Assembly (NCBI GenBank): GCA_963773715.1
Contig: CAVZCM010000001.1
Coordinates: 201,676 to 265,675 of the forward strand
Direction of reading: 5' to 3'
DNA length: 64,000 bases
DNA from: an uncultured Pseudomonadota bacterium
GTDB lineage: Bacteria > Pseudomonadota > Alphaproteobacteria > Rhizobiales > Xanthobacteraceae
Of the stretch, positions 1-64,000 are shown piece by piece. Position 1 is the stretch's first letter, and each line of letters begins with the position of its first letter. The notes beneath the pieces were generated by a model. The model was given only the letters and a program-made list of their open reading frames with translations. It was not told the DNA's origin and searched no databases. The position numbers were made by a program, and so were the translations under genes.

Positions 1-507
1 GGCCTCCAGCCGCCGCGCGATCGCCTTGCCGATGCGACCCATGCCGACCATGCCAACGGTGCGATTGCGTAATGTCGCGTTGGTGAGGGGGTATTGCGCA
101 TCCGGCCATTTGCCTGCCCGCAGATAGCGGTCGGCCTGCGGGAACTCGCGTACCGTGCAGAGCAGAAGCCCGAGCGCGGTATCGGCCACCTCCTCGTTCA
201 GCACTTCCGGCGTGTTGGTGACGACGATGCCGTGCTCGCCCGCCCATTTGGCGTCGACGTGATCGTAGCCGACGCCGAAGCTCGACACCTGCTCGAGCTT
301 CGGGAAACGCTGCATGAATTCCGGGCTGATCGGCTCGTTGGTGTAGGTGACCGCAATGGCGCCGATCTTTCCGGCAATCGGTTTGAGGAAGGCGTCCCGA
401 TCCGCGGCCTCGATCAGCTTGTGCAGATTCACGCGGGACGCCAGTCCTTCCATGATGACGGACTTTTCCTTTCCGACCAGCAGGACGTGCGGCTTTTCGC
501 CAGCCAT
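1..507 (-). CDS. D-isomer-specific 2-hydroxyacid dehydrogenase (glyoxylate/hydroxypyruvate reductase-like), 3' end outside window
   Basis: Manual translation from ATG at 507: MAGEKPHVLLVG...SSFGVGYDHVD...VTNTPEVLNEEVADTALGLLL...RTVGMVGMGRIGKAIARRLEA (GxGxxG Rossmann motif). No stop before the window edge, so it is absent from the ORF track. Confidence 0.9.
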   Translation of the reverse strand, partial: MAGEKPHVLLVGKEKSVIMEGLASRVNLHKLIEAADRDAFLKPIAGKIGAIAVTYTNEPISPEFMQRFPKLEQVSSFGVGYDHVDAKWAGEHGIVVTNTPEVLNEEVADTALGLLLCTVREFPQADRYLRAGKWPDAQYPLTNATLRNRTVGMVGMGRIGKAIARRLEA

Positions 508-519
508 GAATCTCTCCTA

Positions 520-1862
520 TCAAATCAAAGCGGTGACCGGCTTTTCAACCAGCGACTTGAACGCCGCCAGCAATTCCGCGCCGAGCGCGCCGTCGAGCAC
601 GCGGTGGTCGCAGGACAATGTGGCCGTCATCTGGCTGACGAACTTCACAGCTCCGTCCTCGGTCTCGACCGGTGCCCGGCGCGCGGCGCCCACCGCCAGG
701 ATCGTCGCATGCGGCGGATTGATGATGGCGGTGAACTCGCGCATGCCGTACATGCCGAGATTGGAGATGGCGCTGGCGCCGCCCTGGTATTCGTTGGGCT
801 TGAGCTTCTTCGCGCGCGCGCGTTCGGCGAGGTCGCGCATCTCCACCGAAATGGCGGTGACCGACTTGGCTTCGACGTTGCGCAGACCGGCGTGATCAGA
901 CCGCCATCGAGCGCCACCGCCACGCCGATGTCGGCATGGGCGAAACGCAGGATACGGTCCTGCGCCCACACCGCGTTGGCGGCGGGTACGCGCAACAATG
1001 CCGCCGCCCAGGCCTTGATGATGAAGTCGTTGAGCGAGAGCCTGAAGACCGGCTGGCCGTCCTTGTCCCTGGGTGCGGCGGCATTCGCCTCCTCGCGCAT
1101 CGAAAGCAGTCGTCCGATGTCGATGTCGGCCATCAGATAGAAGGTCGGGATGGTCTGCACCGCCTCGGTCAGGCGCGTGGCGATGGTGGTGCGCATGGAA
1201 TCGAGCGGCACTTCCTCGTAAGGAATGCCCTCGAACAGCGCCTTGACCTGCGCGGCGCTCGCGCCGGTCGCCAGCGCGCGACCGGCCGTGGCAGGTCCCG
1301 CCTTCTCGACGTCGGCCGCAACAACGCGGCCATGCGGACCGGAGCCCTTGACGTTGGACAGATCGATGCCGCGTTCACCCGCCAACCGCCGCGCCAGCGG
1401 CGTCGCCACCGCGCCACCGGGCAGCTTCGCCGGCCCGTAGTTGCGCTCCGGCGTACGCACCTCGCGGAAGGGATCCATGTTGGGATAGGCGAAGGAGCGG
1501 CTCTCACCCCGCTCTTCCCTGCGGGCGGCGGGAGGCGGTGACGCACTGCGCTGCGACTTCGCTTGCACGGAAGCGGCTTCAGCCGGCTTCGTGGTCACCG
1601 CGGCCGCCGCAGGCGCGCGGGCCGCTTCGCCGTCGCCGGCAATCACCGCCACCACGGCGCCAACCCTGGCGGTCTCGCCGACCTGGAAGCGGATATCGGT
1701 GAGCGTGCCGGCGCTGGTGGCCGGCACTTCCATCGAGGTCTTGTCGGTCTCGATCTCGAACAGGTTCTCGCCCGGCTTCACGCTGTCGCCGGCCGCCTTG
1801 AACCATTTCACGATCTTGCCCTCGGCGACGGTCTCGCCGAGCTGCGGCATCAGCACGTCCAT
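520..1862 (-). pseudogene. 2-oxoacid dehydrogenase E2 (dihydrolipoamide acyltransferase), split by a 1-bp deletion near 885 (true pseudogene or sequencing error)
   Basis: ORF 645..1862 has the lipoyl domain (FEIETDKTSMEVP), E3-binding domain (ATPLARRLAGERGIDLSNVKGSGPHGRV) and the start of the catalytic domain up to GGLITPV. ORF 520..969 continues in another frame with LRNVEAKSVTAI...SNLGMYG...TLSCDHRVLDGA (catalytic DHRxxDG). Confidence 0.85.
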
Positions 1863-1876
1863 TTACGTCCCTCGTG

Positions 1877-2287
1877 TCACTTGATGCGTTCCCAAGTGAC
1901 TTCCAGTGTCGAATTGGGTGGCCGCAACACCAGCCGATCGCCGGTGAATTCATATCGGCGGACCAGATCACCGGAGTCGCCCGGCTGGATGCTGGCTTGG
2001 CGATGATGCGTCACCGTCCCGGCCTGCTCGTCAATCGAATAGGTGCCGAAATATGCGATGTAGTCGGTGAGCGCGAGCTTGGCCTCCTCCGGGGTCATGA
2101 CGTCGCCGGCGCGCTTGCGCTCGACGTCAGGCGCGATCTGCACCGCGATCTCGCCGTGCGGGCCGTAGTAGATCATGCCCTTCGGATTGGCGCCGCGATC
2201 CCAGCTTCCACCATTGATCCGCGTCCCGACATAGCGCCAGGCGCCAATCAGCTTCTTGGCGACTTCGCCCTGTGTTCCCGCGCTCAT
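1877..2287 (-). CDS. Lipocalin-like domain protein (Lipocalin_5 type)
   Basis: LIGAWRYV, GMIYYGPHG, YIAYFGTYSID and VRRYEFTGDRLVL motifs typical of this beta-barrel family. Confidence 0.75.
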   Translation of the reverse strand: MSAGTQGEVAKKLIGAWRYVGTRINGGSWDRGANPKGMIYYGPHGEIAVQIAPDVERKRAGDVMTPEEAKLALTDYIAYFGTYSIDEQAGTVTHHRQASIQPGDSGDLVRRYEFTGDRLVLRPPNSTLEVTWERIK

Positions 2288-2306
2288 GCCTTGCTTCTTC
2301 GCCCGC

Positions 2307-3758
2307 TCACCAGGCCACCGACACGTATTGCGTCTCGAGGAACTCCTTCATGCCTTCCTGCGCGCCTTCGCGTCCCAGGCCGGACTGCTTGACGCCGCCG
2401 AAGGGCGCCGCCGGATCGGAGACGAGCCCGCGGTTGAGGCCGATCATGCCGAACTCGAGCTTCTCCGACACGCGCATGCCGCGGCTCAGGTCCCTGGTAT
2501 AGAGGTAGGCGACGAGACCGTATTCGGTGTCGTTGGCGCGCCTGATCACTTCGTCTTCGGTCCTGAAGGTCTGGATCGACGCGACCGGCCCGAAGATTTC
2601 CTCGTTCAGCATCTTGGCGTCGTCGGAGACGTTGGTGAGCACGGTCGCGGGATAGAAGAAGCCGGGGCCATCCGGCAGCTTGCCGCCGGTCAATACCTTG
2701 GCGCCTTTCGACACCGCGTCATCGACCAGTTCGATCACCTTGTCGCGGCCGTCCTTGTTGACCAGCGGCCCGAGATTGACGCCTTCGTCGAGGCCATTCC
2801 CGATCTTGAGGCCGGCCATTTTGGCGGTGAGTTTTTTCGCGAACTCGTCGTGCACCTTCTCGTGCACATAGAAGCGGTTCGCTGCGGTGCAGGCCTCACC
2901 CATGTTGCGCATCTTGGCGATCATCGCGCCGTCGATGGCGGCGTCGATATCGGCATCCTCGAACACCAGGAACGGCGCGTTGCCGCCCAGTTCCATCGCC
3001 GGCTTGACGATGTTGTCGGCGGCCTCGTGCAGCAGCTTGCGGCCGACCTCGGTCGAGCCGGTGAACGACACCACGCGCACGCGCGGATCGTGCAGCATGG
3101 CCGAGACCACCTTGCCGGACGAGCGCGAGGGGATGACGTTGACCACCCCCGGCGGCACGCCGGCTTCTTCCAGCGCCGGCATCAGCGCCAGCATGGTGAG
3201 CGGCGTATCAGACGCGGGCTTCAGCACCACCGGGCAGCCGGCGGCGAGCGCCGGGCCGATCTTGCGCGTCGCCATGGCGGCGGGAAAGTTCCACGGCGTC
3301 ACCAGCACCGCGATGCCGGCCGGCTTGTGCTGCGCGACGATGCGCGCGCCGGAAGCCGGCGCCGTCGAAATGGTGCCGAGATTGCGCACGGCCTCCTCGG
3401 CGTACCAGCGGAAGAACTCCGCGGCGTAGGCCACCTCGCCACGCGAGTCGGGCAGCGCCTTGCCGTTTTCCAGGGTGATCAGCTTCGCGAAGCGTTCGGC
3501 GTCGCGCATGATCAGTTCGTAGCACTTGCGCAGGATCTCGCCGCGCTCGCGCGGCTTGCGGCCGGCCCAGTCGGCGAAGGCGCCTTCGGCGGCGTCGAGC
3601 GCGGCCATGGCGTCGTCCACCGTGGCGCTTGCTACGGATGCAATGGTGCGCTCGGTCGCCGGATCGGTCACGTCGAAACGGCCGTTGTCGGAAGCCTTGC
3701 GCCACTTGCCGCCGATCCACAGGTCGGTCGGAACGTTGGCGAGGAGATTTTCGTACAT
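2307..3758 (-). CDS. gabD: NAD(P)-dependent succinate-semialdehyde dehydrogenase-like aldehyde dehydrogenase
   Basis: TPWNFP, FTGSTEVG, MELGGNAPF, catalytic Cys in MGEACTAANR, EEIFGP, PFGGVKQSGLGREG. Confidence 0.85.
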   Translation of the reverse strand: MYENLLANVPTDLWIGGKWRKASDNGRFDVTDPATERTIASVASATVDDAMAALDAAEGAFADWAGRKPRERGEILRKCYELIMRDAERFAKLITLENGKALPDSRGEVAYAAEFFRWYAEEAVRNLGTISTAPASGARIVAQHKPAGIAVLVTPWNFPAAMATRKIGPALAAGCPVVLKPASDTPLTMLALMPALEEAGVPPGVVNVIPSRSSGKVVSAMLHDPRVRVVSFTGSTEVGRKLLHEAADNIVKPAMELGGNAPFLVFEDADIDAAIDGAMIAKMRNMGEACTAANRFYVHEKVHDEFAKKLTAKMAGLKIGNGLDEGVNLGPLVNKDGRDKVIELVDDAVSKGAKVLTGGKLPDGPGFFYPATVLTNVSDDAKMLNEEIFGPVASIQTFRTEDEVIRRANDTEYGLVAYLYTRDLSRGMRVSEKLEFGMIGLNRGLVSDPAAPFGGVKQSGLGREGAQEGMKEFLETQYVSVAW

Positions 3759-3782
3759 GGCGATATTCCTTCACTCTCGGTT

Positions 3783-3869
3783 GTCATGGCCGGGCTTGTC
3801 CCGGCCATCTCGCTGAGGAACGCGTTGTGCCCTCCTAAGCGGGGTCACCGGGACAAGCCCGGTGACGAC
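3783..3869. repeat. REP-like intergenic palindrome (GTCATGGCCGGGCTTGTCCCGGCCATC ... CCGGGACAAGCCCGGTGACGAC family)
   Basis: Two terminal hairpins in inverted orientation, located between pdhB-like and gabD. Confidence 0.85.
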
Positions 3870-3874
3870 AGAAG

Positions 3875-4855
3875 CTAGCTGTTCAGCGACCGCTTCACCG
3901 TTTCGACGATGCGCTCCGGCGTCGGCAGCACGGCGTCTTCCAGAATGTCGGCCGCCGGCAACGGGATGTGCGGCGTGGTGATGCGCACCGGCGGGCCGTC
4001 GAGATCGTAGAAGGCCTCGTCGGCCGCGATTGACACGATCTCGGCGCCCCAGCCGCACAGCCGCGGATTTTCCTCGACCGTGAACAGCCGGTGGGTACGC
4101 GCGACCGAGCCCAGAATCGTCTGTGTGTCGAGCGGCACCAGCGATCGCACGTCGACAACTTCGCAGTCGATGCCGTGTTCCGCCTGCAACGTCTCCGCCG
4201 CCGCCAGCGCGCGTGGCACCATCAGCGCCAGCGCCAGGATGGTGGCGTCCTTGCCGGGCCGCACGATCCTGGCGGTGCCAAGCTTGTCGACGATCTCGCC
4301 GTCGGGCACCTCGCCCTTGGTGGCGTAAAGCGACTTGTGCTCGAGGAAGATCACGGGATCGGGATCGCGCACCGCGGCCGCCAGCAGGCCGATCACGTCC
4401 GCCGGCGACGACGGCGCCACCACCTTCAGGCCCGGGATCATCATGCACCAGTTCTCGACGCTCTGGGAATGCTGCGCGCCGAAACGCGACCCGGCGCCGT
4501 TGCCGGTACGCACCACCAGCGGGCATTTGGTCTGCCCGTTCGACATGTAGCGACTCTTCGGGAATTCGTTGGCGATGTAGTCAAAGCAGACCGCGAAGAA
4601 GTCCGAAAACATGATCTCGGCGATCGGTTTCAGGCCGGTCATGGCCGCGCCCATGGCGGCGCCGAGTATGGCCTGTTCGGAAATCGGCGTGTCGCGCACG
4701 CGCAGCGGCCCGAACATCTCGTAGAGGCCCACGGTCGCCTTGAACACGCCGCCGGCTTTCGCCACGTCCTCGCCGAGGAAGACGACGTCCTGGTCACGTT
4801 CCATCTCCTGGGCGATGCCGCGGATCACGGCATCACGGTACGTCAGTTCCGGCAT
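3875..4855 (-). CDS. TPP-dependent 2-oxoacid/acetoin dehydrogenase E1 beta subunit
   Basis: From MPELTYRDAV: GEDV, RVRDTPISEQAILG, EIMFSDF, HSQS, FLEHK, EVVDVRSLVPLD. Start reassigned to the ATG at 4855. Confidence 0.9.
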   Translation of the reverse strand: MPELTYRDAVIRGIAQEMERDQDVVFLGEDVAKAGGVFKATVGLYEMFGPLRVRDTPISEQAILGAAMGAAMTGLKPIAEIMFSDFFAVCFDYIANEFPKSRYMSNGQTKCPLVVRTGNGAGSRFGAQHSQSVENWCMMIPGLKVVAPSSPADVIGLLAAAVRDPDPVIFLEHKSLYATKGEVPDGEIVDKLGTARIVRPGKDATILALALMVPRALAAAETLQAEHGIDCEVVDVRSLVPLDTQTILGSVARTHRLFTVEENPRLCGWGAEIVSIAADEAFYDLDGPPVRITTPHIPLPAADILEDAVLPTPERIVETVKRSLNS

Positions 4856-4856
4856 G

Positions 4857-5891
4857 TCAGTTTCTCCATGCCCAGCCGCCATCGGCATAGACATCGGCGG
4901 TGATGATATCGAGCGGCGGGTTCGGCGCCGCCTTGCAGGTTTCGGTCGCGTCATCGACGATCTTGCGCACTTCGGCGTCGATGCCGGCGATGACCTTTTC
5001 CGTGATGCCGAATTGCAGCAGCCGCTCCTTGTAGATCTTGATCGGGTCGCGCTGCTTCCAGCGCTCGAGCTCGCCCTCGGGACGGTACTTGGCCGGGTCG
5101 GCGCGCGAGTGGCCGCTGTGGCGATAGGTGAGGCACTCGATCAGCGACGGCCCCTCACCCGCGCGCGCCTTGTCGTAGGCGGCTTTCGCCGTGCGGTAGA
5201 CCTCGTCGGCATCGTTGCCATCGATGAGGATACGCTCCAGGCCGTAGGCCGAGGCACGGTCGGCAGCCGGATTCGGCACCGCGGTGACGTCGGCGATCGG
5301 CGTGTACTCCATGTAGAGATTGTTCTCGCACACGAAGATCACCGGCAGCTTCCACACCGCCGCAAAATTGAGCGCCTCGTGGAAGGCGCCGATGTTGGTG
5401 GTGCCGTCGCCGAAGAAGCAGACCGAGACGTCCTTGGCGCCCTTGTACTGGGCGCGCCAGGCGGCGCCGCAGGCGATCGGCAGATGTGCGCCGATAATGG
5501 CGTAGGAGCCCATCACGCCGTGCTCCTCGGAGGTCAGGTGCATGGAGCCGCCCTTGCCGCGCATCAGGCCGTTGTCGCGCTGCATCAGTTCGCCCAGCAC
5601 CTTCTCCACGCTGACGCCACGCGCCAGGGTGTGGGCATGGCCGCGATAGGTGCAGAAGGAGAGATCGCCCGCTTCCATAGCGCCGGCAAATCCGGCCGCC
5701 ACCGCTTCCTGACCGAGCGAGAGATGGCTCGTTCCCTTGACCAGGTTCTGCAGAAACAGGTCGAACGCCCGCTGCTCGGCTTCGCGGATCACCACCTGGG
5801 TCCGGTACATCTCCAGGCGTTTCTGCTCGCCGATGTCGTCGTTCAAGCCGGTGCCGGCAGCCGCCTGCGCCCGGTCTTTCGCTGTGGCCAT
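4857..5891 (-). CDS. TPP-dependent 2-oxoacid/acetoin dehydrogenase E1 alpha subunit
   Basis: HLSLGQEA, TYRGH, GKGGSMH, TPP motif GDG...FHEALN, TYRHSGHSRADP. Confidence 0.9.
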   Translation of the reverse strand: MATAKDRAQAAAGTGLNDDIGEQKRLEMYRTQVVIREAEQRAFDLFLQNLVKGTSHLSLGQEAVAAGFAGAMEAGDLSFCTYRGHAHTLARGVSVEKVLGELMQRDNGLMRGKGGSMHLTSEEHGVMGSYAIIGAHLPIACGAAWRAQYKGAKDVSVCFFGDGTTNIGAFHEALNFAAVWKLPVIFVCENNLYMEYTPIADVTAVPNPAADRASAYGLERILIDGNDADEVYRTAKAAYDKARAGEGPSLIECLTYRHSGHSRADPAKYRPEGELERWKQRDPIKIYKERLLQFGITEKVIAGIDAEVRKIVDDATETCKAAPNPPLDIITADVYADGGWAWRN

Positions 5892-5967
5892 GGGGATTTC
5901 CTCAACCGCGTGTTCTTGTTGGCGGGCCGGAACTTACCGCCGATGAATACATGACCGCAAGGCGATG

Positions 5968-6900
5968 TCATTCCGGCGGATCCTGGAGCGCCCCTTCGCT
6001 GACGGCGCGCTGGCCCATCTTGCGCTCACGATAGAGCAGATAGAGGCCGGAACTGACCACCATGGCGGCGCCGGCCAGCGTCCAGCCGGTGGGCAGACTG
6101 CCGAATACCACGTAGCCCAGGATCGTCACCCAGATGAGCTGGGTATAGACGAAGGGCGAAAGCACCGAAGCCGGCGCCAGCTTGTGGCCGGAGATCAGAC
6201 AGAAATGCCCCAGACTGCCGAGCACGCCGGTTCCCAGCATCAGCGCGGCAATGAAGGCATCGGATGGCGGGCTCCACACGAAAGGCAGCACCGGCAACAT
6301 CACCAGCGCACCGATCATGTTGCCGTAGAACAGCGAAGTCTGGTTGGAATCGGTGCGCGAGACGATGCGGGTGATCACCGCGTAGAAGCCGTAGCAGATG
6401 GTGGCTGCGAGGGAGAACAGCGCCGCCGGCTGCATGCTGCCGGTGCCGGGCCGCGTAATCAGCAGCACGCCGCAAAAGCCGAACAGGATCGCCAGCCAGC
6501 GCCGCCAGCCGATCCATTCGCCGAGCAGCGGACCGGCGGCGATCGCCACGATAAAGGGAAACGTGAAGATGATCGCCAGCACGTCGGCGAGCTGCATGTA
6601 GCGCAGCGCCAGGAAATTGAGCGCGGTCGACGCCACCAGGAGCAGCGAACGCGTGAGCTGCAGGCGCATACTGCCGGTGCGCAGCAGGTCCGGCCTGGTG
6701 AGCGGATTGGAAATGGCGAGGGTCAGCACGAAGGCGCTGGTGTAGCGCGCCCAGACGATCTGCAGCGTATCCATCCGGGTGTTGAGATACTTCGCCGTGG
6801 TGTCGAGGCAGGCGAACAACGCCACCGCGCTGCACATCAGCGCGATGCCGATCAGCCGCTGGCGGCGCCGGGCAGCGATTTCGTCGATTGATGCAGCCAC
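5968..6900 (-). CDS. DMT/EamA-family transporter
   Basis: About 10 hydrophobic segments; LLGEWIGWRRW and APASVLSPFVYTQLIW motifs. Confidence 0.85.
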   Translation of the reverse strand: MAASIDEIAARRRQRLIGIALMCSAVALFACLDTTAKYLNTRMDTLQIVWARYTSAFVLTLAISNPLTRPDLLRTGSMRLQLTRSLLLVASTALNFLALRYMQLADVLAIIFTFPFIVAIAAGPLLGEWIGWRRWLAILFGFCGVLLITRPGTGSMQPAALFSLAATICYGFYAVITRIVSRTDSNQTSLFYGNMIGALVMLPVLPFVWSPPSDAFIAALMLGTGVLGSLGHFCLISGHKLAPASVLSPFVYTQLIWVTILGYVVFGSLPTGWTLAGAAMVVSSGLYLLYRERKMGQRAVSEGALQDPPE

Positions 6901-7090
6901 GGCAGCCTTGTTAGCCAGGCCAGAGCCCCGTGGCGAGGGGCGAAATCATCAGCCCTGCCCTGCCGGCTCTGCAGGCTTGTGCTTCAACCGGCGCCGCGCC
7001 ATACTTGAGATGTGGGGCCAGCGACGGTCGCCCCGTTTTTCCAAGGCTTGCGAGCCCAAGCACCGTCTCCTTCGCCAACGGAGGGGACTC

Positions 7091-7915
7091 ATGCTGTCCG
7101 CAAGCTATTCAATTTCCCCGCAAGCGCTATGGAACTCGATCGCGACTTCACGTGCGCCGCTGATCATCGATGCGCGCCGGCGCGACGCCTATGATGGCTC
7201 GCCACAGCTGCTTCCCGGCGCGGTCTGGCGCGACGCCCACGCCGTGCGCCAATGGGCAGCCGCGCTCGACCGCGACGCGCCAATTGTTGTCGCCTGCAAG
7301 GCCGGACACGAAATGAGCCAATCGAGCGTCGCGAATTTGCGTGCCGACGGAATTGACGCCCGCGTTCTGGAAGGCGGCTATGAAGCCTGGGCGGCAGCCG
7401 GCCTGCCCTTTGTCACCAAAGCCGAGCTTGATCGCATTACACCCGCGCGGCCCGGTTTGTGGGTGACGCGGCGGCGGCCAAAGATTGACCGGGTCGCCTG
7501 CCCCTGGCTGATCCGCCGGTTTCTCGATCCCGAAGCGCGCATCCTGTACGTCGACCCGGACCAGGTCAGAAACGTCGCGCGCGAAACCGGCAGCGTGCCC
7601 TTCGACATCCCGGACATCGAGCTGAGCCACGAAGGCGAGAACTGCACGTTCGACACCATGCTCAAGCTCTTCGGGCTCGCCAGTGAACCATCATTGGCGC
7701 GGCTCGCCCTGATCGTGCGGGGCGCCGACACCGCCCGCCCCGACCTCGCGGCGGAAGCCGCCGGGCTGCACGCGGTGGCTATTGGCCTGTCGGCGCTCGC
7801 CGACGATGATGACCACGGGCTGCTGGAACGCGGCTTGCTTGTCTATGACGCCCTGTTCGCCTGGCTGCGCTTTGCCGCCGACGAACGGCACAATTGGCCC
7901 GCCAAGGCAGCCTGA
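7091..7915 (+). CDS. chrB: Chromate resistance protein ChrB (rhodanese-like N-domain + ChrB C-domain)
   Basis: IIDARRRDAY...LPGA...VVACKAGHEMS (rhodanese-like), then WVTRRRPKIDRVACPWLIRRFLDPEA and HEGENCTFD. Directly upstream of chrA; RBS-like GGAGGG before ATG 7091. Confidence 0.85.
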   Translation: MLSASYSISPQALWNSIATSRAPLIIDARRRDAYDGSPQLLPGAVWRDAHAVRQWAAALDRDAPIVVACKAGHEMSQSSVANLRADGIDARVLEGGYEAWAAAGLPFVTKAELDRITPARPGLWVTRRRPKIDRVACPWLIRRFLDPEARILYVDPDQVRNVARETGSVPFDIPDIELSHEGENCTFDTMLKLFGLASEPSLARLALIVRGADTARPDLAAEAAGLHAVAIGLSALADDDDHGLLERGLLVYDALFAWLRFAADERHNWPAKAA

Positions 7916-7930
7916 AAGCGACGGCCTGAC

Positions 7931-9262
7931 GTGGACTCCCAACAGAAGGCGCCCCCCGGCTTCGGCGAAGCCCTCAAGGTCTGGTTCAAGGTCGGCTGCC
8001 TGTCGTTCGGCGGACCGGCGGGCCAGATCGCGTTGATGCACCGTATCGTCGTCGACGAGAAGAAATGGGTGGACGAGCCGCGTTTCCTGCATGCGCTCAA
8101 TTTCTGCATGCTGTTGCCGGGGCCGGAGGCGACCGAACTTGCCACCTACATCGGCTGGCTGCTGCACGGCGTGCGCGGGGGCCTCGTCGCCGGGCTGTTG
8201 TTCGTATTGCCCGGCGCGCTGGTCATGCTCGGCCTGACGCTCGCCTATGTCTATGGCCGCGGGTTCGGGCCGATCGACGGCGCGCTGTTCGGCATCAAGG
8301 CCGCCGTCCTGGTGATCGTGGTCGAAGCGCTGCTCCGCATCGGAAAGCGCGCGTTGAAAACACGTCTCCTGCTGGCGCTGGCCGCCGTCGGCTTTGTCGG
8401 CATCTATTTCCTGGCCCTGCCCTTCCCCCTCATCGTGGCCGTCACGGCGCTGACCGGCTTTTTCGTGGCGGCGCGCGCGCCCGCGGCCCTGGCCCTGGCC
8501 GAAGACGACGTCGCCGCGCCGCCGCCGCGCAGCAAGCGCTGGCGCCGTTTCGCGATCGCCGTAGCGGCCGGCCTGGCGATCTGGTGGGCCCCCGTCGTGC
8601 TGGCGGCCATGCTGTTGGGCAGTGGCCACGTTCTGGTGGCCGTCGGCCTGTTCTTTTCCAAGCTCGCCGTCGTCACTTTTGGCGGCGCCTATGCGGTGCT
8701 TGCCTACATGGCGCAGCAGGCGGTCGACGCACACCAATGGATGTCCGCGTCCGAAATGGTGGACGGGCTCGGGCTTGCGGAGACGACGCCCGGACCCTTG
8801 ATCCTGGTAACGCAGTTCGTCGGTTTCATCGCCGCCTTCCGCGATGCCGCGCCGTTCACGCCGCTGGTCGCCGGGCTGCTCGGCGCGGCGATCACCACAT
8901 GGGTGACGTTCGTGCCGTCCATGCTGTGGATCTTCGCAGGCGCACCGTTCATCGAAGAGCTGCGCGGCAACCGCAAGCTCGCCGGTGCGCTGGCGGCGAT
9001 TACCGCCGCGGTCGTCGGTGTGATCCTCAACCTGTCAGTCTGGTTCGCCCTGCATGTACTGTTCGGCGAAGTCGCCGCCACGCAGATCGGGCCGATACGC
9101 TGGTACGCGTTCGATCCCGCCGCTCTCGACACCCATGCCGCCGTGCTTGCTCTCGTCGCAGCGGTGCTGGCGTTCCGCTTTCACCGCGGGCTGATCGAGG
9201 TCGTGGCCACGATGGCGCTGCTGGGAATGGCCACCAATTTTGCGCTCAAGGCTCTCGTTTGA
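7931..9262 (+). CDS. chrA: Chromate efflux transporter ChrA (long-chain, two-domain)
   Basis: SFGGPAGQIALM, LPGPEATEL, TFGGAYAVL and ETTPGPLI motifs. Confidence 0.92.
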   Translation: MDSQQKAPPGFGEALKVWFKVGCLSFGGPAGQIALMHRIVVDEKKWVDEPRFLHALNFCMLLPGPEATELATYIGWLLHGVRGGLVAGLLFVLPGALVMLGLTLAYVYGRGFGPIDGALFGIKAAVLVIVVEALLRIGKRALKTRLLLALAAVGFVGIYFLALPFPLIVAVTALTGFFVAARAPAALALAEDDVAAPPPRSKRWRRFAIAVAAGLAIWWAPVVLAAMLLGSGHVLVAVGLFFSKLAVVTFGGAYAVLAYMAQQAVDAHQWMSASEMVDGLGLAETTPGPLILVTQFVGFIAAFRDAAPFTPLVAGLLGAAITTWVTFVPSMLWIFAGAPFIEELRGNRKLAGALAAITAAVVGVILNLSVWFALHVLFGEVAATQIGPIRWYAFDPAALDTHAAVLALVAAVLAFRFHRGLIEVVATMALLGMATNFALKALV

Positions 9263-10028
9263 GCGCGCTTTCGTGCCAGTGACGCAGCACCAGATGAGAC
9301 AAGGCGGAGAGAGCAAAGAAGATCACGATGCCGGCCACCGCCAGTAGCAACAATGCCGCGAACATGCGCGGGATATTGAGCCGGTAACCGGACTCCGCGA
9401 TGCGGTACGCCAGGCCGGAACCGGCGCCGGCGGAACCGGCGACGATTTCGGCCACCACGGCGCCGATGAGCGAGAGCCCGCCAGCGATGCGCAGCCCCGC
9501 CATCATTTGCGGCAGCGCCGCGGGCAGCTTCAACTGCCAGAGCATCTGCCAGCGCGACGCCTTGTAGAGCCGGAACAGCGCCAGCAGGTTATGATCGACC
9601 GAATTCAGCCCCAGCGTGGTGTTGGCCAGTACCGGAAAGAAGGCGACGATCCAGGCGCAGGCCAGCACCGCCAACTGCTGCGGCAGATAAATCAGCAACA
9701 GCGGCGCGATGGCGACGATGGGCGTCACCTGCAGAATGACCGCGTAAGGATAGAGCGAGTATTCGATCAACCGCGACTGACTGAACAGGATGGCGAGACC
9801 GATGCCGCCAATGGCCGCCAGCACAAAGCCTTCGAAGGTGGTGATCAACGTCACCAGCAGCGACTTGCCCAGCAGCGCGCCGTCGTTGACGAGCGTCGAA
9901 AATACGAGCATCGGTCCCGGCAGAATATAAGGCGGGATCTGGTTCAGGCGCACGACCGCGTCCCACAGCACGACGCCGAGCGCCAGCACCAGTATCGGCA
10001 ATGCGAGGCGGAGCAGTCGATCGCTCAT
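9246..10028 (-). CDS. ABC transporter permease (SsuC/TauC type)
   Basis: MSDRLLRLALP..., ILQVTPIVAIAPLL, EAA-like loop LKLPAALPQMMAGLRIA. Confidence 0.88.
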   Translation of the reverse strand: MSDRLLRLALPILVLALGVVLWDAVVRLNQIPPYILPGPMLVFSTLVNDGALLGKSLLVTLITTFEGFVLAAIGGIGLAILFSQSRLIEYSLYPYAVILQVTPIVAIAPLLLIYLPQQLAVLACAWIVAFFPVLANTTLGLNSVDHNLLALFRLYKASRWQMLWQLKLPAALPQMMAGLRIAGGLSLIGAVVAEIVAGSAGAGSGLAYRIAESGYRLNIPRMFAALLLLAVAGIVIFFALSALSHLVLRHWHESALKREP

Positions 10029-10801
10029 GCCGCGTCCTCCGCCATGGCGCCGCGCAGGGCCTCCGACACCAGTCGGCAAAAGCCGGCATAGTCGGCCGAT
10101 GTACGGAAGTTTTCGTCGCGCGGATACGGCGCAGGAACGGGTATCTCGGCGAACACGCGGCCGGGCCGCGACGTCATCACCACGATGCGCTGCGAGAGAT
10201 AGACCGACTCGAACACCGAATGGGTGACGAAGATCACCGTACGCCTGAGCATCTGCCACAGCGTCAACAAATCGTTATTGAGCCTGAAGCGGGTGATCTC
10301 GTCGAGCGCGGCGAACGGCTCGTCCATCAGCAGGAGCCGCGGCTCGGTCACCAGCGCACGGGCGATCGAGGCGCGCATCCTCATGCCGCCTGAAAGCTCT
10401 CGGGGATAGCCGTTCGCGAATTCGGCGAGGCCGACCCGGTGCAATGCCTGCCGGACCGCAGTGTCTGCGTCGACGCCGTCGGCATGCGTCAATTGGAGTG
10501 GCAACCGTACATTAGCTGCGATCGTCGCCCAGGGCATCAGCGTCGGCTCCTGGAACACGAAACCGATCTTGCCGGCGGCCGCGGCATTTCCGCCCGGCCA
10601 ATCCACCGCGCCTTCGGACGGCTCACTCAGACCCGCGATGATGCGCAATGCCGTCGACTTGCCGCAGCCGGACGGTCCGAGCAGCGAGACGAATTCACCG
10701 TTCCCGATGGTCAGATCAAAACCATCGAGCGCGACGGTGCCGCGCTCGAACGTCTTGCCGACACCACGCAGCGAAACGATCGCGGACGCTTGCCCTGTCA
10801 T
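10025..10801 (-). CDS. ABC transporter ATP-binding protein (SsuB/TauB type)
   Basis: Walker A GPSGCGKST, LSGGM, LLMDEPFAALD. Confidence 0.92.
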   Translation of the reverse strand: MTGQASAIVSLRGVGKTFERGTVALDGFDLTIGNGEFVSLLGPSGCGKSTALRIIAGLSEPSEGAVDWPGGNAAAAGKIGFVFQEPTLMPWATIAANVRLPLQLTHADGVDADTAVRQALHRVGLAEFANGYPRELSGGMRMRASIARALVTEPRLLLMDEPFAALDEITRFRLNNDLLTLWQMLRRTVIFVTHSVFESVYLSQRIVVMTSRPGRVFAEIPVPAPYPRDENFRTSADYAGFCRLVSEALRGAMAEDAA

Positions 10802-11790
10802 TTTGGCCGCAGGTTTACGCCGACGCCCCTGTTCACGAATTTCAGCGTATAGCCGCGCTTGTAATCGAGACCCGGTTTGATGACGCCGGCTTTCACCATC
10901 TTGTCGTGAAAGCTTTTCCAGCGCGCGTCGGTCATGGCGCCAATGCCGAGCCTGATCGTGTCGCCTGAATCGACGATCCCGTATTCCTTCATTTTGGCGA
11001 TTGAATAGGCGAGCAGGTCATCTGTCATGTCCGGGTTGGACTTCTTGATCAGCGCGTTGCCGGGACCGCTGTCGCCATAAAGGTAATTGTACCAGCCGAT
11101 GGCCGAAGCATCGACAAAGCGCTGCACCAGACCGGGGTTTTTCTCCACCAGTTCGCGCCGCGTCTCGATCAGTGTCGAATAGCTGTTGAACCCGTGGTCG
11201 GCGAGCAGGAATACGTTCGGTTTGAACCTGGCCTGCTTTTCGATGGCAAAGGGCTCGGAGGTGACGTAGCCCTGCATGGCAGAGTTCTTGTCGGCGAGGA
11301 AAGGTTGCGGATTGAAGGTATAGGGTTTCACCTTCTCTTCATCAAAGCCGTAGTCCGCCTTCAGCCACTGGAAATAGCTGACGACGCCTTCCTTCGAGAC
11401 GAACAGCGTCAGCTTCTTCAGATCCCCGAATTTCCTGACGTCGGGCCGCGCGATCAGCACCTGCGGGTCCTTCTGGAAGCTCGCGGCCACCGCGATGGTG
11501 GGGATGTTGTTCGCGACCGCGTCAAAGGTCTGCAGCGAATTCGCGCTCATATAAAAGTCGAGCTTCCCGACCGGCAGCAGGATGCGGTTGTTCACGTTCG
11601 GTCCGCCGGAGACGATCTCAACGTCAAGGCCGTGTTTCTTGTAGGTGCCGTCTGCGACCGCCTGGTAGAAGCCGCCGTGCTCGGCTTCCGCCACCCAATT
11701 GGTGCCGAACCGCACCTGGTCGAGCTTCTGCGCCTGCGCGGCGGTCAGGCTCGCGGCCAAGGCCAGCAGTATCACGGCGATTTTTTTCAT
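10798..11790 (-). CDS. ABC transporter substrate-binding protein (NMT1/THI5-like)
   Basis: Signal peptide MKKIAVILLALAASLTAAQA, then FGTNWVAEAEHGGFYQA and QGYVTSEP. Confidence 0.85.
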   Translation of the reverse strand: MKKIAVILLALAASLTAAQAQKLDQVRFGTNWVAEAEHGGFYQAVADGTYKKHGLDVEIVSGGPNVNNRILLPVGKLDFYMSANSLQTFDAVANNIPTIAVAASFQKDPQVLIARPDVRKFGDLKKLTLFVSKEGVVSYFQWLKADYGFDEEKVKPYTFNPQPFLADKNSAMQGYVTSEPFAIEKQARFKPNVFLLADHGFNSYSTLIETRRELVEKNPGLVQRFVDASAIGWYNYLYGDSGPGNALIKKSNPDMTDDLLAYSIAKMKEYGIVDSGDTIRLGIGAMTDARWKSFHDKMVKAGVIKPGLDYKRGYTLKFVNRGVGVNLRPK

Positions 11791-12037
11791 TTTTGGGCCT
11801 TTGAATATGAAACGCGGCATTGTCTCATTGCTGCGGCGCAAACTCCATCCCTTTGGCCGCGATCGGACTGCGGACGACCGGTCTTGTGGGTCCCGGGTCG
11901 CTGGCGCGGCCGGAATTCCCAACCGCGACCGCCCCGGAACGGGTCCCGAAAAATCTTTGAACCTTTCCCAGGGCCGCCACGACCCATGGATATCGCGGCC
12001 AGGCATCGCCGCCTCGTTTTACCGGATGGAGCAGACC

Positions 12038-12304
12038 ATGACCAAGTCCAGGATCATCGCCGCGACCCTCGCCGCCGTCACCGTCGCCGGTGCCGTCATC
12101 AGCACCAGCGCCCCCGCGGAGGCCCGTCATCGCCATCATCACTTCGGCCCCGCTTTCGGTATCGGGCTCGCCATCGGCACCGTCGCCGCCGCCGCGGCCG
12201 CCTCCAACGCCTACTACGCCGAGCCGGTCTACGAGTGCCGCTACGTGAAGCGCTACAACCGTTGGGGCGAACGCCGCATCGTCAAGGTGTGCGAGCGCTT
12301 CTGA
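12038..12304 (+). CDS. Small exported Gly/Ala/His-rich protein (88 aa) with a C-terminal two-Cys motif
   Basis: GGAG RBS; signal-like MTKSRIIAATLAAVTVAGAV...AEA; HRHHHFGPAFGIGLAIG; YECRYVKRYNRWG...KVC. Followed by a terminator. Confidence 0.75.
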   Translation: MTKSRIIAATLAAVTVAGAVISTSAPAEARHRHHHFGPAFGIGLAIGTVAAAAAASNAYYAEPVYECRYVKRYNRWGERRIVKVCERF

Positions 12305-12365
12305 TCCGCGAGTTTTCCTTTCGATCGGCGCCCGCCCCCCGTCCATCCCCCGCGCCGATCCTCAA

Positions 12366-12403
12366 GACCCGCCCGGTGTCCCCGACCGGGCGGGTCGCTT
12401 TTT
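12366..12403 (+). terminator. Rho-independent terminator
   Basis: GACCCGCCCGGT/ACCGGGCGGGTC 12-bp stem followed by GCTTTTT, between convergent genes. Confidence 0.7.
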
Positions 12404-12407
12404 CAGG

Positions 12408-15365
12408 TCAGGCGGAGGCGTCCAGGCTCATCGCCAGCACCCGCGCCACATGGAGCGCGGCGCGGTTCGTGCCGTCGTGGATCTGGTGGCGACAGGAGGT
12501 GCCATCGGCGACGATCAGGGCATCGGCCGGCGCCTTGCGCACCGCCGGCAGTAGCGACAGTTCGCCCATCCTGAGCGAGACGTCGATGGTGTCGGCGTCG
12601 TAGCCGAACGATCCGGCCATGCCGCAGCAACTCGATTCCACCGTTTCGACCGAAAGCCGAGGCACTGCCTTGAGCACACTTTCCACCGCCCCCATGGCGG
12701 CAAAGGCCTTCTGGTGGCAGTGCCCGTGCAGCAGCGCTTTCGTCGGCAGAGGCCCGAGCGGTAGCCGCAGACGACCCTCTTTCTGCTCGCGCGCGAGGAA
12801 TTCCTCCATAAGCAGGGCGTTGGCGCTCAACGCGTCGACCGCAGCGCCTTTCATCAGGGCCTGCAATTCGTCGCGGAAGGTGAAAAGACAGCTCGGCTCA
12901 AGGCCGAGCACCGGCATGCCCTGCGCGACATAAGGCGCGAGCGCATCGACCGTACGCTGCATCTCGCGCCGTGCTTCGTCGATCAGCCCGGCCGAGAGAA
13001 ACGTGCGGCCGCAACAGAGCGGACGTTCGTCGCCATCCACCGGCAAGGCGGCATGAACGCGATAGCCGCCGGCAGTGAGCACGCGCAAGCCTGCGTCGAG
13101 GTTCTCGCGCTCGAAATAGCGGTTGAAGGTGTCGGCGAACAGCACCACCTCGCGCCGCGATTCTTTCGGCGCATCTTCCGTCCCGACGCGATAGCGCCAG
13201 TCGGAGCGGTCGCGATAGATGTCTGCGCGCCATTTCGGCAGGCTGCGCCGCGTCGAAAAGCCGGCGAAGGATTGCGACGCGCGGCGCAGGAACGGACTTT
13301 CGTCGCGCAGGTTGGCGAGCGTCGTGTGCCGCGCCGCCCACGGCGCGTAGCGCGGCAGATAGCCCACCAGCCGGTCGTGCAGCGAGAGACCCGTCTTCCT
13401 GACGCGCGCAGCCTGCACCTCGATCTTCATGCGCGCCATGTCGACGCCGGTCGGGCATTCGCGCCGGCAGGCCTTGCAGGAGACGCACAGCTTGAGCGTC
13501 TCCATCATTTCCGGTGACGTCAGCGCATCCGGACCGAGTTGACCCGAGATCGCCAGCCGCAGCGTGTTGGCGCGGCCGCGGGTGACGTCGCGCTCGTCGC
13601 GGGTGACGCGGTAGCTCGGGCACATGACGCCGCCGGCAAGCTTGCGGCACGCACCGTTATTGTTGCACATCTCGACCGCGCCCTGAAAACCGCCACCCGA
13701 GCCGGGCCAGGCCGACCAGTCGAGTCGCGTGTTGATATCCTCGCCGTGGTAGCCGGGCGCGTAGCGAAACAGGCTGCGGTCGTCGAACTTCGGGGACCGT
13801 ACCACCTTGCCGGGATTGTAGAGCCCGTTCGGATCGAAACGGTCCTTCACCTCCTCGAAGGCGCGCGCGAGCCTTGAGCCAAACATCGGCTCGTTGAATT
13901 CGGAACGCACCAGCCCGTCGCCGTGTTCGCCGGAGTGCGAGCCCTTGTATTCGCGCACCATGGCAAATGCCTCTTCGGCGATTTCGCGCATGGCGGTGAC
14001 GTCCTTGTCCTGGCGCAGGTTCAGGACCGGTCGCACGTGCAGGCAGCCGGAGCCGGCGTGCGCGTACCAGGTACCGCGGGTGCCGTGCCTTTCGAAGATG
14101 GCGCTCAGCCGCGAGGTGTAGTCGGCGAGATGTTCGAGCGGCACCGCGCAGTCCTCGACGAAGGAGACCGGCTTCCCTTGCGCCTTCATCGACATCATGA
14201 TGTTGAGGCCCGAGGTGCGCACGTCGGTGATCGCCGCCTGCAGGTCGGGATTGAGCACCTCGACCACGCCGCCCCACCTGGCGCCGCTGTTGTCCCAGCC
14301 AAATCCGAGGTCGCCGATCAACTCCTTGAGCCGGAGCAGACGGCGCAGGTTTTCTTCGGGATTTTCCTCGCCGAACTCGACCAGCAGAATCGCTTCCGGC
14401 AGATCGCGTACGAATTTTTCAAGCGTCGGGCGGAATATCGGGATCTCTCGCGCGAGCTCGATCATGGTGCGGTCGATGAGCTCGACGCCGATGGGCTGGA
14501 GCCGTACGATCGCCTGCGCGGCGTTCATGGCTTCATAAAAGCTGCCGAAATGCACCGCGCCCACCGCGCGGCGGCCGAGCAGCGGCGAAAGCTTCAGTTC
14601 GATGCGGGTGGAGAACGCCAGCGTGCCCTCGCCGCCAACCAGCAGGTGGGCGAGGTTGACGTCGTTCCTGCCGGGCACCAGCGCATCGAGATTGTAGCCG
14701 CCGACCCGCCGTTGCAGCTTGGGAAAGCGCGCCTCGATCTCCTCGGCCTCGCGCGCGCCAATCGCCAGCAGGTCTTTCGCCAGCGGCCTGATCGGCGCCG
14801 GCACGTCGTTGATGTTGCCGCCGATCTGGCCGAAATGACCGAGCGTGCCATCGGCGAGGATCGCCTCGATGGAGATCACGTTGTCGCGCATGGTGCCGTA
14901 GCGCAGGGACCGGCCGCCGCACGAATTGTTGCCGGCCATGCCGCCGATTGTGGCGCGCGATGCGGTGGAGATGTCGACCGGAAACCAGAGGCCGTGGGCT
15001 TTAAGCTGGCGGTTGAGATCGTCGAGCACGATGCCCGGTTCGACCGTGCAGCGCCGGCGCCTGACGTCGAGATCAAGGATGCGGGTGAGGTATTTCGAGC
15101 AGTCGACCACCAGCGACTCGCCCACGGTCTGCCCCGCCTGTGACGTCCCGCCGCCGCGGGCGAGCACTGTCACACCCTCGGCTCTGGCAACGGCTATCGC
15201 CCGATCGGCTTCCTCGATCGTGCGCGGGGCGACCACGCCCAGTGGCATGATTTGGTAATGGGAGGCATCAGTGGCGTAACGGCCCCGGGTATAGCGGTCA
15301 AACCGCACATCGCCGGTCAACTCGGCCTTTAGCCGCCGTTCCAGGCCGGGCCTCAACGTCGCCAC
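12408..15365 (-). CDS. FAD-binding and (4Fe-4S)-binding oxidoreductase (GlcD/GlcF fusion, YdiJ-like 2-hydroxyacid dehydrogenase)
   Basis: RGGGTSQAGQ, ATIGGMAGNNSCG, SGEHGDG, CNNNGAC, CVSCKACRRECP and C-terminal CCG domains. Confidence 0.9.
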   Translation of the reverse strand: MATLRPGLERRLKAELTGDVRFDRYTRGRYATDASHYQIMPLGVVAPRTIEEADRAIAVARAEGVTVLARGGGTSQAGQTVGESLVVDCSKYLTRILDLDVRRRRCTVEPGIVLDDLNRQLKAHGLWFPVDISTASRATIGGMAGNNSCGGRSLRYGTMRDNVISIEAILADGTLGHFGQIGGNINDVPAPIRPLAKDLLAIGAREAEEIEARFPKLQRRVGGYNLDALVPGRNDVNLAHLLVGGEGTLAFSTRIELKLSPLLGRRAVGAVHFGSFYEAMNAAQAIVRLQPIGVELIDRTMIELAREIPIFRPTLEKFVRDLPEAILLVEFGEENPEENLRRLLRLKELIGDLGFGWDNSGARWGGVVEVLNPDLQAAITDVRTSGLNIMMSMKAQGKPVSFVEDCAVPLEHLADYTSRLSAIFERHGTRGTWYAHAGSGCLHVRPVLNLRQDKDVTAMREIAEEAFAMVREYKGSHSGEHGDGLVRSEFNEPMFGSRLARAFEEVKDRFDPNGLYNPGKVVRSPKFDDRSLFRYAPGYHGEDINTRLDWSAWPGSGGGFQGAVEMCNNNGACRKLAGGVMCPSYRVTRDERDVTRGRANTLRLAISGQLGPDALTSPEMMETLKLCVSCKACRRECPTGVDMARMKIEVQAARVRKTGLSLHDRLVGYLPRYAPWAARHTTLANLRDESPFLRRASQSFAGFSTRRSLPKWRADIYRDRSDWRYRVGTEDAPKESRREVVLFADTFNRYFERENLDAGLRVLTAGGYRVHAALPVDGDERPLCCGRTFLSAGLIDEARREMQRTVDALAPYVAQGMPVLGLEPSCLFTFRDELQALMKGAAVDALSANALLMEEFLAREQKEGRLRLPLGPLPTKALLHGHCHQKAFAAMGAVESVLKAVPRLSVETVESSCCGMAGSFGYDADTIDVSLRMGELSLLPAVRKAPADALIVADGTSCRHQIHDGTNRAALHVARVLAMSLDASA

Positions 15366-15542
15366 GGCTCGCTTCCCAGTTGGGCTTTGGTAAGCCTATG
15401 CATTCAGGGCGGATTCACGTTGCGGGAAATTGCTTGACCGCAATGTCGCATTCATAGTTCAACGCCACAAGCACCGGCCCTGGCCGGGAGGTGCCGTGGT
15501 TTAGCCTCAAACCCCTAAAATGCCTGTTCAGGAGCGTCTTCT

Positions 15543-16751
15543 ATGGCTCAGAATTCGTCGCGTCAGGTCGGACGTCATTTTCTGCACATTCCGGGACCGA
15601 CCCCGATCCCCGACCGCATCCTGCGGGCGATGGATACCCCCATCATCGACCATCGCGGTCCGGAATTCGCCAAGCTGACCAAGCGGGCGCTCGAAGGCAT
15701 CAAGACCATCTTCAAGACCACCAATCCGGTGATCATCTACACGGCAACCGGCACCGGCGCCTGGGAAGCGGCCCTGACCAACACGTTGTCGCCCGGCGAC
15801 AAGGTGCTGATGTTCGAAACCGGCCAGTTCGCCACGTTGTGGAAGAAGATGGCCGAGCGCATCGGTCTTGAGCCGGTCTTCATCCCGACCGACTGGCGCC
15901 AGGGCCTCGAACCCAAGGCAATCGAAGCCAGGCTGCGTGAGGACAAGAACAAGGAGATCAAGGCGGTCTGCGTCCTGCACAACGAGACCTCGACCGGCGC
16001 GCTGGCGCCGATCGCCGAGATCCGCAAGGCGATCGACGCGGCCGGTCACCCGGCGCTCTTCATGGTCGATACCATCTCCTCGCTCGCTTCGGCCGACTAC
16101 CGGCATGATGAATGGGGCGTGGACGTTACGGTCGGTGGCGCGCAGAAGGGCCTGATGCTGCCGCCGGGCATGTCGTTCAACGCGATCAGCGACAAGGCGC
16201 TGGCGGCCAACAAGACCGCGAAGATGCCGAAGTCGTTCTTCGCGTGGGACGAGATGATGAACATGAACAAGCTCGGCTTCTTCCCCTACACGCCGGCCAC
16301 GCAGATGATCCACGGCCTTGTTGCCGGGATCGAGATGCTGCACGAGGAAGGCCTCGACAACGTGTTCGCGCGTCATGACCGGCTGGCGGAGGCCACCCGG
16401 CGCGCCATCAAGGCGTGGGGCCTTGAGAACCTGAACAGGAACGCCAGCCAGGTATCACCGACCATCACCGCGGTGCTGCTGCCGGAAGGTCATGACGCCG
16501 ACAAGTTCCGCGCCTTTGCGCTCGAGACCTTCAATATCTCCTATGGGTCGAGCTTCGGCCAGTACGCGGGCAAGTACTTCCGTATCGGCCATCTCGGCGA
16601 CATCAACGACGGCGCGCTCGTCGGCGCCCTCGGCATCACCGAAATGGCGCTGCAGCTGTTCGGCGTGCCGATCAAGAAAGGCGGCGTGCAGGCGGCGATG
16701 GACTACCTCACCGCCGAACTCGGCAGCGCCACCAGGAAGGCGGCCGAGTAG
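15543..16751 (+). CDS. sgaA: Class-V PLP aminotransferase, serine-glyoxylate aminotransferase-like
   Basis: HFLHIPGPT, HNETSTG, VDTISS, GAQKGLMLPPG (PLP Lys), FRIGHLG. Confidence 0.8.
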   Translation: MAQNSSRQVGRHFLHIPGPTPIPDRILRAMDTPIIDHRGPEFAKLTKRALEGIKTIFKTTNPVIIYTATGTGAWEAALTNTLSPGDKVLMFETGQFATLWKKMAERIGLEPVFIPTDWRQGLEPKAIEARLREDKNKEIKAVCVLHNETSTGALAPIAEIRKAIDAAGHPALFMVDTISSLASADYRHDEWGVDVTVGGAQKGLMLPPGMSFNAISDKALAANKTAKMPKSFFAWDEMMNMNKLGFFPYTPATQMIHGLVAGIEMLHEEGLDNVFARHDRLAEATRRAIKAWGLENLNRNASQVSPTITAVLLPEGHDADKFRAFALETFNISYGSSFGQYAGKYFRIGHLGDINDGALVGALGITEMALQLFGVPIKKGGVQAAMDYLTAELGSATRKAAE

Positions 16752-16775
16752 GCTTTCGCACTGTTGCGATGAACC

Positions 16776-16809
16776 GGAATGGCCGGCGCAATCGCCGGCC
16801 ATTCCGTTT
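16776..16809. terminator. Hairpin/terminator between convergent genes
   Basis: GGAATGGCCGGCG-caat-CGCCGGCCATTCC, a 13-bp perfect stem. Confidence 0.65.
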
Positions 16810-16816
16810 CCGGACG

Positions 16817-17821
16817 CTAGGCGGAAGCGGGCGACCCCCGATCCGCGGCTGCCGGGTTTGCGTCCAGCTTTCCTCCGATCCCGAACATCTCCTTTGCAAA
16901 CGCAATCCGTTCCGCGCGCGGCAGGCTGCCGGCGTCGGCGCGATCGACCGCTTCGAGCCGTGCACCGAGGCCCGCCCTGTTGGCGATCTGAATGTTGAGG
17001 CCCGGCCGCGCATTGAGCTCGAGCATCAGCGGGCCCCTGGTGCGGTCGAGCACCAGGTCAACACCGACATAGCCCAGGTTGGTCATTTCGTTGCAGCCGG
17101 CGGCAATGTCGAGCATGCGGTCAAACAACGGGATCTGCACACCGGTGACATCCGCAAGCGAGTCCGGATGCTGCTTGACCACGCTGTTGCGCCATACCGC
17201 TGTGAGCGTGCGGCCGGTCACCAGATCAATGCCGGCGCCGATTGCGCCCTGATGCAGGTTGGCCTTGCCTTCGGACGCGGTGGTCGGAAGCCGCACCATG
17301 CCCATCACGGGTACGCCCTTGTAGGCGATGAGCCGGATGTCCGGCACGCCGAGATGGGTGATGCTGTCGAAAACGCGATCGAATTCGACGCAATATTCGA
17401 CGATGACGTGGTCGTCCTGGCCACCCAGGCTGTAGATTCCGCTGAGCATGTTCTGCATGTGGAACCTGAGATCGTACCATGTCATCACGCGGTGGCTGGC
17501 CAGGCGCAGGTTGTCGCCGATGCGCCCCTTGATGACCAGAATGCCATTGCCGCCGCTGCCGTTGGCCGGCTTGACCACGAAGCTTTGGTATTTGTCCAGC
17601 TTCTCACGCGCGTGGCGGACGTCCGCGCTCACATCAAAGGTCGCGTAAAGCTCGGGCGTCGCCAGGCCGGCCTTGTTCGCCAGCTGCTTGGTGAGCAGCT
17701 TGTCGTCAACCAGCGGATAGAACTTGCGGGCATTGACCTGCGAGATGTAGTCGCCGTTGCGGCCGTTCATGCCGAGCAGGCCGAACTCGCGCAGCCGACG
17801 GGCGACAGCTAACAGATTCAT
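16817..17821 (-). CDS. Alpha-L-glutamate ligase-like ATP-grasp protein (RimK-related)
   Basis: LGMNGRNGDYI...NARKFYPLVDDKLLTK, VVKPANGSGGNGI, GVPDIR, ANLHQGAIGAGIDL, LELNARPGLNIQIAN. Confidence 0.9.
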   Translation of the reverse strand: MNLLAVARRLREFGLLGMNGRNGDYISQVNARKFYPLVDDKLLTKQLANKAGLATPELYATFDVSADVRHAREKLDKYQSFVVKPANGSGGNGILVIKGRIGDNLRLASHRVMTWYDLRFHMQNMLSGIYSLGGQDDHVIVEYCVEFDRVFDSITHLGVPDIRLIAYKGVPVMGMVRLPTTASEGKANLHQGAIGAGIDLVTGRTLTAVWRNSVVKQHPDSLADVTGVQIPLFDRMLDIAAGCNEMTNLGYVGVDLVLDRTRGPLMLELNARPGLNIQIANRAGLGARLEAVDRADAGSLPRAERIAFAKEMFGIGGKLDANPAAADRGSPASA

Positions 17822-19347
17822 GGCTGCCGCTCCGCCAGCACCCTGAAGCGTACCAGTTCACTCAGGCGATACCCGGTGTAACGCCCGATCAACAGGGTCA
17901 GCGCCGCCAGCACCAGGATCAGCTCGGGGAACGAGAAGAATATGTGCTGTACGGGCTCTGCCGAGATGACGAGATAACAGACCGACGCAATGACCAGGCT
18001 CATCACCGCCTGTTTGATCGCCGCCGCCGGCCCGCTTTCGTCCCACAACACCGAGATGCGCTCGATGGTCATCGTGAGAATGACCAGGGGGAACAACGCA
18101 ATCGACAGGCCGGGCGTAAAATTGAGCTTGTCGGACAGCACCGTCAGAACGGCCATGAACAGGATAACGAACATCACGATGGCGCCAAGACGGGCGACCA
18201 GCAGCAGCTTGAGATGGTCGAAATAGAGCCGCACCAGCAGGCCACCGGACAGCACCGCCGTGAACAGCACCAGGCCCCAGAACAGATGCGTTTCGCGGAA
18301 GGCAAGCGCGATCAGCACCGGCATGAAGGTACCGACTCCGCGCAGACCGATGATGTTACGCAACACCACCAGCATCAGGATGCCGATGGGCAGCGTCATG
18401 ATCACGTGGAAGCCTTCCCGCTGCGGCGCCGGCAGCGCGTAAAGCGAATAGGTCGTCAGAAACGAATTCCTCACCTTGCCAAGCGACAGGGCCTGCCGCA
18501 GCACAGATTCATCCACGCGGGTAACGCTGATGCGGCGGCTGTCGAGTTTGCCGCCCGCGACCTTGGCGAACGGCTCGTCGCCCCGCCACCAGGCGTACCA
18601 GGTGCGCGGGATACGCGGCTGACCGGTGGCAACCGAGAACCATAGCCAGCGATCCTTGATGTAGACTTCGAGCCAGACCTTTTCATCGGCCTTGATGCCC
18701 GGCGTTGTCAGATCGATGCCATGCACAGGCCGCGCAATCAGGCCGTTAACCCGCAGGATCTGGGTAGCAAGCGAGGCTATCCTGCCTTGCGAACGGTTGT
18801 CGCCGAGCAGGAAGCGCACACTCTCCGGCCGGTCGGGCGTCGTCAGGTCGCGCAGGATCACGGATACCAGGCTGACGTCGTCGGCCGATTTGGCGTGGGC
18901 CGCGGCGTAGATACTGCGGGCAATGGTCTGCGCGGACGAACTCAGCGTGACCGGCTGCGCGACCGGCGGCGCCGGTTTTTCCTGCGCGGGACGGCCTTGT
19001 GTCCGATGCAGCAGGAAACGCTGTCGCACCACCATCACGCCGGTGGCGTCGCGCGCGGTCAGGTTGAGGCGGCGATTGGTGCCTTCCGGTTCGATGGTGA
19101 TGCCGAAATTGGGCGCCGCCACGCGTTCATTGAGCACGCCGATGTCGCGCGAGGCTTCCGGCACGAAGAGCGACACCTTGAGCGGGCCGCCATTGGCGGT
19201 CACGCGGACCTCGGTTTCTACCTCCCAGGCGGTGGATACCTGACGCGCCTGCAACGGCATGCCGGCCACCAGTACCTTGTAGGCGAACAGGCCGATACCG
19301 ATGGCAGCCAGCACCGCGGCAAGAATGTAGACATGCAGATTGCGCAT
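17818..19347 (-). CDS. Inactive transglutaminase domain + 7TM membrane protein
   Basis: N-terminal TM, soluble domain with WLEVYIKDRWLWF (transglutaminase-like fold with no catalytic Cys seen), then a multi-TM C-terminus (RNIIGLRG.GTFMPVLIALAF, FPLVILTMTIER, LLIGRYTGYRLSELVRF). Overlaps the next gene by 4 bp. Confidence 0.85.
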   Translation of the reverse strand: MRNLHVYILAAVLAAIGIGLFAYKVLVAGMPLQARQVSTAWEVETEVRVTANGGPLKVSLFVPEASRDIGVLNERVAAPNFGITIEPEGTNRRLNLTARDATGVMVVRQRFLLHRTQGRPAQEKPAPPVAQPVTLSSSAQTIARSIYAAAHAKSADDVSLVSVILRDLTTPDRPESVRFLLGDNRSQGRIASLATQILRVNGLIARPVHGIDLTTPGIKADEKVWLEVYIKDRWLWFSVATGQPRIPRTWYAWWRGDEPFAKVAGGKLDSRRISVTRVDESVLRQALSLGKVRNSFLTTYSLYALPAPQREGFHVIMTLPIGILMLVVLRNIIGLRGVGTFMPVLIALAFRETHLFWGLVLFTAVLSGGLLVRLYFDHLKLLLVARLGAIVMFVILFMAVLTVLSDKLNFTPGLSIALFPLVILTMTIERISVLWDESGPAAAIKQAVMSLVIASVCYLVISAEPVQHIFFSFPELILVLAALTLLIGRYTGYRLSELVRFRVLAERQP

Positions 19348-19351
19348 TGTG

Positions 19352-19879
19352 TCACTTCCGGCCTTCGCAAGGCCTGGCAAAAAGATTCTTGCTATTTGAA
19401 TCGACCAGCACACGATTGGCGAGGAATTTGCGTCCGATCAGCACCTGATAACCCTGACCGGAACGATCGGTCAGGGTGAAATCGGTTACCGTCTCATGGC
19501 CGGCGACGCAGACCTTGAGGGACACGATCGGCCGCCGCGTATCCTTGACCTCGGCGCGTACGATCCGGGCGACGCGCTCGGACTGCCGCTCGAGTGTCAC
19601 GGCCTTGCCATTCGGGTCACGGATCGTGAATCGGTACCACGTCTTGCCGTCGCGCCTGAATCGCTCGAGGCCGGTGACGCTGAGCGAGGAAAATCCCGCA
19701 CCGGTGTCGAGCTTGGCCTCGAGCGTGACACCCTGTTCCGGAAAGACCACGGTTTCAATCCAGCCCGCGACGGTCGGTTTAAGCGCGGGGGCGGATTGTT
19801 GCGGCACGGCCTGAGCCATGGCGTTGCCGGTCCACAAGGCCGCCGCGGCGTTGACCAGCAGAAGGCGCAAGGGGCGCAT
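19352..19879 (-). CDS. Exported retropepsin-like aspartic protease (RimB / 'ATP-dependent zinc protease' family)
   Basis: Signal peptide, GWIE, AKLDTGA (DTG), RRPIV, LTDRS...VLIGRKFL, and two Cys. Confidence 0.88.
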   Translation of the reverse strand: MRPLRLLLVNAAAALWTGNAMAQAVPQQSAPALKPTVAGWIETVVFPEQGVTLEAKLDTGAGFSSLSVTGLERFRRDGKTWYRFTIRDPNGKAVTLERQSERVARIVRAEVKDTRRPIVSLKVCVAGHETVTDFTLTDRSGQGYQVLIGRKFLANRVLVDSNSKNLFARPCEGRK

Positions 19880-19995
19880 TATGCCTCCCTAAAGAACCAG
19901 ATCGCGGCCTTCTTACGGGGCCTTCAGGCTATGTGTATCAACCGCAGGTCTGCACTCAATGCCAGTGCTTTCGTTGCCGCAGTACAGCAATCGTG

Positions 19996-20817
19996 TCAGG
20001 CCGCTGCAACCCACTCATTGGCTTCCAGGGCACGGGCGACGAAGGCCGAGATAGCCTTCAGGGTCGCGTCCGGCGCTTCGCGCTGGGGCGAATGCCTGAC
20101 GCCGGGCAACAATGCCACCTCCACCGGGCAATAGCATTCCTGCTCGGCGGTCTCGATCTGTGCGGCCGTGCCGTACTGGTCGTCCTCGCCCTGCACGATC
20201 AGGATCGGCACGCGGATATAGGCGAGCGGCCCTGTGATGTCCCAACGGCGGAATCCGGGATCGAGCCATGCGTCGTTCCAGCCCCTGAAGGCGTTATCGA
20301 CGTCGGCGTGCCAGCGCGAAAGACGCTGGCGCAGGTCGCCGGTTTCATAGGCCATGCGCGCTTCTTCGATGGACGCGATGCCGGGATTCTCGGTGAAGAA
20401 ATGCGGCGCGATCAGCACCAGCCCGCCGACGCGATGATCCTGATGGATGCCGGCATAGATCGCGGCGATCGACGCGCCGTCGCTGTGGCCAACGAGCAGC
20501 CCGCGACAGAACCCTATTGTCTCGAGCAACGTCGGCAAAATGTCACGCGCCTCGTCGTGCATGTAGGTGAGCGGTAGCGGCAGTACGACCGGGCTCGACT
20601 GGCCGTAGCCTGCGCGCGAATAGACAAACACGCCACAGCCGGTCGCCTGTTGCAGCTTGTCCGGAAAATCGCCCCATAAGCCAACGCAGCCGAGCCCTTC
20701 GTGCAACAGCACCAGAGTCGGCGCCTCATCCGGGCGCGGGCCGATCATGCGGTATTCAAGGCGCTGGTCGCCGATCGGGAGGAAGCCGGAGTCGTCCAAA
20801 GCCATTGCGGCACTCAT
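19996..20817 (-). CDS. Alpha/beta hydrolase
   Basis: LLHEGLG, nucleophile GHSDG, GEDDQYG, catalytic His in VRHSP. Confidence 0.85.
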   Translation of the reverse strand: MSAAMALDDSGFLPIGDQRLEYRMIGPRPDEAPTLVLLHEGLGCVGLWGDFPDKLQQATGCGVFVYSRAGYGQSSPVVLPLPLTYMHDEARDILPTLLETIGFCRGLLVGHSDGASIAAIYAGIHQDHRVGGLVLIAPHFFTENPGIASIEEARMAYETGDLRQRLSRWHADVDNAFRGWNDAWLDPGFRRWDITGPLAYIRVPILIVQGEDDQYGTAAQIETAEQECYCPVEVALLPGVRHSPQREAPDATLKAISAFVARALEANEWVAAA

Positions 20818-20830
20818 ATTCCCGGCACGG

Positions 20831-20928
20831 CCTCATGGCGAGGAACGCTACGTAGCCGCGCGTCTCGAACCATGTGGCCGCCCCATCCTTCGAGACGCAT
20901 CGCTAACGCGCTGTTCCTCAGGATAAGG
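20831..20928. repeat. REP-like element (CTCATGGYGAGG...GTCTCGAACC...CATCCTTCGAGAC...CTCAGGATRAGG family)
   Basis: Internal GTCTCGAA/TTCGAGAC inverted pair; a second copy lies at 26661-26820. Confidence 0.8.
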
Positions 20929-20950
20929 CGGATACAGGCCACACCTGCAA

Positions 20951-22540
20951 TCACAAATTCCCTTCCGCCCTCAGCCTGAAGCGCTGGATCTTGCCGGTCG
21001 CAGTCTTGGGCAGCTCGGCGCGGAATTCGATCCAGCGCGGATACTTGTAAGGCGCCAGCTTCTGCTTGACGTGCTCCTGCAACATCTCTGCGAGATCCTC
21101 GCTCGCCTTGTCGGGCAACTTGAGCACGACGAAGGCCTTGGGCTTGATCAGCTTCTGCTCGTCGAACCAGCCGACGACCGCCGCCTCGAGCACCTCGGGG
21201 TGCGACGACAAGGCCGCCTCCACCTCGAACGGCGAGACGTAGATGCCGGAAACCTTCAGCATGTCGTCGGCGCGGCCGCAGCAGATGTAGTAGCCGTTTT
21301 CGTCCTCGATATATTTGTCGCCGGAGCGGGTCCATTCGCCCTGAAACGTGGAGCGCGACTTCTCACGGTTGTTCCAGTACATGATCGCGCTGGTCGGCCC
21401 GCGCGAATACATTTCGCCGATCTCGCCCTTTTTCACGGGCTGGCCATCTTCGCCGATGAGCTTGATCTCGTAACCCGGCACCGGCTTGCCGGTGGTGCCG
21501 TATCTGGTCGCGCCCGGGCGGTTGGTGAGAAAGATGTGCAGCATCTCGGTGGTGCCGAGACCGTCGGAAATCTCCACGCCGTAGCGCTCCTCCCAGCCGC
21601 GTGCGATCTGCTCGGGCAATGCCTCGCCGGCGGAGATGCAACGGCGGATTTTTACCTGATCGCGCGCCGGCGCCGATTTGCTGGCGAGGAACGCAGCGTA
21701 AAAGGTCGGCACCGCGAAGAACACCGTCACCGGATACTGTTTCAGGAGCGCTGCAACGCCATCGGGCGTCGGCCGTTCCGGATTGAGCACGGTGGTGGCA
21801 CCGACCGAGAGCGGGAACGTCATGGCGTTCCCGAGGCCGTAGGCGAAGAACAGTTTCGCCACCGAATAGATCACGTCGTCTTCCTTGAGGCCGACGACCG
21901 GCGTGCCGTAAAGGTCGGCGGTGAGCTTGAGACTGGCGTGCACGTGCACCGCGCCCTTGGGGTTGCCGGTGGAGCCCGACGTATAGAGCCAGAACGCAAT
22001 GTCGTCGCAAGTGGTCGGCGCGGTGTAATCTTCCGGCTCGTCGGCCCCGATGACGTCCTCGAACAGACGATAGCCGTGCGGGTTGTCGCCGGAGACGATG
22101 ACATGCTCGAGGTCCGGGCACGCCTTGATCAGCTTCTCGAATTTCGGAAACAGCGCTTCCGACACCACCAGGCATTTGGCGCGGCTGTCGGCGAGCATGA
22201 AGCGGTAGTCATCCTCGGTCAGCAGCGTGTTGACCGGGACCGCAACAATGCCAGCCTTCAGGCAGCCGAGAAACGCCGTCGGCCAATCAACAGTGTCGAG
22301 CATCGCCATCAATACGCGCTCTTCGCGCCGGATCCCCATGCCGCGCAACGCGGCGCCGAAGCGGGCGGCGCGGTCGGCGAGCTCGCGATAGGTGAGCGTG
22401 CGGCGCCCGTCGATATAGGCCGGCTTGTCGGCGCGGCCGGCGGCGAGATTGCCTTGCAGGACGTCGGCAGCGAAGTTGTAATCGCGTGGGACTGCGCCCA
22501 TCGTCGTTTCCGCCTCCGAAGGCGCGGTCGTCATCGTCAT
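20951..22540 (-). CDS. Benzoate-CoA ligase family protein
   Basis: WLYTSGSTGNPKG, KLFFAYGLGN, CISAGEALP, DGLGTTEMLHIF, GRADDMLKVSG, LPKTATGKIQR. Confidence 0.88.
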   Translation of the reverse strand: MTMTTAPSEAETTMGAVPRDYNFAADVLQGNLAAGRADKPAYIDGRRTLTYRELADRAARFGAALRGMGIRREERVLMAMLDTVDWPTAFLGCLKAGIVAVPVNTLLTEDDYRFMLADSRAKCLVVSEALFPKFEKLIKACPDLEHVIVSGDNPHGYRLFEDVIGADEPEDYTAPTTCDDIAFWLYTSGSTGNPKGAVHVHASLKLTADLYGTPVVGLKEDDVIYSVAKLFFAYGLGNAMTFPLSVGATTVLNPERPTPDGVAALLKQYPVTVFFAVPTFYAAFLASKSAPARDQVKIRRCISAGEALPEQIARGWEERYGVEISDGLGTTEMLHIFLTNRPGATRYGTTGKPVPGYEIKLIGEDGQPVKKGEIGEMYSRGPTSAIMYWNNREKSRSTFQGEWTRSGDKYIEDENGYYICCGRADDMLKVSGIYVSPFEVEAALSSHPEVLEAAVVGWFDEQKLIKPKAFVVLKLPDKASEDLAEMLQEHVKQKLAPYKYPRWIEFRAELPKTATGKIQRFRLRAEGNL

Positions 22541-22729
22541 CCTCCCGAAGCGGTATTTTCGCCGCCTGTTGGTCTTCCCGGTTGGGCGAATTATGCGAGC
22601 CGGAACCGATTATCGCAATGTGAATATAATTCCAGGTGGACGGCACGGCTGGTTCCCGGCCCACCACTGTACAGCGCGGCATTTGCGGTTATGGTTCGCG
22701 CGCGATGAAGCAGCGACGGGAGCTTTCTC

Positions 22730-23899
22730 ATGATCTTGAGCCGCGAGCGTATCCTGACCACCCACGTCGGCAGCCTGCCACGCAACGAAAAGCTGTCGGA
22801 CCTGCTGGTACGTCAGGAGGCGGGCGAAAAATTTGATCCCGCCGAAATGACCGCCGAGCTCGACCGCGCGGTGAGCCACGTCGTGGACAAGCAGGTCGCC
22901 GCCGGCATCGACGTCGGCAACGACGGCGAGCAGCAGCGCGTCGGATTCCAGACCTACATCCCGCAGCGAATGAGCGGCTTCGGCGGCGTTTCGCAGCGCC
23001 GGCGCGGTCGCGAGTTCGAGGAGTTTCCGGAACTGGTGGCGAGCCTGATGCGGCGCTTTCCGCACGTCACCAAGGGTCAGCAGGGTTCGCCGCAGGCGCA
23101 GGCCGAGATCAAATATCTCGACGTCAGGCCGCTGGAAGACGAGCTCGCGCGCTTCAAGCGTATCGCCGGAGACCAATTCACCGAGACGTTCATGACGGCG
23201 CCGTCGCCCGGCATCATCTCGTCGACCATGCTCGACGCCTATTACGGCTCGCAGGACAAGTACCTCACCGCGATCTCGCGTGAGATGAAGAACGAATATC
23301 AGGCAATCCACAAAGCCGGCCTCCTGTTGCAGATCGACGCGCCCGATCTCGCCATGGACCGGACCATGATGTACCGCGACCTCGACGACGCCGGTTTCGT
23401 AAAGGCGGTAGAGCGGCACATCGCGGCGATCAACGAAGGTATCGAGGGCATTCCGCCCGAACGCGTGAGGCTGCACGTCTGTTACGGCAACTGGGAAGGC
23501 CCGCACATACACGATGTACCGCTGGTGAAGATCCTGCCGGCGCTGTACGAGGCCAATGTCGGCGCGCTGTCGATCGAGTTTTCCAATCCGCGCCACGCCC
23601 ACGAATACGCCGCCTTCAAGGCCGCGCCGTTGCCGGCGGACATGGTGCTGATCCCGGGCGTGGTGGAGACCACCTCCAATTTCGTCGAACATCCGGAAGT
23701 GGTGGCACGCCGTATCGAGGAGGCGGTGGCGGCGGTCGGCGACCGTGAGCGCGTGATCGCCGGCACCGATTGCGGCTTCGGCACGTTCACCAATCGCGAG
23801 TGGGTGATCGAGCCGGTCGTGTGGCTCAAGCTCGCCGCCATCCGCCAGGGCGCCGATATCGCCTCGGCGCGCCTGTGGGGCAAGAAAACCGCGGCATGA
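22730..23899 (+). CDS. Cobalamin-independent methionine synthase II family (single-barrel MetE-like) protein
   Basis: TTHVGSLPR, NDGEQ, LQIDAPDL, Zn ligands LHVC and TDCGF. At 389 aa it is about half the length of MetE. Confidence 0.85.
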   Translation: MILSRERILTTHVGSLPRNEKLSDLLVRQEAGEKFDPAEMTAELDRAVSHVVDKQVAAGIDVGNDGEQQRVGFQTYIPQRMSGFGGVSQRRRGREFEEFPELVASLMRRFPHVTKGQQGSPQAQAEIKYLDVRPLEDELARFKRIAGDQFTETFMTAPSPGIISSTMLDAYYGSQDKYLTAISREMKNEYQAIHKAGLLLQIDAPDLAMDRTMMYRDLDDAGFVKAVERHIAAINEGIEGIPPERVRLHVCYGNWEGPHIHDVPLVKILPALYEANVGALSIEFSNPRHAHEYAAFKAAPLPADMVLIPGVVETTSNFVEHPEVVARRIEEAVAAVGDRERVIAGTDCGFGTFTNREWVIEPVVWLKLAAIRQGADIASARLWGKKTAA

Positions 23900-24720
23900 T
23901 CACGCTCTACGATTTCGGCAATTCGGTCTGCTGCCAGAAGGTGCGCATCACACTGCGCGAGAAGGGGCTCGCGTGGGAGGCAATCCCGGTCGATCTGTTC
24001 AAGGCCGAGCAGTACGACCCGAAATACCTCAAGCTCAATCCAAAAGGGCTGGTGCCGACGCTGGTGCACGATGGCAACGCCATCGCCGAGTCGACGCTGA
24101 TCTGCGAGTACATCGACGACGCCTTTCCCGACCCGCCACTCAAACCGGCGGACGCAGGCGGCCGTGCCCGCATGCGGATGTGGAGCAAGTTCGTCGATGA
24201 GGGCCTGTTCGAGGGCGTCACCGAACTCAGCTTCTCGGCCATGTTCCGCGAGCGCATGAAGAACATGCCGGAGGACATTCGCCAGGTGCGATTCCGCAAT
24301 ATCGGCGATCCCCGCCGGCGTGACCGTTTCATGTCGACCTATGAGCTGGGCGTCCAGTCGCCTTTTGTGCTGCACGCCATCGGCGCCTACGAGCGTGCCT
24401 TCAAATACATGGAGGAAACGCTTGCCGAGGGCGGTCCGTGGCTGCTGGGCGATCAGGTGACGCTCGCCGACATCAACATGATGCCGTTCGTGGCGCGGCT
24501 TTCGTATCTCGGCCTGCTCGACGTCTGGGTCGCGGATCGCCCGCACATCAAGGCGTGGTGGGAACGCGTGCAGCAATGGCCCAGCTTCAGGACGGGATTG
24601 AGCGATCTCATTACCGACACCGAATATGCCGAGATGGCGAAACACGGGCCGACGATCCGCGACCAGGTGGCCGCGCGGCTGCAGGAAGTGCGCAACGCCA
24701 TGCCGGTAAAGACGGCTTAG
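23896..24720 (+). CDS. Glutathione S-transferase family protein
   Basis: MITLYDFGNSVCCQKVR, LNPKGLVPTL, ESTLICEYID, WLLGDQVTLAD. ATGA overlap with the upstream gene. Confidence 0.88.
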   Translation: MITLYDFGNSVCCQKVRITLREKGLAWEAIPVDLFKAEQYDPKYLKLNPKGLVPTLVHDGNAIAESTLICEYIDDAFPDPPLKPADAGGRARMRMWSKFVDEGLFEGVTELSFSAMFRERMKNMPEDIRQVRFRNIGDPRRRDRFMSTYELGVQSPFVLHAIGAYERAFKYMEETLAEGGPWLLGDQVTLADINMMPFVARLSYLGLLDVWVADRPHIKAWWERVQQWPSFRTGLSDLITDTEYAEMAKHGPTIRDQVAARLQEVRNAMPVKTA

Positions 24721-24813
24721 CTGCAGCGCACTTCGCGCTATCACCAATTCAGTTGCCAAACAGCCATGCGTCATCGCCCGTATTGTTTGGCGGGCGCCGG
24801 GTTCGCCCGTATT

Positions 24814-25155
24814 CCTCTTCCCTCTCCACATGAAAGAGGGAGATGGAGCGCCGCGTGGCGCCACCATCTTGGTTCCGCGCTTCAGCGAAGCGCGGGCGGG
24901 TCTGGCGAGACCCGCGCGCCCCGCGGCGCTCCATCGCGGTGTCTTCCAACCCGGGCCGCGCTTTCAGCAAGGTCTCGAAGACTCACGCTGTCAGCCAGCT
25001 CCTGGCGGGGGGTCTTGGTGCCCCCGGGCGGAGCCCCGGGCCGCCCGAGCGCGGGGACTGCGTTTTCCCCGCCCGCGGGCACCGCATCCGGCCCCGCTGT
25101 CATGACGCCTCATGAAAGCGCCCTCGGCGGACCGAACGCGAGAATGATAAGGGCG
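24814..25155. repeat. Long multi-hairpin intergenic element (candidate MITE or structured RNA)
   Basis: 14-bp perfect inverted repeat GATGGAGCGCCGCG (24842-24855) / CGCGGCGCTCCATC (24922-24935) enclosing two further hairpins. It starts with a CCCTCT..GAGGG REP-like half. Boundaries are approximate. Confidence 0.5.
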
Positions 25156-25324
25156 CCTCAGCGCGCGGGGATAAGTTTTTTCTGTTATGGGGCGCCGCCC
25201 TGGCCCGTCCTGCAAGGCGGTTCGGCCTATGCCCTTGCGAGCCCCATGCCTGTCGGCGCATAACCACACGGAAAACGCCGGCGGCCGCGCCAAACGTGCG
25301 GCGCGCGAGGACAAGGAGGACGCC

Positions 25325-26626
25325 ATGGACGAGAGAACGCGCGAACTGATCGAGATTCGCCCCGAGGACATCAACCCGCGCTACAATTGGGGGCGGGCCC
25401 TGCCCTCGCTCGGTATTATGGGCGTCGACTTCGAAGAGCGCGTCGATTACCGCCGCCTGCACCGGTACCGGCTCGGTCGCGCCAAGCAGGTGCTGGAGAA
25501 TTCCGAGTGCGGCGCGCTCCTGGTCTTCGACGTCAACAACATCCGCTATCTCACCTCGACCAAGATCGGCGAATGGGAGCGCGACAAGATCTCGCGTTGG
25601 GCGCTGCTGACCCGCGGTGGCGACCCGATCCTGTGGGACTTCGGCTCGGCCGCCGTCCACCACAAGCTCTACGCGCCGTGGCTCAAGCCGGAGAACTGCA
25701 AGGCGGGGCTCCTGGGGCTTCGCGGCACCGTGCAGCCTTCGTTTGGTCTGATGGAAAAGCACGCAAAGGAACTGTTCTCGCTGCTGAAGGAAGCCGGCGT
25801 CGAGAAGATGCCGGTGGGCGTCGACATCGTCGAGCCGGCGATGATGTTCGAAATGCAGAAGGCGGGCATCAAGGTCGTTGACGGACAACAGTTGATGCTG
25901 GAAGCGCGCGAGCTCAAGTCGCAGGACGAGATCGCGCTTCTGAACCGCGCCGCCGCCATGGTCGACGGCGCCTATCACATGATCAACGAGGAACTGAAGC
26001 CCGGCGTGCGTGAGAACGACATCGTCGCCAAGGTCAACGAGTTCCTCTATCGCCACGGGTCCGACGACGTGGAGGCGGTGAACGCCATTTCCGGCGAGCG
26101 CTGCAATCCGCACCCGCACAACTTCACCGACCGGCTGATTCGCCCCGGCGATCAGGCCTTCTTCGACATCCTGCAGGCGTTCATGGGCTACCGCACCTGC
26201 TACTACCGCACTTTCAACGTCGGGCGCGCCACGCCGGCGCAGCACGACGCGTACAAGAAGTGCCGCGAGTGGCTCGACCGCGCGATCGAATTGATCAAGC
26301 CGGGCGTCACCACCGACGAAGTGGCGCGCGCCTGGCCGAAGGCGGAAGAGTTCGGTTTCCCGGATGAATTGTCGGCCTTCGGCCTGCAGTTCGGCCACGG
26401 TCTCGGCCTGGCATTGCACGAGCGGCCGATCATCTCGCGCGTGATCTCGCTCGAGCATCCGACCGAGATCAAGGAAGGCATGGTGTTCGCGCTCGAAACC
26501 TATTGCCCGGCCACGGATGGTTATTCCGGCGCGCGCATCGAGGAGGAAATGGTGGTCACCGACAAGGGCTGCCGGGTGATCTCGCTGTTCCCGGCGGAAG
26601 AACTGCCGATCGCGGCGCGGTATTGA
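25325..26626 (+). CDS. M24 (Xaa-Pro peptidase/creatinase) family protein
   Basis: GGAG RBS; FDVNNIRYLT, LKSQDEI, FFDI...YRTCYYRT, GHGLGLALHE, ALETY, ARIEE. Confidence 0.85.
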   Translation: MDERTRELIEIRPEDINPRYNWGRALPSLGIMGVDFEERVDYRRLHRYRLGRAKQVLENSECGALLVFDVNNIRYLTSTKIGEWERDKISRWALLTRGGDPILWDFGSAAVHHKLYAPWLKPENCKAGLLGLRGTVQPSFGLMEKHAKELFSLLKEAGVEKMPVGVDIVEPAMMFEMQKAGIKVVDGQQLMLEARELKSQDEIALLNRAAAMVDGAYHMINEELKPGVRENDIVAKVNEFLYRHGSDDVEAVNAISGERCNPHPHNFTDRLIRPGDQAFFDILQAFMGYRTCYYRTFNVGRATPAQHDAYKKCREWLDRAIELIKPGVTTDEVARAWPKAEEFGFPDELSAFGLQFGHGLGLALHERPIISRVISLEHPTEIKEGMVFALETYCPATDGYSGARIEEEMVVTDKGCRVISLFPAEELPIAARY

Positions 26627-26660
26627 CCGGCGCATTGCAACGATGAGCCGACCCTCCGGC

Positions 26661-26820
26661 GTCATGGTGAGGAGCATCGCGTAGCGATGCGTCTCGAACC
26701 CACGCAAGTCGGGTTTACCCGACTTGCGTGCTTAAGATGCCGATCCCGGGTAAACCCGAGATCGGTGGGTCGCCTCATCCTTCGAGACGCGCACCTAACG
26801 GTGCGCTCCTCGGGATGAGG
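26661..26820. repeat. Composite REP: same family as 20831-20928, carrying a second palindromic unit (about 26701-26765) in its loop
   Basis: Outer GTCATGGTGAGG...GTCTCGAACC / CATCCTTCGAGAC...GGATGAGG. Inner CACGCAAGTCGGG-ttta-CCCGACTTGCGTG and CCGATCCCGGG-taaa-CCCGAGATCGG. Confidence 0.8.
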
Positions 26821-26847
26821 GCGGGGGACAGCGGGGAGAGGTAAAAG

Positions 26848-27276
26848 ATGCTCGCCGCGCTTGCCGCCCTCCTGGTCTGCCAGCTCCTCGGCGAAGCTAT
26901 CGTACGCGTGTCGTCCATGCCGGTGCCAGGGCCGGTACTCGGCATGGTGCTGTTGTTCCTCGCCATGCTGGCGCGCGCGCCGCTGCCCAAGGAACTCGGC
27001 AAGACCTCTGACGGCCTGCTCAAACATCTGTCGTTGCTATTTGTGCCCGCCGGCGTGGGCGTGGTGCAGAACCTCACCGTGCTCGGCAACGAGGGGCTCC
27101 GGCTGATCGCGGTCGTGGTGCTGGGAACCATCATTACACTGGCCGTGACCGCGCTCACCTTCGAGTATCTGGCGCGCTTCATGAACGTCGACGAGGACGC
27201 CGGCGACCACCGCGAGACCGGCGAGACGGAGGCGGACGGCGCCAGGGCGGCCAGGCCGAAGGCGGGCGCGCCATGA
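26848..27276 (+). CDS. CidA/LrgA family protein
   Basis: LLVCQLLGE, PVPGPVLGMVLLF, LSLLFVPAGVGV. Confidence 0.9.
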   Translation: MLAALAALLVCQLLGEAIVRVSSMPVPGPVLGMVLLFLAMLARAPLPKELGKTSDGLLKHLSLLFVPAGVGVVQNLTVLGNEGLRLIAVVVLGTIITLAVTALTFEYLARFMNVDEDAGDHRETGETEADGARAARPKAGAP

Positions 27277-27992
27277 GCACCTTCGTTTCACTCTGGGTCT
27301 ATCTCTCCGGCGAGCCGCTCTTGTGGCTGACCGCAACGCTGGTCGCCTACGTCGCCGCCGACACCGTCGCGGCCGCCCTCAAACGCAATCCGCTCGCCAA
27401 TCCGGTGCTGATCGCGGTGATCCTGGTGGCGGCGCTGCTGCTCGCAACCGGCACCGATTACCCGACCTATTTCGCCGGCGCACAGTTCGTACACTTCCTG
27501 CTGGGCCCGGCGACGGTGGCGCTGGCAGTGCCGCTCTTCCGCTATCTGCCGCACGTGCGGCGCACGGCGGTGCCAATGGCGGTGGCGCTGGTGGTCGGCT
27601 CGCTGACGGCGATCGCCTCTGCGGTTCTCCTCGCGCTGGCCTTCGGGCTTGACCGCGCCTCGGTGCTGGCGCTGGCGCCAAAGTCCTCGACCGCCGCCAT
27701 CGCCATGGGTATCGCCGAACAGACCGGCGCCGACCCGGCGCTCACCGCCGTGCTGGTGATCCTGACCGGCATCACCGGCGCCATCGTGGTCACGCCGTTG
27801 ATGAACGCGTTGCGCCTGAAGAACTATGCCGCCCGCGGTTTCGCGGCGGGGCTCGCGTCGCACGGTATCGGCACCGCGCGCGCCTTCCAGGTGTCGCCCC
27901 TCGCCGGCACCTTTGCCGGCATCGCGCTGGGCCTGAACGGGTTGTTGACCGCCCTGCTGGTGCCTGTTGTGATTGCCTGGCTGGTGAAGTGA
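27273..27992 (+). CDS. LrgB/CidB family protein
   Basis: ANPVLIAV, LLGPATVALAVPL, LAPKSSTAAIA, GLASHGIGTARA. Confidence 0.9.
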   Translation: MSTFVSLWVYLSGEPLLWLTATLVAYVAADTVAAALKRNPLANPVLIAVILVAALLLATGTDYPTYFAGAQFVHFLLGPATVALAVPLFRYLPHVRRTAVPMAVALVVGSLTAIASAVLLALAFGLDRASVLALAPKSSTAAIAMGIAEQTGADPALTAVLVILTGITGAIVVTPLMNALRLKNYAARGFAAGLASHGIGTARAFQVSPLAGTFAGIALGLNGLLTALLVPVVIAWLVK

Positions 27993-28270
27993 TGGCGAAG
28001 AAACCACTCAAACTGCCGAAGGGACCGCCGGCCAGGCCGCTCGCGAACCCGTTTAACCCGCGCTATGTGTCGCCGAAGGAGAAAGCGCAATCTCGCGCGG
28101 AGCGACTCCGCTTCCTCTACTGGTTCGCGGTGGCGGTGCCGGTCGTACTCCTGGTGATGCTGTTCGGCTATACCGACCAGGCACCGGCCGGCTTGCGCAC
28201 GGCAACGGAACAGTTCGATGCCTTTTTCGGGTATCCGGTGCTGCGGCTGATCGCGCTGATCACGACGTGA
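27992..28270 (+). CDS. Hypothetical small membrane protein
   Basis: Basic/Pro-rich N-terminus and two hydrophobic segments; coupled to the lrgB stop (TGATG). Confidence 0.55.
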   Translation: MAKKPLKLPKGPPARPLANPFNPRYVSPKEKAQSRAERLRFLYWFAVAVPVVLLVMLFGYTDQAPAGLRTATEQFDAFFGYPVLRLIALITT

Positions 28271-28289
28271 GACACCCGGTTCCATGGAA

Positions 28290-28314
28290 GGAACCAAATG
28301 CCGCCGTGCCGCTT
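28290..28314 (+). promoter_or_regulatory. Candidate EcfG/RpoE2 (general stress response sigma) promoter
   Basis: GGAAC (28290-28294), N18, TT (28313-28314), 30 bp upstream of the ATG at 28345. Confidence 0.55.
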
Positions 28315-28344
28315 AACCTCCCGACAAGACGAGGAGACAGACAA

Positions 28345-28545
28345 ATGGCCGAAGGCAACAACAGCGGCGGAACCGGCGTGCTCGGCGTATTGGTCGGCGC
28401 GCTGATTGTGATTCTGGTGGGCGGTGGCATTCTCTTCGCAACCGGAATAATCGGAGGTGGCGGCGGTGGCGGCGGCAACAAGACCACCATGAAGATCGAA
28501 GTGCCGAAGATCGACGCGCCGAAGCCCCCTTCGAACGCGAAGTAA
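28345..28545 (+). CDS. 66-aa single-TM Gly-rich protein
   Basis: Strong RBS GAGGAGA; MAEGNNSGGTGVLGVLVGALIVILVGGGILF...GGGGGGGG...KIEVPKIDAPK. Confidence 0.7.
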   Translation: MAEGNNSGGTGVLGVLVGALIVILVGGGILFATGIIGGGGGGGGNKTTMKIEVPKIDAPKPPSNAK

Positions 28546-28584
28546 CGGCTTGCCGAGAACCGTTACGGCATGGAGATCGCCGGG

Positions 28585-29841
28585 TCACCGCCCGGCGATC
28601 CCCATTGCCTGTTCGAAAGCGCGGCGAACCTCCACCGGCTGGCCATAGTGATGGCGAAACCCGGCGAGCCGTTCCCTGAGCAATGGCTGGTTGTCGTAGT
28701 CGGCAAGCGGCACGCCCTCGACGTTATACTTGCGCATGACGTCGGGCAGATCGACGTACCTGGCCGCAGCCGGGTCGCGAATGATGCCGGACGGATCCTC
28801 GCCCCTGGCCACCCTGTCCATGTCGTCGAAGAAACGTTTGCGCATCTCGACGATGCCGATGTCGCTTGATCGCAGGTTCTCCCTGGTGCGGTCGGCGATG
28901 CGGCCCTGACCGACCCAGCCGATGATGTCCTGGTTGATGACGTGGCTGTCGATCCAGCGCCCTTGCCCGTCGACGATCGGGCTCTGCCATACCGGCACGC
29001 TCTCCTGCACGAAAGGCTCGCGGCCCTTGGGCACGCGCATGAAGAACCAGCTGATGCTCAGTGTGTTCTCATCATCCACCGGCACGCGCCATTCGAAATG
29101 CATGCCGAGATAGAAGGCGTTCGGCCACAGCGCCACGCGGCCGACGGTCCAGTTCGGATCGCTCTCGTCGCCGCCCTCGCGGATGCGGCGGTACACGAAG
29201 CCGTGATCGAACTCGTCGAACCTGAGCTTGAGATGGCGCGCGGCCTGTTTGTCCTGGCCGCGCAAGTGCGCGCCCCAGTTCTCGTGCATCCATTCGAAAT
29301 GCACCGGATCGATTGAGTTCTCCTGGCACTGGAACCAGTTGCAGGGGATGTCGGCGGTGACGATCTCGCGGAAGCCATTTTCATAAGTGAAGGGCGCCCA
29401 CACCGGCAATTCCGGCGCCGGCTGCGGGCCCATGTAGGCCCACAGCAGGCCGGCCAACTCGCGCACCGGATAGCCCGCGATGGCGCAGCCCTCGCGCGAT
29501 TTCGGATTGGGATTGGCGATGTCCTCGTAGGGCTGCTCGACGCACGCGCCGGTCTGATCGAACTTCCAGCCGTGATAGCTGCAGCGGATGCCGGTCTCCT
29601 CCACCATGCCATAGGCGAGATCGGCGCCGCGGTGCGAGCACTGCCGCCCGACCAGACCAAAACCGCCGAGCCGGTCGCGGTAGAGCACAAGATCCTCGCC
29701 CATGAGGCGCACCGGCTTGATCGGATTGGCGTCGAGTTCGCGCGCGCCGGCAATCGGCATCCAGTAGCGCCTGAGCAACGCGCCCATGGGCGTGCCGGGC
29801 CCGACGCGGGTCAGCATCTCGTTGCGGGCTGCGCTGAGCAT
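28585..29841 (-). CDS. Rieske non-heme iron oxygenase alpha subunit (phthalate 4,5-dioxygenase/vanillate demethylase-like)
   Basis: Rieske ligands CSHRG...CSYHGW; mononuclear Fe motif ENSIDPVHFEWMH. Confidence 0.88.
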   Translation of the reverse strand: MLSAARNEMLTRVGPGTPMGALLRRYWMPIAGARELDANPIKPVRLMGEDLVLYRDRLGGFGLVGRQCSHRGADLAYGMVEETGIRCSYHGWKFDQTGACVEQPYEDIANPNPKSREGCAIAGYPVRELAGLLWAYMGPQPAPELPVWAPFTYENGFREIVTADIPCNWFQCQENSIDPVHFEWMHENWGAHLRGQDKQAARHLKLRFDEFDHGFVYRRIREGGDESDPNWTVGRVALWPNAFYLGMHFEWRVPVDDENTLSISWFFMRVPKGREPFVQESVPVWQSPIVDGQGRWIDSHVINQDIIGWVGQGRIADRTRENLRSSDIGIVEMRKRFFDDMDRVARGEDPSGIIRDPAAARYVDLPDVMRKYNVEGVPLADYDNQPLLRERLAGFRHHYGQPVEVRRAFEQAMGIAGR

Positions 29842-30010
29842 GGCGTTTCCTCGTGTTGTTGGCGTCTTTTGGCGCGCATCCTAGAATTCTGACGGGCCGA
29901 GGCAACCCGACCGGGCGGTCCGGCGCCGCAAGGCAGCCGTGCACACCGGAGGTGGCGAAAACCGCCCGGGATCGCTATGTGGGGGGCTGACCCCGCCGAA
30001 AGACTGCTTG

Positions 30011-30481
30011 ATGGACACGCCGAAGTACAAACCCGATCCGCTTGAATTCAGGGCCGCCCCGACGGCGCCCAGCCTGCACAACGAGTCCTTCGATCTCATC
30101 ACGAAAGGCTTTCGCGGGTACTGCCCGGCCTGCGGCGAGGGCCGCATGTTCCGCGCCTGGCTGAAAGTGGCGGACGAGTGCCCGCGTTGCGGCGAGGAAC
30201 TGCACCATCACCGCGCCGACGACTTCCCGGCCTATCTCGTGATCGTCATCGTCGGCCACATTCTGGTGCCGATCGTGCTCGCGGTGGAAACCGCTTTCGC
30301 GCCGCCGATGCTGCTGTCGATCCCGCTGTGGCTGACCACGGCCGCAGCGATGTGCATGGGCCTGCTTCAGCCGATGAAGGGTGCGGTGGTCGCGCTGCAA
30401 TGGCATCTCGGCATGCACGGGTTTGAAGAATCGCGCAACCTGGGCGAGCTCGAGCCGACGGTGACGCTGCCGGCCGGCTGA
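30011..30481 (+). CDS. DUF983 family protein
   Basis: CPACGEG...CPRCGE, ADDFPAY, LLQPMKGAVVALQW. Confidence 0.85.
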   Translation: MDTPKYKPDPLEFRAAPTAPSLHNESFDLITKGFRGYCPACGEGRMFRAWLKVADECPRCGEELHHHRADDFPAYLVIVIVGHILVPIVLAVETAFAPPMLLSIPLWLTTAAAMCMGLLQPMKGAVVALQWHLGMHGFEESRNLGELEPTVTLPAG

Positions 30482-30558
30482 CCTCCAAACCGCTTGACCG
30501 CAAAGACGTACGCCGCCCGCATGCGGGCGGCGCAAACATATGCGCGCTGACGCGCGCC

Positions 30559-31323
30559 CTAACCGGCTTTCGCCACGCCTTCACGCAGGTGCGGAAAGCG
30601 CTCGCTCAGCAACGAGCCGTGATAGTAGGTCGGCCTGAACGACGGGTGGGCGCGGATGTTGTCGAACCAGGTGACGACGCGCGGCAGGTCCTGCCAGTCG
30701 GCCATGCCGAGATCGTCCATGCGCACCAGCGCCGGCATCACCGACACGTCGGCGAGCGATATGTCCTTGCCGAGCAGCCAGGGGCCGCCGCTCCGTTCGA
30801 TCTCCCTGTCCATGCGCTCGTATGAGCGGCGCAGGCGAGCGAGCGCCGCGTCCATCTCGGCCTGCGGGAAACCGGTCTGGCCCATGCTCATCATGAATTC
30901 CTTGCGCAGCGGTTTCGACTCCGCCATGGCGATGAAGTCCTCGCGGCTCATGGCCTGGAATTTCGGCAGGAAGGCCAGATTGAAGGTGGGCACGCGCACG
31001 GCCGCCGCCGGCATCTCGTCGATGAAGTGCAACAAGGTGCGCATGTGGGCGCGCCTGACCGGGTCTTCCGGCGTGAAGCTCGCGTCCGGCGCGACCTCGT
31101 CGAGATATTCGATGATGACGTTGGAATCGATTACGATCTGTCCGTCGTGATCGAGCGTCGGCACAACACCGTTGGGGTTGAGCTTGAGATAGTCGGGCTT
31201 GAGTTGATCGCCCTCGAGCAGATTGAGTTTCACCTCGTCGAAAGGCAGCTTTTTGGTGTTGAACACGAAGCGCACCCGCTGGCTGCAGGTCGATTGCGGC
31301 GCGTTGTAGAGCTTGAAGGCCAT
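30559..31323 (-). CDS. Glutathione S-transferase family protein
   Basis: MAFKLYNAPQSTCSQRVR, LNPNGVVPTL, DSNVIIEYLD, WLLGKDISLAD. Confidence 0.88.
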   Translation of the reverse strand: MAFKLYNAPQSTCSQRVRFVFNTKKLPFDEVKLNLLEGDQLKPDYLKLNPNGVVPTLDHDGQIVIDSNVIIEYLDEVAPDASFTPEDPVRRAHMRTLLHFIDEMPAAAVRVPTFNLAFLPKFQAMSREDFIAMAESKPLRKEFMMSMGQTGFPQAEMDAALARLRRSYERMDREIERSGGPWLLGKDISLADVSVMPALVRMDDLGMADWQDLPRVVTWFDNIRAHPSFRPTYYHGSLLSERFPHLREGVAKAG

Positions 31324-31392
31324 GGTGTTTTTCTCCCTCGGCATCCAGTTTGTCATTATCGGACGCGGCTTCGCAACCGCCCAGGCGTCGTC

Positions 31393-31980
31393 TCACGCAT
31401 CCTTGACCAGCGCCTTGCGCAGCCTTGCAAGCTGTTCCTGATATTCTTCGGCGTCGCCAAAATCGCCGAACAGGACATAGCGATCATGCGTACCGATCAC
31501 ACGGCGGGCGTGCTTGATCGGGCACCAGTACTGCTCGGTGCGCGCCGCGATCTCGCGGGTGTAGCCGATGAGCCCGTTGGCATATGCGCAATAGGCACAG
31601 TTGAGCTTCTCCAGCGCGTTGAGATAGGCGAGATGGTGACGGTCGAAGACCAGATAGTCGGCGCGCTTGACCCTGGCGATGCCGTAGATGGGAAAGCACA
31701 CGGCCTGATAGACAGTGACAAACAGGTCGAGCACCAGAAACGGAATGATGCCGGCGTAAATCACCGGTGCAGTCAGGATCACCAGCGGATTGGCGCCGAA
31801 CACGTATGGCAACAGTTTACGGCGCAATTCACGGTGGCGCCGGAGCAACTCTTCCTCGAACCTGATGCGGCCGTGCTCGAGGCCAACACGCAGTTCCGCA
31901 CGGCGCCTGGCCAGTTCGGCATCCAGTTCTCCCTGAAGAAAGTGGATCTTCTCCGTCAGGTCGGCGATCCGGGGATTCAT
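31393..31980 (-). CDS. Conserved hypothetical membrane protein with Cys/His motifs
   Basis: Coiled-coil-like N-terminus, one hydrophobic stretch, DRHHL, NCAYC, WCPIKH. Confidence 0.7.
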   Translation of the reverse strand: MNPRIADLTEKIHFLQGELDAELARRRAELRVGLEHGRIRFEEELLRRHRELRRKLLPYVFGANPLVILTAPVIYAGIIPFLVLDLFVTVYQAVCFPIYGIARVKRADYLVFDRHHLAYLNALEKLNCAYCAYANGLIGYTREIAARTEQYWCPIKHARRVIGTHDRYVLFGDFGDAEEYQEQLARLRKALVKDA

Positions 31981-32094
31981 GAACGGGCTCCATTGCAGCG
32001 CGGCGCGTGGACATCGCGCGCCTCTGGCCGATCGGCGATTTTACGCCCTATTTACTTGAGGCGGCAGTGCACCGGCGTTTCACTGCACATTGTG

Positions 32095-32182
32095 TACAGT
32101 CGCCGTTTCCTCCCTGGCGCTGAACGGCGACCATTCTCCAAATGTGCACGTCAAAAGGGCCGCACAAGCGGCCCTTTTTTTT
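32095..32182 (+). ncRNA. Candidate trans-acting sRNA with anti-SD loop (MmgR/alpha-r8-like core UUUCCUCCCU)
   Basis: 9-bp stem GTCGCCGTT/AACGGCGAC presenting TTTCCTCCCT (32106-32115), then terminator GGGCCGC-acaa-GCGGCCC + T8 on the + strand, where no + strand gene ends. The 5' end is approximate. Confidence 0.55.
32153..32182. terminator. Bidirectional Rho-independent terminator
   Basis: AAAAGGGCCGC-acaa-GCGGCCCTTTTTTTT. Confidence 0.85.
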
Positions 32183-32216
32183 GAGGTAATGTGGGTTTGC
32201 AGCCAGTGCCGCAGAG

Positions 32217-33170
32217 TTACTCCAGCCCGGTGGGCACGTTCTTGTTTTCCGACGTCAGTTTCATGCCGGCAGCGAGCGCCATGGTCTCCATGAGCGCGGC
32301 GAAGTCCTTCTGCAGATAGGCTTCCGGGTCCTTCTGCAAGGTGGCGGCGCCGAAGTGGCCCTGCAGCACCTCGCGGGTCGCCGCCGTCACCGGCATCGGC
32401 ACGTCCATCTCGCGGCCGAGCTCGAGTCCGAGATCAAGGTCCTTGCGCAGCAATTCCGGCGTAAAGGTCGTGGTCCAGTCGAGATTGACCAGCGCCGGCG
32501 ACTTGTAGCGCGTGAACATCGAACCCATCACGCCGTTGTTGAGGAAGGCGAGAAAGGCCTCGCGCGGCACGCCCATCTTGTTCACCAGCAGCGTGATCTC
32601 GATCAGGTTCTCGATGACGACGCCGAGCATGACATTGTGGGCGATCTTGCACACACGCGCGAGCTCGCCCTCGCCGACGTAGGATACCCCCTGCGGCGCA
32701 ACCACTTCCATCAGCGGCATCACCGCCTTGGCGGCGGTCTCGTCGCCCGAGAGCACCGACGACAGCCGGCCCGCCTTGATCACCTTGGCATTACCGGATA
32801 CCGGCGCGGCGATGTAGTCGGCGCCCTTCTCCTTCAGGCGCTTGCGGATGTCGGCGGATTCCTCGACCGAAATGGTCGAACAGTCGACCACCACCTTCGG
32901 CAGCTTGCCGCCCGACGCGACGCCGTCCTTGCCGAACAGCACCTGATCGAGGTCCTTGCCGGTGGAGACGATGGAAAACACCACGTCGCAGGCGGCGAGT
33001 TCGGAGAGCTTGTCGACCACCTTGCCGCCGACCTTGGTCAGCGGCTCGGCCTTGGCGCGGGTCCGGTTCCACACCGACACGTCATGGCCGGCCTTGAGCA
33101 GGCGCTCCGCCATCGGCAATCCCATGCGCCCGGCGCCGATCCAGCCGATCTTCTGCGTATTCTTCGACAT
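32217..33170 (-). CDS. NAD(P)-dependent oxidoreductase, 3-hydroxyisobutyrate dehydrogenase/tartronate semialdehyde reductase family
   Basis: IGWIGAGRMGLPMA, VVDCSTIS, APVSGN, catalytic Lys in VCKIAHN, LRKDLDL. Confidence 0.88.
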   Translation of the reverse strand: MSKNTQKIGWIGAGRMGLPMAERLLKAGHDVSVWNRTRAKAEPLTKVGGKVVDKLSELAACDVVFSIVSTGKDLDQVLFGKDGVASGGKLPKVVVDCSTISVEESADIRKRLKEKGADYIAAPVSGNAKVIKAGRLSSVLSGDETAAKAVMPLMEVVAPQGVSYVGEGELARVCKIAHNVMLGVVIENLIEITLLVNKMGVPREAFLAFLNNGVMGSMFTRYKSPALVNLDWTTTFTPELLRKDLDLGLELGREMDVPMPVTAATREVLQGHFGAATLQKDPEAYLQKDFAALMETMALAAGMKLTSENKNVPTGLE

Positions 33171-33402
33171 CACGAAACTCCGTTTGAAACCAGACTGCGG
33201 TTCAAAAGTCTGCGGGGGCTTTAGCGGTTCTGGGCGCGTTTCGCCAGCGGCAATGCCCGCCTCACCGATGCCACAGAAGCCCCCTCCCTTGTGGCCGACG
33301 CTCGATGAGCCGTATCCTCACACACCGCGCCCGCTGAAGCGCACGCCGGCCCCCGCAAGAGGCCGCCGAAAAAAGACATTGGGAAGGACGCCGGTCGGCA
33401 CG

Positions 33403-34230
33403 ATGCAGGATGCCGTGAGCATTGCGGTTGCCCCCGGGCCGCCGGGCCGTCTCGGCGAACGCCTGCGAACAATTGCTCGCAACGCCTTCCCCTTCGTCGT
33501 GGTCGGCGCGATCTGGGAAGCGGTGGCGCGCTCCGGGACGATGCCGCCGAAGCTGTTTCCGACGCTCGAGCAGATCGCCGCTTCATTCATGGAGCTCACC
33601 ATTGCCGGCATCCTGCCGCACCATGCGTTGGATACCATCCTGCGCCTGCTGGCCGGTTTCGGACTGGCTGCGGTTGCGGGATTGACCATCGGCGTGCTGA
33701 TGGGCCGCTCCCGGCGCGCCGAGGACATCTGTCTGCCGCTTGTCAGCATCCTCGCGCCGATCCCCGGCCTCGCCTATACGCCGCTGTTCCTGCTGTGGTT
33801 CGGACCGGGCCAGCTCTCCGCCGTGCTGCTGGTCGGTTTCGTTTCCATGTTCCCGGTGATCTACAACAGCTGGACCGGCGTGAAGGCGGTGAAGGAAATC
33901 TGGGTGCGCTCGGCGATGGCCATGGGCGCCGATCAGCACCGCATGTTCCGTTACGTCATCCTCCCCGGCGCGTTGCCGTACATACTGACAGGCTTCAGAC
34001 TGGGACTGGCGCAGGCCTGGCGGATCCTGGTGGCGGTGGAAATGCTCGCCGCCGTGCCCTGGGGGCTTGGCTGGCTGATCTTCGGTGCGCGCGAGTTCCT
34101 CAACACTGACGCCATGATGGCCGGGGTAATCGTGATCGCGGTGATCGGCCTCGCGCTTGAGAAATTCGTGTTCCAGAAACTCGAAAACTACACCGTGGTG
34201 CGCTGGGGCATGGTGGAGGCGATGGAATGA
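33403..34230 (+). CDS. ABC permease (TauC/SsuC type) 1
   Basis: PIPGLAYTPLFLLWFG, VILPGALPYILTGFRLG. Start uncertain (33403 or GTG 33415). Confidence 0.85.
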   Translation: MQDAVSIAVAPGPPGRLGERLRTIARNAFPFVVVGAIWEAVARSGTMPPKLFPTLEQIAASFMELTIAGILPHHALDTILRLLAGFGLAAVAGLTIGVLMGRSRRAEDICLPLVSILAPIPGLAYTPLFLLWFGPGQLSAVLLVGFVSMFPVIYNSWTGVKAVKEIWVRSAMAMGADQHRMFRYVILPGALPYILTGFRLGLAQAWRILVAVEMLAAVPWGLGWLIFGAREFLNTDAMMAGVIVIAVIGLALEKFVFQKLENYTVVRWGMVEAME

Positions 34231-35021
34231 CCCTCGACCAGGCCCAGCACCGCCGTTCGATGATCCGCGGCGCGCTCTCCGTCATCGGCGCAATGGCGCT
34301 GTACGAAGCCATCGCCTACAGCGGCTATTTCCCGCAAGTGCTGCTGCCGACCGTCCAGACGGTGGGCGAAACATTGTGGACCATGCTCGCCGATGGCCGC
34401 ATGTTCGAGCACGCCGGCGCAACGCTCTATCGGGTGATGGTCGGCTTCCTGATGGCGCTGGCGCTCGGCATTCCGCTGGGCATCGCCATGGCGCGCTTCA
34501 AGCCGGTGGAAAATTTCTTCCTGCCGCTGGTCTCGGCGCTGATGCCCATACCCTCGTTCTCGCTGGTGCCTCTGTTCATGCTGTGGTTCGGCATCGGCAA
34601 CACCACCACCATCCTGATCGTGTTCTACGCCGCAACCTTTCCGGTGCTGTTCAATACCTGGTCCGGTGTTCGTTCGGTCAATCCGCTGTGGCTGCGCGCG
34701 GCCGGCGCCATGGGCGCCGACGAAAGGAAACTGTTCTGGAAGGTGATTATTCCCGGTGCATTCCCCTTCATCATCACCGGCATGCGGCAGGCCTTCCTGC
34801 GCTCCTGGATTGCGGTCGTGGGTGCGGAGATGATCGCCGCCTCCGACTGGGGCCTCGGCTGGGTGATCTTCGACGCCAAGGAATTCCTGCAGGCCGACAT
34901 CATGCTGGCCTCGATCGTGGTGATCGGGATCATCGGCTTCGCATTTGAGCGGCTGGTGTTCGGCTCGATCGAAAAAGCCACCGTGCAGAAATGGGGCATG
35001 GTCCGGATGGCGAAGGGATAG
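34227..35021 (+). CDS. ABC permease (TauC/SsuC type) 2
   Basis: PIPSFSLVPLFMLWFGIG, VIIPGAFPFIITGMR. Confidence 0.88.
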   Translation: MTLDQAQHRRSMIRGALSVIGAMALYEAIAYSGYFPQVLLPTVQTVGETLWTMLADGRMFEHAGATLYRVMVGFLMALALGIPLGIAMARFKPVENFFLPLVSALMPIPSFSLVPLFMLWFGIGNTTTILIVFYAATFPVLFNTWSGVRSVNPLWLRAAGAMGADERKLFWKVIIPGAFPFIITGMRQAFLRSWIAVVGAEMIAASDWGLGWVIFDAKEFLQADIMLASIVVIGIIGFAFERLVFGSIEKATVQKWGMVRMAKG

Positions 35022-35028
35022 CTGCGCC

Positions 35029-35838
35029 ATGAGTGAGACGGCATCTCCCATATTGTGCGACGTCGACGAGCGCGGGGTCGCGTACGTCACCCTGAGCCGG
35101 CCGGAGGTGCACAACGCCTATGACGGCGTGCTGATCGCGGAACTGCTGGAGACCTACGATGCGCTCGCCGGCCAGGATCTGCGCGCGGTAGTCATCAAGG
35201 GCGCGGGCCGCCATTTCCAGGCCGGCGCCGACATCAAATGGCTGAACGCGGTGCGGCAGTCCTCGCCGCAGGAGAACCTCGACGCCTCGCGCATGACGGC
35301 GGAAGCGGTACAGCGGCTCAACCTGCTGCCGACCCCGACCATCGCACTGGTGCACGGCGCCTGTTTCGGCGGCGGCACCGGCCTGATCTCCGCCTGCGAC
35401 ATCGTGATCGCCGCCCATGACGCCAGCTTCTCGATTGCCGAGGTGAAGATCGGCGTGGCCGGCACCATCATCATCCCGCAACTTGTCGACGCCATCGGGC
35501 TGCGTCAGGTGAGGCGCTACGCGCTCACCGGCGAACGTTTTGACGCCGAAGAAGCGCTGCGCATCGGGCTGGTACACGAGGTCGTGGCGCCCGGCGAACT
35601 CGAAGCCGCGGGTGAACGTATCGTCCGCCATCTGCTGGCGAACGGACCGGAGGCCGTCTCCGCAACCAAGATGTGCGCAATGCAATCGGCCTGGAGCCAT
35701 CTCGACGAGGCGGCGTTCAGCGCCCTGGTCGAAGCACATGCCAACAAGCGTCAATCGGAAGAAGCGAGAGAGGGCTTCGCCGCGTTCATTGAAAAGCGGG
35801 CGGCACGCTGGGTGCCCGCGCCCGGGGACAAGACCTGA
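35029..35838 (+). CDS. Enoyl-CoA hydratase/isomerase (methylglutaconyl-CoA hydratase-like)
   Basis: LSRPEVHNA, FQAGADI, GACFGGGTGL, AEVKIG, LTGERFDAEEALRIGLV. Confidence 0.85.
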   Translation: MSETASPILCDVDERGVAYVTLSRPEVHNAYDGVLIAELLETYDALAGQDLRAVVIKGAGRHFQAGADIKWLNAVRQSSPQENLDASRMTAEAVQRLNLLPTPTIALVHGACFGGGTGLISACDIVIAAHDASFSIAEVKIGVAGTIIIPQLVDAIGLRQVRRYALTGERFDAEEALRIGLVHEVVAPGELEAAGERIVRHLLANGPEAVSATKMCAMQSAWSHLDEAAFSALVEAHANKRQSEEAREGFAAFIEKRAARWVPAPGDKT

Positions 35839-35853
35839 AAGAGGCAAAGAAAA

Positions 35854-36657
35854 ATGCCGCATATCGAAATTGCCGACGTCTCGCTTGCCTACGACACTCC
35901 GGCCGGACGCGTCGAAGGCGTGAAAGACGCCTGCTTCTCGATCGAGCAATCGGAATTTCTTTGCCTGGTCGGCCCCTCCGGCTGCGGCAAGTCCACACTC
36001 CTCAACATCATCGCCGGGTTTCTGACGCCGACCGAAGGCCAGATCAGAATCGGCGGCCAGCCGGTCACCGGTTACGGCCAGGACCGCGGCGTGGTTTTCC
36101 AGGACTTCGCGCAGCTCTTTCCCTGGCGCACCGCTCTCGGTAACGTCACCTTCGGACTGGAGATGAAAGGCGTGCCGAAAGAAGAGCGCGAGGCGATCGC
36201 ACACGAACAACTGCGCCTGGTAAAACTTGAAAAATTCGCGAACGCATTTCCACATCACTTGTCGGGCGGCATGCAGCAGCGCGTGGCCATCGCGCGAGCG
36301 CTTGCCTACAACCCGGCGGTGCTGCTGATGGACGAGCCGTTCGCGGCGCTCGATGCGCTGACCCGCGACGAGATGCAGCGGCTGCTCGCCGATGTCTGGC
36401 GGGAGACCCGCAAGACCGTGATCTACGTGACGCATAACGTGGCAGAGGCGGTGTATCTCGCCGACCGCGTCGTGGTGATGTCGCCACATCCGGGCACGGT
36501 TAAAACCGAGGTCAGGATACCGCTGCCGCGCCCGCGCGATCCGCTGAGCGCGGAGTTCCTCGAATGGCAGAAAGTCCTGCTGGGTCATCTCGGCCAGGAT
36601 ACGGGCGCGGCCGGGACGTCCCCGGCAAAAGGTAACGGGCAGACGATGCGCGCATGA
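35854..36657 (+). CDS. ABC ATP-binding protein
   Basis: GPSGCGKST, LSGGMQQR, LLMDEPFAALD. Confidence 0.92.
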   Translation: MPHIEIADVSLAYDTPAGRVEGVKDACFSIEQSEFLCLVGPSGCGKSTLLNIIAGFLTPTEGQIRIGGQPVTGYGQDRGVVFQDFAQLFPWRTALGNVTFGLEMKGVPKEEREAIAHEQLRLVKLEKFANAFPHHLSGGMQQRVAIARALAYNPAVLLMDEPFAALDALTRDEMQRLLADVWRETRKTVIYVTHNVAEAVYLADRVVVMSPHPGTVKTEVRIPLPRPRDPLSAEFLEWQKVLLGHLGQDTGAAGTSPAKGNGQTMRA

Positions 36658-36734
36658 CTCTGAAGGGTACTTCCTCGCGCCAGAGGGAACCCGACTTTGA
36701 AACGGTCATGGGCGTCCAACAAGGGAGGATAACG

Positions 36735-37727
36735 ATGATGAAAGCGAGTCATGGAATTACCCGCCGGCACGCGCTGGCGGCCACCGGCGCCGGCCTCATG
36801 GCGGCGGGACTGGGCGTGCGTCCGTCATTTGCGGCGACGACCGTGCGTCAGGGCTACCAGACCAACATGTGGGGGATGCCGACCTACTACCTGCTGCATT
36901 CCGGCATCCTCAAGAAGCACGGCATCGCCGCCGAGGAATTCGCGGTGCCATCCGGAAACCTCACCATGCAGCAAATGGTGGCGCGCCAGGTGGACCTGGG
37001 CACCTTTGCCGGCCCGTCCTTCCTGATCGGTCATGACCGCGGCGGGCTGATCGCCGTCGCCATGATCGAATATGTCGGCAAGACAGCGCGGGTAATGGCG
37101 CGCAAGGAACTGGGGCTGAAGACGGTGGCCGACCTCAAGGGCAGGAAGATCGCCAACCAGACCGGCTCTTCGGTTGGCAACATACTGGTCGACCAGATCC
37201 TGCCGAAAGCCGGCCTGAAGAAGGGCGACTACACCGAAGTGCGCATGAACGTAAACGACATGGTGGCGGCAATGGCGGCCAAGACCGTCGACGCGATGGC
37301 TTGCGTCGAGCCTTATAACGCCATCGCGGAAGCGGAGGGCATCGCGAATACGCTGGTCGACTACTACGAGTTCGACAAGCTGCCGGTGTTCATGGCGGCG
37401 ACGCCCGAATTCGTCGACAAGAACGGCGATGCCATCGTGCCTTACCTGAAGGCCTGGCTGGAAGTCGCCAAGGATTTCAAGGACGACCCGAAGAAGGTCG
37501 CCGACGCGATATATGACTTCTACACCTCCAAGGGCTACAAGATGTCGAAGGAAACCTTTGGCAACGCACTCGGCCGCGTGGTGGTGAACCCGGGGTGGCC
37601 CGGCGATCTTGAGCCCTACATGCAGCATCATGTCGAGGTGCTGATGAAGGCAAAGAAGATCAAGAAGGCTCCGGATCTGGGCAAGGCCTTCAACAAGACA
37701 TTCATGAAGAAGGCGGAATCAGCCTGA
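36735..37727 (+). CDS. ABC substrate-binding protein (SsuA/TauA/NMT1-like) with Tat-like signal
   Basis: RBS GGGAGG; ITRRHALAATGAG signal; LKGRKIA; MACVEPY. Confidence 0.85.
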   Translation: MMKASHGITRRHALAATGAGLMAAGLGVRPSFAATTVRQGYQTNMWGMPTYYLLHSGILKKHGIAAEEFAVPSGNLTMQQMVARQVDLGTFAGPSFLIGHDRGGLIAVAMIEYVGKTARVMARKELGLKTVADLKGRKIANQTGSSVGNILVDQILPKAGLKKGDYTEVRMNVNDMVAAMAAKTVDAMACVEPYNAIAEAEGIANTLVDYYEFDKLPVFMAATPEFVDKNGDAIVPYLKAWLEVAKDFKDDPKKVADAIYDFYTSKGYKMSKETFGNALGRVVVNPGWPGDLEPYMQHHVEVLMKAKKIKKAPDLGKAFNKTFMKKAESA

Positions 37728-37843
37728 TCCACCCGACGACAGGGGCCATGCGAGCGATCCATGACGGGCGGTTTCGCCATCTCAAAGACAAGATCGTCCT
37801 GGCGCGCCGGTGATGACGGGGTAAGTCCTTTGCAGTAAAACCC

Positions 37844-37874
37844 GGGCCGGCGCGGGTCCCCGCGCCGGCCCTTT
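37844..37874 (+). terminator. GC hairpin (terminator or mRNA-stabilising stem) after the SBP gene
   Basis: GGGCCGGCGCGG-gtcc-CCGCGCCGGCCC followed by TTT. Confidence 0.5.
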
Positions 37875-37907
37875 CCGCGACCACATATCAAGCACCGGAG
37901 ACGCGAA

Positions 37908-39149
37908 ATGTCCGCCGCAAACAGCCCGCTGACCCAGAGCGGTGAACCCGTGACCTGGAATTTCAAGCTGCTCGCCCAGAACAATCTCGGCGGCTTCGGC
38001 GGCATGGGCGAAGGCATGTCGATCACCATAGCCAGGGACGGCCGCCGCATCATGTGGCTGGCGCACGAGAGCGCGCCGAAGAATTTCACCGGCGTCGACG
38101 TCTCCGATCCGCGCAATCCCAAGGTTGTGGTGCAGACCGACCTGCCGCAGGCGCACATGCGTTCGAACTCGCTGGAGTGCGCCGGCAATATCATGGCGGT
38201 CGCCTATCAGACGCAGAAGAAGGGACTGAAGCCGGCCGGCTTCGAACTGTTCGACGTCTCGGAACCGGAGAACCCGCGTTCGATCTCGTTCTTCGACTGC
38301 TCGGGCGACACCTCGCGCGGCGTGCACCAGCTCTGGTTCTGCGACGGCGAATACGTGCATATCGCCGCGGGCTCCCCCGACTTCGAGGCGACGCACCCGA
38401 ACGACGACCAGTTCTATCGCTGCATCGACGTGCGCGACCCTTCGAAGCCGAAGGAGATCGGCCGCTGGTGGCTATCCGGCACGCGCAAGGGGGACAACGT
38501 CGCGCCGCCGCCGCGCCATACGCTCGACAAGGGTTACCGCGCGCACAATTGCAACGTCTATCCGGAGCGGCCGGACCGGCTGTACCTCTGCTACCTCGAC
38601 GGCGGCATGTACGTGATGGACATCGCGGACAAGTCGCAGCCGAAGGTGATCTCGCACTGGACCAACTCGCCGCCCTATACCGGCTTCACCCACACCGCGG
38701 TGCCGCTGTTCGACCGCGGGCTGATCGTGGTGACGGAAGAGTTGACCGAAAACAACGCCAAGGACTGGCCCAAGCTGGTGTGGCTGCTCGACGCGCGCGA
38801 CGAACAACACCCGGTGTCGTTCGCAACACTGCCGATGCCCCCGGTCGACGCCTACAAGGACCGCGGCGGCCGCTTTGGCGCCCACAATATCCATGAGAAC
38901 CCGTCGGTGCCGACCGCCTACAAGTCGGACCAGATCATCTTTGGCACCTTCTTCAACGGCGGCCTGCGTGCCTTCGACATCTCGAACGCGTATCAGCCGA
39001 AAGAAGTGGCCGCGTTCGTGCCGCCGGCGCCGGCCGGCTCGCCAGCGGGCGCGATCCAGCTCAACGACGTATTCGTCGACGAGCGCGGCATCGTCTATAC
39101 CGTCGACCGTCTGACCGGCGGGCTGTACACGCTGGAGATGGATTTCTGA
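37908..39149 (+). CDS. LVIVD-repeat beta-propeller protein (no signal peptide)
   Basis: Repeated (V/I)D(V/I)(S/R/A)DPxxP units: VDVSDPRNP, FDVSEPENP, IDVRDPSKP, MDIADKSQP, FDISNAYQP. Confidence 0.85.
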   Translation: MSAANSPLTQSGEPVTWNFKLLAQNNLGGFGGMGEGMSITIARDGRRIMWLAHESAPKNFTGVDVSDPRNPKVVVQTDLPQAHMRSNSLECAGNIMAVAYQTQKKGLKPAGFELFDVSEPENPRSISFFDCSGDTSRGVHQLWFCDGEYVHIAAGSPDFEATHPNDDQFYRCIDVRDPSKPKEIGRWWLSGTRKGDNVAPPPRHTLDKGYRAHNCNVYPERPDRLYLCYLDGGMYVMDIADKSQPKVISHWTNSPPYTGFTHTAVPLFDRGLIVVTEELTENNAKDWPKLVWLLDARDEQHPVSFATLPMPPVDAYKDRGGRFGAHNIHENPSVPTAYKSDQIIFGTFFNGGLRAFDISNAYQPKEVAAFVPPAPAGSPAGAIQLNDVFVDERGIVYTVDRLTGGLYTLEMDF

Positions 39150-39151
39150 TT

Positions 39152-39316
39152 CCCTCTCCCCGCTTAGCGGGGAGAGGGTGCGCGAGCATCGCGCGCCAGC
39201 AAGATGCGAGCCGGTGAGGGGCTGGCTTTCGAGACGCTCGGATCGCGGAAAGCCCCCTCACCCGATTTCCTCGCTTTCGCTCGGAAATCGACCTCTCCCC
39301 GCACGCGGGGAGAGGT
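39152..39316. repeat. REP-like element (CCCTCTCCCC...GGGGAGAGGG terminal hairpin family)
   Basis: Terminal hairpins CCCTCTCCCCGC-tta-GCGGGGAGAGGG and CCTCTCCCCGC-ac-GCGGGGAGAGG; internal GGTGAGGGG/CCCCTCACC. Confidence 0.85.
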
Positions 39317-39318
39317 AA

Positions 39319-40362
39319 GTGAGCCTCATGGACCAGGTATTCCCTTCCAGGGCCGCCGGCCAATTCGGGCGCCGGCAGCGGCGCGCGCGTGGTGCACGCA
39401 CGCCGGTGACGGTTGTCACCGGCTTCCTCGGCGCCGGCAAGACCACGCTGGTGCGCCGCTTTCTGGAAACGCCGGAGGGCCAAGGGACCGCGGTGGTGGT
39501 CAACGAGTTCGGCGCCACCGGCATCGACGACGCGCTGGTGCGCGAAAGCGCCGACGAGACCGTGCTGCTCGGCAACGGTTGTCTTTGTTGCATCACCCGC
39601 ACCGATTTACAGGTCGCGCTGCGAAAGATGCTGATCGAGCGCGATCGCGGCGAGATTCCGAACTTCCGGCGGGTGGTGATCGAGACCAGCGGCATGGCGG
39701 ATCCCGGCCCCATCCTGCAGACCTTCGCAACCGACCGCGCGCTCGGCGAAGTGTTCCATCTCGAAGCGGTGCTGACGGTGGTGGATGCGGCGACCGGCGC
39801 CGACACGCTTTCCTGGTCGGCGGAGGCGCGCAAGCAGGCGATCCTGGCCGACCGGCTGATCGTCACCAAGGGCGACATCGCAGGTCCGGACGCCGCCAGG
39901 GCGCTGGCCGCGCAACTGCGCAAGCTCAACGCCGGCGCCGATATCCTCGAAGCGGTGAACGGCGAACTTGATCCGCACGCATTCCTCGAGCCGGGAAGCG
40001 AGGAGCGTAACGCCTTCGTGGCGGAAGCCGAGCACAGCGACGGCATCGCCAGCTTCATGCTGACCGAAAATCCTCCGATGCCGTGGCCGGTGTTCGCCCG
40101 CGTGATGGACGTGTTGACCACCATGCGCGGCAGCGACCTGTTGCGGGTGAAAGGCTTTCTCAACGTGGAGGGCTGTCAGGGCCCGGTGGTGGTACAGTTC
40201 GTGCAGCACCTTTCGCACCCGCCGGTCGAGCTTGAATCCTGGCCCGACAACAACCGGCAGAGCCGGGTGGTGTTCATCACCCGCAATATTTCCGAAGCGC
40301 AGGTGCGCACCCTGTTCGTGGCGATCCGCGGGTTGTTGCCGCCCGAACAGTCGCAGCTCTAA
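39319..40362 (+). CDS. CobW/COG0523 GTPase metallochaperone
   Basis: TGFLGAGKTT, VVNEFG, metal site GCLCC, IETSGMADP, TKGD, LRVKG. The true start may be further downstream. Confidence 0.9.
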   Translation: MSLMDQVFPSRAAGQFGRRQRRARGARTPVTVVTGFLGAGKTTLVRRFLETPEGQGTAVVVNEFGATGIDDALVRESADETVLLGNGCLCCITRTDLQVALRKMLIERDRGEIPNFRRVVIETSGMADPGPILQTFATDRALGEVFHLEAVLTVVDAATGADTLSWSAEARKQAILADRLIVTKGDIAGPDAARALAAQLRKLNAGADILEAVNGELDPHAFLEPGSEERNAFVAEAEHSDGIASFMLTENPPMPWPVFARVMDVLTTMRGSDLLRVKGFLNVEGCQGPVVVQFVQHLSHPPVELESWPDNNRQSRVVFITRNISEAQVRTLFVAIRGLLPPEQSQL

Positions 40363-41282
40363 TCCACCGCCAGCCGCTCGACGGTTTCACGCGCGGTGAC
40401 GATCACCGGCGGCACGGCTTCCTCGTGGTTGGGCGCCATGATGTGGCAGCCGGCGATGTTCCGGATGGCGGCAAGTTCCCCGATAACCTCGACACAGATG
40501 CGGCGGCCTTCAGCAGCGGGATCGGACGCCTGCTCCATGCGCGCGACAATGGCGTCGGGAATGATGGCGCCGTAAAGCTTGTCCCTGATCCAGCGCGCGG
40601 ACCGGGCCGAGCGCAGCGGCACGACGCCGATGATCATGAACAGCTTGTCGGCAAGGCCGTGCTCGGCGAGCCGCGCCATGTAACGACGCACGATGCCGGC
40701 GTCCATGCAGAACTGGGTCTGGATGAATTGCGCACCGGCGGCCAGCTTGGCCTGCAATCCTTTCGGCTCCCAGTCCGCCGGCGGATCGATCGGGTTGTCG
40801 GCGCCGCCGAGGAAGAACGGCGCCTTGCCCGGAACCTTGCGTCCCGACGGCAGTTCGCCCCTGTCGCGCAACAGCCGCGCAGTCTCCAGCAACTGGCGCG
40901 GATCGAGATCGAATACCGGCCTGGCGTCGGGCTGATCGCCGGCCGAGGGGTCGTCGCCGCGCAGCATCAGCAAGTTGCGCACACCGCTGGCCGCCGCCGC
41001 CATCAGGTCGCTCTGCAGGGCGATGCGATTGCGGTCACGGCAGGTGAACTGGAGAATCGGCTCGATGCCCTCGGCCGCCAGCATGGCCGCCGCGGTCACG
41101 GCGCCAAGGTGCGGGCGGGCGCCGGCGCCGTCGGTGATATTGACGGCATCGGCCAGACCTCTCAGCGGCAGCGCCTTGGCGAGCAGATCGCCGCGATCAA
41201 CGGATACCGGCGGCGTCACCTCGGCGGTGAGCACGAAACGGCCAGCCTGCAGTTTTTCCCGGAGCGTATTCTGGAGGATCAT
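40359..41282 (-). CDS. metF: Methylenetetrahydrofolate reductase-like flavoprotein
   Basis: TAEVTPP, VNITDG, FTCRDRNRIALQSDL, LMLRGD, AQFIQTQFCMD, GCHIMA. Confidence 0.8.
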   Translation of the reverse strand: MILQNTLREKLQAGRFVLTAEVTPPVSVDRGDLLAKALPLRGLADAVNITDGAGARPHLGAVTAAAMLAAEGIEPILQFTCRDRNRIALQSDLMAAAASGVRNLLMLRGDDPSAGDQPDARPVFDLDPRQLLETARLLRDRGELPSGRKVPGKAPFFLGGADNPIDPPADWEPKGLQAKLAAGAQFIQTQFCMDAGIVRRYMARLAEHGLADKLFMIIGVVPLRSARSARWIRDKLYGAIIPDAIVARMEQASDPAAEGRRICVEVIGELAAIRNIAGCHIMAPNHEEAVPPVIVTARETVERLAVD

Positions 41283-41349
41283 TCCGGATGAGGTCGCAAA
41301 ATCCGGTGGACCTGGCAAGCGCAAGAATGAGAATTGCGTTAGAGTTACC

Positions 41350-41455
41350 GTCATTCCGGGGCGCGGGCGAAAGCCCGCGAACCCGGTATGCAGAACCACG
41401 TGTTGGGATAGCATCTGGATTCCGGGCCCGGCGCTTCGCGCCGTCCCGGAATGAC
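41350..41455. repeat. REP-like element (GTCATTCCGGG...CTGGATTCCGGG...CCCGGAATGAC family)
   Basis: Terminal inverted repeat GTCATTCCGGG/CCCGGAATGAC with internal hairpins. Confidence 0.85.
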
Positions 41456-41469
41456 AGAGGAAGGGTATC

Positions 41470-42289
41470 ATGGCTCAATCGATGACAACGCTCGAGCAAG
41501 CATTGGCGTGTATCACCGACGGTTGCATGCTCGTCGTCCCGCGCGAGGTGTCCGGCGTGCCGATGGCGGCGACGCGGGCGCTGATCCGGCGCGGGGTGAA
41601 GGGCCTGCATCTGGTGGCGCTGCCGACTTCCAGCCTGCAGGCCGATCTCATGATCGGCGCCGGCTGCGTGGAGACGCTGGAAACCAGCGCCGTGAGCCTC
41701 GGCGAGTTCGGTCCGGCGCCGCGCTTTTCCGACGCGCATCCGCGCCGGCTCTTTCGTCATGAAGGACGCTACCTGCCCGGCCCTGCACGCCGCCTTGCAG
41801 GCGGCGGAAAAGGGCGTCCCGTTCATGCCGCTGCGCGGGCTGATCGGTTCCGATGTCCTGAAGTACCGCGACGACTGGAAGGTGATCGACAGCCCGTTCG
41901 GCAATTCCGATCCGATCGTGCTGCTGCCCGCGATCCGGCCGGACGTGGCGCTGTTCCACGCGCCGATGGCCGACCGGTTCAACAATGTCTGGATCGGCCG
42001 TCAGCATGAACTGGTGATGATGGCGCACGCCGCAGCGAAGACGGTCGTGACCGTGGAGAAGATCGTCGACAATGATCTGCTTGCCGATCCGGTGATGGCA
42101 GCAGGTACCCTGCCCGGCTTTTACGTGGAAGCCATCGCGGTCGCGGAACGCGGCTCATGGCCATTGCCGCTGCCGGACACCTATGGCGCCGATGCGGCGC
42201 ATCTGGCGGAATATGCGCGCATGGCCGCGACGCCTGAGGGCTTTGCCGGATACCTGGACAAATATGTGTATGAAAAACAGGTGGCGTGA
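41470..42289 (+). pseudogene. Family I CoA-transferase alpha subunit (glutaconate/3-oxoadipate type), split by a 1-bp insertion near 41737
   Basis: Frame 1 reads ...SLGEFGPAPRFSDA. The sequence GAC GCG C ATC CGC GCC GGC TCT TTC GTC ATG AAG restores IRAGSFVMKDATCPALHAALQAAEKGVPFMPLRG in the next frame. Confidence 0.8.
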
Positions 42290-42292
42290 TCT

Positions 42293-42433
42293 TTCTTATC
42301 CCTCCCCCGCTTGCGGGGGAGGGTGGTCGCCGAAGGCGACCGGGTGGGGGCCTTGCGTGAGTCAATGGATTGACCCCACCCGTCTCCGCACTTCGTGCGG
42401 AGCCACCCTCTCCTTTCCGGGGAGGGATAAGAA
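42293..42433. repeat. REP-like element (CCCTCCCC...GGGGAGGG family)
   Basis: 15-bp terminal inverted repeat TTCTTATCCCTCCCC/GGGGAGGGATAAGAA with internal hairpins. Confidence 0.85.
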
Positions 42434-43174
42434 GTGAATTTCCGCGACGAAGAACTGCTCGCCGACGTGATCACGCGATTGATCGGCGATGTGCGGCATG
42501 TCGCTGTCGGCAACGCCTCACCCATTCCGGCCACAGCGGCCCTTCTCGCGCGTGAGCGTGGCAACGGCCGGCCTTACGTCTCGCTGCTGGGCAGTCCGAA
42601 GAACACCTTCTGGACCGACGGCGCGCGCGAGTTGTTCGATTGTGCCGGGCAAGGCCGCATCGACGTGTTCTTCCTTTCCGGCGGGCAGATCGATGGCCAG
42701 GGTAACATCAACCTGGTCAGCATCGGTGACTACGAACATCCCAAGGTGCGCTTTCCCGGCTCGTTCGGCTCGGCCTATCTCTACTACGTGGTGCCGAAAG
42801 TCATCCTGTTCCGCACCGAACATTCGCGCCGCACGCTGGTGCCCAAGGTCGACTTTGTCAGCGCGCCCGGCATGAGCGACCCCAACGTCTACCGTCCGGG
42901 CGGACCGATTGCGTTAATCACCAACCGCTGCCTGTTCTCCTTCGCCGACGGACGTTTCACGCTCGAAAGCGTGCATCCCGGCCACACGCTCGAGGAAGTG
43001 ATCGAAAACACCGGCTTCGCGTTCTCGCATCCCGGGACAGTGCCGGAGACGCCGCCGCCCTCTCACGACACGCTGCGCCTCATGCGCGAGGTGGTGGCGC
43101 CGCAACTGGCGGAAGTCTATCCGCAATTCGCACGCCAGGTGTTCGGGGTCGGCAAATCCGCTTTCGCCCGCTGA
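42434..43174 (+). CDS. Family I CoA-transferase beta subunit
   Basis: GRIDVFFLSGGQIDGQGNIN, RFPGSFGSAYL, RTLVPKVDFVSAPG, LESVHPG. Confidence 0.85.
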   Translation: MNFRDEELLADVITRLIGDVRHVAVGNASPIPATAALLARERGNGRPYVSLLGSPKNTFWTDGARELFDCAGQGRIDVFFLSGGQIDGQGNINLVSIGDYEHPKVRFPGSFGSAYLYYVVPKVILFRTEHSRRTLVPKVDFVSAPGMSDPNVYRPGGPIALITNRCLFSFADGRFTLESVHPGHTLEEVIENTGFAFSHPGTVPETPPPSHDTLRLMREVVAPQLAEVYPQFARQVFGVGKSAFAR

Positions 43175-43277
43175 AAACCTGACGCCTCTTTTCCGTCCCC
43201 GCACACCTGGGCTAGGGTCCGGCCGCGCCGTCGGCCGGCGGCGCAGCCCAACAACAACAGCGAAAGGGAAACGTCCG

Positions 43278-44372
43278 GTGAAAACGGTTGAAGCGGCGGT
43301 AATCGGCGTCGGATGGGTCGGGGGCACGCGGGCGGAAACGCTGGCGCGAACCGCGCTGGTCGACAAATTACACCTGTGCGAGATCCGGCCAGACCGGCTG
43401 GCCGAAGTGAAGGAACTCTACAAGCCGGCCACCGCCACCGCCGACTATAACGACATCATCAACAACCCGAACATTTCGGTGGTCTATATCTCGACCACGC
43501 CGGAGACCAACCACTATCCGATCTGCCGCGACTGCCTGAAGGCCGGCAAGAACGTGATGCTGGAAAAGCCGATTGCGCTGGAACTGTGGGAGGCGGACGA
43601 ACTGATCCAGCTCGCCAGGCGCAGCAACCTGAAATTCACCATCGGCTATTCGCAACGTTTCAACACCAAGATTGCCTACGCCAAGAAGAAGATCACCGAC
43701 GGCACGCTCGGCAAGGTGGTCTCGGTGCTGGTGAGCCGGCATCTCTCGCGCTCGCTCGGTCAGAAGATCGCCGGCCGCGTGCGGCTGTCACCGGTCGTCA
43801 TGGAATCGACCCACGACCTTGATTTCGTATTCTGGCTGCTGGAGCCGGCCAAGCCCGTGCGCGTCTACAGCCAGGGCGCCTACGGCTACATGGAGCCGGT
43901 CAACGGCTCGCACGACATCATGTTCACCAACGTCACCATGGATGACGGCACCGCGGTGATGATCAGCGGCGGCTGGAACCTGCCGCCGAGCTATCCGAAC
44001 TACTGCGCCACCTGGATCGAGATCACCGGCACCGAGGGCTCGCTGTTCCTCGACGATACCCAGCGCGACAACTGGCTGAACACCATGAAAGACGGCCAGC
44101 AATTCCCGATGTCGACCATGCCGGGCGAGCAGGTCGGGGAGGTGTTCGCCGGCGGCATGGGACCGGAGACCATTCACTTCCTCGAAGCCTGCATCCGCGA
44201 CACCCCGGTGATGGTGACGCCGGAACAGGCGCGCGTGGTGATGGAAACCTACAGCGCGGCCGATCTGTCGGCCGACATCAACGAGCCGGTCGATCTGCCG
44301 CTCTCCAACCAGACGATCTCGCAGATCGCGGAATTCAAAGAGAAGCACAAGCAGGGGGCTAATCCGAAATGA
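43278..44372 (+). CDS. Gfo/Idh/MocA family oxidoreductase
   Basis: AVIGVGWVG, MLEKPIA, MESTHDLD. Confidence 0.88.
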   Translation: MKTVEAAVIGVGWVGGTRAETLARTALVDKLHLCEIRPDRLAEVKELYKPATATADYNDIINNPNISVVYISTTPETNHYPICRDCLKAGKNVMLEKPIALELWEADELIQLARRSNLKFTIGYSQRFNTKIAYAKKKITDGTLGKVVSVLVSRHLSRSLGQKIAGRVRLSPVVMESTHDLDFVFWLLEPAKPVRVYSQGAYGYMEPVNGSHDIMFTNVTMDDGTAVMISGGWNLPPSYPNYCATWIEITGTEGSLFLDDTQRDNWLNTMKDGQQFPMSTMPGEQVGEVFAGGMGPETIHFLEACIRDTPVMVTPEQARVVMETYSAADLSADINEPVDLPLSNQTISQIAEFKEKHKQGANPK

Positions 44373-45484
44373 AGAAGTCAGCAAAGGGCGTCGGGCTTGC
44401 CATCATCGGCGGCGGGCGCGTCGGCCTGTTCCGCGGCGAAGTGGCGAACCGCCATCCTGCGGTCGAATGGATAGGCCTCGCGGAGAAAAGCCCCAACCGC
44501 GCCGGCGAAGTGGCGCCCAGGATCGGCGCCGACTTCGTCACGCAGGACTACAACGAGCTCTTGAGGCGGCCGGAGGTGAACTGCTGCATCGTCGCTACCG
44601 ACGAGCACCTGCACGTCGGCCCGATCAAGGCGGCGGTCGAACGCGGCCTTCCGCTCCTGATCGAGAAGCCACTGGCGACCCGCCTCGCGGAATCCGCCGA
44701 AGTGCTGAAGATCATCCAGGACGCCAAAATCGACGCGGTGGTCGGCTACACCCAGCGCTTCCGCCGCCGCTGGCTGGCCGCCAAGGAGAAATGCCGCACC
44801 GGCGCGCTCGGCGAAGTCACGCTGGTGACCTCGCGCGCCTTCATGAACCGGCTGGTGGCGATCGACAACTACAAGCGCACCGACGATCCTTCCACCATCT
44901 CGCCGATGGTGATCTCCGGCACGCACGCCCTCGACATCTGCATGTGGTGCCTGGAAGGCAAGACGCCGGTCGAGGTCTATGCACGCTCGATCGACAAGGT
45001 GCTGGGCCCGCTCTACCAGGGCATCGACGCCACCGCCGGCATGATCACCTTCGACGACGGCACCGTCTATCACCTCAGCATGTCGTGGGCGATGCCGGTG
45101 ACCTGGCCGGCGGCGGTCTATTCACTCGCGGTCGGCATCTCCGGCACCACCGGCATCCTGACAATCGACGATACCCATAGCGACATTGTGCTGGCGGTGT
45201 CGAAGGGGCAGTCGGAGGGCTACAATCCCGATCCGTCGCGGCTCGTGGACTTCATGGGCAGCTATCCGCCCGGCGACATGGCGCTCGGCGAATTGCGCGG
45301 ACCGATGTCGCTGGAGACCCAGAGCTGGCTCGACCGCGTCTCGCTCGGCCTGCCGACACCGGCGGCGACAGTGGAGGAAGCCCACCGCAACCTGATGCTG
45401 ACCAAGGCGCTCGATCTGTCGGCCAAGCGCAAGAAGCCGGTGGCGTTGCCGCTCAGCCCTGACGACATGAAAGCAGCGGCGTAG
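44369..45484 (+). CDS. Gfo/Idh/MocA family oxidoreductase (second paralog)
   Basis: AIIGGGRVG, LIEKPLA, SGTHALD; ATGA overlap with the first paralog. Confidence 0.88.
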   Translation: MKKSAKGVGLAIIGGGRVGLFRGEVANRHPAVEWIGLAEKSPNRAGEVAPRIGADFVTQDYNELLRRPEVNCCIVATDEHLHVGPIKAAVERGLPLLIEKPLATRLAESAEVLKIIQDAKIDAVVGYTQRFRRRWLAAKEKCRTGALGEVTLVTSRAFMNRLVAIDNYKRTDDPSTISPMVISGTHALDICMWCLEGKTPVEVYARSIDKVLGPLYQGIDATAGMITFDDGTVYHLSMSWAMPVTWPAAVYSLAVGISGTTGILTIDDTHSDIVLAVSKGQSEGYNPDPSRLVDFMGSYPPGDMALGELRGPMSLETQSWLDRVSLGLPTPAATVEEAHRNLMLTKALDLSAKRKKPVALPLSPDDMKAAA

Positions 45485-45530
45485 GTCACGTCGCGCGGCG
45501 CGATTAGAGAACAGCGGCGCGACACCCACT

Positions 45531-45689
45531 CTTCCCTCTCCCCTTGTGGGAGAGGGTGCCCGAGCGGAGGCGAAGCCGAGCGAGGGCGGGTGAGGGGTTG
45601 GCGTTTACAGCTGACGCTGACCCCTCACCCGGCTCGCGCTCGCTATTGCTCCGCGCTCGCCACCCTCTCCCACAAGGGGAGAGGGGAAG
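45531..45689. repeat. REP-like element (CCCTCTCCCCTTGTGGGAGAGGG family) between convergent genes
   Basis: Near-perfect ~28-bp terminal inverted repeats; internal GGGTGAGGGG/CCCCTCACCC. Confidence 0.88.
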
Positions 45690-45729
45690 CGAGACCGCGG
45701 CATGTTCTGTTGTCAAATCGCGATGGCGT

Positions 45730-46797
45730 TTAGCGTTCACCCAGCGGCCTGATACCCAGCTCGGCCGCCACCTTGTCGAGTTGCATCATCAGTTCCGGCG
45801 CGAGCGGCAGGCCGTTGCGCGTGCGGTCGGCGACGCGTCTGGCGCGTTCCTCGCCCGGCAGGCGCACCTTCTGGCCAGGCAGCGGCTTCGACGCGCGCAG
45901 ATCGCGGATGTGCCGGTCGATCTCGGCCTTGAACCTGTCGAGCGGCTGGAAGCGCGCCGGATCGAGCGCCACCACGAACTGCCCCGTATTGGCGATTCGA
46001 TCGGGCGTCGCGTTGAAGTCCACGCACTCACGGCCGAACAGCGCCCCGTTAAGGGGTCCGGCGAGCAGCCCGAGCACGAGCGCCAGTCCCGCGCCCTTGT
46101 AACCCCCCATCGGCAGCAACAGCGCATGCAGGCTGTCGTTCGGATCGAGTATCTCTTCGCCGGTCTCGGGATCAACCATCCAGCCCGGCTGCAATGGCAC
46201 ATTCTGCAGGCGATGGTTCTTGATGGTGCCGTAGGAAACGACCGAGGTGGCGATGTCGAGCACCACCGGCGGTTCCTCGCCGGCGGGAATGGCGACCGCC
46301 AGCGGATTGGTGCCGAGCAGCGCCTCGGCGCCGCCGGCCATCGTCATGTGGTTCGCGCTCGCCACTGCCGCATAAATACCGATCATGTCGGCTTTCAGCG
46401 GCAACGCGGCATAGACGCCGCCGGCGCCGGCGTGGTTCGACATATTCATGCCGACCCAGGCGACGCCGGCCTCGCGCGCCAGTTCGATTGCCGTTTCGGC
46501 CGCACGCGCAACCACCAGATGACCCATGGCGTTGTCGCCATCGACCAGCGCGGTCGCCGCCGCGCTGCGGTTCACCTTTATGTTGGGGCGTTTGTTGATC
46601 GCCCCGAGTTTCAACCGCCCGATGTATTGCGCCAGGCGGAACACGCCGTGGGCGTCGGCGCCGGTAATGTCCGCCTCCACCATCAGCTCGGCGACCCTGG
46701 CGGCGTCGGCGGGCGGCAGACCCGCCACCGTCATCGCATCGGTGATCAGGCCGGTGACCGCGGCGACGGATGCACGCGCGGTGGTCTTCGTGTCCAT
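45730..46797 (-). CDS. Ldh_2 family (malate/sulfolactate/ureidoglycolate dehydrogenase-like) oxidoreductase
   Basis: ADITGADAHG, SNHAG, LLGTNPLAVAIP, LDIATS, GGYKGAGL, RLPGE. Confidence 0.88.
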   Translation of the reverse strand: MDTKTTARASVAAVTGLITDAMTVAGLPPADAARVAELMVEADITGADAHGVFRLAQYIGRLKLGAINKRPNIKVNRSAAATALVDGDNAMGHLVVARAAETAIELAREAGVAWVGMNMSNHAGAGGVYAALPLKADMIGIYAAVASANHMTMAGGAEALLGTNPLAVAIPAGEEPPVVLDIATSVVSYGTIKNHRLQNVPLQPGWMVDPETGEEILDPNDSLHALLLPMGGYKGAGLALVLGLLAGPLNGALFGRECVDFNATPDRIANTGQFVVALDPARFQPLDRFKAEIDRHIRDLRASKPLPGQKVRLPGEERARRVADRTRNGLPLAPELMMQLDKVAAELGIRPLGER

Positions 46798-46801
46798 GGC
46801 G

Positions 46802-47806
46802 TTACGCCTTTCCTGACAACAGCTTCTCCGCGTGGGTGCCGAGGATGGTCGCCTTGTCCGCGTCGGAGATTTTCAGACCCTTAACGTGGTTGGCGCAATC
46901 CCGCATTTCCATGTCGTAGGGGTAGTCGCTGCCGAGCAGCACGCGATCGGCGCCGACGTGGCCGATCATGAACTCGAGCACCGGCGCCGAATGCAGGATG
47001 GTATCGTAGAAGAAACGCCTGGCGATGTCCCTGGGCTCGATCTTGATGTTCTTCTTCGGCTCCGGACGCACCCGCCAGCCGTGCTCCCAGCGCGCGGCCT
47101 GGTAGGGCGTGAAGCCGCCGCCGTGCACCAGCACGAAATTCAGCCCGGGATGACGGTCGAGCACACCGCCGAAATAGAGCGAGGCAGCGGCGATCGTGGT
47201 GTCGAGCGGATTTCCGATGAGATTTTGCAAATAGTAGGACTTCAGCCGGTCGACACCGGCGACGTTGTTTGGATGGACCACCATGAAAGCGCCGAGTTCC
47301 TCGGCGGTCGCCCACAGCGGCTCGAAGCTCGGATCGTCGAGGTTCTTGCCCATGACGTTGGAGCCGAACATGGCGCCCTTCAGGCCCTTCTTGGTGATGG
47401 CGCGCCTGAGTTCATCGGCAGCCTTCTCCGGCGCCTGCATCGGCAGCGTGGCGATACCCATGAAACGGTCCGGGTGCGCGGCAATGTGCGCGGCCATCTG
47501 ATCGTTCTGGATGATGGAGGCGGCGACACCGACCGCGGCTTCCTGACCGTACATGTAGGTCTGCGGCGTCGCCGACAGGACGTGCACGTCGACACCTGCC
47601 GCGTCCATGTCGCGCAGGCGCTGATCGAGATCGAAGCCGCCGCGCGGATAGGGCCGGTAAGCGGTGCCACCCACCGTCAGAATGAAATTGTCGGCGTCGA
47701 TCGCCTCCATGGTCACCGGGACCTTGGGCAGCTCCTTGTTGAGTAGCGAGATCGTTTCTTCGGTGAGCACATGGGTGTGAGTATCGATCGTACGCGTGTC
47801 GGTCAT
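46802..47806 (-). CDS. Amidohydrolase-2 family, ACMSD-like non-oxidative decarboxylase/hydratase
   Basis: IDTHTH, VVHP, LVHGGG, LGSDYPYDM metal ligands. Confidence 0.85.
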   Translation of the reverse strand: MTDTRTIDTHTHVLTEETISLLNKELPKVPVTMEAIDADNFILTVGGTAYRPYPRGGFDLDQRLRDMDAAGVDVHVLSATPQTYMYGQEAAVGVAASIIQNDQMAAHIAAHPDRFMGIATLPMQAPEKAADELRRAITKKGLKGAMFGSNVMGKNLDDPSFEPLWATAEELGAFMVVHPNNVAGVDRLKSYYLQNLIGNPLDTTIAAASLYFGGVLDRHPGLNFVLVHGGGFTPYQAARWEHGWRVRPEPKKNIKIEPRDIARRFFYDTILHSAPVLEFMIGHVGADRVLLGSDYPYDMEMRDCANHVKGLKISDADKATILGTHAEKLLSGKA

Positions 47807-47944
47807 TTCGCCACCTGAAAAAGAGCGCTGCGCCAGCAGCGGGAAGGGAGCGATTGAGTGCCGCACCGGGCGGGGTGACGCAAGCCCCTGTCACCCCGTA
47901 AGCTTCGGGCTATAAATCGAGCCCCGCCCTCCTCTCACGTCGGA

Positions 47945-50275
47945 ATGCCTTCCATGAATATGATTCCTCCCGCCCGCACCCGGAAACAGCCGCGCGTCGA
48001 AGACGACGCGCTGGTACGCGGCGCCGGCCATTTCGTCGACGATCCAAGGCTGCCGAATCAGGCCTATGCCGCCTTCGTGCGCTCGCCGCATGCGCATGCC
48101 CGCATCATCTCGGTAAATACCAGCGAGGCGCAGGCCGCCAGGGGCGTGCTGGCAGTGCTTACGGCCGAGGACATCAAGGCGGCCGGGGTCGCCGGCATCT
48201 CGCGTCACCCGCCGGCGGTCGGCCGCGGTGGCGCCAGGATGGTCGTGCCGTTCCGCCCCGCGCTTGCCGGCGACAAGGTGCTGCATGGTGGCGATCCGGT
48301 CGCGATTGTGGTGGCGGAAGACGCCGCCATGGCGCTCGACGCCGCCGATCTGGTGCAGGTCGAGTATGAGGAACTGCCGGCGGTGATCGACCTCGACGCC
48401 GCGATGAAGGGCGAGACGCAGCTCCACGCGGACGTACCCGGCAATCTCTGCATCGATTGGCCAGGGTGGGCCGAGAACGCGGAGAACGAGCGCGAGGTCG
48501 CCGATATCATCGCCGGGGCGCCGCATGTCGCACGGGTATCCGTCACCCATCAGCGTCTGGTGGTAGCCTCCCTGGAAACGCGCGGTGCCACCGGCGTCTA
48601 CGACGCCGCCAACGAGAGCTACACGCTGCACGCCTGCTCGCAGAGCGCGGATGCACTACGCGGCCAGCTGGCCTCCATCATGGGAGTGGCGAAGGAAAAA
48701 GCGCGCGTGATCACCGAGGACGTCGGCGGCGCCTTCGGCATGAAGACGACGGTCTATCCGGAATACGTCGCCGTGCTGGTGGCTGCGCGCAAGATCGGGC
48801 GGCCGGTGCATTGGCAGTCGACGCGCTCGGAAGCCTTCGTCTCCGACGCCCAGGCGCGCGATGCGCTGACCCACGTCGAGCTCGCGCTCGACGACAAGGG
48901 CAAATTCCTGGGACTACGCGTGCGACACCTGTGCAACCAGGGCGCCTACATTGCCAATGCCGGCATTAACATCAACACCAACAATTTCGCGCGCTGTTTC
49001 CCCGGCATGTACCGGGTTCCGAAGGTCGACGTGGGTGTGGCCTGCTATTTCTCCAACAAGGTGCCGATCGCGCCCTATCGCGGCGCCGGCCGGCCGGAGG
49101 CGAATTACGCCCTTGAGCGCGCGGTAGAGGAAGCCGCGCGCCTCATCGGCATCGACTCGGTGAGGCTGCGCAAGAAGAACCTGATCCCGAAATCGGCGAT
49201 GCCGTTCAAGACTCCGATCAACACCTACGACAGCGGCGATTTCCCCGGCATCGTGGACAAGGCCTTGCAGCTTGCCGACTACGCCAGTTTCAACAAGCGC
49301 AAGCGCGAGGCGGCCAGGCGCAAGAAATACCGCGGCATCGGCATCTCCTGCATGCTGGAGCACGCCGGCGCCACGCCCATGGAAATGGCGTCGCTGGCGT
49401 TTCCCGAGGGCGACAAGCTGATCATGGGCCTGAACGTGCAATCGACGGGACAGAGCCACGCCACCGTGTTCGGGCGGCTGCTGGCGAACAAGCTCGGCAT
49501 CGATCCGGCGAAAATCGAGCACAGCCACGGCGACACGGCGCTGGGCCTGACCGGCGGCGCTTCGGTCGGCTCGCGCTCGGCCATGTGCGCGGGTACGGCG
49601 ATCGTGCATGTCGCCGACGTGATGCTCGAAAAAGGCAAAAAAATCGCCGCTTCGCTGCTGGAAGCCGGCGAACACGACATCGAATACAAGAACGGCGCCT
49701 TCAATGTGGTCGGCACCGACCGCAAGATCACCTTGTTCGAAACCGCGCGGCGGGCGAAGGAGCTGGGCCAAAGCCTCGACACCATGGACAAGGCCGAAGC
49801 GCCGCTCACCTTTCCCAACGGTTGCCACATCGCCGAGGTCGAGATCGATCCCGAAACGGGGGCGCTTGACCTCGTCACCTACACGGCGGTGGACGACTGC
49901 GGCAATCCGCTCGACACGATCATCGTCGAGGGCCAGGTGCACGGCAGCCTGGCGCAGGGACTGGGCCAGGCGCTGACGGAACACGCCATCTATGACCCGG
50001 AGACCGGACAGCTCACCACCGGCTCGTTCATGGACTACGGCATGCCGCACGCCGAAATCATGCCGATCGAACTGCGCGAGGCCCTGCACCCGGTGCCGGC
50101 GACCACCAATCCGCTCGGCGTCAAGGGCACCGGCGAAGCCGGCACCACGGCGTCGATCGCGGCGGTGATGAACGCGGTATCAAACGCCATCCCGAACGGC
50201 GCGGCGAATTATATGGAAATGCCGGCGACGCCGGCGCGGGTGTGGGAGGCCTGCCAGAAGGCGCAGGGAAAATAG
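47945..50275 (+). CDS. Xanthine dehydrogenase family molybdopterin-binding large subunit (CoxL form II-like)
   Basis: RVEDDALVRG, DVGGAFGMK, active-site loop APYRGAGRPEA, GQSHAT, VGSRS, DDCG, GVKGTGEAG. Start may be 47954. Confidence 0.9.
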   Translation: MPSMNMIPPARTRKQPRVEDDALVRGAGHFVDDPRLPNQAYAAFVRSPHAHARIISVNTSEAQAARGVLAVLTAEDIKAAGVAGISRHPPAVGRGGARMVVPFRPALAGDKVLHGGDPVAIVVAEDAAMALDAADLVQVEYEELPAVIDLDAAMKGETQLHADVPGNLCIDWPGWAENAENEREVADIIAGAPHVARVSVTHQRLVVASLETRGATGVYDAANESYTLHACSQSADALRGQLASIMGVAKEKARVITEDVGGAFGMKTTVYPEYVAVLVAARKIGRPVHWQSTRSEAFVSDAQARDALTHVELALDDKGKFLGLRVRHLCNQGAYIANAGININTNNFARCFPGMYRVPKVDVGVACYFSNKVPIAPYRGAGRPEANYALERAVEEAARLIGIDSVRLRKKNLIPKSAMPFKTPINTYDSGDFPGIVDKALQLADYASFNKRKREAARRKKYRGIGISCMLEHAGATPMEMASLAFPEGDKLIMGLNVQSTGQSHATVFGRLLANKLGIDPAKIEHSHGDTALGLTGGASVGSRSAMCAGTAIVHVADVMLEKGKKIAASLLEAGEHDIEYKNGAFNVVGTDRKITLFETARRAKELGQSLDTMDKAEAPLTFPNGCHIAEVEIDPETGALDLVTYTAVDDCGNPLDTIIVEGQVHGSLAQGLGQALTEHAIYDPETGQLTTGSFMDYGMPHAEIMPIELREALHPVPATTNPLGVKGTGEAGTTASIAAVMNAVSNAIPNGAANYMEMPATPARVWEACQKAQGK

Positions 50276-50303
50276 CGGCTCTTAGGTGGCAACACACTCG
50301 GCC

Positions 50304-50408
50304 GTCATGCGCGGGCTTGACCCGCGCATCCATGATGCGCGTCGGCACATGAAAGCCTTACGTAAGGCTTTCGTCATCGCACCTCATCATGGATTGCCGG
50401 GTCCAGCC
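50304..50408. repeat. Left part of a REP (GTCATGCGCGGGCTTGACCCGCGCATCC...GGATTGCCGGGTCCAGCC) interrupted by the IS; the right part continues at 51653-51671
   Basis: Joining 50408 to 51662 reconstitutes GGATTGCCGGG-TCCAG-CCCGGCAATGAC, the same family as 3783-3869. Confidence 0.85.
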
Positions 50409-51652
50409 CATGGCTGTCCGGCTAAGCATAGGTGAATTCCATCTGGGGGTTTTGGAGGCTTTGGACTGCCTGGTTTGGGGGGTGCATGAGTTCGTCGAGG
50501 GGGCGTCTTGCGAAGGCCATGGCGGGCAGAAGACGGACGATGGCCTGCATGCCCAGGCTCGTGCGCTGGCGCAGGCTGGCAAGACGCACGAGCAGATAGG
50601 CGATGAGGGCGGCCATGATCTGAATGATCACGGCGTTGCGGCTTGTCCCCAGGAAGTGAGACAGCTTCAGGTTCTGCTTAAGCCATTTGAAGAAGAGCTC
50701 GACCTGCCAGCGCGCCCGATAGAGCGCTGCGATCTCCGCGGCTGGAGCCCCAAGATCGTTGGTAAGAAGCGTGATCTCGCGCGCCCCTTGGATCTTTACG
50801 CCGATGAGGCGCACCTTGCCGGTGAAGGGATTGTGCCGCGAGGAGCCAAGCCGCCTTGAAAGATGTCCGATCCGATCGAACAGAATGCCCTCATCGCGCA
50901 CCTTGCGTTCCTGGACGACGGTGACCGGGGAGTTCTTCTTCGAGCGCGTGACGAACCGGCAGGAGGCGGCGGAAAGCTTCTGCCAGAAGGAAAAATCGTA
51001 ATAGCCCTTGTCGAACACATAGGTCACGCCCGGTTCGATAGGCATCGTCTTGGCGGCCGTGATATCGTTGATACGCTCGCCCGTCACTTCAAACCAGACC
51101 GGGTGCTCCCCTTGCCAATCGAAACTTATGTGCAGCTTCACCGCATCCTGGGCCCAGGCGGCAACCGGCTTGCCGGCAAAGATGCGGCTGGCGTCGATGA
51201 GGCGAACACAGTCGTGCCCCAGCCTTCCGCTCAGCATGGCGCAGAGCTTCTTGGCTACAGCCTCAAACAGGCTCGCGGGCCGGTCTCTGTTGGCATCCGA
51301 AAGCGTCGTGCGCCGCAGCCTGGCGAGCCCCAGATGCGGCAGTATCCCCGCATGCCGCTCGACCATCCGCTCATGATCACGCAGGGAGCGCTGACCCGTC
51401 ATCTGAGCCAGGACCATCGCCACAACATGCCCCCATTGCGAGAGTTCTCGCTTCTTGCGCCCGCTCCGGTGCCGCGCTGCCTCGCGCTCGAACCAGCCGC
51501 GTGGAACCGCTTTGAGCAATTGAGAAAACACCGTAGACTGAAATCGCATGGCTTGGGCTCTCCGAGCTTCATTCAACTCTGTTCGTCGCAAAACACAGTT
51601 GAATCCAGAAGCCATGCACCTCGTCCACCCCTCCCATAGCCGGACAGCCATG
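50409..51652 (-). mobile_element. Complete IS4-family insertion sequence (about 1244 bp)
   Basis: Terminal inverted repeats CATGGCTGTCCGGCTA / TAGCCGGACAGCCATG; flanking direct repeat GGTCCAGCC (50400-50408, 51653-51661); single DDE transposase. Confidence 0.92.
50422..51549 (-). CDS. IS4-family DDE transposase
   Basis: MRFQSTVFSQLL, RLIDAS, VKLH, VFDKGY, YREK-like YRARWQVELFFKWLKQNL. The stop codon lies inside the terminal repeat. Confidence 0.92.
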   Translation of the reverse strand: MRFQSTVFSQLLKAVPRGWFEREAARHRSGRKKRELSQWGHVVAMVLAQMTGQRSLRDHERMVERHAGILPHLGLARLRRTTLSDANRDRPASLFEAVAKKLCAMLSGRLGHDCVRLIDASRIFAGKPVAAWAQDAVKLHISFDWQGEHPVWFEVTGERINDITAAKTMPIEPGVTYVFDKGYYDFSFWQKLSAASCRFVTRSKKNSPVTVVQERKVRDEGILFDRIGHLSRRLGSSRHNPFTGKVRLIGVKIQGAREITLLTNDLGAPAAEIAALYRARWQVELFFKWLKQNLKLSHFLGTSRNAVIIQIMAALIAYLLVRLASLRQRTSLGMQAIVRLLPAMAFARRPLDELMHPPNQAVQSLQNPQMEFTYA

Positions 51653-51697
51653 GGTCCAGCCCGGCAATGACCGCTGAGACGCATGTGCGCACGCAAA

Positions 51698-51729
51698 TAA
51701 AAAATGGCCGGGCAATGCCCGGCCATTTT
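51698..51729 (-). terminator. Rho-independent terminator of the gabD-like gene
   Basis: AAAATGGCCGGGC-aat-GCCCGGCCATTTT, with a T-run on the minus strand. Confidence 0.8.
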
Positions 51730-51748
51730 CATTTCAAATACGCGCGGC

Positions 51749-53176
51749 TCAGCCCTGCGAGATGAACTTGGTGTTCATGTAGGCGTGCAAACCTTCCAAT
51801 CCCCCCTCGGAACCGTAGCCCAACTCCTTGATGCCGCCGAACGGCGTCTCCGGCGTCGAGATGGCGACGCTGTTGACGCCGACCATGCCTGACTGCATCG
51901 CGTCACCGATGGCGGCCGCGTTCTTGTCCGACGTGGTGAAGGCATAGGCCGCCAGGCCGAACTCCAGCGAGTTGGCGCGCTCGACCACCTCGTCGAAGGT
52001 CTTGAACGGCACGATCGGCGCCACCGGCCCGAACGGCTCCTCGGTCATGATCTTCGAGTCATCCGGCACATCGGTGACGATGGTCGGCTGGAAGAAAAAG
52101 CCCTGGTTACCCTCGCGCGAGCCGCCGGTGACGACCTTGCCGCCGCGGCTCCTGGCATCGGCGACGAAGCTGTCCATGGCGTCAAGCCGGCGCGGATTGG
52201 CCAGCGGTCCCATGGTGGTGCCCTTTTCCATGCCGTCGCCGAGCTTGATGCCCCTGGCATATTCGGTGAAACGGGCGAGGAACTTCGGATAGTTCTTCTC
52301 GTGCACATAGAAGCGGGTCGGCGAAATGCAGACCTGACCGGCGTTGCGGTACTTGAAGGCGGCGATGGTGTCGGCCGCCTTCTCCGGATCGGCGTCTTCG
52401 AACACGACCACCGGCGAATGACCGCCGAGCTCCATGGTGGCGCGCTTCATGCCCTTGGCGGCAAGCGCCGCGAGATGCTTGCCGACCGGGACCGAGCCGG
52501 TGAAGGAAATCTTCTTCACGATCTTCGAAGGGATCAGGTACTCCGACACTTCGGAAGGCACGCCGAACACCAGGTTGACCACGCCTGCCGGCAGGCCGGC
52601 ATCGGCGAAACATTTCACCAGTTCGACGCAGGCGCCGGGCGTTTCTTCCGAGGCCTTGAGGATGATCGAGCAGCCGGCGGCGAGCGCGCCGGCGATCTTG
52701 CGCACCGGGGTGAGCACCGGGAAATTCCATGGCGTGAAGGCGGCGACCACGCCGACCGGCTCCTGCGTCACGAGCTGGCGCACGCCGGGCTGCCGGCCCG
52801 GCACGATACGGCCGTAGGCGCGGCGTCCCTCCTCGGCGTACCAGTCGATAATGTCGGCGGATGTGAGCACCTCGGCGCGGGCTTCCGGATAGACCTTGCC
52901 CTGCTCCAGCACCATCACCCTGGAGACGTGCTCATGGCGCTCGCGCAGCAGATCGGCAGCCTTGCGCATCACCCTGGAGCGATCATAAGCGGAGGTCGCT
53001 TTCCATTGGGCGAAGCCCCTGGCGGCGGCGGCCAGTGCGGCGTCGAGATCGGCGGTGCTGGCATGCGGCAGCTGCGCGAGCGGCCTGGCGGTCGCGGGAT
53101 TGAGGACTTCCTCGCCCTTGCGCCCCTTGCCATTGAGCCATTGTCCGTCGATGAAAAGCGCGAGATCGGTGTACAT
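51749..53176 (-). CDS. gabD: NAD-dependent succinate-semialdehyde dehydrogenase-like (second paralog)
   Basis: TPWNFP, FTGSVPVG, MELGGHSP, NAGQVCISP, EEPFGP, PFGGIKELGYGSEGG. Confidence 0.82.
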   Translation of the reverse strand: MYTDLALFIDGQWLNGKGRKGEEVLNPATARPLAQLPHASTADLDAALAAAARGFAQWKATSAYDRSRVMRKAADLLRERHEHVSRVMVLEQGKVYPEARAEVLTSADIIDWYAEEGRRAYGRIVPGRQPGVRQLVTQEPVGVVAAFTPWNFPVLTPVRKIAGALAAGCSIILKASEETPGACVELVKCFADAGLPAGVVNLVFGVPSEVSEYLIPSKIVKKISFTGSVPVGKHLAALAAKGMKRATMELGGHSPVVVFEDADPEKAADTIAAFKYRNAGQVCISPTRFYVHEKNYPKFLARFTEYARGIKLGDGMEKGTTMGPLANPRRLDAMDSFVADARSRGGKVVTGGSREGNQGFFFQPTIVTDVPDDSKIMTEEPFGPVAPIVPFKTFDEVVERANSLEFGLAAYAFTTSDKNAAAIGDAMQSGMVGVNSVAISTPETPFGGIKELGYGSEGGLEGLHAYMNTKFISQG

Positions 53177-53578
53177 CAGAACCCTCGTGGTTACCGGAAG
53201 AACTGTCGGGCGCTGCATTAGCACTTTCGCTGCGGCGCGACCACTCAAGCGATGGCAGAGCCGGCAAGCCGCGCCTGAAGAATCTTCTCACGATGTGGCA
53301 TGATGCTTGTGTGCGCTGCACCCAGGGGATTCGCAGACCACCGTGAAACCACCGATTTTCATAATGAATCGGGACTGCGGCCATGGGTCGCGGAACATCA
53401 AATAATGAAATCCATGTGCGCAATTGGGGTTGGCTATCCCGGAAATTCTGATGTTATGATTGTTTCAAGTGGTGCAAAGGATCGCTGACATGCGGCCCGG
53501 TCGCCTTCAACGGACCGTCAGAGTCCGAAAATGGCGACGCTACATCTGGAGAAGGACAACAACCTGGGAGGTTCAACC

Positions 53579-54793
53579 ATGCGATTGTCTACGACGCTAG
53601 CGCTCGGCGTTGCCGGTGCTGTTCTTGCCTATAACGTCGCGCTTGCCGAGGATGTGATCAACCTTGGGGCGGCGATTTCCGAGACCGGCAAGTATTCGAC
53701 TAACGGTCTCTTCACCAAGAAAGGTTACAATCTCGCCGTCGACAAGATCAATTCGCAAGGCGGCGTCAAGGTCGGCGACAAGACCTACAAGCTCAACATC
53801 AAGTACTATGACGATGAATCGACGCCTGCACGCGGCGCCGAACTGGTCGACCGTCTGATCAAGCAGGATGGCATCAAGTTCATCCTGGGCCCCTATTCGT
53901 CCGGCCTGACCAAAGCGATTGCGCCCGAAACCGAGAAGCTGAAGACGCCGATGGTGGAAGCCAATGGCTCGGCGCGTTCGCTCTTCACCAACGGATACAA
54001 ATATCTGTTCGCGACCCTCACCACGGCCGATCAGTATCTGGCCAGCGTGATCGACCTTGCCGCCGAGAACGCCAGCGATCTCGGCAAGAAGCCTGGCGAT
54101 CTAAAGGTGGCTGTCGTGGTCGAAAATGACCCCTTCAGCAAGGACGTGCGCCAGGGCGTCGTCGAGAAGATGAAGAAGTACGGCATGGATCTGGTCGTCG
54201 ATGATCAGTTTCCCCGCGACCTGAGCGATATCTCGCCGACGCTCACCAAGATCAAGGCGCTCAAACCGGATGTGCTGATCATTTCCGGCCACTCCAAGGG
54301 CGCGGCCACCGGCGCGCGGCAGATTTCCGATCTGAACGTCTCGGCGCCGATCATCGCGATGACTCACTGCGATTCCGCCGGCATCATCAAAAAGTTCGGC
54401 AAGGCGGTCGAAGGCTTCCTGTGTGCGACCCAATGGGCGCCTTCGCTCACCTACAAGGGCGATGCATTCGGTTCGGCCTCCGACTACGCCAAGCAGTTCA
54501 AGGCCAAGTACAACGAGGATCCGCCCTACCAGGCGGCCGAGTCCTCCGCCGCCGTTCTTGTCTACGCCGACGCCCTGCACCGGGCCGGCTCGCTCGATAA
54601 GGACGCGGTGCGCGACGCGCTGGCGAAGACCGACATGATGACCTTCTACGGGCACATCAAGTTCGACGAAACCGGCAAGAACATCGCAAAGCCGATGGCG
54701 CTCTACCAGGTGCTTGACGGCAAGTATGTCGTGGTTGCGCCGTCGAAGTTCGCTGCTGAAAAGGCGGTCGTGCCGCGCGGGGCGACGAACTGA
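53579..54793 (+). CDS. Branched-chain amino acid-type ABC substrate-binding protein (LivK-like)
   Basis: RBS GGGAGG; signal peptide; GAAISETG, YYDDES, ILGPYSSG, TFYGHIKFDETG. Confidence 0.88.
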   Translation: MRLSTTLALGVAGAVLAYNVALAEDVINLGAAISETGKYSTNGLFTKKGYNLAVDKINSQGGVKVGDKTYKLNIKYYDDESTPARGAELVDRLIKQDGIKFILGPYSSGLTKAIAPETEKLKTPMVEANGSARSLFTNGYKYLFATLTTADQYLASVIDLAAENASDLGKKPGDLKVAVVVENDPFSKDVRQGVVEKMKKYGMDLVVDDQFPRDLSDISPTLTKIKALKPDVLIISGHSKGAATGARQISDLNVSAPIIAMTHCDSAGIIKKFGKAVEGFLCATQWAPSLTYKGDAFGSASDYAKQFKAKYNEDPPYQAAESSAAVLVYADALHRAGSLDKDAVRDALAKTDMMTFYGHIKFDETGKNIAKPMALYQVLDGKYVVVAPSKFAAEKAVVPRGATN

Positions 54794-54933
54794 TCGCCAT
54801 GGCGTGAAGGCGGCTGCCGGGATTTTGGTTCCGGCCGCCGCCGCTCCCTCACCATTCCGGGCTGCACGGCTGACGCGCCAACGAACCGGTAACTTCACCG
54901 CGGCGAAGCGCTCAGCATAGCGGGAGCATTCCC

Positions 54934-55830
54934 GTGATCGACAACTTGATGCTGCTGTTCCAGGCGCCCGTAATCGGGGCCGACCTGATCATCAATGGAC
55001 TGCTGGTCGGCGCGATCTTCGCGCTCGCCGCCTACGGCATGGCACTGGTCTGGGGGGTGATGAACATCATCAACATCGCCCAGGGCGAATTCGTGATGCT
55101 CGGCGGCTATGTGGCCATGGTGCTGTACTGGAACGGCGTCCATCCGCTGTTTGCTGTGCCGCTGGCGCCGGTCATACTGTTCTTCGTCGGCTACGCGCTT
55201 TACCGTCTGGTTGTCTTCCGCGTGGTCGATCGTGACCTGTTTGTCTCGATCCTCGCCACCTTCGGGCTTTCGATCCTGCTGCAGCAGTTGATGAATACGG
55301 TGTTCACCGGCAACATCCAGACGGCTCGCTCGGGTCTCGGCACCACGCAGCTCGGCAGCATCTCGGTCGCGAACATCAAGGTTCTCGCCTTCGTGCTGGC
55401 CATCGTGCTCGGCGGCTGCCTGGTCGTGTTCATGCGCCGCTCGCGGCTCGGCCAGGCAATCCGCGCCACCTCGCAGAACGCGCGGGCGGCCCGCGTGCTC
55501 GGTGTCGATACCGACAAGGTCTACGCCGTCACCTTTGGCCTCAACGCGGCGATCTGCGGCGCCGCCGGCGCCATGGTGGCGATGGCCTACAGCATCCACC
55601 CCTATATCGGGCTGCCCTACACCATCCGCGCCTTCATGATCGTCATCGTCGCCGGCCTCGGTAACATCGCCGGTGTCGTGCTGGCGGGCCTCGGCCTCGG
55701 CGCCGCCGAGAACGTCGCCGGCTTCGTGCTCGGCGCCCAGTTCCAGCTCGCGTTCACCTTCGGCCTCCTGGTGGTGGTGCTGGTGTGGCGCAATACGCGG
55801 CTTGCCGCCAAGCGGCAGTACCTCAAATGA
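54934..55830 (+). CDS. livH: LivH-like ABC permease
   Basis: GMALVWGVMNIINIAQGE, GQAIRATSQNARAARVLGVD, VAGLGNI. Confidence 0.85.
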   Translation: MIDNLMLLFQAPVIGADLIINGLLVGAIFALAAYGMALVWGVMNIINIAQGEFVMLGGYVAMVLYWNGVHPLFAVPLAPVILFFVGYALYRLVVFRVVDRDLFVSILATFGLSILLQQLMNTVFTGNIQTARSGLGTTQLGSISVANIKVLAFVLAIVLGGCLVVFMRRSRLGQAIRATSQNARAARVLGVDTDKVYAVTFGLNAAICGAAGAMVAMAYSIHPYIGLPYTIRAFMIVIVAGLGNIAGVVLAGLGLGAAENVAGFVLGAQFQLAFTFGLLVVVLVWRNTRLAAKRQYLK

Positions 55831-56912
55831 ACGTGTCCGTGCAGAAAATCGCCGGCTACGCCGCGCTCGTCCTGCTCGGGCTGGCGGCGCCGTTGCTGTT
55901 TCCGGCTTATCACTCTCAGCTCGCCGAACTGTGGCTGTTCGTCGTGTTTGCGCTGACCTGGGATCTGGTCGGCGGCCAGATGGGCTACAATTCGTTTGGC
56001 AACGTGCTGTTCGTCGGTGTCGGCACCTATGCCTGTGCGCTCGTGCAGGTGGCGCTGGTCTACAGCGTGTCCCAGTACACCTCCGCCGAGGGCGGCCAGC
56101 AAACCGTGTTCGTGTTCGACGTGCCGCATTACCTGGCAGGCCTGGCGGTCGGCCTGCCCGTGGCGGCTGTGCTCGCCGGCCTCACGGCGCTGGTGTTCGG
56201 GTCGATGGTGCTCGGCATGCGCGGGCACTATTTCGCCATCTGTACGCTCGGCCTTGGCGTTGCCGCCGGACAGATCGCCGCCGGCTGGACCTGGATCGGC
56301 GCGGGCTCCGGCCTGACGGCGCCCACCGCGCCGAACGCGCTCGGCGATGTCACCGAGTTCCTCTATTACCTCGCCTTCGGGCTCGCGGTGCTGACATTCA
56401 TCGTCATCCGATGGCTGCTCGGCACCCGCTTCGGCCTCGCGCTCAACGCCATCCGCGACGACGAGGACAAGGCGGAGGCGATGGGCCTGCCGACCAAGGC
56501 AATCAAGGTTACCGCCTGGTGCGTTGCCGGCATCCTGCTCGGCGTGTCGGGTGGAATTCTCGGCAATCTCAAGCGTTTCATCGATCCCATCGATGTAGCT
56601 TTCGCCGGCGAGACCTATGGCGTGTGGATGGTGCTGATGGCCATCCTCGGCGGCAAGGGCACGTTATGGGGCCCGGTCATCGGCGCGGCCGTCTTCCAGG
56701 TGCTGAAGGAAGTGTTCTGGATTTATCTGCTCGGCTGGCAGCGGGTGGCGCTCGGGCTGATGATCGTGGTCATCGTGGTGTTCTTCCCGCAGGGCATTCT
56801 CGGCTGGATGCGCGAAAAATTTCCCGAGATGTTCGGCCACCGGGTCGACCGCGGCGCATCACGGACAACCTCAGGCGGACCGGCGGCGCCGGTGCGGGAG
56901 CCGGCGGAATGA
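55827..56912 (+). CDS. livM: LivM-like ABC permease
   Basis: GQMGYNSFG, YFAICTL, AIRDDEDKAEAMG, ILGGKGTLWGP. Confidence 0.85.
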   Translation: MNVSVQKIAGYAALVLLGLAAPLLFPAYHSQLAELWLFVVFALTWDLVGGQMGYNSFGNVLFVGVGTYACALVQVALVYSVSQYTSAEGGQQTVFVFDVPHYLAGLAVGLPVAAVLAGLTALVFGSMVLGMRGHYFAICTLGLGVAAGQIAAGWTWIGAGSGLTAPTAPNALGDVTEFLYYLAFGLAVLTFIVIRWLLGTRFGLALNAIRDDEDKAEAMGLPTKAIKVTAWCVAGILLGVSGGILGNLKRFIDPIDVAFAGETYGVWMVLMAILGGKGTLWGPVIGAAVFQVLKEVFWIYLLGWQRVALGLMIVVIVVFFPQGILGWMREKFPEMFGHRVDRGASRTTSGGPAAPVREPAE

Positions 56913-57655
56913 GCGCGCTTCTCGAAATCCAGGGCGTGTCGAAATCGTTCGGCGGCGTGCACGCCAACAAGGACATTTCACTGGTGGTGCCGGAAGGCTC
57001 GATCGTGGGGCTGATCGGACCGAACGGCTCTGGCAAGACCACGTTGTTCTCCTCCATCGTCGGGCAGTATCCGATCGACGGCGGCTCGATCCGCTTCGAA
57101 GGCGAGGAAATCTCCAGGCTGCGGGTGCCGCAGATCGCGCGGCTCGGGCTGCTGCGCACGTTCCAGCAGACGCGCATCTACGGTCAGATGACCTGCATGC
57201 AGAACATGATCATCTCGGCCTCGGTGCGCAAACGCGGCTTCAGCGAAATGTTCCATGGCCAGCACGATCCGGCCGTCAACAAGCACGCCGAGGACATGCT
57301 GGAATTCGTCGGTCTCTACGAGAAGCGCTTCCTGCGGGCCGGCTCGCTGTCGTTCGGCCAGCAGAAGCTGCTCGAGTTCGCAATGGCGCTGATGAACGAG
57401 CCGCGGCTCCTGATGCTCGACGAACCCACCGCCGGCATCAACCCGACGCTGATCAACGGCCTGATCGACCGGCTCAAGCGCGCCAATGCACAGTTCGGCA
57501 TCACGCTGTTCGTCATCGAGCACAACATGCGCGTGATCATGAATCTCGCCCAGCACATCTATTGTCTGGCGCACGGCGAACTGCTCGCTTCCGGAACCCC
57601 GGAGCAGATCCGCAATGATCCGAGGGTCCTCGACGCCTATCTGGGAGCCCACTAA
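56909..57655 (+). CDS. livG: LivG-like ABC ATPase
   Basis: GPNGSGKTT, RTFQ, LSFGQQK, MLDEPTAG, YLG. Confidence 0.88.
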   Translation: MSALLEIQGVSKSFGGVHANKDISLVVPEGSIVGLIGPNGSGKTTLFSSIVGQYPIDGGSIRFEGEEISRLRVPQIARLGLLRTFQQTRIYGQMTCMQNMIISASVRKRGFSEMFHGQHDPAVNKHAEDMLEFVGLYEKRFLRAGSLSFGQQKLLEFAMALMNEPRLLMLDEPTAGINPTLINGLIDRLKRANAQFGITLFVIEHNMRVIMNLAQHIYCLAHGELLASGTPEQIRNDPRVLDAYLGAH

Positions 57656-57657
57656 AG

Positions 57658-58512
57658 ATGAGCGAACAGGGCATCAAGGGTTACGGCTTCGGCAGCGTCG
57701 ACTCCGTCATGTCGGTCGACGACGTGCAGCGCGAGGCCGAACGCATCGCCGAGCACGCACCGTCGATCGGCGAACTCGAGGCGCTCGTCAAGGGAGACAA
57801 CTTCCTCATCATCGACGATATGCGCTCCGGCTACGGGCAGATGGAAATCCTGCACGATTTCTCGCTGCGCGTCGGCAAGGGCCAGTCGCTCTGCCTGATC
57901 GGACCGAACGGCGCCGGCAAGTCGACGGTATTGCATTCGATCTTCGGCTTCGCCACGGTGATGAGCGGCAGCATCCAGGTGGACGGCAAGGAAGTGACCG
58001 GGCTGTCGTCCAACGAGAAGCTCAAGAGCGCCGGCATCGCTTACATCCTGCAGGACAATTCCGTGTTCCCCGACATGACGGTGGAGGAAAACCTCTGGAT
58101 GGGCGGCTTCCTCAAGGCAAACTCCGCGGAATCGCACGCGGCCGCCGACAAGGTGTTCGTCAAATATGAGCGGCTTGCACAGCGGCGGTATCAGCCGGCG
58201 CGCGTTCTGTCGGGCGGCGAGCGGCGCCTGCTGGAAATCTCGCGCGCGCTGGTGATGGAGCCGGACGTGCTTCTGGTCGACGAGCCGTCGATTGGTCTCG
58301 AACCGCGCTACATCGACATGGTGTTCGAGATCCTCGACGACCTGCAGAACAACGAAGGCAAGACCATCATTATGGTTGAGCAGAACGCCAAGAAAGGCCT
58401 GAGCTTCGCCGACATCGGCTATGTGCTGGTGTCGGGCCAGCTCGCCAAGGCCGGCAATGGCGAGGCGCTGCTGGAAGATCCGGACGTGGCGCGGCTGTTC
58501 CTTGGCGGATAG
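57658..58512 (+). CDS. livF: LivF-like ABC ATPase with a ~45-aa N-terminal extension
   Basis: GPNGAGKST, LSGGERR, LVDEPSIGL, VEQN. Confidence 0.85.
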   Translation: MSEQGIKGYGFGSVDSVMSVDDVQREAERIAEHAPSIGELEALVKGDNFLIIDDMRSGYGQMEILHDFSLRVGKGQSLCLIGPNGAGKSTVLHSIFGFATVMSGSIQVDGKEVTGLSSNEKLKSAGIAYILQDNSVFPDMTVEENLWMGGFLKANSAESHAAADKVFVKYERLAQRRYQPARVLSGGERRLLEISRALVMEPDVLLVDEPSIGLEPRYIDMVFEILDDLQNNEGKTIIMVEQNAKKGLSFADIGYVLVSGQLAKAGNGEALLEDPDVARLFLGG

Positions 58513-58514
58513 CC

Positions 58515-59270
58515 CTAACCCAAAAACCCGCCGCCGTTGACGTGGATCGCCTGGCCGGTGATCGAGCGGCCATTGGGCCCGCACAAAAGGCGCACCATGG
58601 CGGCGACATCCTCGGGGCGCGCACGCTCGCCAGTGAGCGTGTGGTGGGTGAGATGGGCGGCCGGACCGGGCGAGGTCGACGGCCGCGAGGTGTCGACGGC
58701 GCCGGGCACCACGCAATTGGCCGTGATCCTGTCGTCGGCGAGATCATGCGCCAGCGCCCGGCTGAAACCGATCAGCGCCGCCTTCGCCGTCATCACGTGG
58801 GCGCGGTTTTTGGCGCCAATATGCGCGCTCATGCCGCCCATATTGACGATACGGCCTTCGCCGCTCTGCTTCAGCGCCGGCAGGCAGGCGGTAACGCAAT
58901 GGAAGGCGCCGTCGAGGGTGACGTCCATCACCTCCCGCCAGTCGGCATAGGACATCTCGCCGATCGGCTTTTCGCGGCGCAGTGCCGCGTTGTTCACGAG
59001 AATGTCGATGCGGCCGAATCGGCCGAGCGCCAGCGCCGCGAGATCGCGTGCGGTTTCCGGTTCGCCAATGTCGCCGATGTGCGGGACCGCGCTGACGCCC
59101 GCGGACTCGATCTCGGCCACCACCGCGTCGGCTTCCGCCTTGTTCGAACGCACGTTGATCACGAGTGCCGCACCGTCACCCGCCAACGCCAGCGCGATGG
59201 CGCGGCCGATGTTGCGGCCCGCACCCGTGACGATCGCGACCTTGCCGGCAAGCACCTTTTCCTCGGCCAT
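58515..59270 (-). CDS. Short-chain dehydrogenase/reductase (FabG-like)
   Basis: TGAGRNIG, LVNNAA, ANCVVPG, ITGQAIHVNGG. The YxxxK position reads VMTAK, so the catalytic Tyr appears to be absent. Confidence 0.85.
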   Translation of the reverse strand: MAEEKVLAGKVAIVTGAGRNIGRAIALALAGDGAALVINVRSNKAEADAVVAEIESAGVSAVPHIGDIGEPETARDLAALALGRFGRIDILVNNAALRREKPIGEMSYADWREVMDVTLDGAFHCVTACLPALKQSGEGRIVNMGGMSAHIGAKNRAHVMTAKAALIGFSRALAHDLADDRITANCVVPGAVDTSRPSTSPGPAAHLTHHTLTGERARPEDVAAMVRLLCGPNGRSITGQAIHVNGGGFLG

Positions 59271-59517
59271 CTTGTCCCCGCCCCATGATGAAACCGGAAT
59301 GAAGCTTTATCAGCTTGCCGCACACGAGACCACCGCACGCGGCGGGCTGCACAGTCAGTCGCCCCCCTTTCAACCGGAGAAAATACGTTCCCGCCCCGGA
59401 TTCTCAATTCACGGCACGCGGTACCATCTGCCGAAATCTTCTGACCCGCGCGCCGCATTTGCGCTAACATTGCTCGCGCAAACCGCCTGGGAAAAGAGGG
59501 GGAGGGAGAAAACAAGA

Positions 59518-60231
59518 ATGGAGTTGCATCCGCACATTCCGACGGAGGCCCACATCGGCTTCCTCAACATGACGATTCCGGTTCACTGGGATTACCATGC
59601 CTTCCTCATGGTCGGGGTCTGGTTTGTGCTGGTGCCGATCTGCATCATCGTGATCCGGTTCGGAAAACCGAAACCGACGCTGACCGGCCTCCACCGGAAG
59701 GTGTCGATCTGGAACGCGGAGTGGTGGTGGTTCAGCGTCCACAAATACGGGCTGATTTTCTCGATCAGCCTGGCTCTCGCGGGTGCGATCGTTGCGGTGA
59801 CGGTCAGCGGCGGCTTCAGCGGCTCATTTCATTCGTTCTTCGGCCTGACGACGGTGGCGCTTGGATGCCTGCAGATCATGGGCGGCTGGCTCAGAGGCAA
59901 GCACGGCGGCAAGAATTATTACTCGGCCAAGCCGGATGATCCCGCGACGTGGTTCGGCGATCACTACAACATGACGACACGCCGGCGCGTGTTCGAGGCC
60001 TATCACAAGACCGCCGGCTATTTCGTCTTCTTCTTCGCCGCCGGTGCGATCGCCAGCGGGTTGATGCAGTATCCAATTCCGGGACTGGCGGAATTCATCA
60101 TCGCCATGGTGATCATTGCGTTCCTCGTGTCCATCGTGCTCGAATACAAAGGCTACCGCTACGACGGTTATCGCGCGGCGCATGGCTACACAATGGATGC
60201 GCCCTTCAACAAAGAACGTGAATTTCTGTAG
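59518..60231 (+). CDS. Cytochrome b561-like di-heme membrane protein
   Basis: About 5-6 TM segments with four spaced His: YHAFLM, VHKYG, FHSFFG, YHKTAG. Confidence 0.7.
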   Translation: MELHPHIPTEAHIGFLNMTIPVHWDYHAFLMVGVWFVLVPICIIVIRFGKPKPTLTGLHRKVSIWNAEWWWFSVHKYGLIFSISLALAGAIVAVTVSGGFSGSFHSFFGLTTVALGCLQIMGGWLRGKHGGKNYYSAKPDDPATWFGDHYNMTTRRRVFEAYHKTAGYFVFFFAAGAIASGLMQYPIPGLAEFIIAMVIIAFLVSIVLEYKGYRYDGYRAAHGYTMDAPFNKEREFL

Positions 60232-60273
60232 CGCCTCATTTCATAATCACGCGCAAAGTCGGGGACGATACGC

Positions 60274-61533
60274 ATGAGCAGTCAGGATTTGCCCAAGCCG
60301 GATTACGTCAAGAACATGAAGCTTATCGGGCATACCGATCAGGGCGGGCGGCCGGACGGCGTGCAACTGATGATCAACAAGGGTTACGCCTTCGTCGGCC
60401 ACATGTTCTCCAAGGGGTTCAGCGTGATCGACGTGCGCGATCCGCGCAATCCCAGGCCGGCCAATTATTTTCCGGCGCCACCGAACACCTGGATGATCCA
60501 CCTGCAGACCCACGGCGATCTGCTGCTCGTCATCAATGCGCGTGACATGTTCGCGGCCGAGGAATTCCAGGACGAGCATGCCTATTACCAGGGCTCGCAC
60601 GCCGAGAAGTCGACTGCCGATGCGGCAAGCGAAGGCAAGCGCAACTGGACGGCGGGTATGGGTGTCTACGACATCTCGAACCCGGCGGAGCCGCGCCAGA
60701 TCGGCTTCTTGCCGATCGATGGCGGCGGCATTCACCGCATCTGGTACGTGGGCGGGCGCTGGGCCTACGTCTCGGCGATGATCGACGGATTCACCGACTA
60801 CATCTTCATGACCGTCGACCTGTCCGATCCCGCCAGGCCGAAGGAAGCCGGCCGCTACTGGCTGCCTGGCATGAACGCGGCGGCCGGCGAAAAGCCGGAC
60901 TGGCCGTCAAACCGGCGCTATGGCTTGCACCACGCCATCGTCAACGGCGACACGGCTTACGGCGCCTGGCGCGACGGTGGCCTGGTGATGATGGACGTTT
61001 CCGACCGCACTGCCCCGAAGCTCATCACCCATCACAACTGGTGCCCGCCCTACGGCGGCGGAACGCACAACTGCCTGCCCCTGCCCGACCGCAACCTGCT
61101 GATCGTGGCAGACGAAGCCGTGCTCGATCATTGCGAAGACGGCATCAAATACATCTGGGTGTTCGATATTCGCGAACCGACCAACCCGATCAGCATATCG
61201 ACATTTCCGACGCCTGACGAAGCCGACTATTGCGCCAAGGGCGGGCACTTCGGCCCGCACAACATCCACGAAAACAGGCCTGACGCATTCGTCAGCTCGA
61301 ACCTGATCTTCTCCACCTATCAGAACGCCGGCTTCCGGGTGACCGACATCAGCGATGCCTACCGGCCCAGGGAGGTCGGCGCCTTCGTGCCGCCCGAGCC
61401 CAGGCAACTCGCCGACCGCCGCCCGAACCGGGCCAGGGTGATCCAGACCTGCGACGTCTACGTGACCGCCGACGGCCTGCTTTACACCACCGACTTCAAC
61501 GGCGGCATGTACATTCTGGAATATACGGGCTGA
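60274..61533 (+). CDS. LVIVD-repeat beta-propeller protein (second paralog, no signal peptide)
   Basis: IDVRDPRNP, YDISNPAEP, VDLSDPARP, MDVSDRTAP, FDIREPTNP, TDISDAYRP. Confidence 0.85.
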   Translation: MSSQDLPKPDYVKNMKLIGHTDQGGRPDGVQLMINKGYAFVGHMFSKGFSVIDVRDPRNPRPANYFPAPPNTWMIHLQTHGDLLLVINARDMFAAEEFQDEHAYYQGSHAEKSTADAASEGKRNWTAGMGVYDISNPAEPRQIGFLPIDGGGIHRIWYVGGRWAYVSAMIDGFTDYIFMTVDLSDPARPKEAGRYWLPGMNAAAGEKPDWPSNRRYGLHHAIVNGDTAYGAWRDGGLVMMDVSDRTAPKLITHHNWCPPYGGGTHNCLPLPDRNLLIVADEAVLDHCEDGIKYIWVFDIREPTNPISISTFPTPDEADYCAKGGHFGPHNIHENRPDAFVSSNLIFSTYQNAGFRVTDISDAYRPREVGAFVPPEPRQLADRRPNRARVIQTCDVYVTADGLLYTTDFNGGMYILEYTG

Positions 61534-61545
61534 CCGGTATGCCGG

Positions 61546-62337
61546 TCAGGCGCCGTTGAACTGCGGCTTGCGCTTTTCCATAAAGGCCTGGCGGCCCTCG
61601 ATGTAGTCCTTGCTGGCGAAGCATTGCGACACCAGCTCGGCACAACGGTCGAGATTGCGCTCGCTTTCCGGCTTCACGGTCTCGCCGACGATGTACTTCA
61701 CCGAATTGACCGTGAGCGGCGCGTTCCCGCTGATGGTGTCGGCGTAATTCTTCACATAGTCCTCGAGCTCCTCCGCCGGCACCACGCGGTTGACCAGCCC
61801 CATGGTCTGCGCTTCCAGCGCGGTGAACTGGCGCGCGGTGTAGAAGATTTCCTTGGCGAAGGACGGGCCAACCACGTCGACCAGCTTCTTGATGCCCTTG
61901 TAGCCGTAGCCGAGGCCGAGCCTGGCGGCCGGCACGGCGAATTTCGAATTATCCGAGCAGATGCGCAGGTCGCAGCACAGCGCCAGCCCCATACCGCCGC
62001 CGATGCAGTAGCCGCGGATCATGGCAATGGTCGGCTTGGGGAATTCGTAGACCGCGGTATTGGCCTCGTCGACCGCAACGTTGTAGCGGTCGATCGCCTC
62101 CTTGCTCGAGCGCTCGCTCTCGAACTTGGAAATGTCGGCGCCCGACACGAAGGCTTTGCCGCCGGCACCGGTGAGCACCACTACGCGGATCGCGTTATCC
62201 TTGGCGAAGTCCTCAAGGATACCGCTCGCCGCCTGCCACATTTCCAGCGACACGGCATTATGACGCTCGGGATTGTTGAAGATGAGATAGCCGACGCCGC
62301 CCTCTTTGCGGGACAGCATTTTGTCGGTCTGGGTCAT
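61546..62337 (-). CDS. Enoyl-CoA hydratase/isomerase family protein
   Basis: FNNPERHNA, FVSGADI, YCIGGG, PAARLGLGY, FTALEAQTMGLVN. Confidence 0.88.
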   Translation of the reverse strand: MTQTDKMLSRKEGGVGYLIFNNPERHNAVSLEMWQAASGILEDFAKDNAIRVVVLTGAGGKAFVSGADISKFESERSSKEAIDRYNVAVDEANTAVYEFPKPTIAMIRGYCIGGGMGLALCCDLRICSDNSKFAVPAARLGLGYGYKGIKKLVDVVGPSFAKEIFYTARQFTALEAQTMGLVNRVVPAEELEDYVKNYADTISGNAPLTVNSVKYIVGETVKPESERNLDRCAELVSQCFASKDYIEGRQAFMEKRKPQFNGA

Positions 62338-62363
62338 TACGCGCTCCTTGTCCCCTTGGCTCG

Positions 62364-63557
62364 TCAGACGGCCTTCGCCTCGTGCAGCTTGGCGATCTCG
62401 GCGTCGGAAAAGCCGAATTCCTTGAAAACCTCGTCGGTGTGCTGGCCCTGCTCGGGCGGCGTGGCGACGACCTTGCTCGGCGTGCGCGAGAGCGCGACCG
62501 GCTGACCGACGAACACCTGCTCGCTGCCGTCCGGACGCCTGGCGCCCTGCGCAATGCCGAGGTGCTTCACCTGCGGATCGGCAAACACCTGATCGATGGA
62601 ATAGATCGGGCCGCACGGCACGCCGGTCTCGTTGAAGATGCCGATCCACTCGCCACTGGTCCTGGTCGCCGTGCGCTCGTTGATCTTGGCGTTGAGGGTG
62701 TCGCGGTTTTGCGAGCGCAGTGCGCCGGTTTTGTACAGTGGATCGTCGATCAACTCCGGGGCGCCGATCGCCTTGCAGCAGCGCTCCCACATCACCTGGC
62801 CGGTGGACGCAATGTTGATGTGGCCGTCCCTGGTCTTGAACACGCCTGTTGGGATCGAGGTCGGGTGATTGTTGCCAGCTTGCTTGGGCACTTCCTGCAT
62901 TTGCAGCCAGCGCGCGGCCTGGAAGTCGAGCATGAAGATCTGCGCCTGCAACAGCGAGGTGGAAACCGCCTGGCCTTCGCCCGACACATCGCGCTCGAGC
63001 AGCGCGGTGAGGATGCCGATGGCGCAGAACAGGCCCGCGGTGAGATCAGCAATCGGGATACCGACGCGCACCGGTCCCTGTCCCGGCAAGCCGGTGATCG
63101 ACATCAGCCCGCCCATGCCCTGCGCGATCTGGTCGAAGCCGGGCCGGTCGCGATAAGGCCCGTCCTGGCCGAAGCCGGAGATGCTGGCGACCACGATGCC
63201 CTTGTTGATCTTCTTCAGGCTCTCGTAGTCGATGCCGAGGCGGCTCTTCACGTCCGGACGGAAGTTTTCGACCACGACATCGGCCTTCTCGACCAGGCGC
63301 TTGAAGGCGGCAAGGCCTTCGGGCGATTTCAGGTCAAGGGTGATCGAGCGCTTGTTGCGATGCAGGTTCTGGAAGTCCGCGTTATGGCGCGGCCCGCCCG
63401 GTCCCTCGCCCTTCTCCAGATGCGGCGGGGTCTCGATCTTGATGACGTTGGCGCCCCAGTCGGCGAGCTGGCGCACGCAGGTCGGGCCGGAGCGCACGCG
63501 GGTCAGATCGAGAACGGTGAATCGGGAGAGAGCCTGGGAGGCCCGGGGAAAGGACAT
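62364..63557 (-). CDS. Family III CoA-transferase (CaiB/BaiF)
   Basis: VLDLTRVRSGP, GANVIKIE, NKRSITLDLK, VENFRP, SISGFGQDGP, catalytic Asp in IADLTAG. Confidence 0.92.
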   Translation of the reverse strand: MSFPRASQALSRFTVLDLTRVRSGPTCVRQLADWGANVIKIETPPHLEKGEGPGGPRHNADFQNLHRNKRSITLDLKSPEGLAAFKRLVEKADVVVENFRPDVKSRLGIDYESLKKINKGIVVASISGFGQDGPYRDRPGFDQIAQGMGGLMSITGLPGQGPVRVGIPIADLTAGLFCAIGILTALLERDVSGEGQAVSTSLLQAQIFMLDFQAARWLQMQEVPKQAGNNHPTSIPTGVFKTRDGHINIASTGQVMWERCCKAIGAPELIDDPLYKTGALRSQNRDTLNAKINERTATRTSGEWIGIFNETGVPCGPIYSIDQVFADPQVKHLGIAQGARRPDGSEQVFVGQPVALSRTPSKVVATPPEQGQHTDEVFKEFGFSDAEIAKLHEAKAV

Positions 63558-63938
63558 TGACGACCTCCGGACGGATTAATGCGGTCGGAATGGCGTTTAA
63601 AGCCGAAAAAGGCGGGCCGCACCATCCCCGATCCGTCGCGGATTGTCTATCACCCAGGGCCGCAAGCCGGTGCCAAATGGTTCACCCTGCTGACAAAAAT
63701 AGCCGCCACGGCCTTGAAAAGACCACCAATGGCTGTCATATGACACGTGCGGATGAAGAGACCTGATTCCAGAAGGTCAGCGGGCCGCGTGCACGAAACC
63801 GGTTTCAACACCAATTTCGCCCCGCCCATCCGACTTCCAGACGACCGACAACCCTGGCCACGCGGGATGTCTAAAACCCCGCGATTCCGCCGTCCGCAAC
63901 AGCGGACCGGCCGTTTCGCTTTATAAGAAAGTGACCTT

Positions 63939-64000
63939 TTGACTTCTTTTCACGACTTCGGCCTCGCAGAGCCGATCCTTCGCGCCATCGCCGAAGAGAA
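63939..64000 (+). CDS. 5' end of a DEAD/DEAH-box RNA helicase (RhlE-like), truncated by the window edge
   Basis: TTG start, then (M)TSFHDFGLAEPILRAIAEE, matching the Q-motif region of alphaproteobacterial RhlE proteins. Only 20 codons are visible. Confidence 0.7.
   Translation, partial: MTSFHDFGLAEPILRAIAEE

Follow-up and report, generated by a model that had tools for sequence, protein, structure and literature searches.

An alphaproteobacterial copy of the rloABC operon for an exported retropepsin, a transglutaminase-like/7TM protein, and an ATP-grasp ligase

The window analysed here, a stretch of 64,000 nucleotides from a Pseudolabrys-like soil alphaproteobacterium (Xanthobacteraceae), contains three tightly coupled minus-strand genes (19879-19352, 19347-17818, and 17821-16817), which almost certainly form an operon orthologous to rloA-rloB-rloC. 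The orthology is deduced from the family matches of the three products, including a TIGR02291 score above the cut-off, from the A-B-C order found in 62 of the 80 loci compared and the B-C adjacency found in 79, and from the gene junctions, which are mostly of −4 or −1 bp. The rloABC genes have been named and characterised both genetically and structurally in Pseudomonas aeruginosa (Lormand et al., mBio 2025, PMC12239564), where those of strain PA14 are PA14_41690/41710/41730. The locus is an orthologue of this published system, and what is new here is an alphaproteobacterial copy with one RloA and a polymorphism of the site at which it resides. The copy is best regarded as a family-level member rather than a strict equivalog, as it misses the thresholds of the NCBIfam RloA and RloB models, equivalog/exception models of narrow scope that centre on Pseudomonas sequences, and functional equivalence with the Pseudomonas proteins would be an extrapolation across 34-47% identity.

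An earlier sequence-only reading of the window, which took the triad to have been described by bioinformatics alone, has been overtaken in this respect by the characterisation of rloABC in 2025 and by the RloA and RloB models now in NCBIfam. Prior functional characterisation, which it had considered, does exist for the genetics and structure but does not extend to the product of RloC and RloB. Its statement that no product or substrate had been demonstrated still holds, in that the published literature identifies no RloC product for any organism, and no later papers on this product were found. The original bioinformatic description of the triad is reportedly that of Iyer et al. 2009.

The operon and its three proteins

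The rloA-like gene (19352-19879, minus strand) encodes an exported retropepsin-like aspartic peptidase of 175 aa, and its start is preceded by a strong SD sequence (GGGAGG) 7 nt upstream. A 4-bp gap (CACA) separates its stop from the start of the rloB-like gene (17818-19347, minus strand) for an inner-membrane protein of 509 aa. The ORF as listed for this gene begins at GTG 19413, and an alignment of 61 homologues supports the start at ATG 19347 (MRNLHVY...). The rloB and rloC reading frames share a 4-bp overlap (ATGA), and the rloC-like gene (16817-17821, minus strand) encodes a cytoplasmic RimK-related ATP-grasp amidoligase of 334 aa. The identities, topology, and coupling of the genes had been read correctly from the sequence, as the domain matches and the two junctions show. 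All three reading frames are intact and every catalytic or signature residue is conserved; the orthology, the conserved residues, and the conserved coupling are direct observations on the window's copy. Between the stop of rloC and that of the convergent aminotransferase gene lies a 14-bp GC-rich hairpin (16775-16806); RNA folding of the surrounding 81 nt (16745-16825, minus strand) gave −41.7 kcal/mol with z = −5.1, and the hairpin is likely to be a bidirectional terminator. Neither a sigma-70 promoter nor internal terminators were found beyond chance in the operon, which may be transcribed by read-through from the hydrolase gene that lies upstream in the same orientation. A small carrier or precursor gene hidden in or beside the operon was considered and rejected, as the intergenic gaps around it in the window are just 116 and 65 bp.

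The RloA-like protein matches PF05618 (4.5e-27; 95.1 bits, cut-off 27), and the NCBIfam models for RloA3, RloA2, RloA, and RimB match it at 1e-27 to 1e-14, all below their cut-offs; the best RloA-type score is 94.6, so that the naming threshold of 210 is missed. Its relatives in the PDB are 9g59, 9g58, and 2pma, of which the RloA-type entries 9g59 and 9g58 are the closest. A putative signal peptide (19811-19879, minus strand; residues 1-23, MRPLRLLLVNAAAALWTGNAMA, followed by QA) was read directly from the sequence by a heuristic, with the cleavage site probably between AMA and QA; it is hydrophobic and has no lipobox Cys, and an N-terminal hydrophobic segment is present in 63 of 64 operon-linked RloA homologues. 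In the catalytic DTG (D58-T59-G60; 19700-19708, minus strand), the D and G are invariant and the T/S position is conserved in all 64 sequences. In vitro, P. aeruginosa RloA cuts 8E and 10E but not 6E or shorter, requiring at least eight alpha-glutamates, and the residues contacting poly-Glu are required in vivo (PMC12239564). These Pseudomonas contacts, K46/R92/R114/R137, align with K56/R102/R116/R139 of the RloA-like protein; the numbering was taken via the Pseudomonas agarici orthologue, which also has D48, and its equivalence with PA14 is assumed. The four pseudosymmetric contact residues are conserved in 57-64 of the 64 homologues. In the window's protein the flap is 8-9 residues shorter and an equivalent of K97 is absent.

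The RloB-like protein matches PF14400 (1.2e-27) and PF14402 (3e-86), both far above their cut-offs, and PF01841 weakly, and it is matched by the NCBIfam RloB model at 3.6e-112 with 375.7 bits, which misses the cut-off of 900. It comprises an N-terminal TM helix (residues ~5-27), a domain of ~280 aa, a 7TM block (~311-489), and, at the C-terminus, a basic tail. Hydropathy and the positive-inside rule predict a periplasmic location for the ~280-aa domain and a cytoplasmic one for the tail. The former (residues ~28-310; 18418-19266, minus strand) consists of a beta-sandwich and an inactive transglutaminase-like domain; in the AF2 model (pLDDT 82.6), Foldseek matches it to the transglutaminase-like putative cysteine protease 3isr (E 5.8e-10, TMt 0.57) and weakly to TG2, PeiP, and TglA. 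Activity as a transglutaminase or papain-like cysteine peptidase was rejected, as the Cys-His-Asp triad is lacking: across 61 homologues no column of the domain contains a Cys, and the canonical His is at the expected position in just 36%. The 7TM domain with its C-terminal amphipathic tail (residues ~311-509; 17821-18417, minus strand) is the most conserved part, carrying the motifs LRNxIG, GTFMPVLIAxAFRET, LFPxVIxxMTIER, FPE, and GRYxGxRLxExxRF as well as eight conserved Arg and five conserved Glu, such that Arg dominates the conserved charges of the TM region. No PDB sequence match to the 7TM domain was obtained in the profile search.

The RloC-like protein scores 394.7 bits with TIGR02291, over the cut-off of 314.2, and 275.7 bits with PF14397 (5e-82), and it has no TM segment. 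Its confident AF2 model (pLDDT 93.2) finds its nearest folds in ArgX/LysX, RimK, and cyanophycin synthetase (CphA1), with 3vpb as the best match (E 4e-11), and D-Ala-D-Ala ligases are also among its neighbours. The ATP-grasp signature, K84, D255, E268, N270, and R272, is invariant in 67 homologues. Against the RimK family TIGR00768 the protein reaches 44.8 bits in two fragments, below the cut-off of 143.4, and its residue ~24 aligns with model position ~71, indicating that most of the RimK-type N-terminal domain is missing. Since the identity to RimK and ArgX is just 15-19% and the RimK-family cut-off is not reached, the amino-acid specificity of RloC could not be read from the sequence. ArgX/LysX with LysW, RimK with RpsF, and CphA1 extend protein or peptide carboxylates.

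Possible functions of the Rlo proteins

In P. aeruginosa, the rlo system influences osmotic tolerance, beta-lactam susceptibility, biofilm formation, and cell shape. The triple rloA deletion, which removes all RloA proteases, is lethal under low-salt, hypo-osmotic conditions, and the lethality is suppressed by deleting either rloB or rloC (PMC12239564). From this Pseudomonas work and the anatomy of the window's proteins, the best explanation as a whole, which we favour with a little more than even confidence, is that RloC and RloB make an acidic polymer that is trimmed by RloA. RloC, a cytoplasmic ligase of RimK/LysX type whose N-terminal acceptor domain is reduced to ~35 residues, would extend an acceptor carboxylate with glutamates in alpha linkage, or with a comparable acidic chain, and would dock on the conserved Arg-rich cytoplasmic face of the RloB 7TM domain. 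RloB could then transfer this acidic product across the membrane to the periplasm or display it there, its Cys-less transglutaminase-like domain acting as a binding rather than a catalytic module. The exported RloA dimer would cut runs of at least eight glutamates and thereby limit the length or amount of the product; without RloA, the RloBC product would accumulate and damage the envelope, giving the hypo-osmotic lysis, shape defects, and beta-lactam sensitivity seen in Pseudomonas. The reaction of RloC, its complex with RloB, and the export step are our inferences, and a channel function of RloB is pure conjecture. The logic of ligase, membrane protein, and periplasmic hydrolase proposed in the sequence-only reading fits the published epistasis and the cleavage of poly-Glu by RloA, but the sequence of synthesis, export, and trimming is unproven.

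A more specific form of the polymer explanation, which concerns the rlo system generally rather than the window's copy, can be offered tentatively: RloBC might be a new type of synthase-coupled exporter, in which an acceptor-less ligase seated on the 7TM domain threads non-ribosomal poly-alpha-L-glutamate into the periplasm. The chain would be a trapped polyanion, a peptide counterpart of the osmoregulated periplasmic glucans, with its length set by RloA. Should this be true, the alphaproteobacterial copy, with its one protease and no RimK/RimB in the genome, would offer the cleanest natural setting for a demonstration.

The same phenotypes, hypo-osmotic lysis, shape defects, and beta-lactam sensitivity, have led the authors of the Pseudomonas study to suspect a role in peptidoglycan homeostasis (PMC12239564), and they would also suit cell-wall editing, in which RloC adds an amino acid (Glu or other) to a carboxylate on either a peptidoglycan precursor or some other lipid-linked intermediate of the envelope, RloB flips or presents the intermediate with its transglutaminase-like domain binding stem peptides, and RloA removes the addition, the cleavage of poly-Glu being an in-vitro proxy. 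The weak match of the RloB periplasmic domain to enzymes of peptide crosslinks, among them the pseudomurein endoisopeptidase PeiP, points in this direction, as do the D-Ala-D-Ala ligases among the fold neighbours of RloC, M23 peptidase genes located upstream in 4 of 73 loci, and one relative's copy that adjoins Wza/Wzc export genes. However, RloA needs at least eight consecutive Glu, and the contact residues are conserved here, which suits a polymer more than the addition of one residue; in fold, RloC is closer to RimK and ArgX/LysX than to Ddl; and linkage to mur, fts, or pbp genes was not conserved in the 68-73 loci compared. Cell-wall editing is thus considered unlikely.

Given about the same small probability is a reversible tagging or signalling function, in which RloC polyglutamylates RloB or an envelope protein before export and RloA erases the tag in the periplasm, as a writer/eraser switch rather than a source of bulk polymer. 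The closest characterised ligases, RimK, LysX/ArgX, and, by a weak sequence match, TTLL, modify a protein C-terminus. Polyglutamylated proteins, modified post-translationally, were kept open as an RloA substrate by the authors of the Pseudomonas study, and the Vibrio operon belongs to the VxrAB envelope-stress regulon (PMC12239564). A tag written in the cytoplasm, however, would have to cross the membrane to reach periplasmic RloA. The C-terminus of RloB was rejected as an RpsF-like Glu acceptor, because the tails past RF[RK]xL are variable and have no conserved terminal Glu in 42 homologues. A conserved fourth gene was found on neither side of the operon in 68-73 loci, and the short gaps in the window leave no room for a small carrier. 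As no fourth gene is conserved beside the operon, the acceptor or product must be supplied by the three proteins themselves or by universal metabolites.

Comparison with named systems

The window's locus shares with PA14 rloABC the three families, their order, and their tight coupling, including an exported DTG retropepsin whose poly-Glu contacts are kept, a Cys-less transglutaminase/7TM protein, and a RimK-related ATP-grasp ligase (TIGR02291). Identities to the copies of the genus Pseudomonas are about 34-36% for RloB, 45-48% for RloC, and 33-38% for RloA. The locus differs from that of PA14 in its alphaproteobacterial host, in the shorter RloA flap, in having one RloA instead of three paralogues, and in lacking RimK/RimB. 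Indeed, the RloA-like and RloB-like genes are the only PF05618 and PF14402 genes in the host genome, which has neither a true RimK nor a RimK/RimB system. This genome therefore represents a natural minimal configuration: with a single RloA and no paralogues, redundancy is not expected and the phenotype should emerge from one deletion, and with no RimK/RimB, cytoplasmic polyglutamylation would not confound mass spectrometry.

The RimK-RimB system, which with RimA serves the polyglutamylation of ribosomal protein S6, likewise combines an ATP-grasp ligase and a PF05618 protease of retropepsin-like type; the fold of RloC has RimK among its best matches, and both RimB and RloA cleave poly-alpha-Glu. 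Both of its enzymes, however, are cytoplasmic and have no membrane partner, whereas RloA has a signal peptide, and RloC differs from RimK in its sub-threshold family score and in the loss of most of the N-terminal domain. In Pseudomonas, a rimB deletion showed no genetic interaction with rloA mutants (PMC12239564).

The LysW-LysX/ArgX systems provide the best structural match of RloC (3vpb). LysX and ArgX, likewise of the ATP-grasp type, act on a small acidic protein, which they lengthen at its C-terminal Glu. In contrast to these systems, which act in a biosynthetic context rather than in the envelope, no LysW-like carrier gene is present in or near the rlo operon, and the identity is 12-18%.

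The PgsBCA(E)/CapBCA(D) systems of Bacillus are similar in logic, combining a cytoplasm-facing ATP-dependent ligase, membrane components, extracytoplasmic polyglutamate, and an outside hydrolase or transpeptidase. PgsB/CapB is of the Mur-ligase rather than the ATP-grasp type, the glutamates of the polymer are joined by gamma linkages, and neither CapD nor PgdS is related to retropepsins. The CapBC(D) analogy of the sequence-only reading stands for this logic but not for homology, as the rlo proteins have no Pfam or NCBIfam match to Pgs/Cap families, and Foldseek against the PDB, a library that may lack PgsC/CapC, gave no match to the 7TM domain below E ~0.7; only the periplasmic domain was matched. 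A functional analogy may also be drawn with the osmoregulated periplasmic glucans (OpgGH), in which an inner-membrane synthase makes a periplasm-trapped polymer whose amount matters at low osmolarity. These glucans are often anionic. They are, however, not peptides, the proteins are unrelated, and a periplasmic polyanion made by RloBC is itself putative.

Distribution and genomic site

The comparison set comprised 80 loci from several phyla. Across these loci the gene junctions are mostly −4 or −1 bp, or a few bp, and since the order recurs with such junctions in 62 of them, from many phyla, the arrangement is not due to chance. The sequence-only reading had placed the triad mainly in gammaproteobacteria, which proved too narrow: rloABC loci also occur in Alpha- and Betaproteobacteria, Bdellovibrionota, Desulfobacterota, Nitrospirota, and Acidobacteriota, and the cassette, which is self-contained, is thus present well beyond Gammaproteobacteria. 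Operon neighbours are heterogeneous across relatives.

Within the genus, 21 of the 25 genomes nevertheless lack the operon, which was present in only 13 of 400 other sampled genomes of the class, and one genus member (G018) has a copy with a frameshift in rloB; that the three genes are independent neighbours, or that the window's copy is a remnant in decay that no longer has a role, is nonetheless very improbable in view of the three intact frames, the fully conserved catalytic and signature residues, the order and overlaps conserved across phyla, and the genetic interaction demonstrated in Pseudomonas (PMC12239564).

The segment present here and missing from most genus genomes spans approximately 16760-20008. 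In blastn alignments of the window with empty-site loci, the match breaks at 16753-16759 and resumes at 20009-20060. Modular acquisition, as had been suggested, is borne out insofar as there is a true presence/absence polymorphism at the site, but recent horizontal transfer is disfavoured. The GC content of the operon (0.62-0.64) resembles that of its flanks (0.62-0.67). The phylogenetic check proposed earlier, once run, placed the rlo copies of the genus in one clade. The copies are as diverged as their flanks; in a same-site copy from a distant lineage, RloC is 77% identical and the flanking aminotransferase 79%. Because the GC matches the flanks, the genus copies are monophyletic, and the divergence is flank-like, the patchiness in the genus looks like old residence with loss or relocation rather than a recent foreign acquisition. 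Close relatives with and without the operon at one site are natural comparators for physiology. At the empty site, the aminotransferase and alpha/beta-hydrolase genes lie 64-148 bp apart (G002, G003, G005, G007, G009, and G018), and a comparable hairpin is found between the two flanking genes in empty-site genomes.

Operon anatomy and relation to the rlo system

The interval 16817-19879 is filled by three open reading frames, all on the minus strand, as the sequence-only reading had proposed for both coordinates and anatomy. Gene A (rloA-like, 19879..19352) encodes a protein of 175 aa and is preceded by a GGGAGG Shine-Dalgarno sequence. Gene B (rloB-like, 19347..17818) begins with an ATG (MRNLHVY...) located 4 bp past the gene A stop, and alignment of 61 homologues identifies this ATG at 19347, rather than the listed GTG at 19413, as the true start. 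The ATG of gene C (rloC-like, 17821..16817) overlaps the end of gene B as ATGA. A GC hairpin of 14 bp lies 3′ of rloC, where the surrounding 81 nt show a predicted RNA folding energy of -41.7 kcal/mol (z = -5.1). In the 116-bp spacer (19880-19995) between the hydrolase gene and rloA, a consensus scan detected no sigma-70-like promoter; the spacer carries a short block (GCGGTTGAT...) common to G017 and G024, two genomes of the same genus. The upstream hydrolase gene is co-directional with rloA, and transcription of rloA by read-through from it is possible.

Exactly the same triad has been named rloA-rloB-rloC in P. aeruginosa PA14 (Lormand et al., mBio 2025, PMC12239564). RloA-type structures were solved in that work, and RloA was shown to cut substrates carrying an uninterrupted run of 8 or 10 alpha-glutamates, while those with 6 or fewer stayed uncut. 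The basic residues touching the glutamates are required in vivo. A triple rloA1-3 deletion causes death on salt-free medium together with biofilm, ampicillin, and cell-shape defects, and additional deletion of rloB or rloC rescues the osmotic defect fully and the other phenotypes partly (PMC12239564). This work supersedes the earlier view that knowledge of the triad is purely bioinformatic. Its companion statement, that no product has been demonstrated, still holds; according to the authors, neither the physiological substrate nor what RloB and RloC do is known, and our literature search found no later paper on the RloABC product.

The best named NCBIfam models for the locus are RloA, RloA2, RloA3, RimB, and RloB. 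The narrow RloA and RloB models are matched far under their cut-offs, so that the locus is classed as a family-level orthologue and not as a strict equivalog. At that level, sequence comparison makes it very probably an rloABC orthologue. The system is already known and named, and this copy adds a member from an under-sampled class. The nearest named homologues belong to Pseudolabrys sp. (Alphaproteobacteria, Hyphomicrobiales, Xanthobacteraceae). A search of the genome (4.47 Mb, 97% complete) found one PF05618 gene, one PF14402 gene, and no RimK-family member above the cut-off, indicating one RloA without RloA2/3 and without RimB/RimK. This differs from Pseudomonas, in which most rloABC carriers also possess RimBK (PMC12239564). 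The single protease, the lack of RimBK, and the existence of natural relatives with an empty site are useful peculiarities of this copy.

Features of the three proteins

RloA matches PF05618 (4.5e-27), and its closest solved structures are 9g59, 9g58, and 2pma. It has a hydrophobic N-terminus ending in AMA|QA, and the DTG motif occupies residues 58-60. The poly-Glu contacts K46, R92, R114, and R137 of the Pseudomonas protein align with K56, R102, R116, and R139 here, and the catalytic D-T-G and these four pseudosymmetric contacts are kept in 57-64 of 64 operon-linked homologues. Compared to Pseudomonas RloA, the flap is shorter by 8-9 residues, and Val stands in place of the asymmetric contact K97.

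RloB matches PF14400 and PF14402, and PF01841 weakly. Its layout comprises an N-terminal anchor helix, an extracytoplasmic domain of ~280 residues, and a C-terminal 7TM block (AF2 model, pLDDT 82.6). In a Foldseek search with this model, only the periplasmic part was matched, by the transglutaminase-like structure 3isr (E 5.8e-10) and weakly by TG2, PeiP, and TglA. Cys is absent from every column of the periplasmic domain in the 61 homologues, which confirms the label of an inactive transglutaminase. Conservation is highest in the 7TM block, where eight Arg and five Glu are conserved; this block has neither a sequence nor a fold relative in the PDB. The possibility that the tail of RloB itself serves as an RpsF-like acceptor is argued against by its C-termini, which vary and have no conserved terminal Glu. 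In a Shewanella transposon screen, disruption of the RloB homologue led to more membrane vesicles.

RloC matches PF14397, and TIGR02291 ('alpha-L-glutamate ligase-like') at 394.7 bits, exceeding the curated cut-off, and has no predicted membrane segment. The confident AF2 model (pLDDT 93.2) finds ArgX/LysX, RimK, cyanophycin synthetase, Ddl, and PsnB as its best PDB neighbours (TM ~0.5, 12-19% identity), most of which extend a peptide or protein carboxylate. The ATP-grasp signature residues are invariant across 67 homologues, and the N-terminal domain is swapped for ~35 residues bearing the invariant G14, N19, R21, N22, N30, and R32. RloC was rejected as RimK proper (44.8 bits versus a cut-off of 143.4).

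Residence of the operon at the aminotransferase/hydrolase site

The operon is flanked on one side by genes for a class-V aminotransferase and a large FAD/Fe-S oxidase, and on the other by alpha/beta hydrolase, acyl-CoA-ligase-like, and MetE-like genes. Within the genus, PF14402 occurs in only 4 of 25 genomes. It was absent from the 16 other families of the order that were searched and present in 13 of a further 400 genomes sampled from the class; E. coli K-12, the control, lacks it. Where genus members lack the operon, the aminotransferase and hydrolase genes converge across a gap of 64-148 bp that contains a hairpin. The ~3.2-kb operon sits exactly at this site (about 16760-20008 in the window) here and in G017 and G024. 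At this place another genus member, G010, carries a 4.4-kb insert of other content (G010:C25:29900-36600, 1454-5970 of the extracted locus L010) with genes for an IS4/5-family DDE transposase, a weakly PaaA-like ORF, and an enoyl-CoA hydratase, indicating that the site is a recurrent indel spot. In G018, also of the genus, the operon is found at another locus (L011, G018:C9:176500-184500, about 2347-5412), adjoining a gene for an HNH endonuclease. There rloB is frameshifted near residue 360, with the upstream part fused in frame with rloC, reflecting a pseudogene or else an assembly error.

Recent foreign acquisition is disfavoured by several observations. The GC content of the operon matches that of its flanks. 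A more distant lineage of ~70% identity (L102) carries the operon at the same site, where RloC identity is 77%, against 79% for the flanking aminotransferase. In the RloC tree all copies from the genus fall into a single clade with full support and a long stem, inside an alpha/beta-proteobacterial cluster and separate from the gammaproteobacterial one. We tentatively take this pattern to mean that residence is old and that the operon was repeatedly lost or relocated. In L102, rloC and the aminotransferase gene are separated by an additional gene of 276 aa (7105-7935) that weakly matches a response-regulator receiver.

Proposed mechanism and the module across bacteria

On the best-supported reading, RloC would dock at the Arg-rich cytoplasmic face of RloB, where its invariant N-terminal motif may contact R330, R373, R386, E429, R430, E437, R489, R494, and R500, and would make an acidic chain, most likely of alpha-Glu, which RloB may deliver to or display at the periplasmic side. 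The chain would be trimmed by RloA, and accumulation of the untrimmed product could be what harms the envelope. The substrate of RloC, the B-C complex, and translocation are the inferred parts of this scheme, while RloA specificity and gene epistasis have been shown elsewhere, and residue conservation, gene coupling, and a self-contained cassette are observed here. Taken as a whole, this synthesis, export, and trimming scheme is given somewhat less than an even chance of being correct in outline. The sequence-only observation is confirmed, and its interpretation stands in part. Rival explanations are that the three proteins edit peptidoglycan precursors or that they write and erase a protein tag; another is that the three genes are independent or decaying. 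What RloBC makes is a family-wide question, not one raised by the window.

A scan of species-representative genomes gave at least 587 confirmed relatives, of which the best 80 were analysed. These come from Rhodospirillales, Burkholderiales, Bdellovibrionota, Desulfobacterota, Nitrospirota, Acidobacteriota, Magnetococcales, and many Gammaproteobacteria. Among these best 80, rloB and rloC are adjacent in 79 and the full A-B-C order is kept in 62, making B-C the core and A a frequent attachment. Junctions are mainly -4, -1, or a few bp, and the N-terminus is signal-like in almost every linked RloA protein. Neighbours on both sides are heterogeneous and simply follow lineage synteny, so that these loci share no conserved fourth component. 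An adjacent rloA is missing at 17 rloB-rloC loci (L015, L017, L028, L034, L037, L039, L045, L057, L063, L068, L072, L075, L076, L081, L082, L085, and L091), including Steroidobacter, Halopseudomonas, and Chromatiales, at least 2 of these loci being cut by contig ends.

In one relative with ~50% RloB identity (L104, 43-3096), rloABC directly follows genes for polysaccharide export that are Wza-like (Poly_export/SLBB) and Wzc-like (Wzz/GNVR). One locus of the 68 in the alignment of downstream neighbours has a MATCAP/DUF1704-type carboxypeptidase gene (PF08014, 4e-101) immediately downstream of rloC, possibly a second kind of tail-trimming enzyme. Two MAG contigs labelled Streptomycetaceae (L032) and Enterobacteriaceae (L064) also carry rlo operons; their copies nest with betaproteobacterial and deltaproteobacterial ones in the RloC tree, and the labels look like mis-binning rather than real hosts.

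Follow-up and report, generated by a model that had tools for sequence, protein, structure and literature searches.

REP targeting by a member of the IS4 family has already been published for ISRm22. All copies of this element in the genome of Sinorhizobium meliloti 1021 are located in REPs and interrupt the palindrome at its axis (PMC1525189; Tobes & Pareja 2006), and De Palmenaer et al. described its "spectacular apparent insertion specificity" and placed it in subgroup IS4Sa (PMC2266710). The published ends of ISRm22, CAGGGCTGTCCGGGGAAAG, have their core in common with the ends of the element described here, and its alignment shows 9-bp repeats. The pSymB copy examined in this study is inserted at the palindrome centre. 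REP- or BIME-palindrome-specific insertion is also described for IS1397 and ISKpn1 of the IS3 family and for IS621, ISPa11, ISPpu9 and ISPpu10 of the IS110 family (PMC1525189). In contrast to the element found here, IS1397 and ISKpn1 use an unrelated transposase and IS3 copy-out-paste-in transposition with 3-4-bp repeats, the IS110 elements encode DEDD recombinases and leave 2-bp or no repeats, and the insertion points of both groups are not in a 9-bp loop-centred window. An earlier note on this locus rightly listed IS3 and IS110 elements as known REP targeters but left out the IS4-family precedent ISRm22.

Symmetric targets are known from further IS4-family elements. IS231A of Bacillus thuringiensis (subgroup IS231) has CAT ends and a cut-and-paste DDE/YREK transposase (PMC2577343; PMC2266710), and its target has the symmetric core GGG-N5-CCC, GGGNNNNNCCC (PMC2577343, Table 1). 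It differs from the present element in its subgroup, in its 11-bp duplication, which spans the entire GGG-N5-CCC instead of 9 bp, and in its preferred natural target, which is not a REP. Tn10/IS10 and Tn5/IS50 are IS4-family elements with 9-bp duplications and symmetric target consensus sequences (GNNGCTNAGCNNC; AGNTYWRANCT), and their transpososome, itself symmetric, reads these sequences (PMC2577343). However, they belong to distant subgroups with CT ends and show only a loose hot-spot preference, independent of repeated palindromes.

The locus analyzed here lies in a window of 64,000 nucleotides, the whole stretch of DNA under study, from the genome of an uncultured bacterium of the Xanthobacteraceae. 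Judged from its sequence, the locus carries an intact, probably unnamed IS4Sa element that entered a REP-like hairpin at its apex by transposition, with duplication of 9 bp of target (probability roughly 0.85). The element resembles ISRm22 in its single DDE/YREK transposase (~375-385 aa), its size (~1.3 kb in ISRm22), the end core CA.GGCTGTCCGG, the 9-bp repeats and the insertion of every copy into a GC-rich REP palindrome at its dyad, and both belong to the same palindrome-targeting clade of 39 tree rows. The transposases share only 38% amino-acid identity, however, and the target is GCCGGG-N5-CCCGGC instead of CCCTCTCCCCGC...GCGGGGAGAGGG. In addition, the inner part of the ends reads CTAAG instead of GGGGAAAG, and ISRm22 is present in about 10 copies in a Rhizobiaceae host, compared to 2 copies here.

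The element and its transposase

The features of the locus are summarized in Table 1. As described in the earlier note, the ends form a perfect inverted repeat of 16 bp and the transposase frame is intact; in the other copy present in the genome, the perfect match extends to 18 bp. The real coding sequence runs from 51549 to 50422. Like that of all relatives it starts with MRFQSTVF, and it ends on a TAG within the low-coordinate inverted repeat. The listed open reading frame of 436 aa (50422..51732, minus strand), in contrast, overruns the element boundary. Its in-frame extension of 61 codons beyond the IS end was considered as part of the gene and rejected as chance; a 2-bp indel in the second copy breaks it. 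A scan for promoter and terminator consensus sequences gave no match, and the leader is without a sigma-70 consensus match.

Table 1. Features of the insertion sequence and of its REP-like target (window positions).
Feature	Position	Strand	Sequence	Remarks
Left unit of inverted REP-like doublet	50304..50337		GTCAT-GCGCGGG-CTTGA-CCCGCGC-ATCCATGATG	From sequence; hairpin in doublet fold
Spacer palindrome of doublet	50351..50372		GAAAGCCTTACGTAAGGCTTTC	Central 10-bp stem in fold of restored doublet
Right REP unit, left half	50385..50408		CATCATGGATTGCCG + GGTCCAGCC	Target arm and first duplication copy
Target duplication (9 bp), left copy	50400..50408		GGTCCAGCC	2 stem bp + 5 loop nt + 2 stem bp
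Insertion sequence, IS4 family, subgroup IS4Sa	50409..51652	-		1,244 bp
Terminal inverted repeat, transposase-distal end	50409..50424		CATGGCTGTCCGGCTA	Includes transposase stop codon (50422-50424)
Transposase gene	50422..51549	-		375 aa; DUF4372, then DDE_Tnp_1 (Pfam)
Untranslated leader or promoter region of element	51550..51636	-		Copy-to-copy comparison
Terminal inverted repeat, transposase-proximal end	51637..51652		TAGCCGGACAGCCATG
Target duplication (9 bp), right copy	51653..51661		GGTCCAGCC
Right REP unit, right half	51653..51671		GGTCCAGCC + CGGCAATGAC
Terminator-like hairpin between convergent genes	51695..51717		ATGGCCGGG-CAATG-CCCGGCCAT	Unoccupied; context only

The transposase matches Pfam PF01609 (DDE_Tnp_1 / RNase H-like; E = 1.4e-26) and the NCBIfam model NF033592 transpos_IS4_1 with 207 bits (cut-off 115), while its score for each of the remaining IS family models lies under the respective cut-off. 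In an alignment of 18 relatives the catalytic residues D119, D185 and E284 are invariant, as are all four residues of the signature Y277-x2-R280-x3-E284-x6-K291. The IS4 family is defined by Y-(2)-R-(3)-E-(6)-K in region C1 (PMC2266710). The single transposase frame without frameshift and the 9-bp duplication, which fits the expected length of about one helix turn (8-13 bp), agree with this family. For subgroup IS4Sa, a length of 1150-1750 bp, ends of the type CA------T and a duplication of 8-10 bp are described (Table 1, PMC2266710). The present element is 1,244 bp long, its end CATGGCTGT begins with CA and has T as the ninth base, and 9 bp are duplicated. Its transposase groups with the ISRm22-type copies L032 and L034 (99% support), ISRm22 being the sole named IS4Sa member in this clustering.

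The earlier suggestion of a possibly new element agrees with the database comparison. The nearest protein among 5.8 billion is a metagenomic, unnamed sequence with 93% identity, and the nearest named elements are ISRel1 (42%) and ISRm16/ISRm22 (38%). By these protein identities the element is probably unnamed. A structure prediction from the 18-sequence alignment reached a mean pLDDT of 52.8, which is too low for comparing folds, and a profile search of PDB sequences found no solved relative.

Insertion site and repeat family

The target is an inverted doublet of about 115 bp, the right-hand hairpin of which is occupied. Since the doublet is located between two convergent genes, no gene is disrupted by the insertion. 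At the left junction CATCATGGATTGCCG is followed by GGTCCAGCC and the IS end CATGGCTGTCCGGCTA, and at the right junction the IS end TAGCCGGACAGCCATG is followed by GGTCCAGCC and CGGCAATGAC. Excision of the element together with one GGTCCAGCC restores TTGCCGGG-TCCAG-CCCGGCAA with an 8-bp stem and a 5-nt loop, which bears out the proposed insertion of an IS4-family element exactly into a REP hairpin loop. Because the target is palindromic, the duplication can be read as 5, 7, 9 or 11 bp, an ambiguity that the earlier note had recognized; its preferred reading of 9 bp with CA ends proved correct. Relatives at non-palindromic sites carry exact 9-bp repeats and CA...TG ends (L057, L058, L060, L063, L067 and others), the repeats of L032 and L022, two copies of the ISRm22 type, cannot be lengthened beyond 9 bp, and the 11-bp reading is excluded by L039. 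By comparison with the non-palindromic-site relatives and the ISRm22 sister lineage, the length of the duplication is thus fixed at 9 bp.

Only one other copy is present in the genome of 4.47 Mb (C4:502239-503480). It is located at the identical hairpin position in TTGCCGGG-TCAAG-CCCGGCAA, in opposite orientation and with its own duplication GGTCAAGCC. The two copies are distinguished by 3 substitutions and a single indel of 2 bp. Two of the substitutions and the indel are located in the leader, the third substitution is synonymous, and the encoded proteins are identical. The left unit of the doublet recurs at C4:502133 and C3:1216752. Of the three genomic copies of the occupied hairpin variant, two are occupied and one is intact and unoccupied. 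An intact empty hairpin is found at C3:327583-327618. Both copies of the element are inserted in the rarer ATTGCC stem variant and not in the commoner ATGGCC, which may reflect a finer specificity or chance. In one congener the orthologous doublet is uninterrupted and represents an empty site, and in other congeners the doublet is altogether absent. No near-identical copies of the element were found in 150 congeneric and 400 family genomes. The exact 16-mer of the IS end occurs in 120 stretches of metagenome contigs, none of them with a transposase homologue, and these are chance matches. The identical proteins of the two copies and the lack of near-identical copies in related genomes mark the element as recently acquired, and it is probably still active. 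It is harmless to the host, since its landing sites are intergenic repeats.

The genome contains 57 hairpins of the GGG-N5-CCC type with stems of 7 bp or more, compared to about 10 in Markov controls, and about 45 of them share the plan (GTC)AT-NNCCGGG-N5-CCCGGNN-AT(GAC). Like REPs, they are short repeated palindromes, and all inspected sites are intergenic. Hundreds of copies are typical of REPs, however, and this genome holds only tens; the abundance of REPs assumed in the earlier note does not apply here, the exact variant being present in 3 copies. A gene for a RAYT (Y1 transposase, PF01797) was not found in the genome (97% complete), although the controls were positive, and the repeats are therefore called REP-like and not RAYT-associated REPs. 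The doublets are variably present among congeners, so that the mobile system has two layers, the repeat and the IS. The terminator-like hairpin about 40 bp away also has the GGG-N5-CCC architecture and is kept in congeners without the REP doublet. An Rfam search gave no match above threshold, and its weak sub-threshold matches were all located on this hairpin.

Hairpin-apex targeting in a transposase clade

Related elements from many genera were compared at their insertion sites. The apex of homologous hairpins is occupied by 42 of the 44 elements with readable flanks, the exceptions being L008 with a non-REP flank and L039 with a degenerate hairpin. Other copies at random non-REP sites would have refuted the earlier note, but the second copy and these 42 relatives are found at the same apex. 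REP hairpin-apex targeting is real, since the second copy and about 40 relatives from other alphaproteobacteria sit at the same hairpin tip. Both orientations relative to the repeat are used about evenly (9 vs 11), and the related insertions carry their own, locally matching duplications, except for L043 and L115, the flanks of which do not match. Since both copies and 42/44 relatives share one nucleotide position, the comparison of the insertion sites shows that the site is chosen and not left over by selection. The target consensus is tgGAT-ngcCG-GG-tcaag-CC-CGgcn-ATgac. We also considered the IS ends as a mimic of the target half-site, which they resemble on inspection (GGCTGTCCGG vs GGCTTGTCCCGG). 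This idea was rejected, as the local alignment of the ends with their own targets and with those of other groups showed no diagonal dominance; against shuffles, the alignment of ends and targets reached only p ~0.04-0.05, in 2 of 7 groups.

A tree of 82 transposases, each row being the transposase frame of the tblastn hit at a locus, is split with 99% support into 39 palindrome-targeting rows and 43 rows whose insertion sites are non-palindromic and show clean 9-bp repeats. By this phylogenetic comparison, apex targeting is shown to be a trait of one transposase clade including ISRm22, whereas the sister clade uses ordinary sites. The window element belongs to a clade of 24 rows (97% support), 22 of which target GGG-N5-CCC hairpins. 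The targets of other sub-lineages differ, with CCCTCTCCCCGC/GCGGGGAGAGGG in ISRm22, TCACCAGG/CCTGGTGA in Thiomicrorhabdus and TTCCCACGC/GCGTGGGAA in Pseudomonas lyxosi.

Recognition of the target

The exact position at the dyad could result from recognition of duplex DNA. A symmetric transposase dimer holding both excised ends would read the half-sites of the palindrome as duplex, with the core CGGG-N5-CCCG, and would join the two 3' ends 9 bp apart, symmetric about the dyad. The duplicated 9 bp consist of two stem pairs, five loop bases and two stem pairs. Half-site reading by a two-fold symmetric dimer is modelled on the preference of Tn10, Tn5 and IS231A for symmetric target motifs, and by this analogy we give it slightly better than even odds.

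Alternatively, the transposase or transpososome might recognize an extruded hairpin, a cruciform or a single-stranded hairpin at the replication fork, with sequence being secondary, and cut symmetrically around the hairpin tip. We regard this as possible but rather doubtful. It would fit the unrelated palindromes of the sub-lineages, in which insertion is always central, and a strong fold is predicted for the single strand of the restored doublet (DNA fold, -37.4 kcal/mol; z = -7.5 vs shuffles). Variation in the outer stem of the targets is compensated, as would be expected for a recognized structure, but also from REP evolution alone; because compensation is inherent to REP families, it is uninformative on sequence versus structure reading. 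In contrast, the inner core CGGG...CCCG is conserved to at least 90% across the targets of the window element's clade, and the stable neighbouring hairpin, alike in architecture but with the loop CAATG, is unoccupied, so that GGG-N5-CCC hairpins are not all used. The IS4-family transposases studied to date, Tn5 and Tn10, act on duplex targets and do not require hairpins. The targets of these two show symmetric sequence motifs, which speaks against a structure-directed mechanism (PMC2577343).

A more far-reaching and improbable view is that the IS4Sa clade, which is found in Alphaproteobacteria with offshoots in Gammaproteobacteria, has a heritable apex specificity that was repeatedly re-aimed, and that hairpin or cruciform recognition may be its common denominator. 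As a part of this view, the determinant of specificity might lie near a clade-specific deletion of 3 residues that follows the N-terminal domain and precedes the first catalytic aspartate, an equally speculative candidate.

Random insertion followed by selection, after which only harmless copies in intergenic repeats survive, is very improbable. Insertions into doublets between convergent genes are likely neutral, but this cannot give nucleotide-exact placement at the dyad in 42/44 independent insertions across genera; moreover, no copies were found elsewhere in intergenic DNA, and the sister clade persists at ordinary sites. Hardly any weight can be given to the idea that the hairpin halves are long inverted ends of the element, or that it spread by recombination or gene conversion between repeats: the flanks TTGCCGGG... 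and ...CCCGGCAA are mutual inverted repeats that lengthen the apparent ends because the target is palindromic, and the flanks of L043 and L115 are not direct repeats, as expected after inter-copy recombination, but hairpins without the element are present, among them the orthologous site in the congener, and relatives that share the end motif are flanked by 9-bp duplications unrelated in sequence. Moreover, the two copies differ in their loops (TCCAG and TCAAG), while the left and right flank of each copy show one and the same loop, the hallmark of a local target duplication.

As far as this genome is concerned, the finding is a matter of routine annotation. Beyond the published case of ISRm22, it adds that an entire clade of transposases is characterized by apex targeting, with different palindromes in its lineages. 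What was a single case thereby becomes the trait of a clade that is clearly delimited in the phylogeny. Some 40 hairpin-tip inserters and their non-targeting nearest relatives provide a comparison for locating the part of a Tn5-like transposase that selects the target, and the same contrast allows the reading of DNA shape to be tested against that of sequence. If hairpin or cruciform recognition were true, this would be the first case of a Tn5-like cut-and-paste transposase capturing its target by structure, and the clade would represent a natural series of re-targeted "safe-harbour" transposases.

The element and its transposase

The element is 1,244 bp long and is bounded by CATGGCTGTCCGGCTA and its exact reverse complement. 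The longest listed open reading frame is a minus-strand frame of 436 aa which starts at 51732, outside the element. The gene was assigned to a shorter frame because all relatives start at the internal MRFQSTVF. Its stop codon is formed by the final three bases of the low-coordinate inverted repeat. The 61 codons by which the frame stays open upstream run across the inverted repeat into a terminator hairpin. This extension looks accidental, since a 2-bp indel breaks it in the second genomic copy.

Coordinates and structure of the element, its target and the surrounding features
Feature	Window position	Strand	Description
IS element	50409-51652	minus	in hairpin apex
Target duplication	50400-50408 and 51653-51661		GGTCCAGCC, abutting both ends
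Transposase gene	51549..50422	minus	375 aa; start MRFQSTVF
Upstream extension of frame	51550-51732	minus	61 codons
Deletion/Phe region	about 51205-51267	minus	residues about 95-115; clade comparison
Terminator-like hairpin	51695-51717		ATGGCCGGG-CAATG-CCCGGCCAT; bidirectional, between convergent genes
Doublet part 1 (left unit)			GTCAT-GCGCGGG-CTTGA-CCCGCGC-ATCCATGATG
Doublet part 2			spacer containing its own palindrome
Doublet part 3 (inverted right unit)			CATCATGGAT-TGCCGGG-TCCAG-CCCGGCA-ATGAC

The transposase contains a DUF4372 domain followed by DDE_Tnp_1 (Pfam). It scores 207 bits against the NCBIfam IS4 model (cut-off 115), and every other NCBIfam IS family model stayed below its own cut-off. 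An alignment with 17 relatives showed no variation at D119, D185, E284 or the Y277-R280-E284-K291 signature; these residues and the Y-R-E-K signature define the IS4 family (PMC2266710). Size, CA------T ends and the 9-bp duplication agree with the IS4Sa group in Table 1 of that study. Rfam, promoter and terminator scans, a PDB sequence search and a structure model of the transposase gave nothing usable. Searches of 400 family and 150 genus genomes turned up no near-identical copy. Among 5.8 billion proteins the closest is 93% identical and lies on a short metagenome contig, followed by 77% and 74%. The named plasmid-borne elements ISRel1 (42%) and ISRm16 (38%) are distant, and the element is probably unnamed.

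Insertion sites of the element and its relatives

When the flanks are joined through a single copy of the duplication, the hairpin TTGCCGGG-TCCAG-CCCGGCAA is restored. On reading 50100-51900, the earlier note's description of an IS4-family element inserted exactly in a REP hairpin loop was matched base for base. The genome holding the window (G000; 4.47 Mb, 10 contigs) contains exactly two copies. Three substitutions and one 2-bp indel separate them, and their proteins are identical. The second copy, on contig 4, reads ...CATGGATTGCCG-GGTCAAGCC-IS-GGTCAAGCC-CGGCAATGAC. It is inserted at the corresponding nucleotide of the same hairpin (loop TCAAG) and faces the other way relative to the repeat. 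Each locus has its own duplicated 9-mer, which matches on both sides of the copy there and is thus recognisable as a local target duplication. Locus-specific 9-mers also rule out that the element itself includes the hairpin halves or that gene conversion brought them along.

A palindromic target leaves 5, 7, 9 and 11 bp as possible lengths of the duplication, as had been pointed out before, and the preference for 9 bp is upheld. Distant relatives at non-palindromic sites carry exact 9-bp repeats abutting CA...TG ends (e.g., L057, L058, L060, L063 and L067), the 9-bp repeats of the ISRm22-type copies L032 and L022 cannot be extended, and the 11-bp reading is ruled out by L039.

Related elements were drawn from family genomes, genus genomes, a genome collection and metagenome contigs; for each one fetched, the ends were located and the flanks read. 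In the window's clade, 44 loci had one or both flanks readable. The flank check on other copies proposed in the earlier note was borne out by the second genomic copy and by 42 of these 44 loci, which occupy the matching position in homologous hairpins. The exceptions are L039, in a degenerate hairpin, and L008, with an unrelated flank. The repeat-oriented consensus is tgGAT-ngcCG-GG-tcaag-CC-CGgcn-ATgac; conservation of its inner CGGG/CCCG is 90% or more, and variation in the outer stem is compensatory. The elements lie either way round in the repeat at about equal frequency (9 vs 11), which is consistent with the symmetric portion of the target being what is recognised.

In L044 (CAVWVG010000003.1), two copies of a related IS lie head to tail with only the 9-bp GGCTTGTCC between them, the second starting right after the first copy's duplication. 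The flanks of L043 and L115 are mutual reverse complements (GGACAAGCC / GGCTTGTCC) without direct repeats, as expected from inversion or recombination between copies in oppositely oriented repeats, or from chimeric assembly of short metagenome contigs.

A maximum-likelihood tree of 82 transposases splits into 39 and 43 elements with 99% support. On the larger side, 29 elements sit at non-palindromic sites with clean 9-bp repeats, one lies in a palindrome, and 13 are without a clean 9-bp repeat. On the smaller side, 22 lie in GGG-N5-CCC hairpins and 8 were scored in other palindromes. An automatic rule called the other 9 unclear or non-palindromic; inspection revealed several palindromes (L032, L072) and some truly non-palindromic sites (L024, L034). 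The window element falls into a clade of 24 (97% support) within the smaller side. The sister group comprises the ISRm22 type and elements from Thiomicrorhabdus, Pseudomonas lyxosi and a Rhodobiaceae genome, with palindromes such as TCACCAGG/CCTGGTGA (Thiomicrorhabdus) and TTCCCACGC/GCGTGGGAA (P. lyxosi). In these two gammaproteobacterial members, the element sits at the centre of a palindromic repeat of its host in 2/2 copies each, namely TCACCAGGCCTGGTGA in Thiomicrorhabdus sp. Milos-T2 (L059, L065) and TTCCCACGC-TCT-GCGTGGGAA in P. lyxosi (L094, L096). Transposases of the palindrome-targeting clade share a 3-residue deletion located after the N-terminal domain and ahead of the first catalytic Asp, and Phe at position 95 where the non-targeting clade has Tyr. 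Both are a possible lead to the specificity determinant.

The target repeat and the order of events

The element sits in the right-hand unit of a three-part inverted doublet of roughly 115 bp, which together with the IS spans 50304-51671. The restored doublet folds into three stems (-37.4 kcal/mol; z = -7.5 vs shuffles). Counted across G000, GGG-N5-CCC hairpins with stems of 7 bp or longer number 57, vs 9-11 in Markov controls, and about 45 of the 57 are on the plan (GTC)AT-NNCCGGG-N5-CCCGGNN-AT(GAC); ATGGCCGGGACAAGCCCGGCCAT is the commonest. The family is therefore real but small in this genome, where, contrary to the earlier note, REPs are not abundant. No Y1/RAYT transposase gene was detectable in G000, and the repeats are properly called "REP-like".

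At C3:327583-327618, a hairpin of the variant used by the IS is intact and empty. The joined flanks were used as query against 60 congeneric genomes. In G455 (C216), the orthologous intergenic region carries the complete doublet with an uninterrupted terminal hairpin. In G423 and G437, the stop codon is directly followed by the terminator hairpin, without doublet. The doublet therefore came first, in an ancestor of only part of the genus, and the IS followed later in the window's lineage. Since it is present or absent at an orthologous site among congeners, the doublet acts like a mobile or indel unit, even though a RAYT gene is undetectable in G000. The terminator-like hairpin shares its stem architecture with the REP family and is kept in congeners without the doublet, so terminators may be a source or relative of the repeats. 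Another doublet copy (C3:1216752-1216920) carries a unique 63-bp insert in the same terminal hairpin, placed between CCGGG and TCAAG, unlike the IS. The insert is without IS-like ends and has no further full copy in G000.

Target choice and precedents

Comparison of the flanks shows that the site is selected at insertion, with single-nucleotide precision. From the known chemistry of the family, a dimeric transpososome holding both excised ends would attack the two target strands 9 bp apart, and such a two-fold symmetric complex would naturally favour a two-fold symmetric site. We favour the view that the two half-sites are read in duplex form (about 55%). Recognition of an extruded hairpin or cruciform is a less likely alternative. 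It would agree with sister lineages using unrelated palindromes, always with central insertion; however, the conserved inner core of the target argues for sequence reading, as does the neighbouring terminator-like hairpin, which has the same architecture but the loop CAATG and is unoccupied. The compensatory stem variation does not separate the two, because REP evolution itself predicts it. An apparent likeness of the IS ends to the target half-site did not survive cross-comparison, and a 16-mer metagenome scan gave chance matches only. The observation in the earlier note is confirmed, and its interpretation is partly supported.

REP targeting by IS3 and IS110 elements, given there as known, stands as far as stated. 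The statement is incomplete, because a precedent from the IS4 family has been published. All ISRm22 copies of S. meliloti 1021 lie in REPs, inserted "just at the palindromy axis", by which REP targeting was stated to be extended to the IS4 family (Tobes and Pareja, 2006; PMC1525189). In the supplementary alignment the ends read CAGGGCTGTCCGGGGAAAG, and the repeats are 9 bp long (e.g., CCGCTCGCG). In the pSymB copy we found the ends as published and the 9-bp repeat CCGCCTGCG inside CCCTCTCCCCGC-CT-GCGGGGAGAGGG. ISRm22 was placed in IS4Sa, and its striking insertion specificity was remarked upon (De Palmenaer et al., 2008; PMC2266710). Symmetric target motifs are tabulated for IS231A, Tn10 and Tn5 (PMC2577343); that of IS231A is GGGNNNNNCCC with an 11-bp duplication, in contrast to 9 bp here.

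The element is a further REP-targeting member of IS4Sa, related to ISRm22. What is added here is a view across the whole clade, together with a clean contrast to relatives that lack such targeting. The split of the tree and the differing palindromes show that apex targeting is a trait of the clade, with a sequence specificity that shifted from lineage to lineage.
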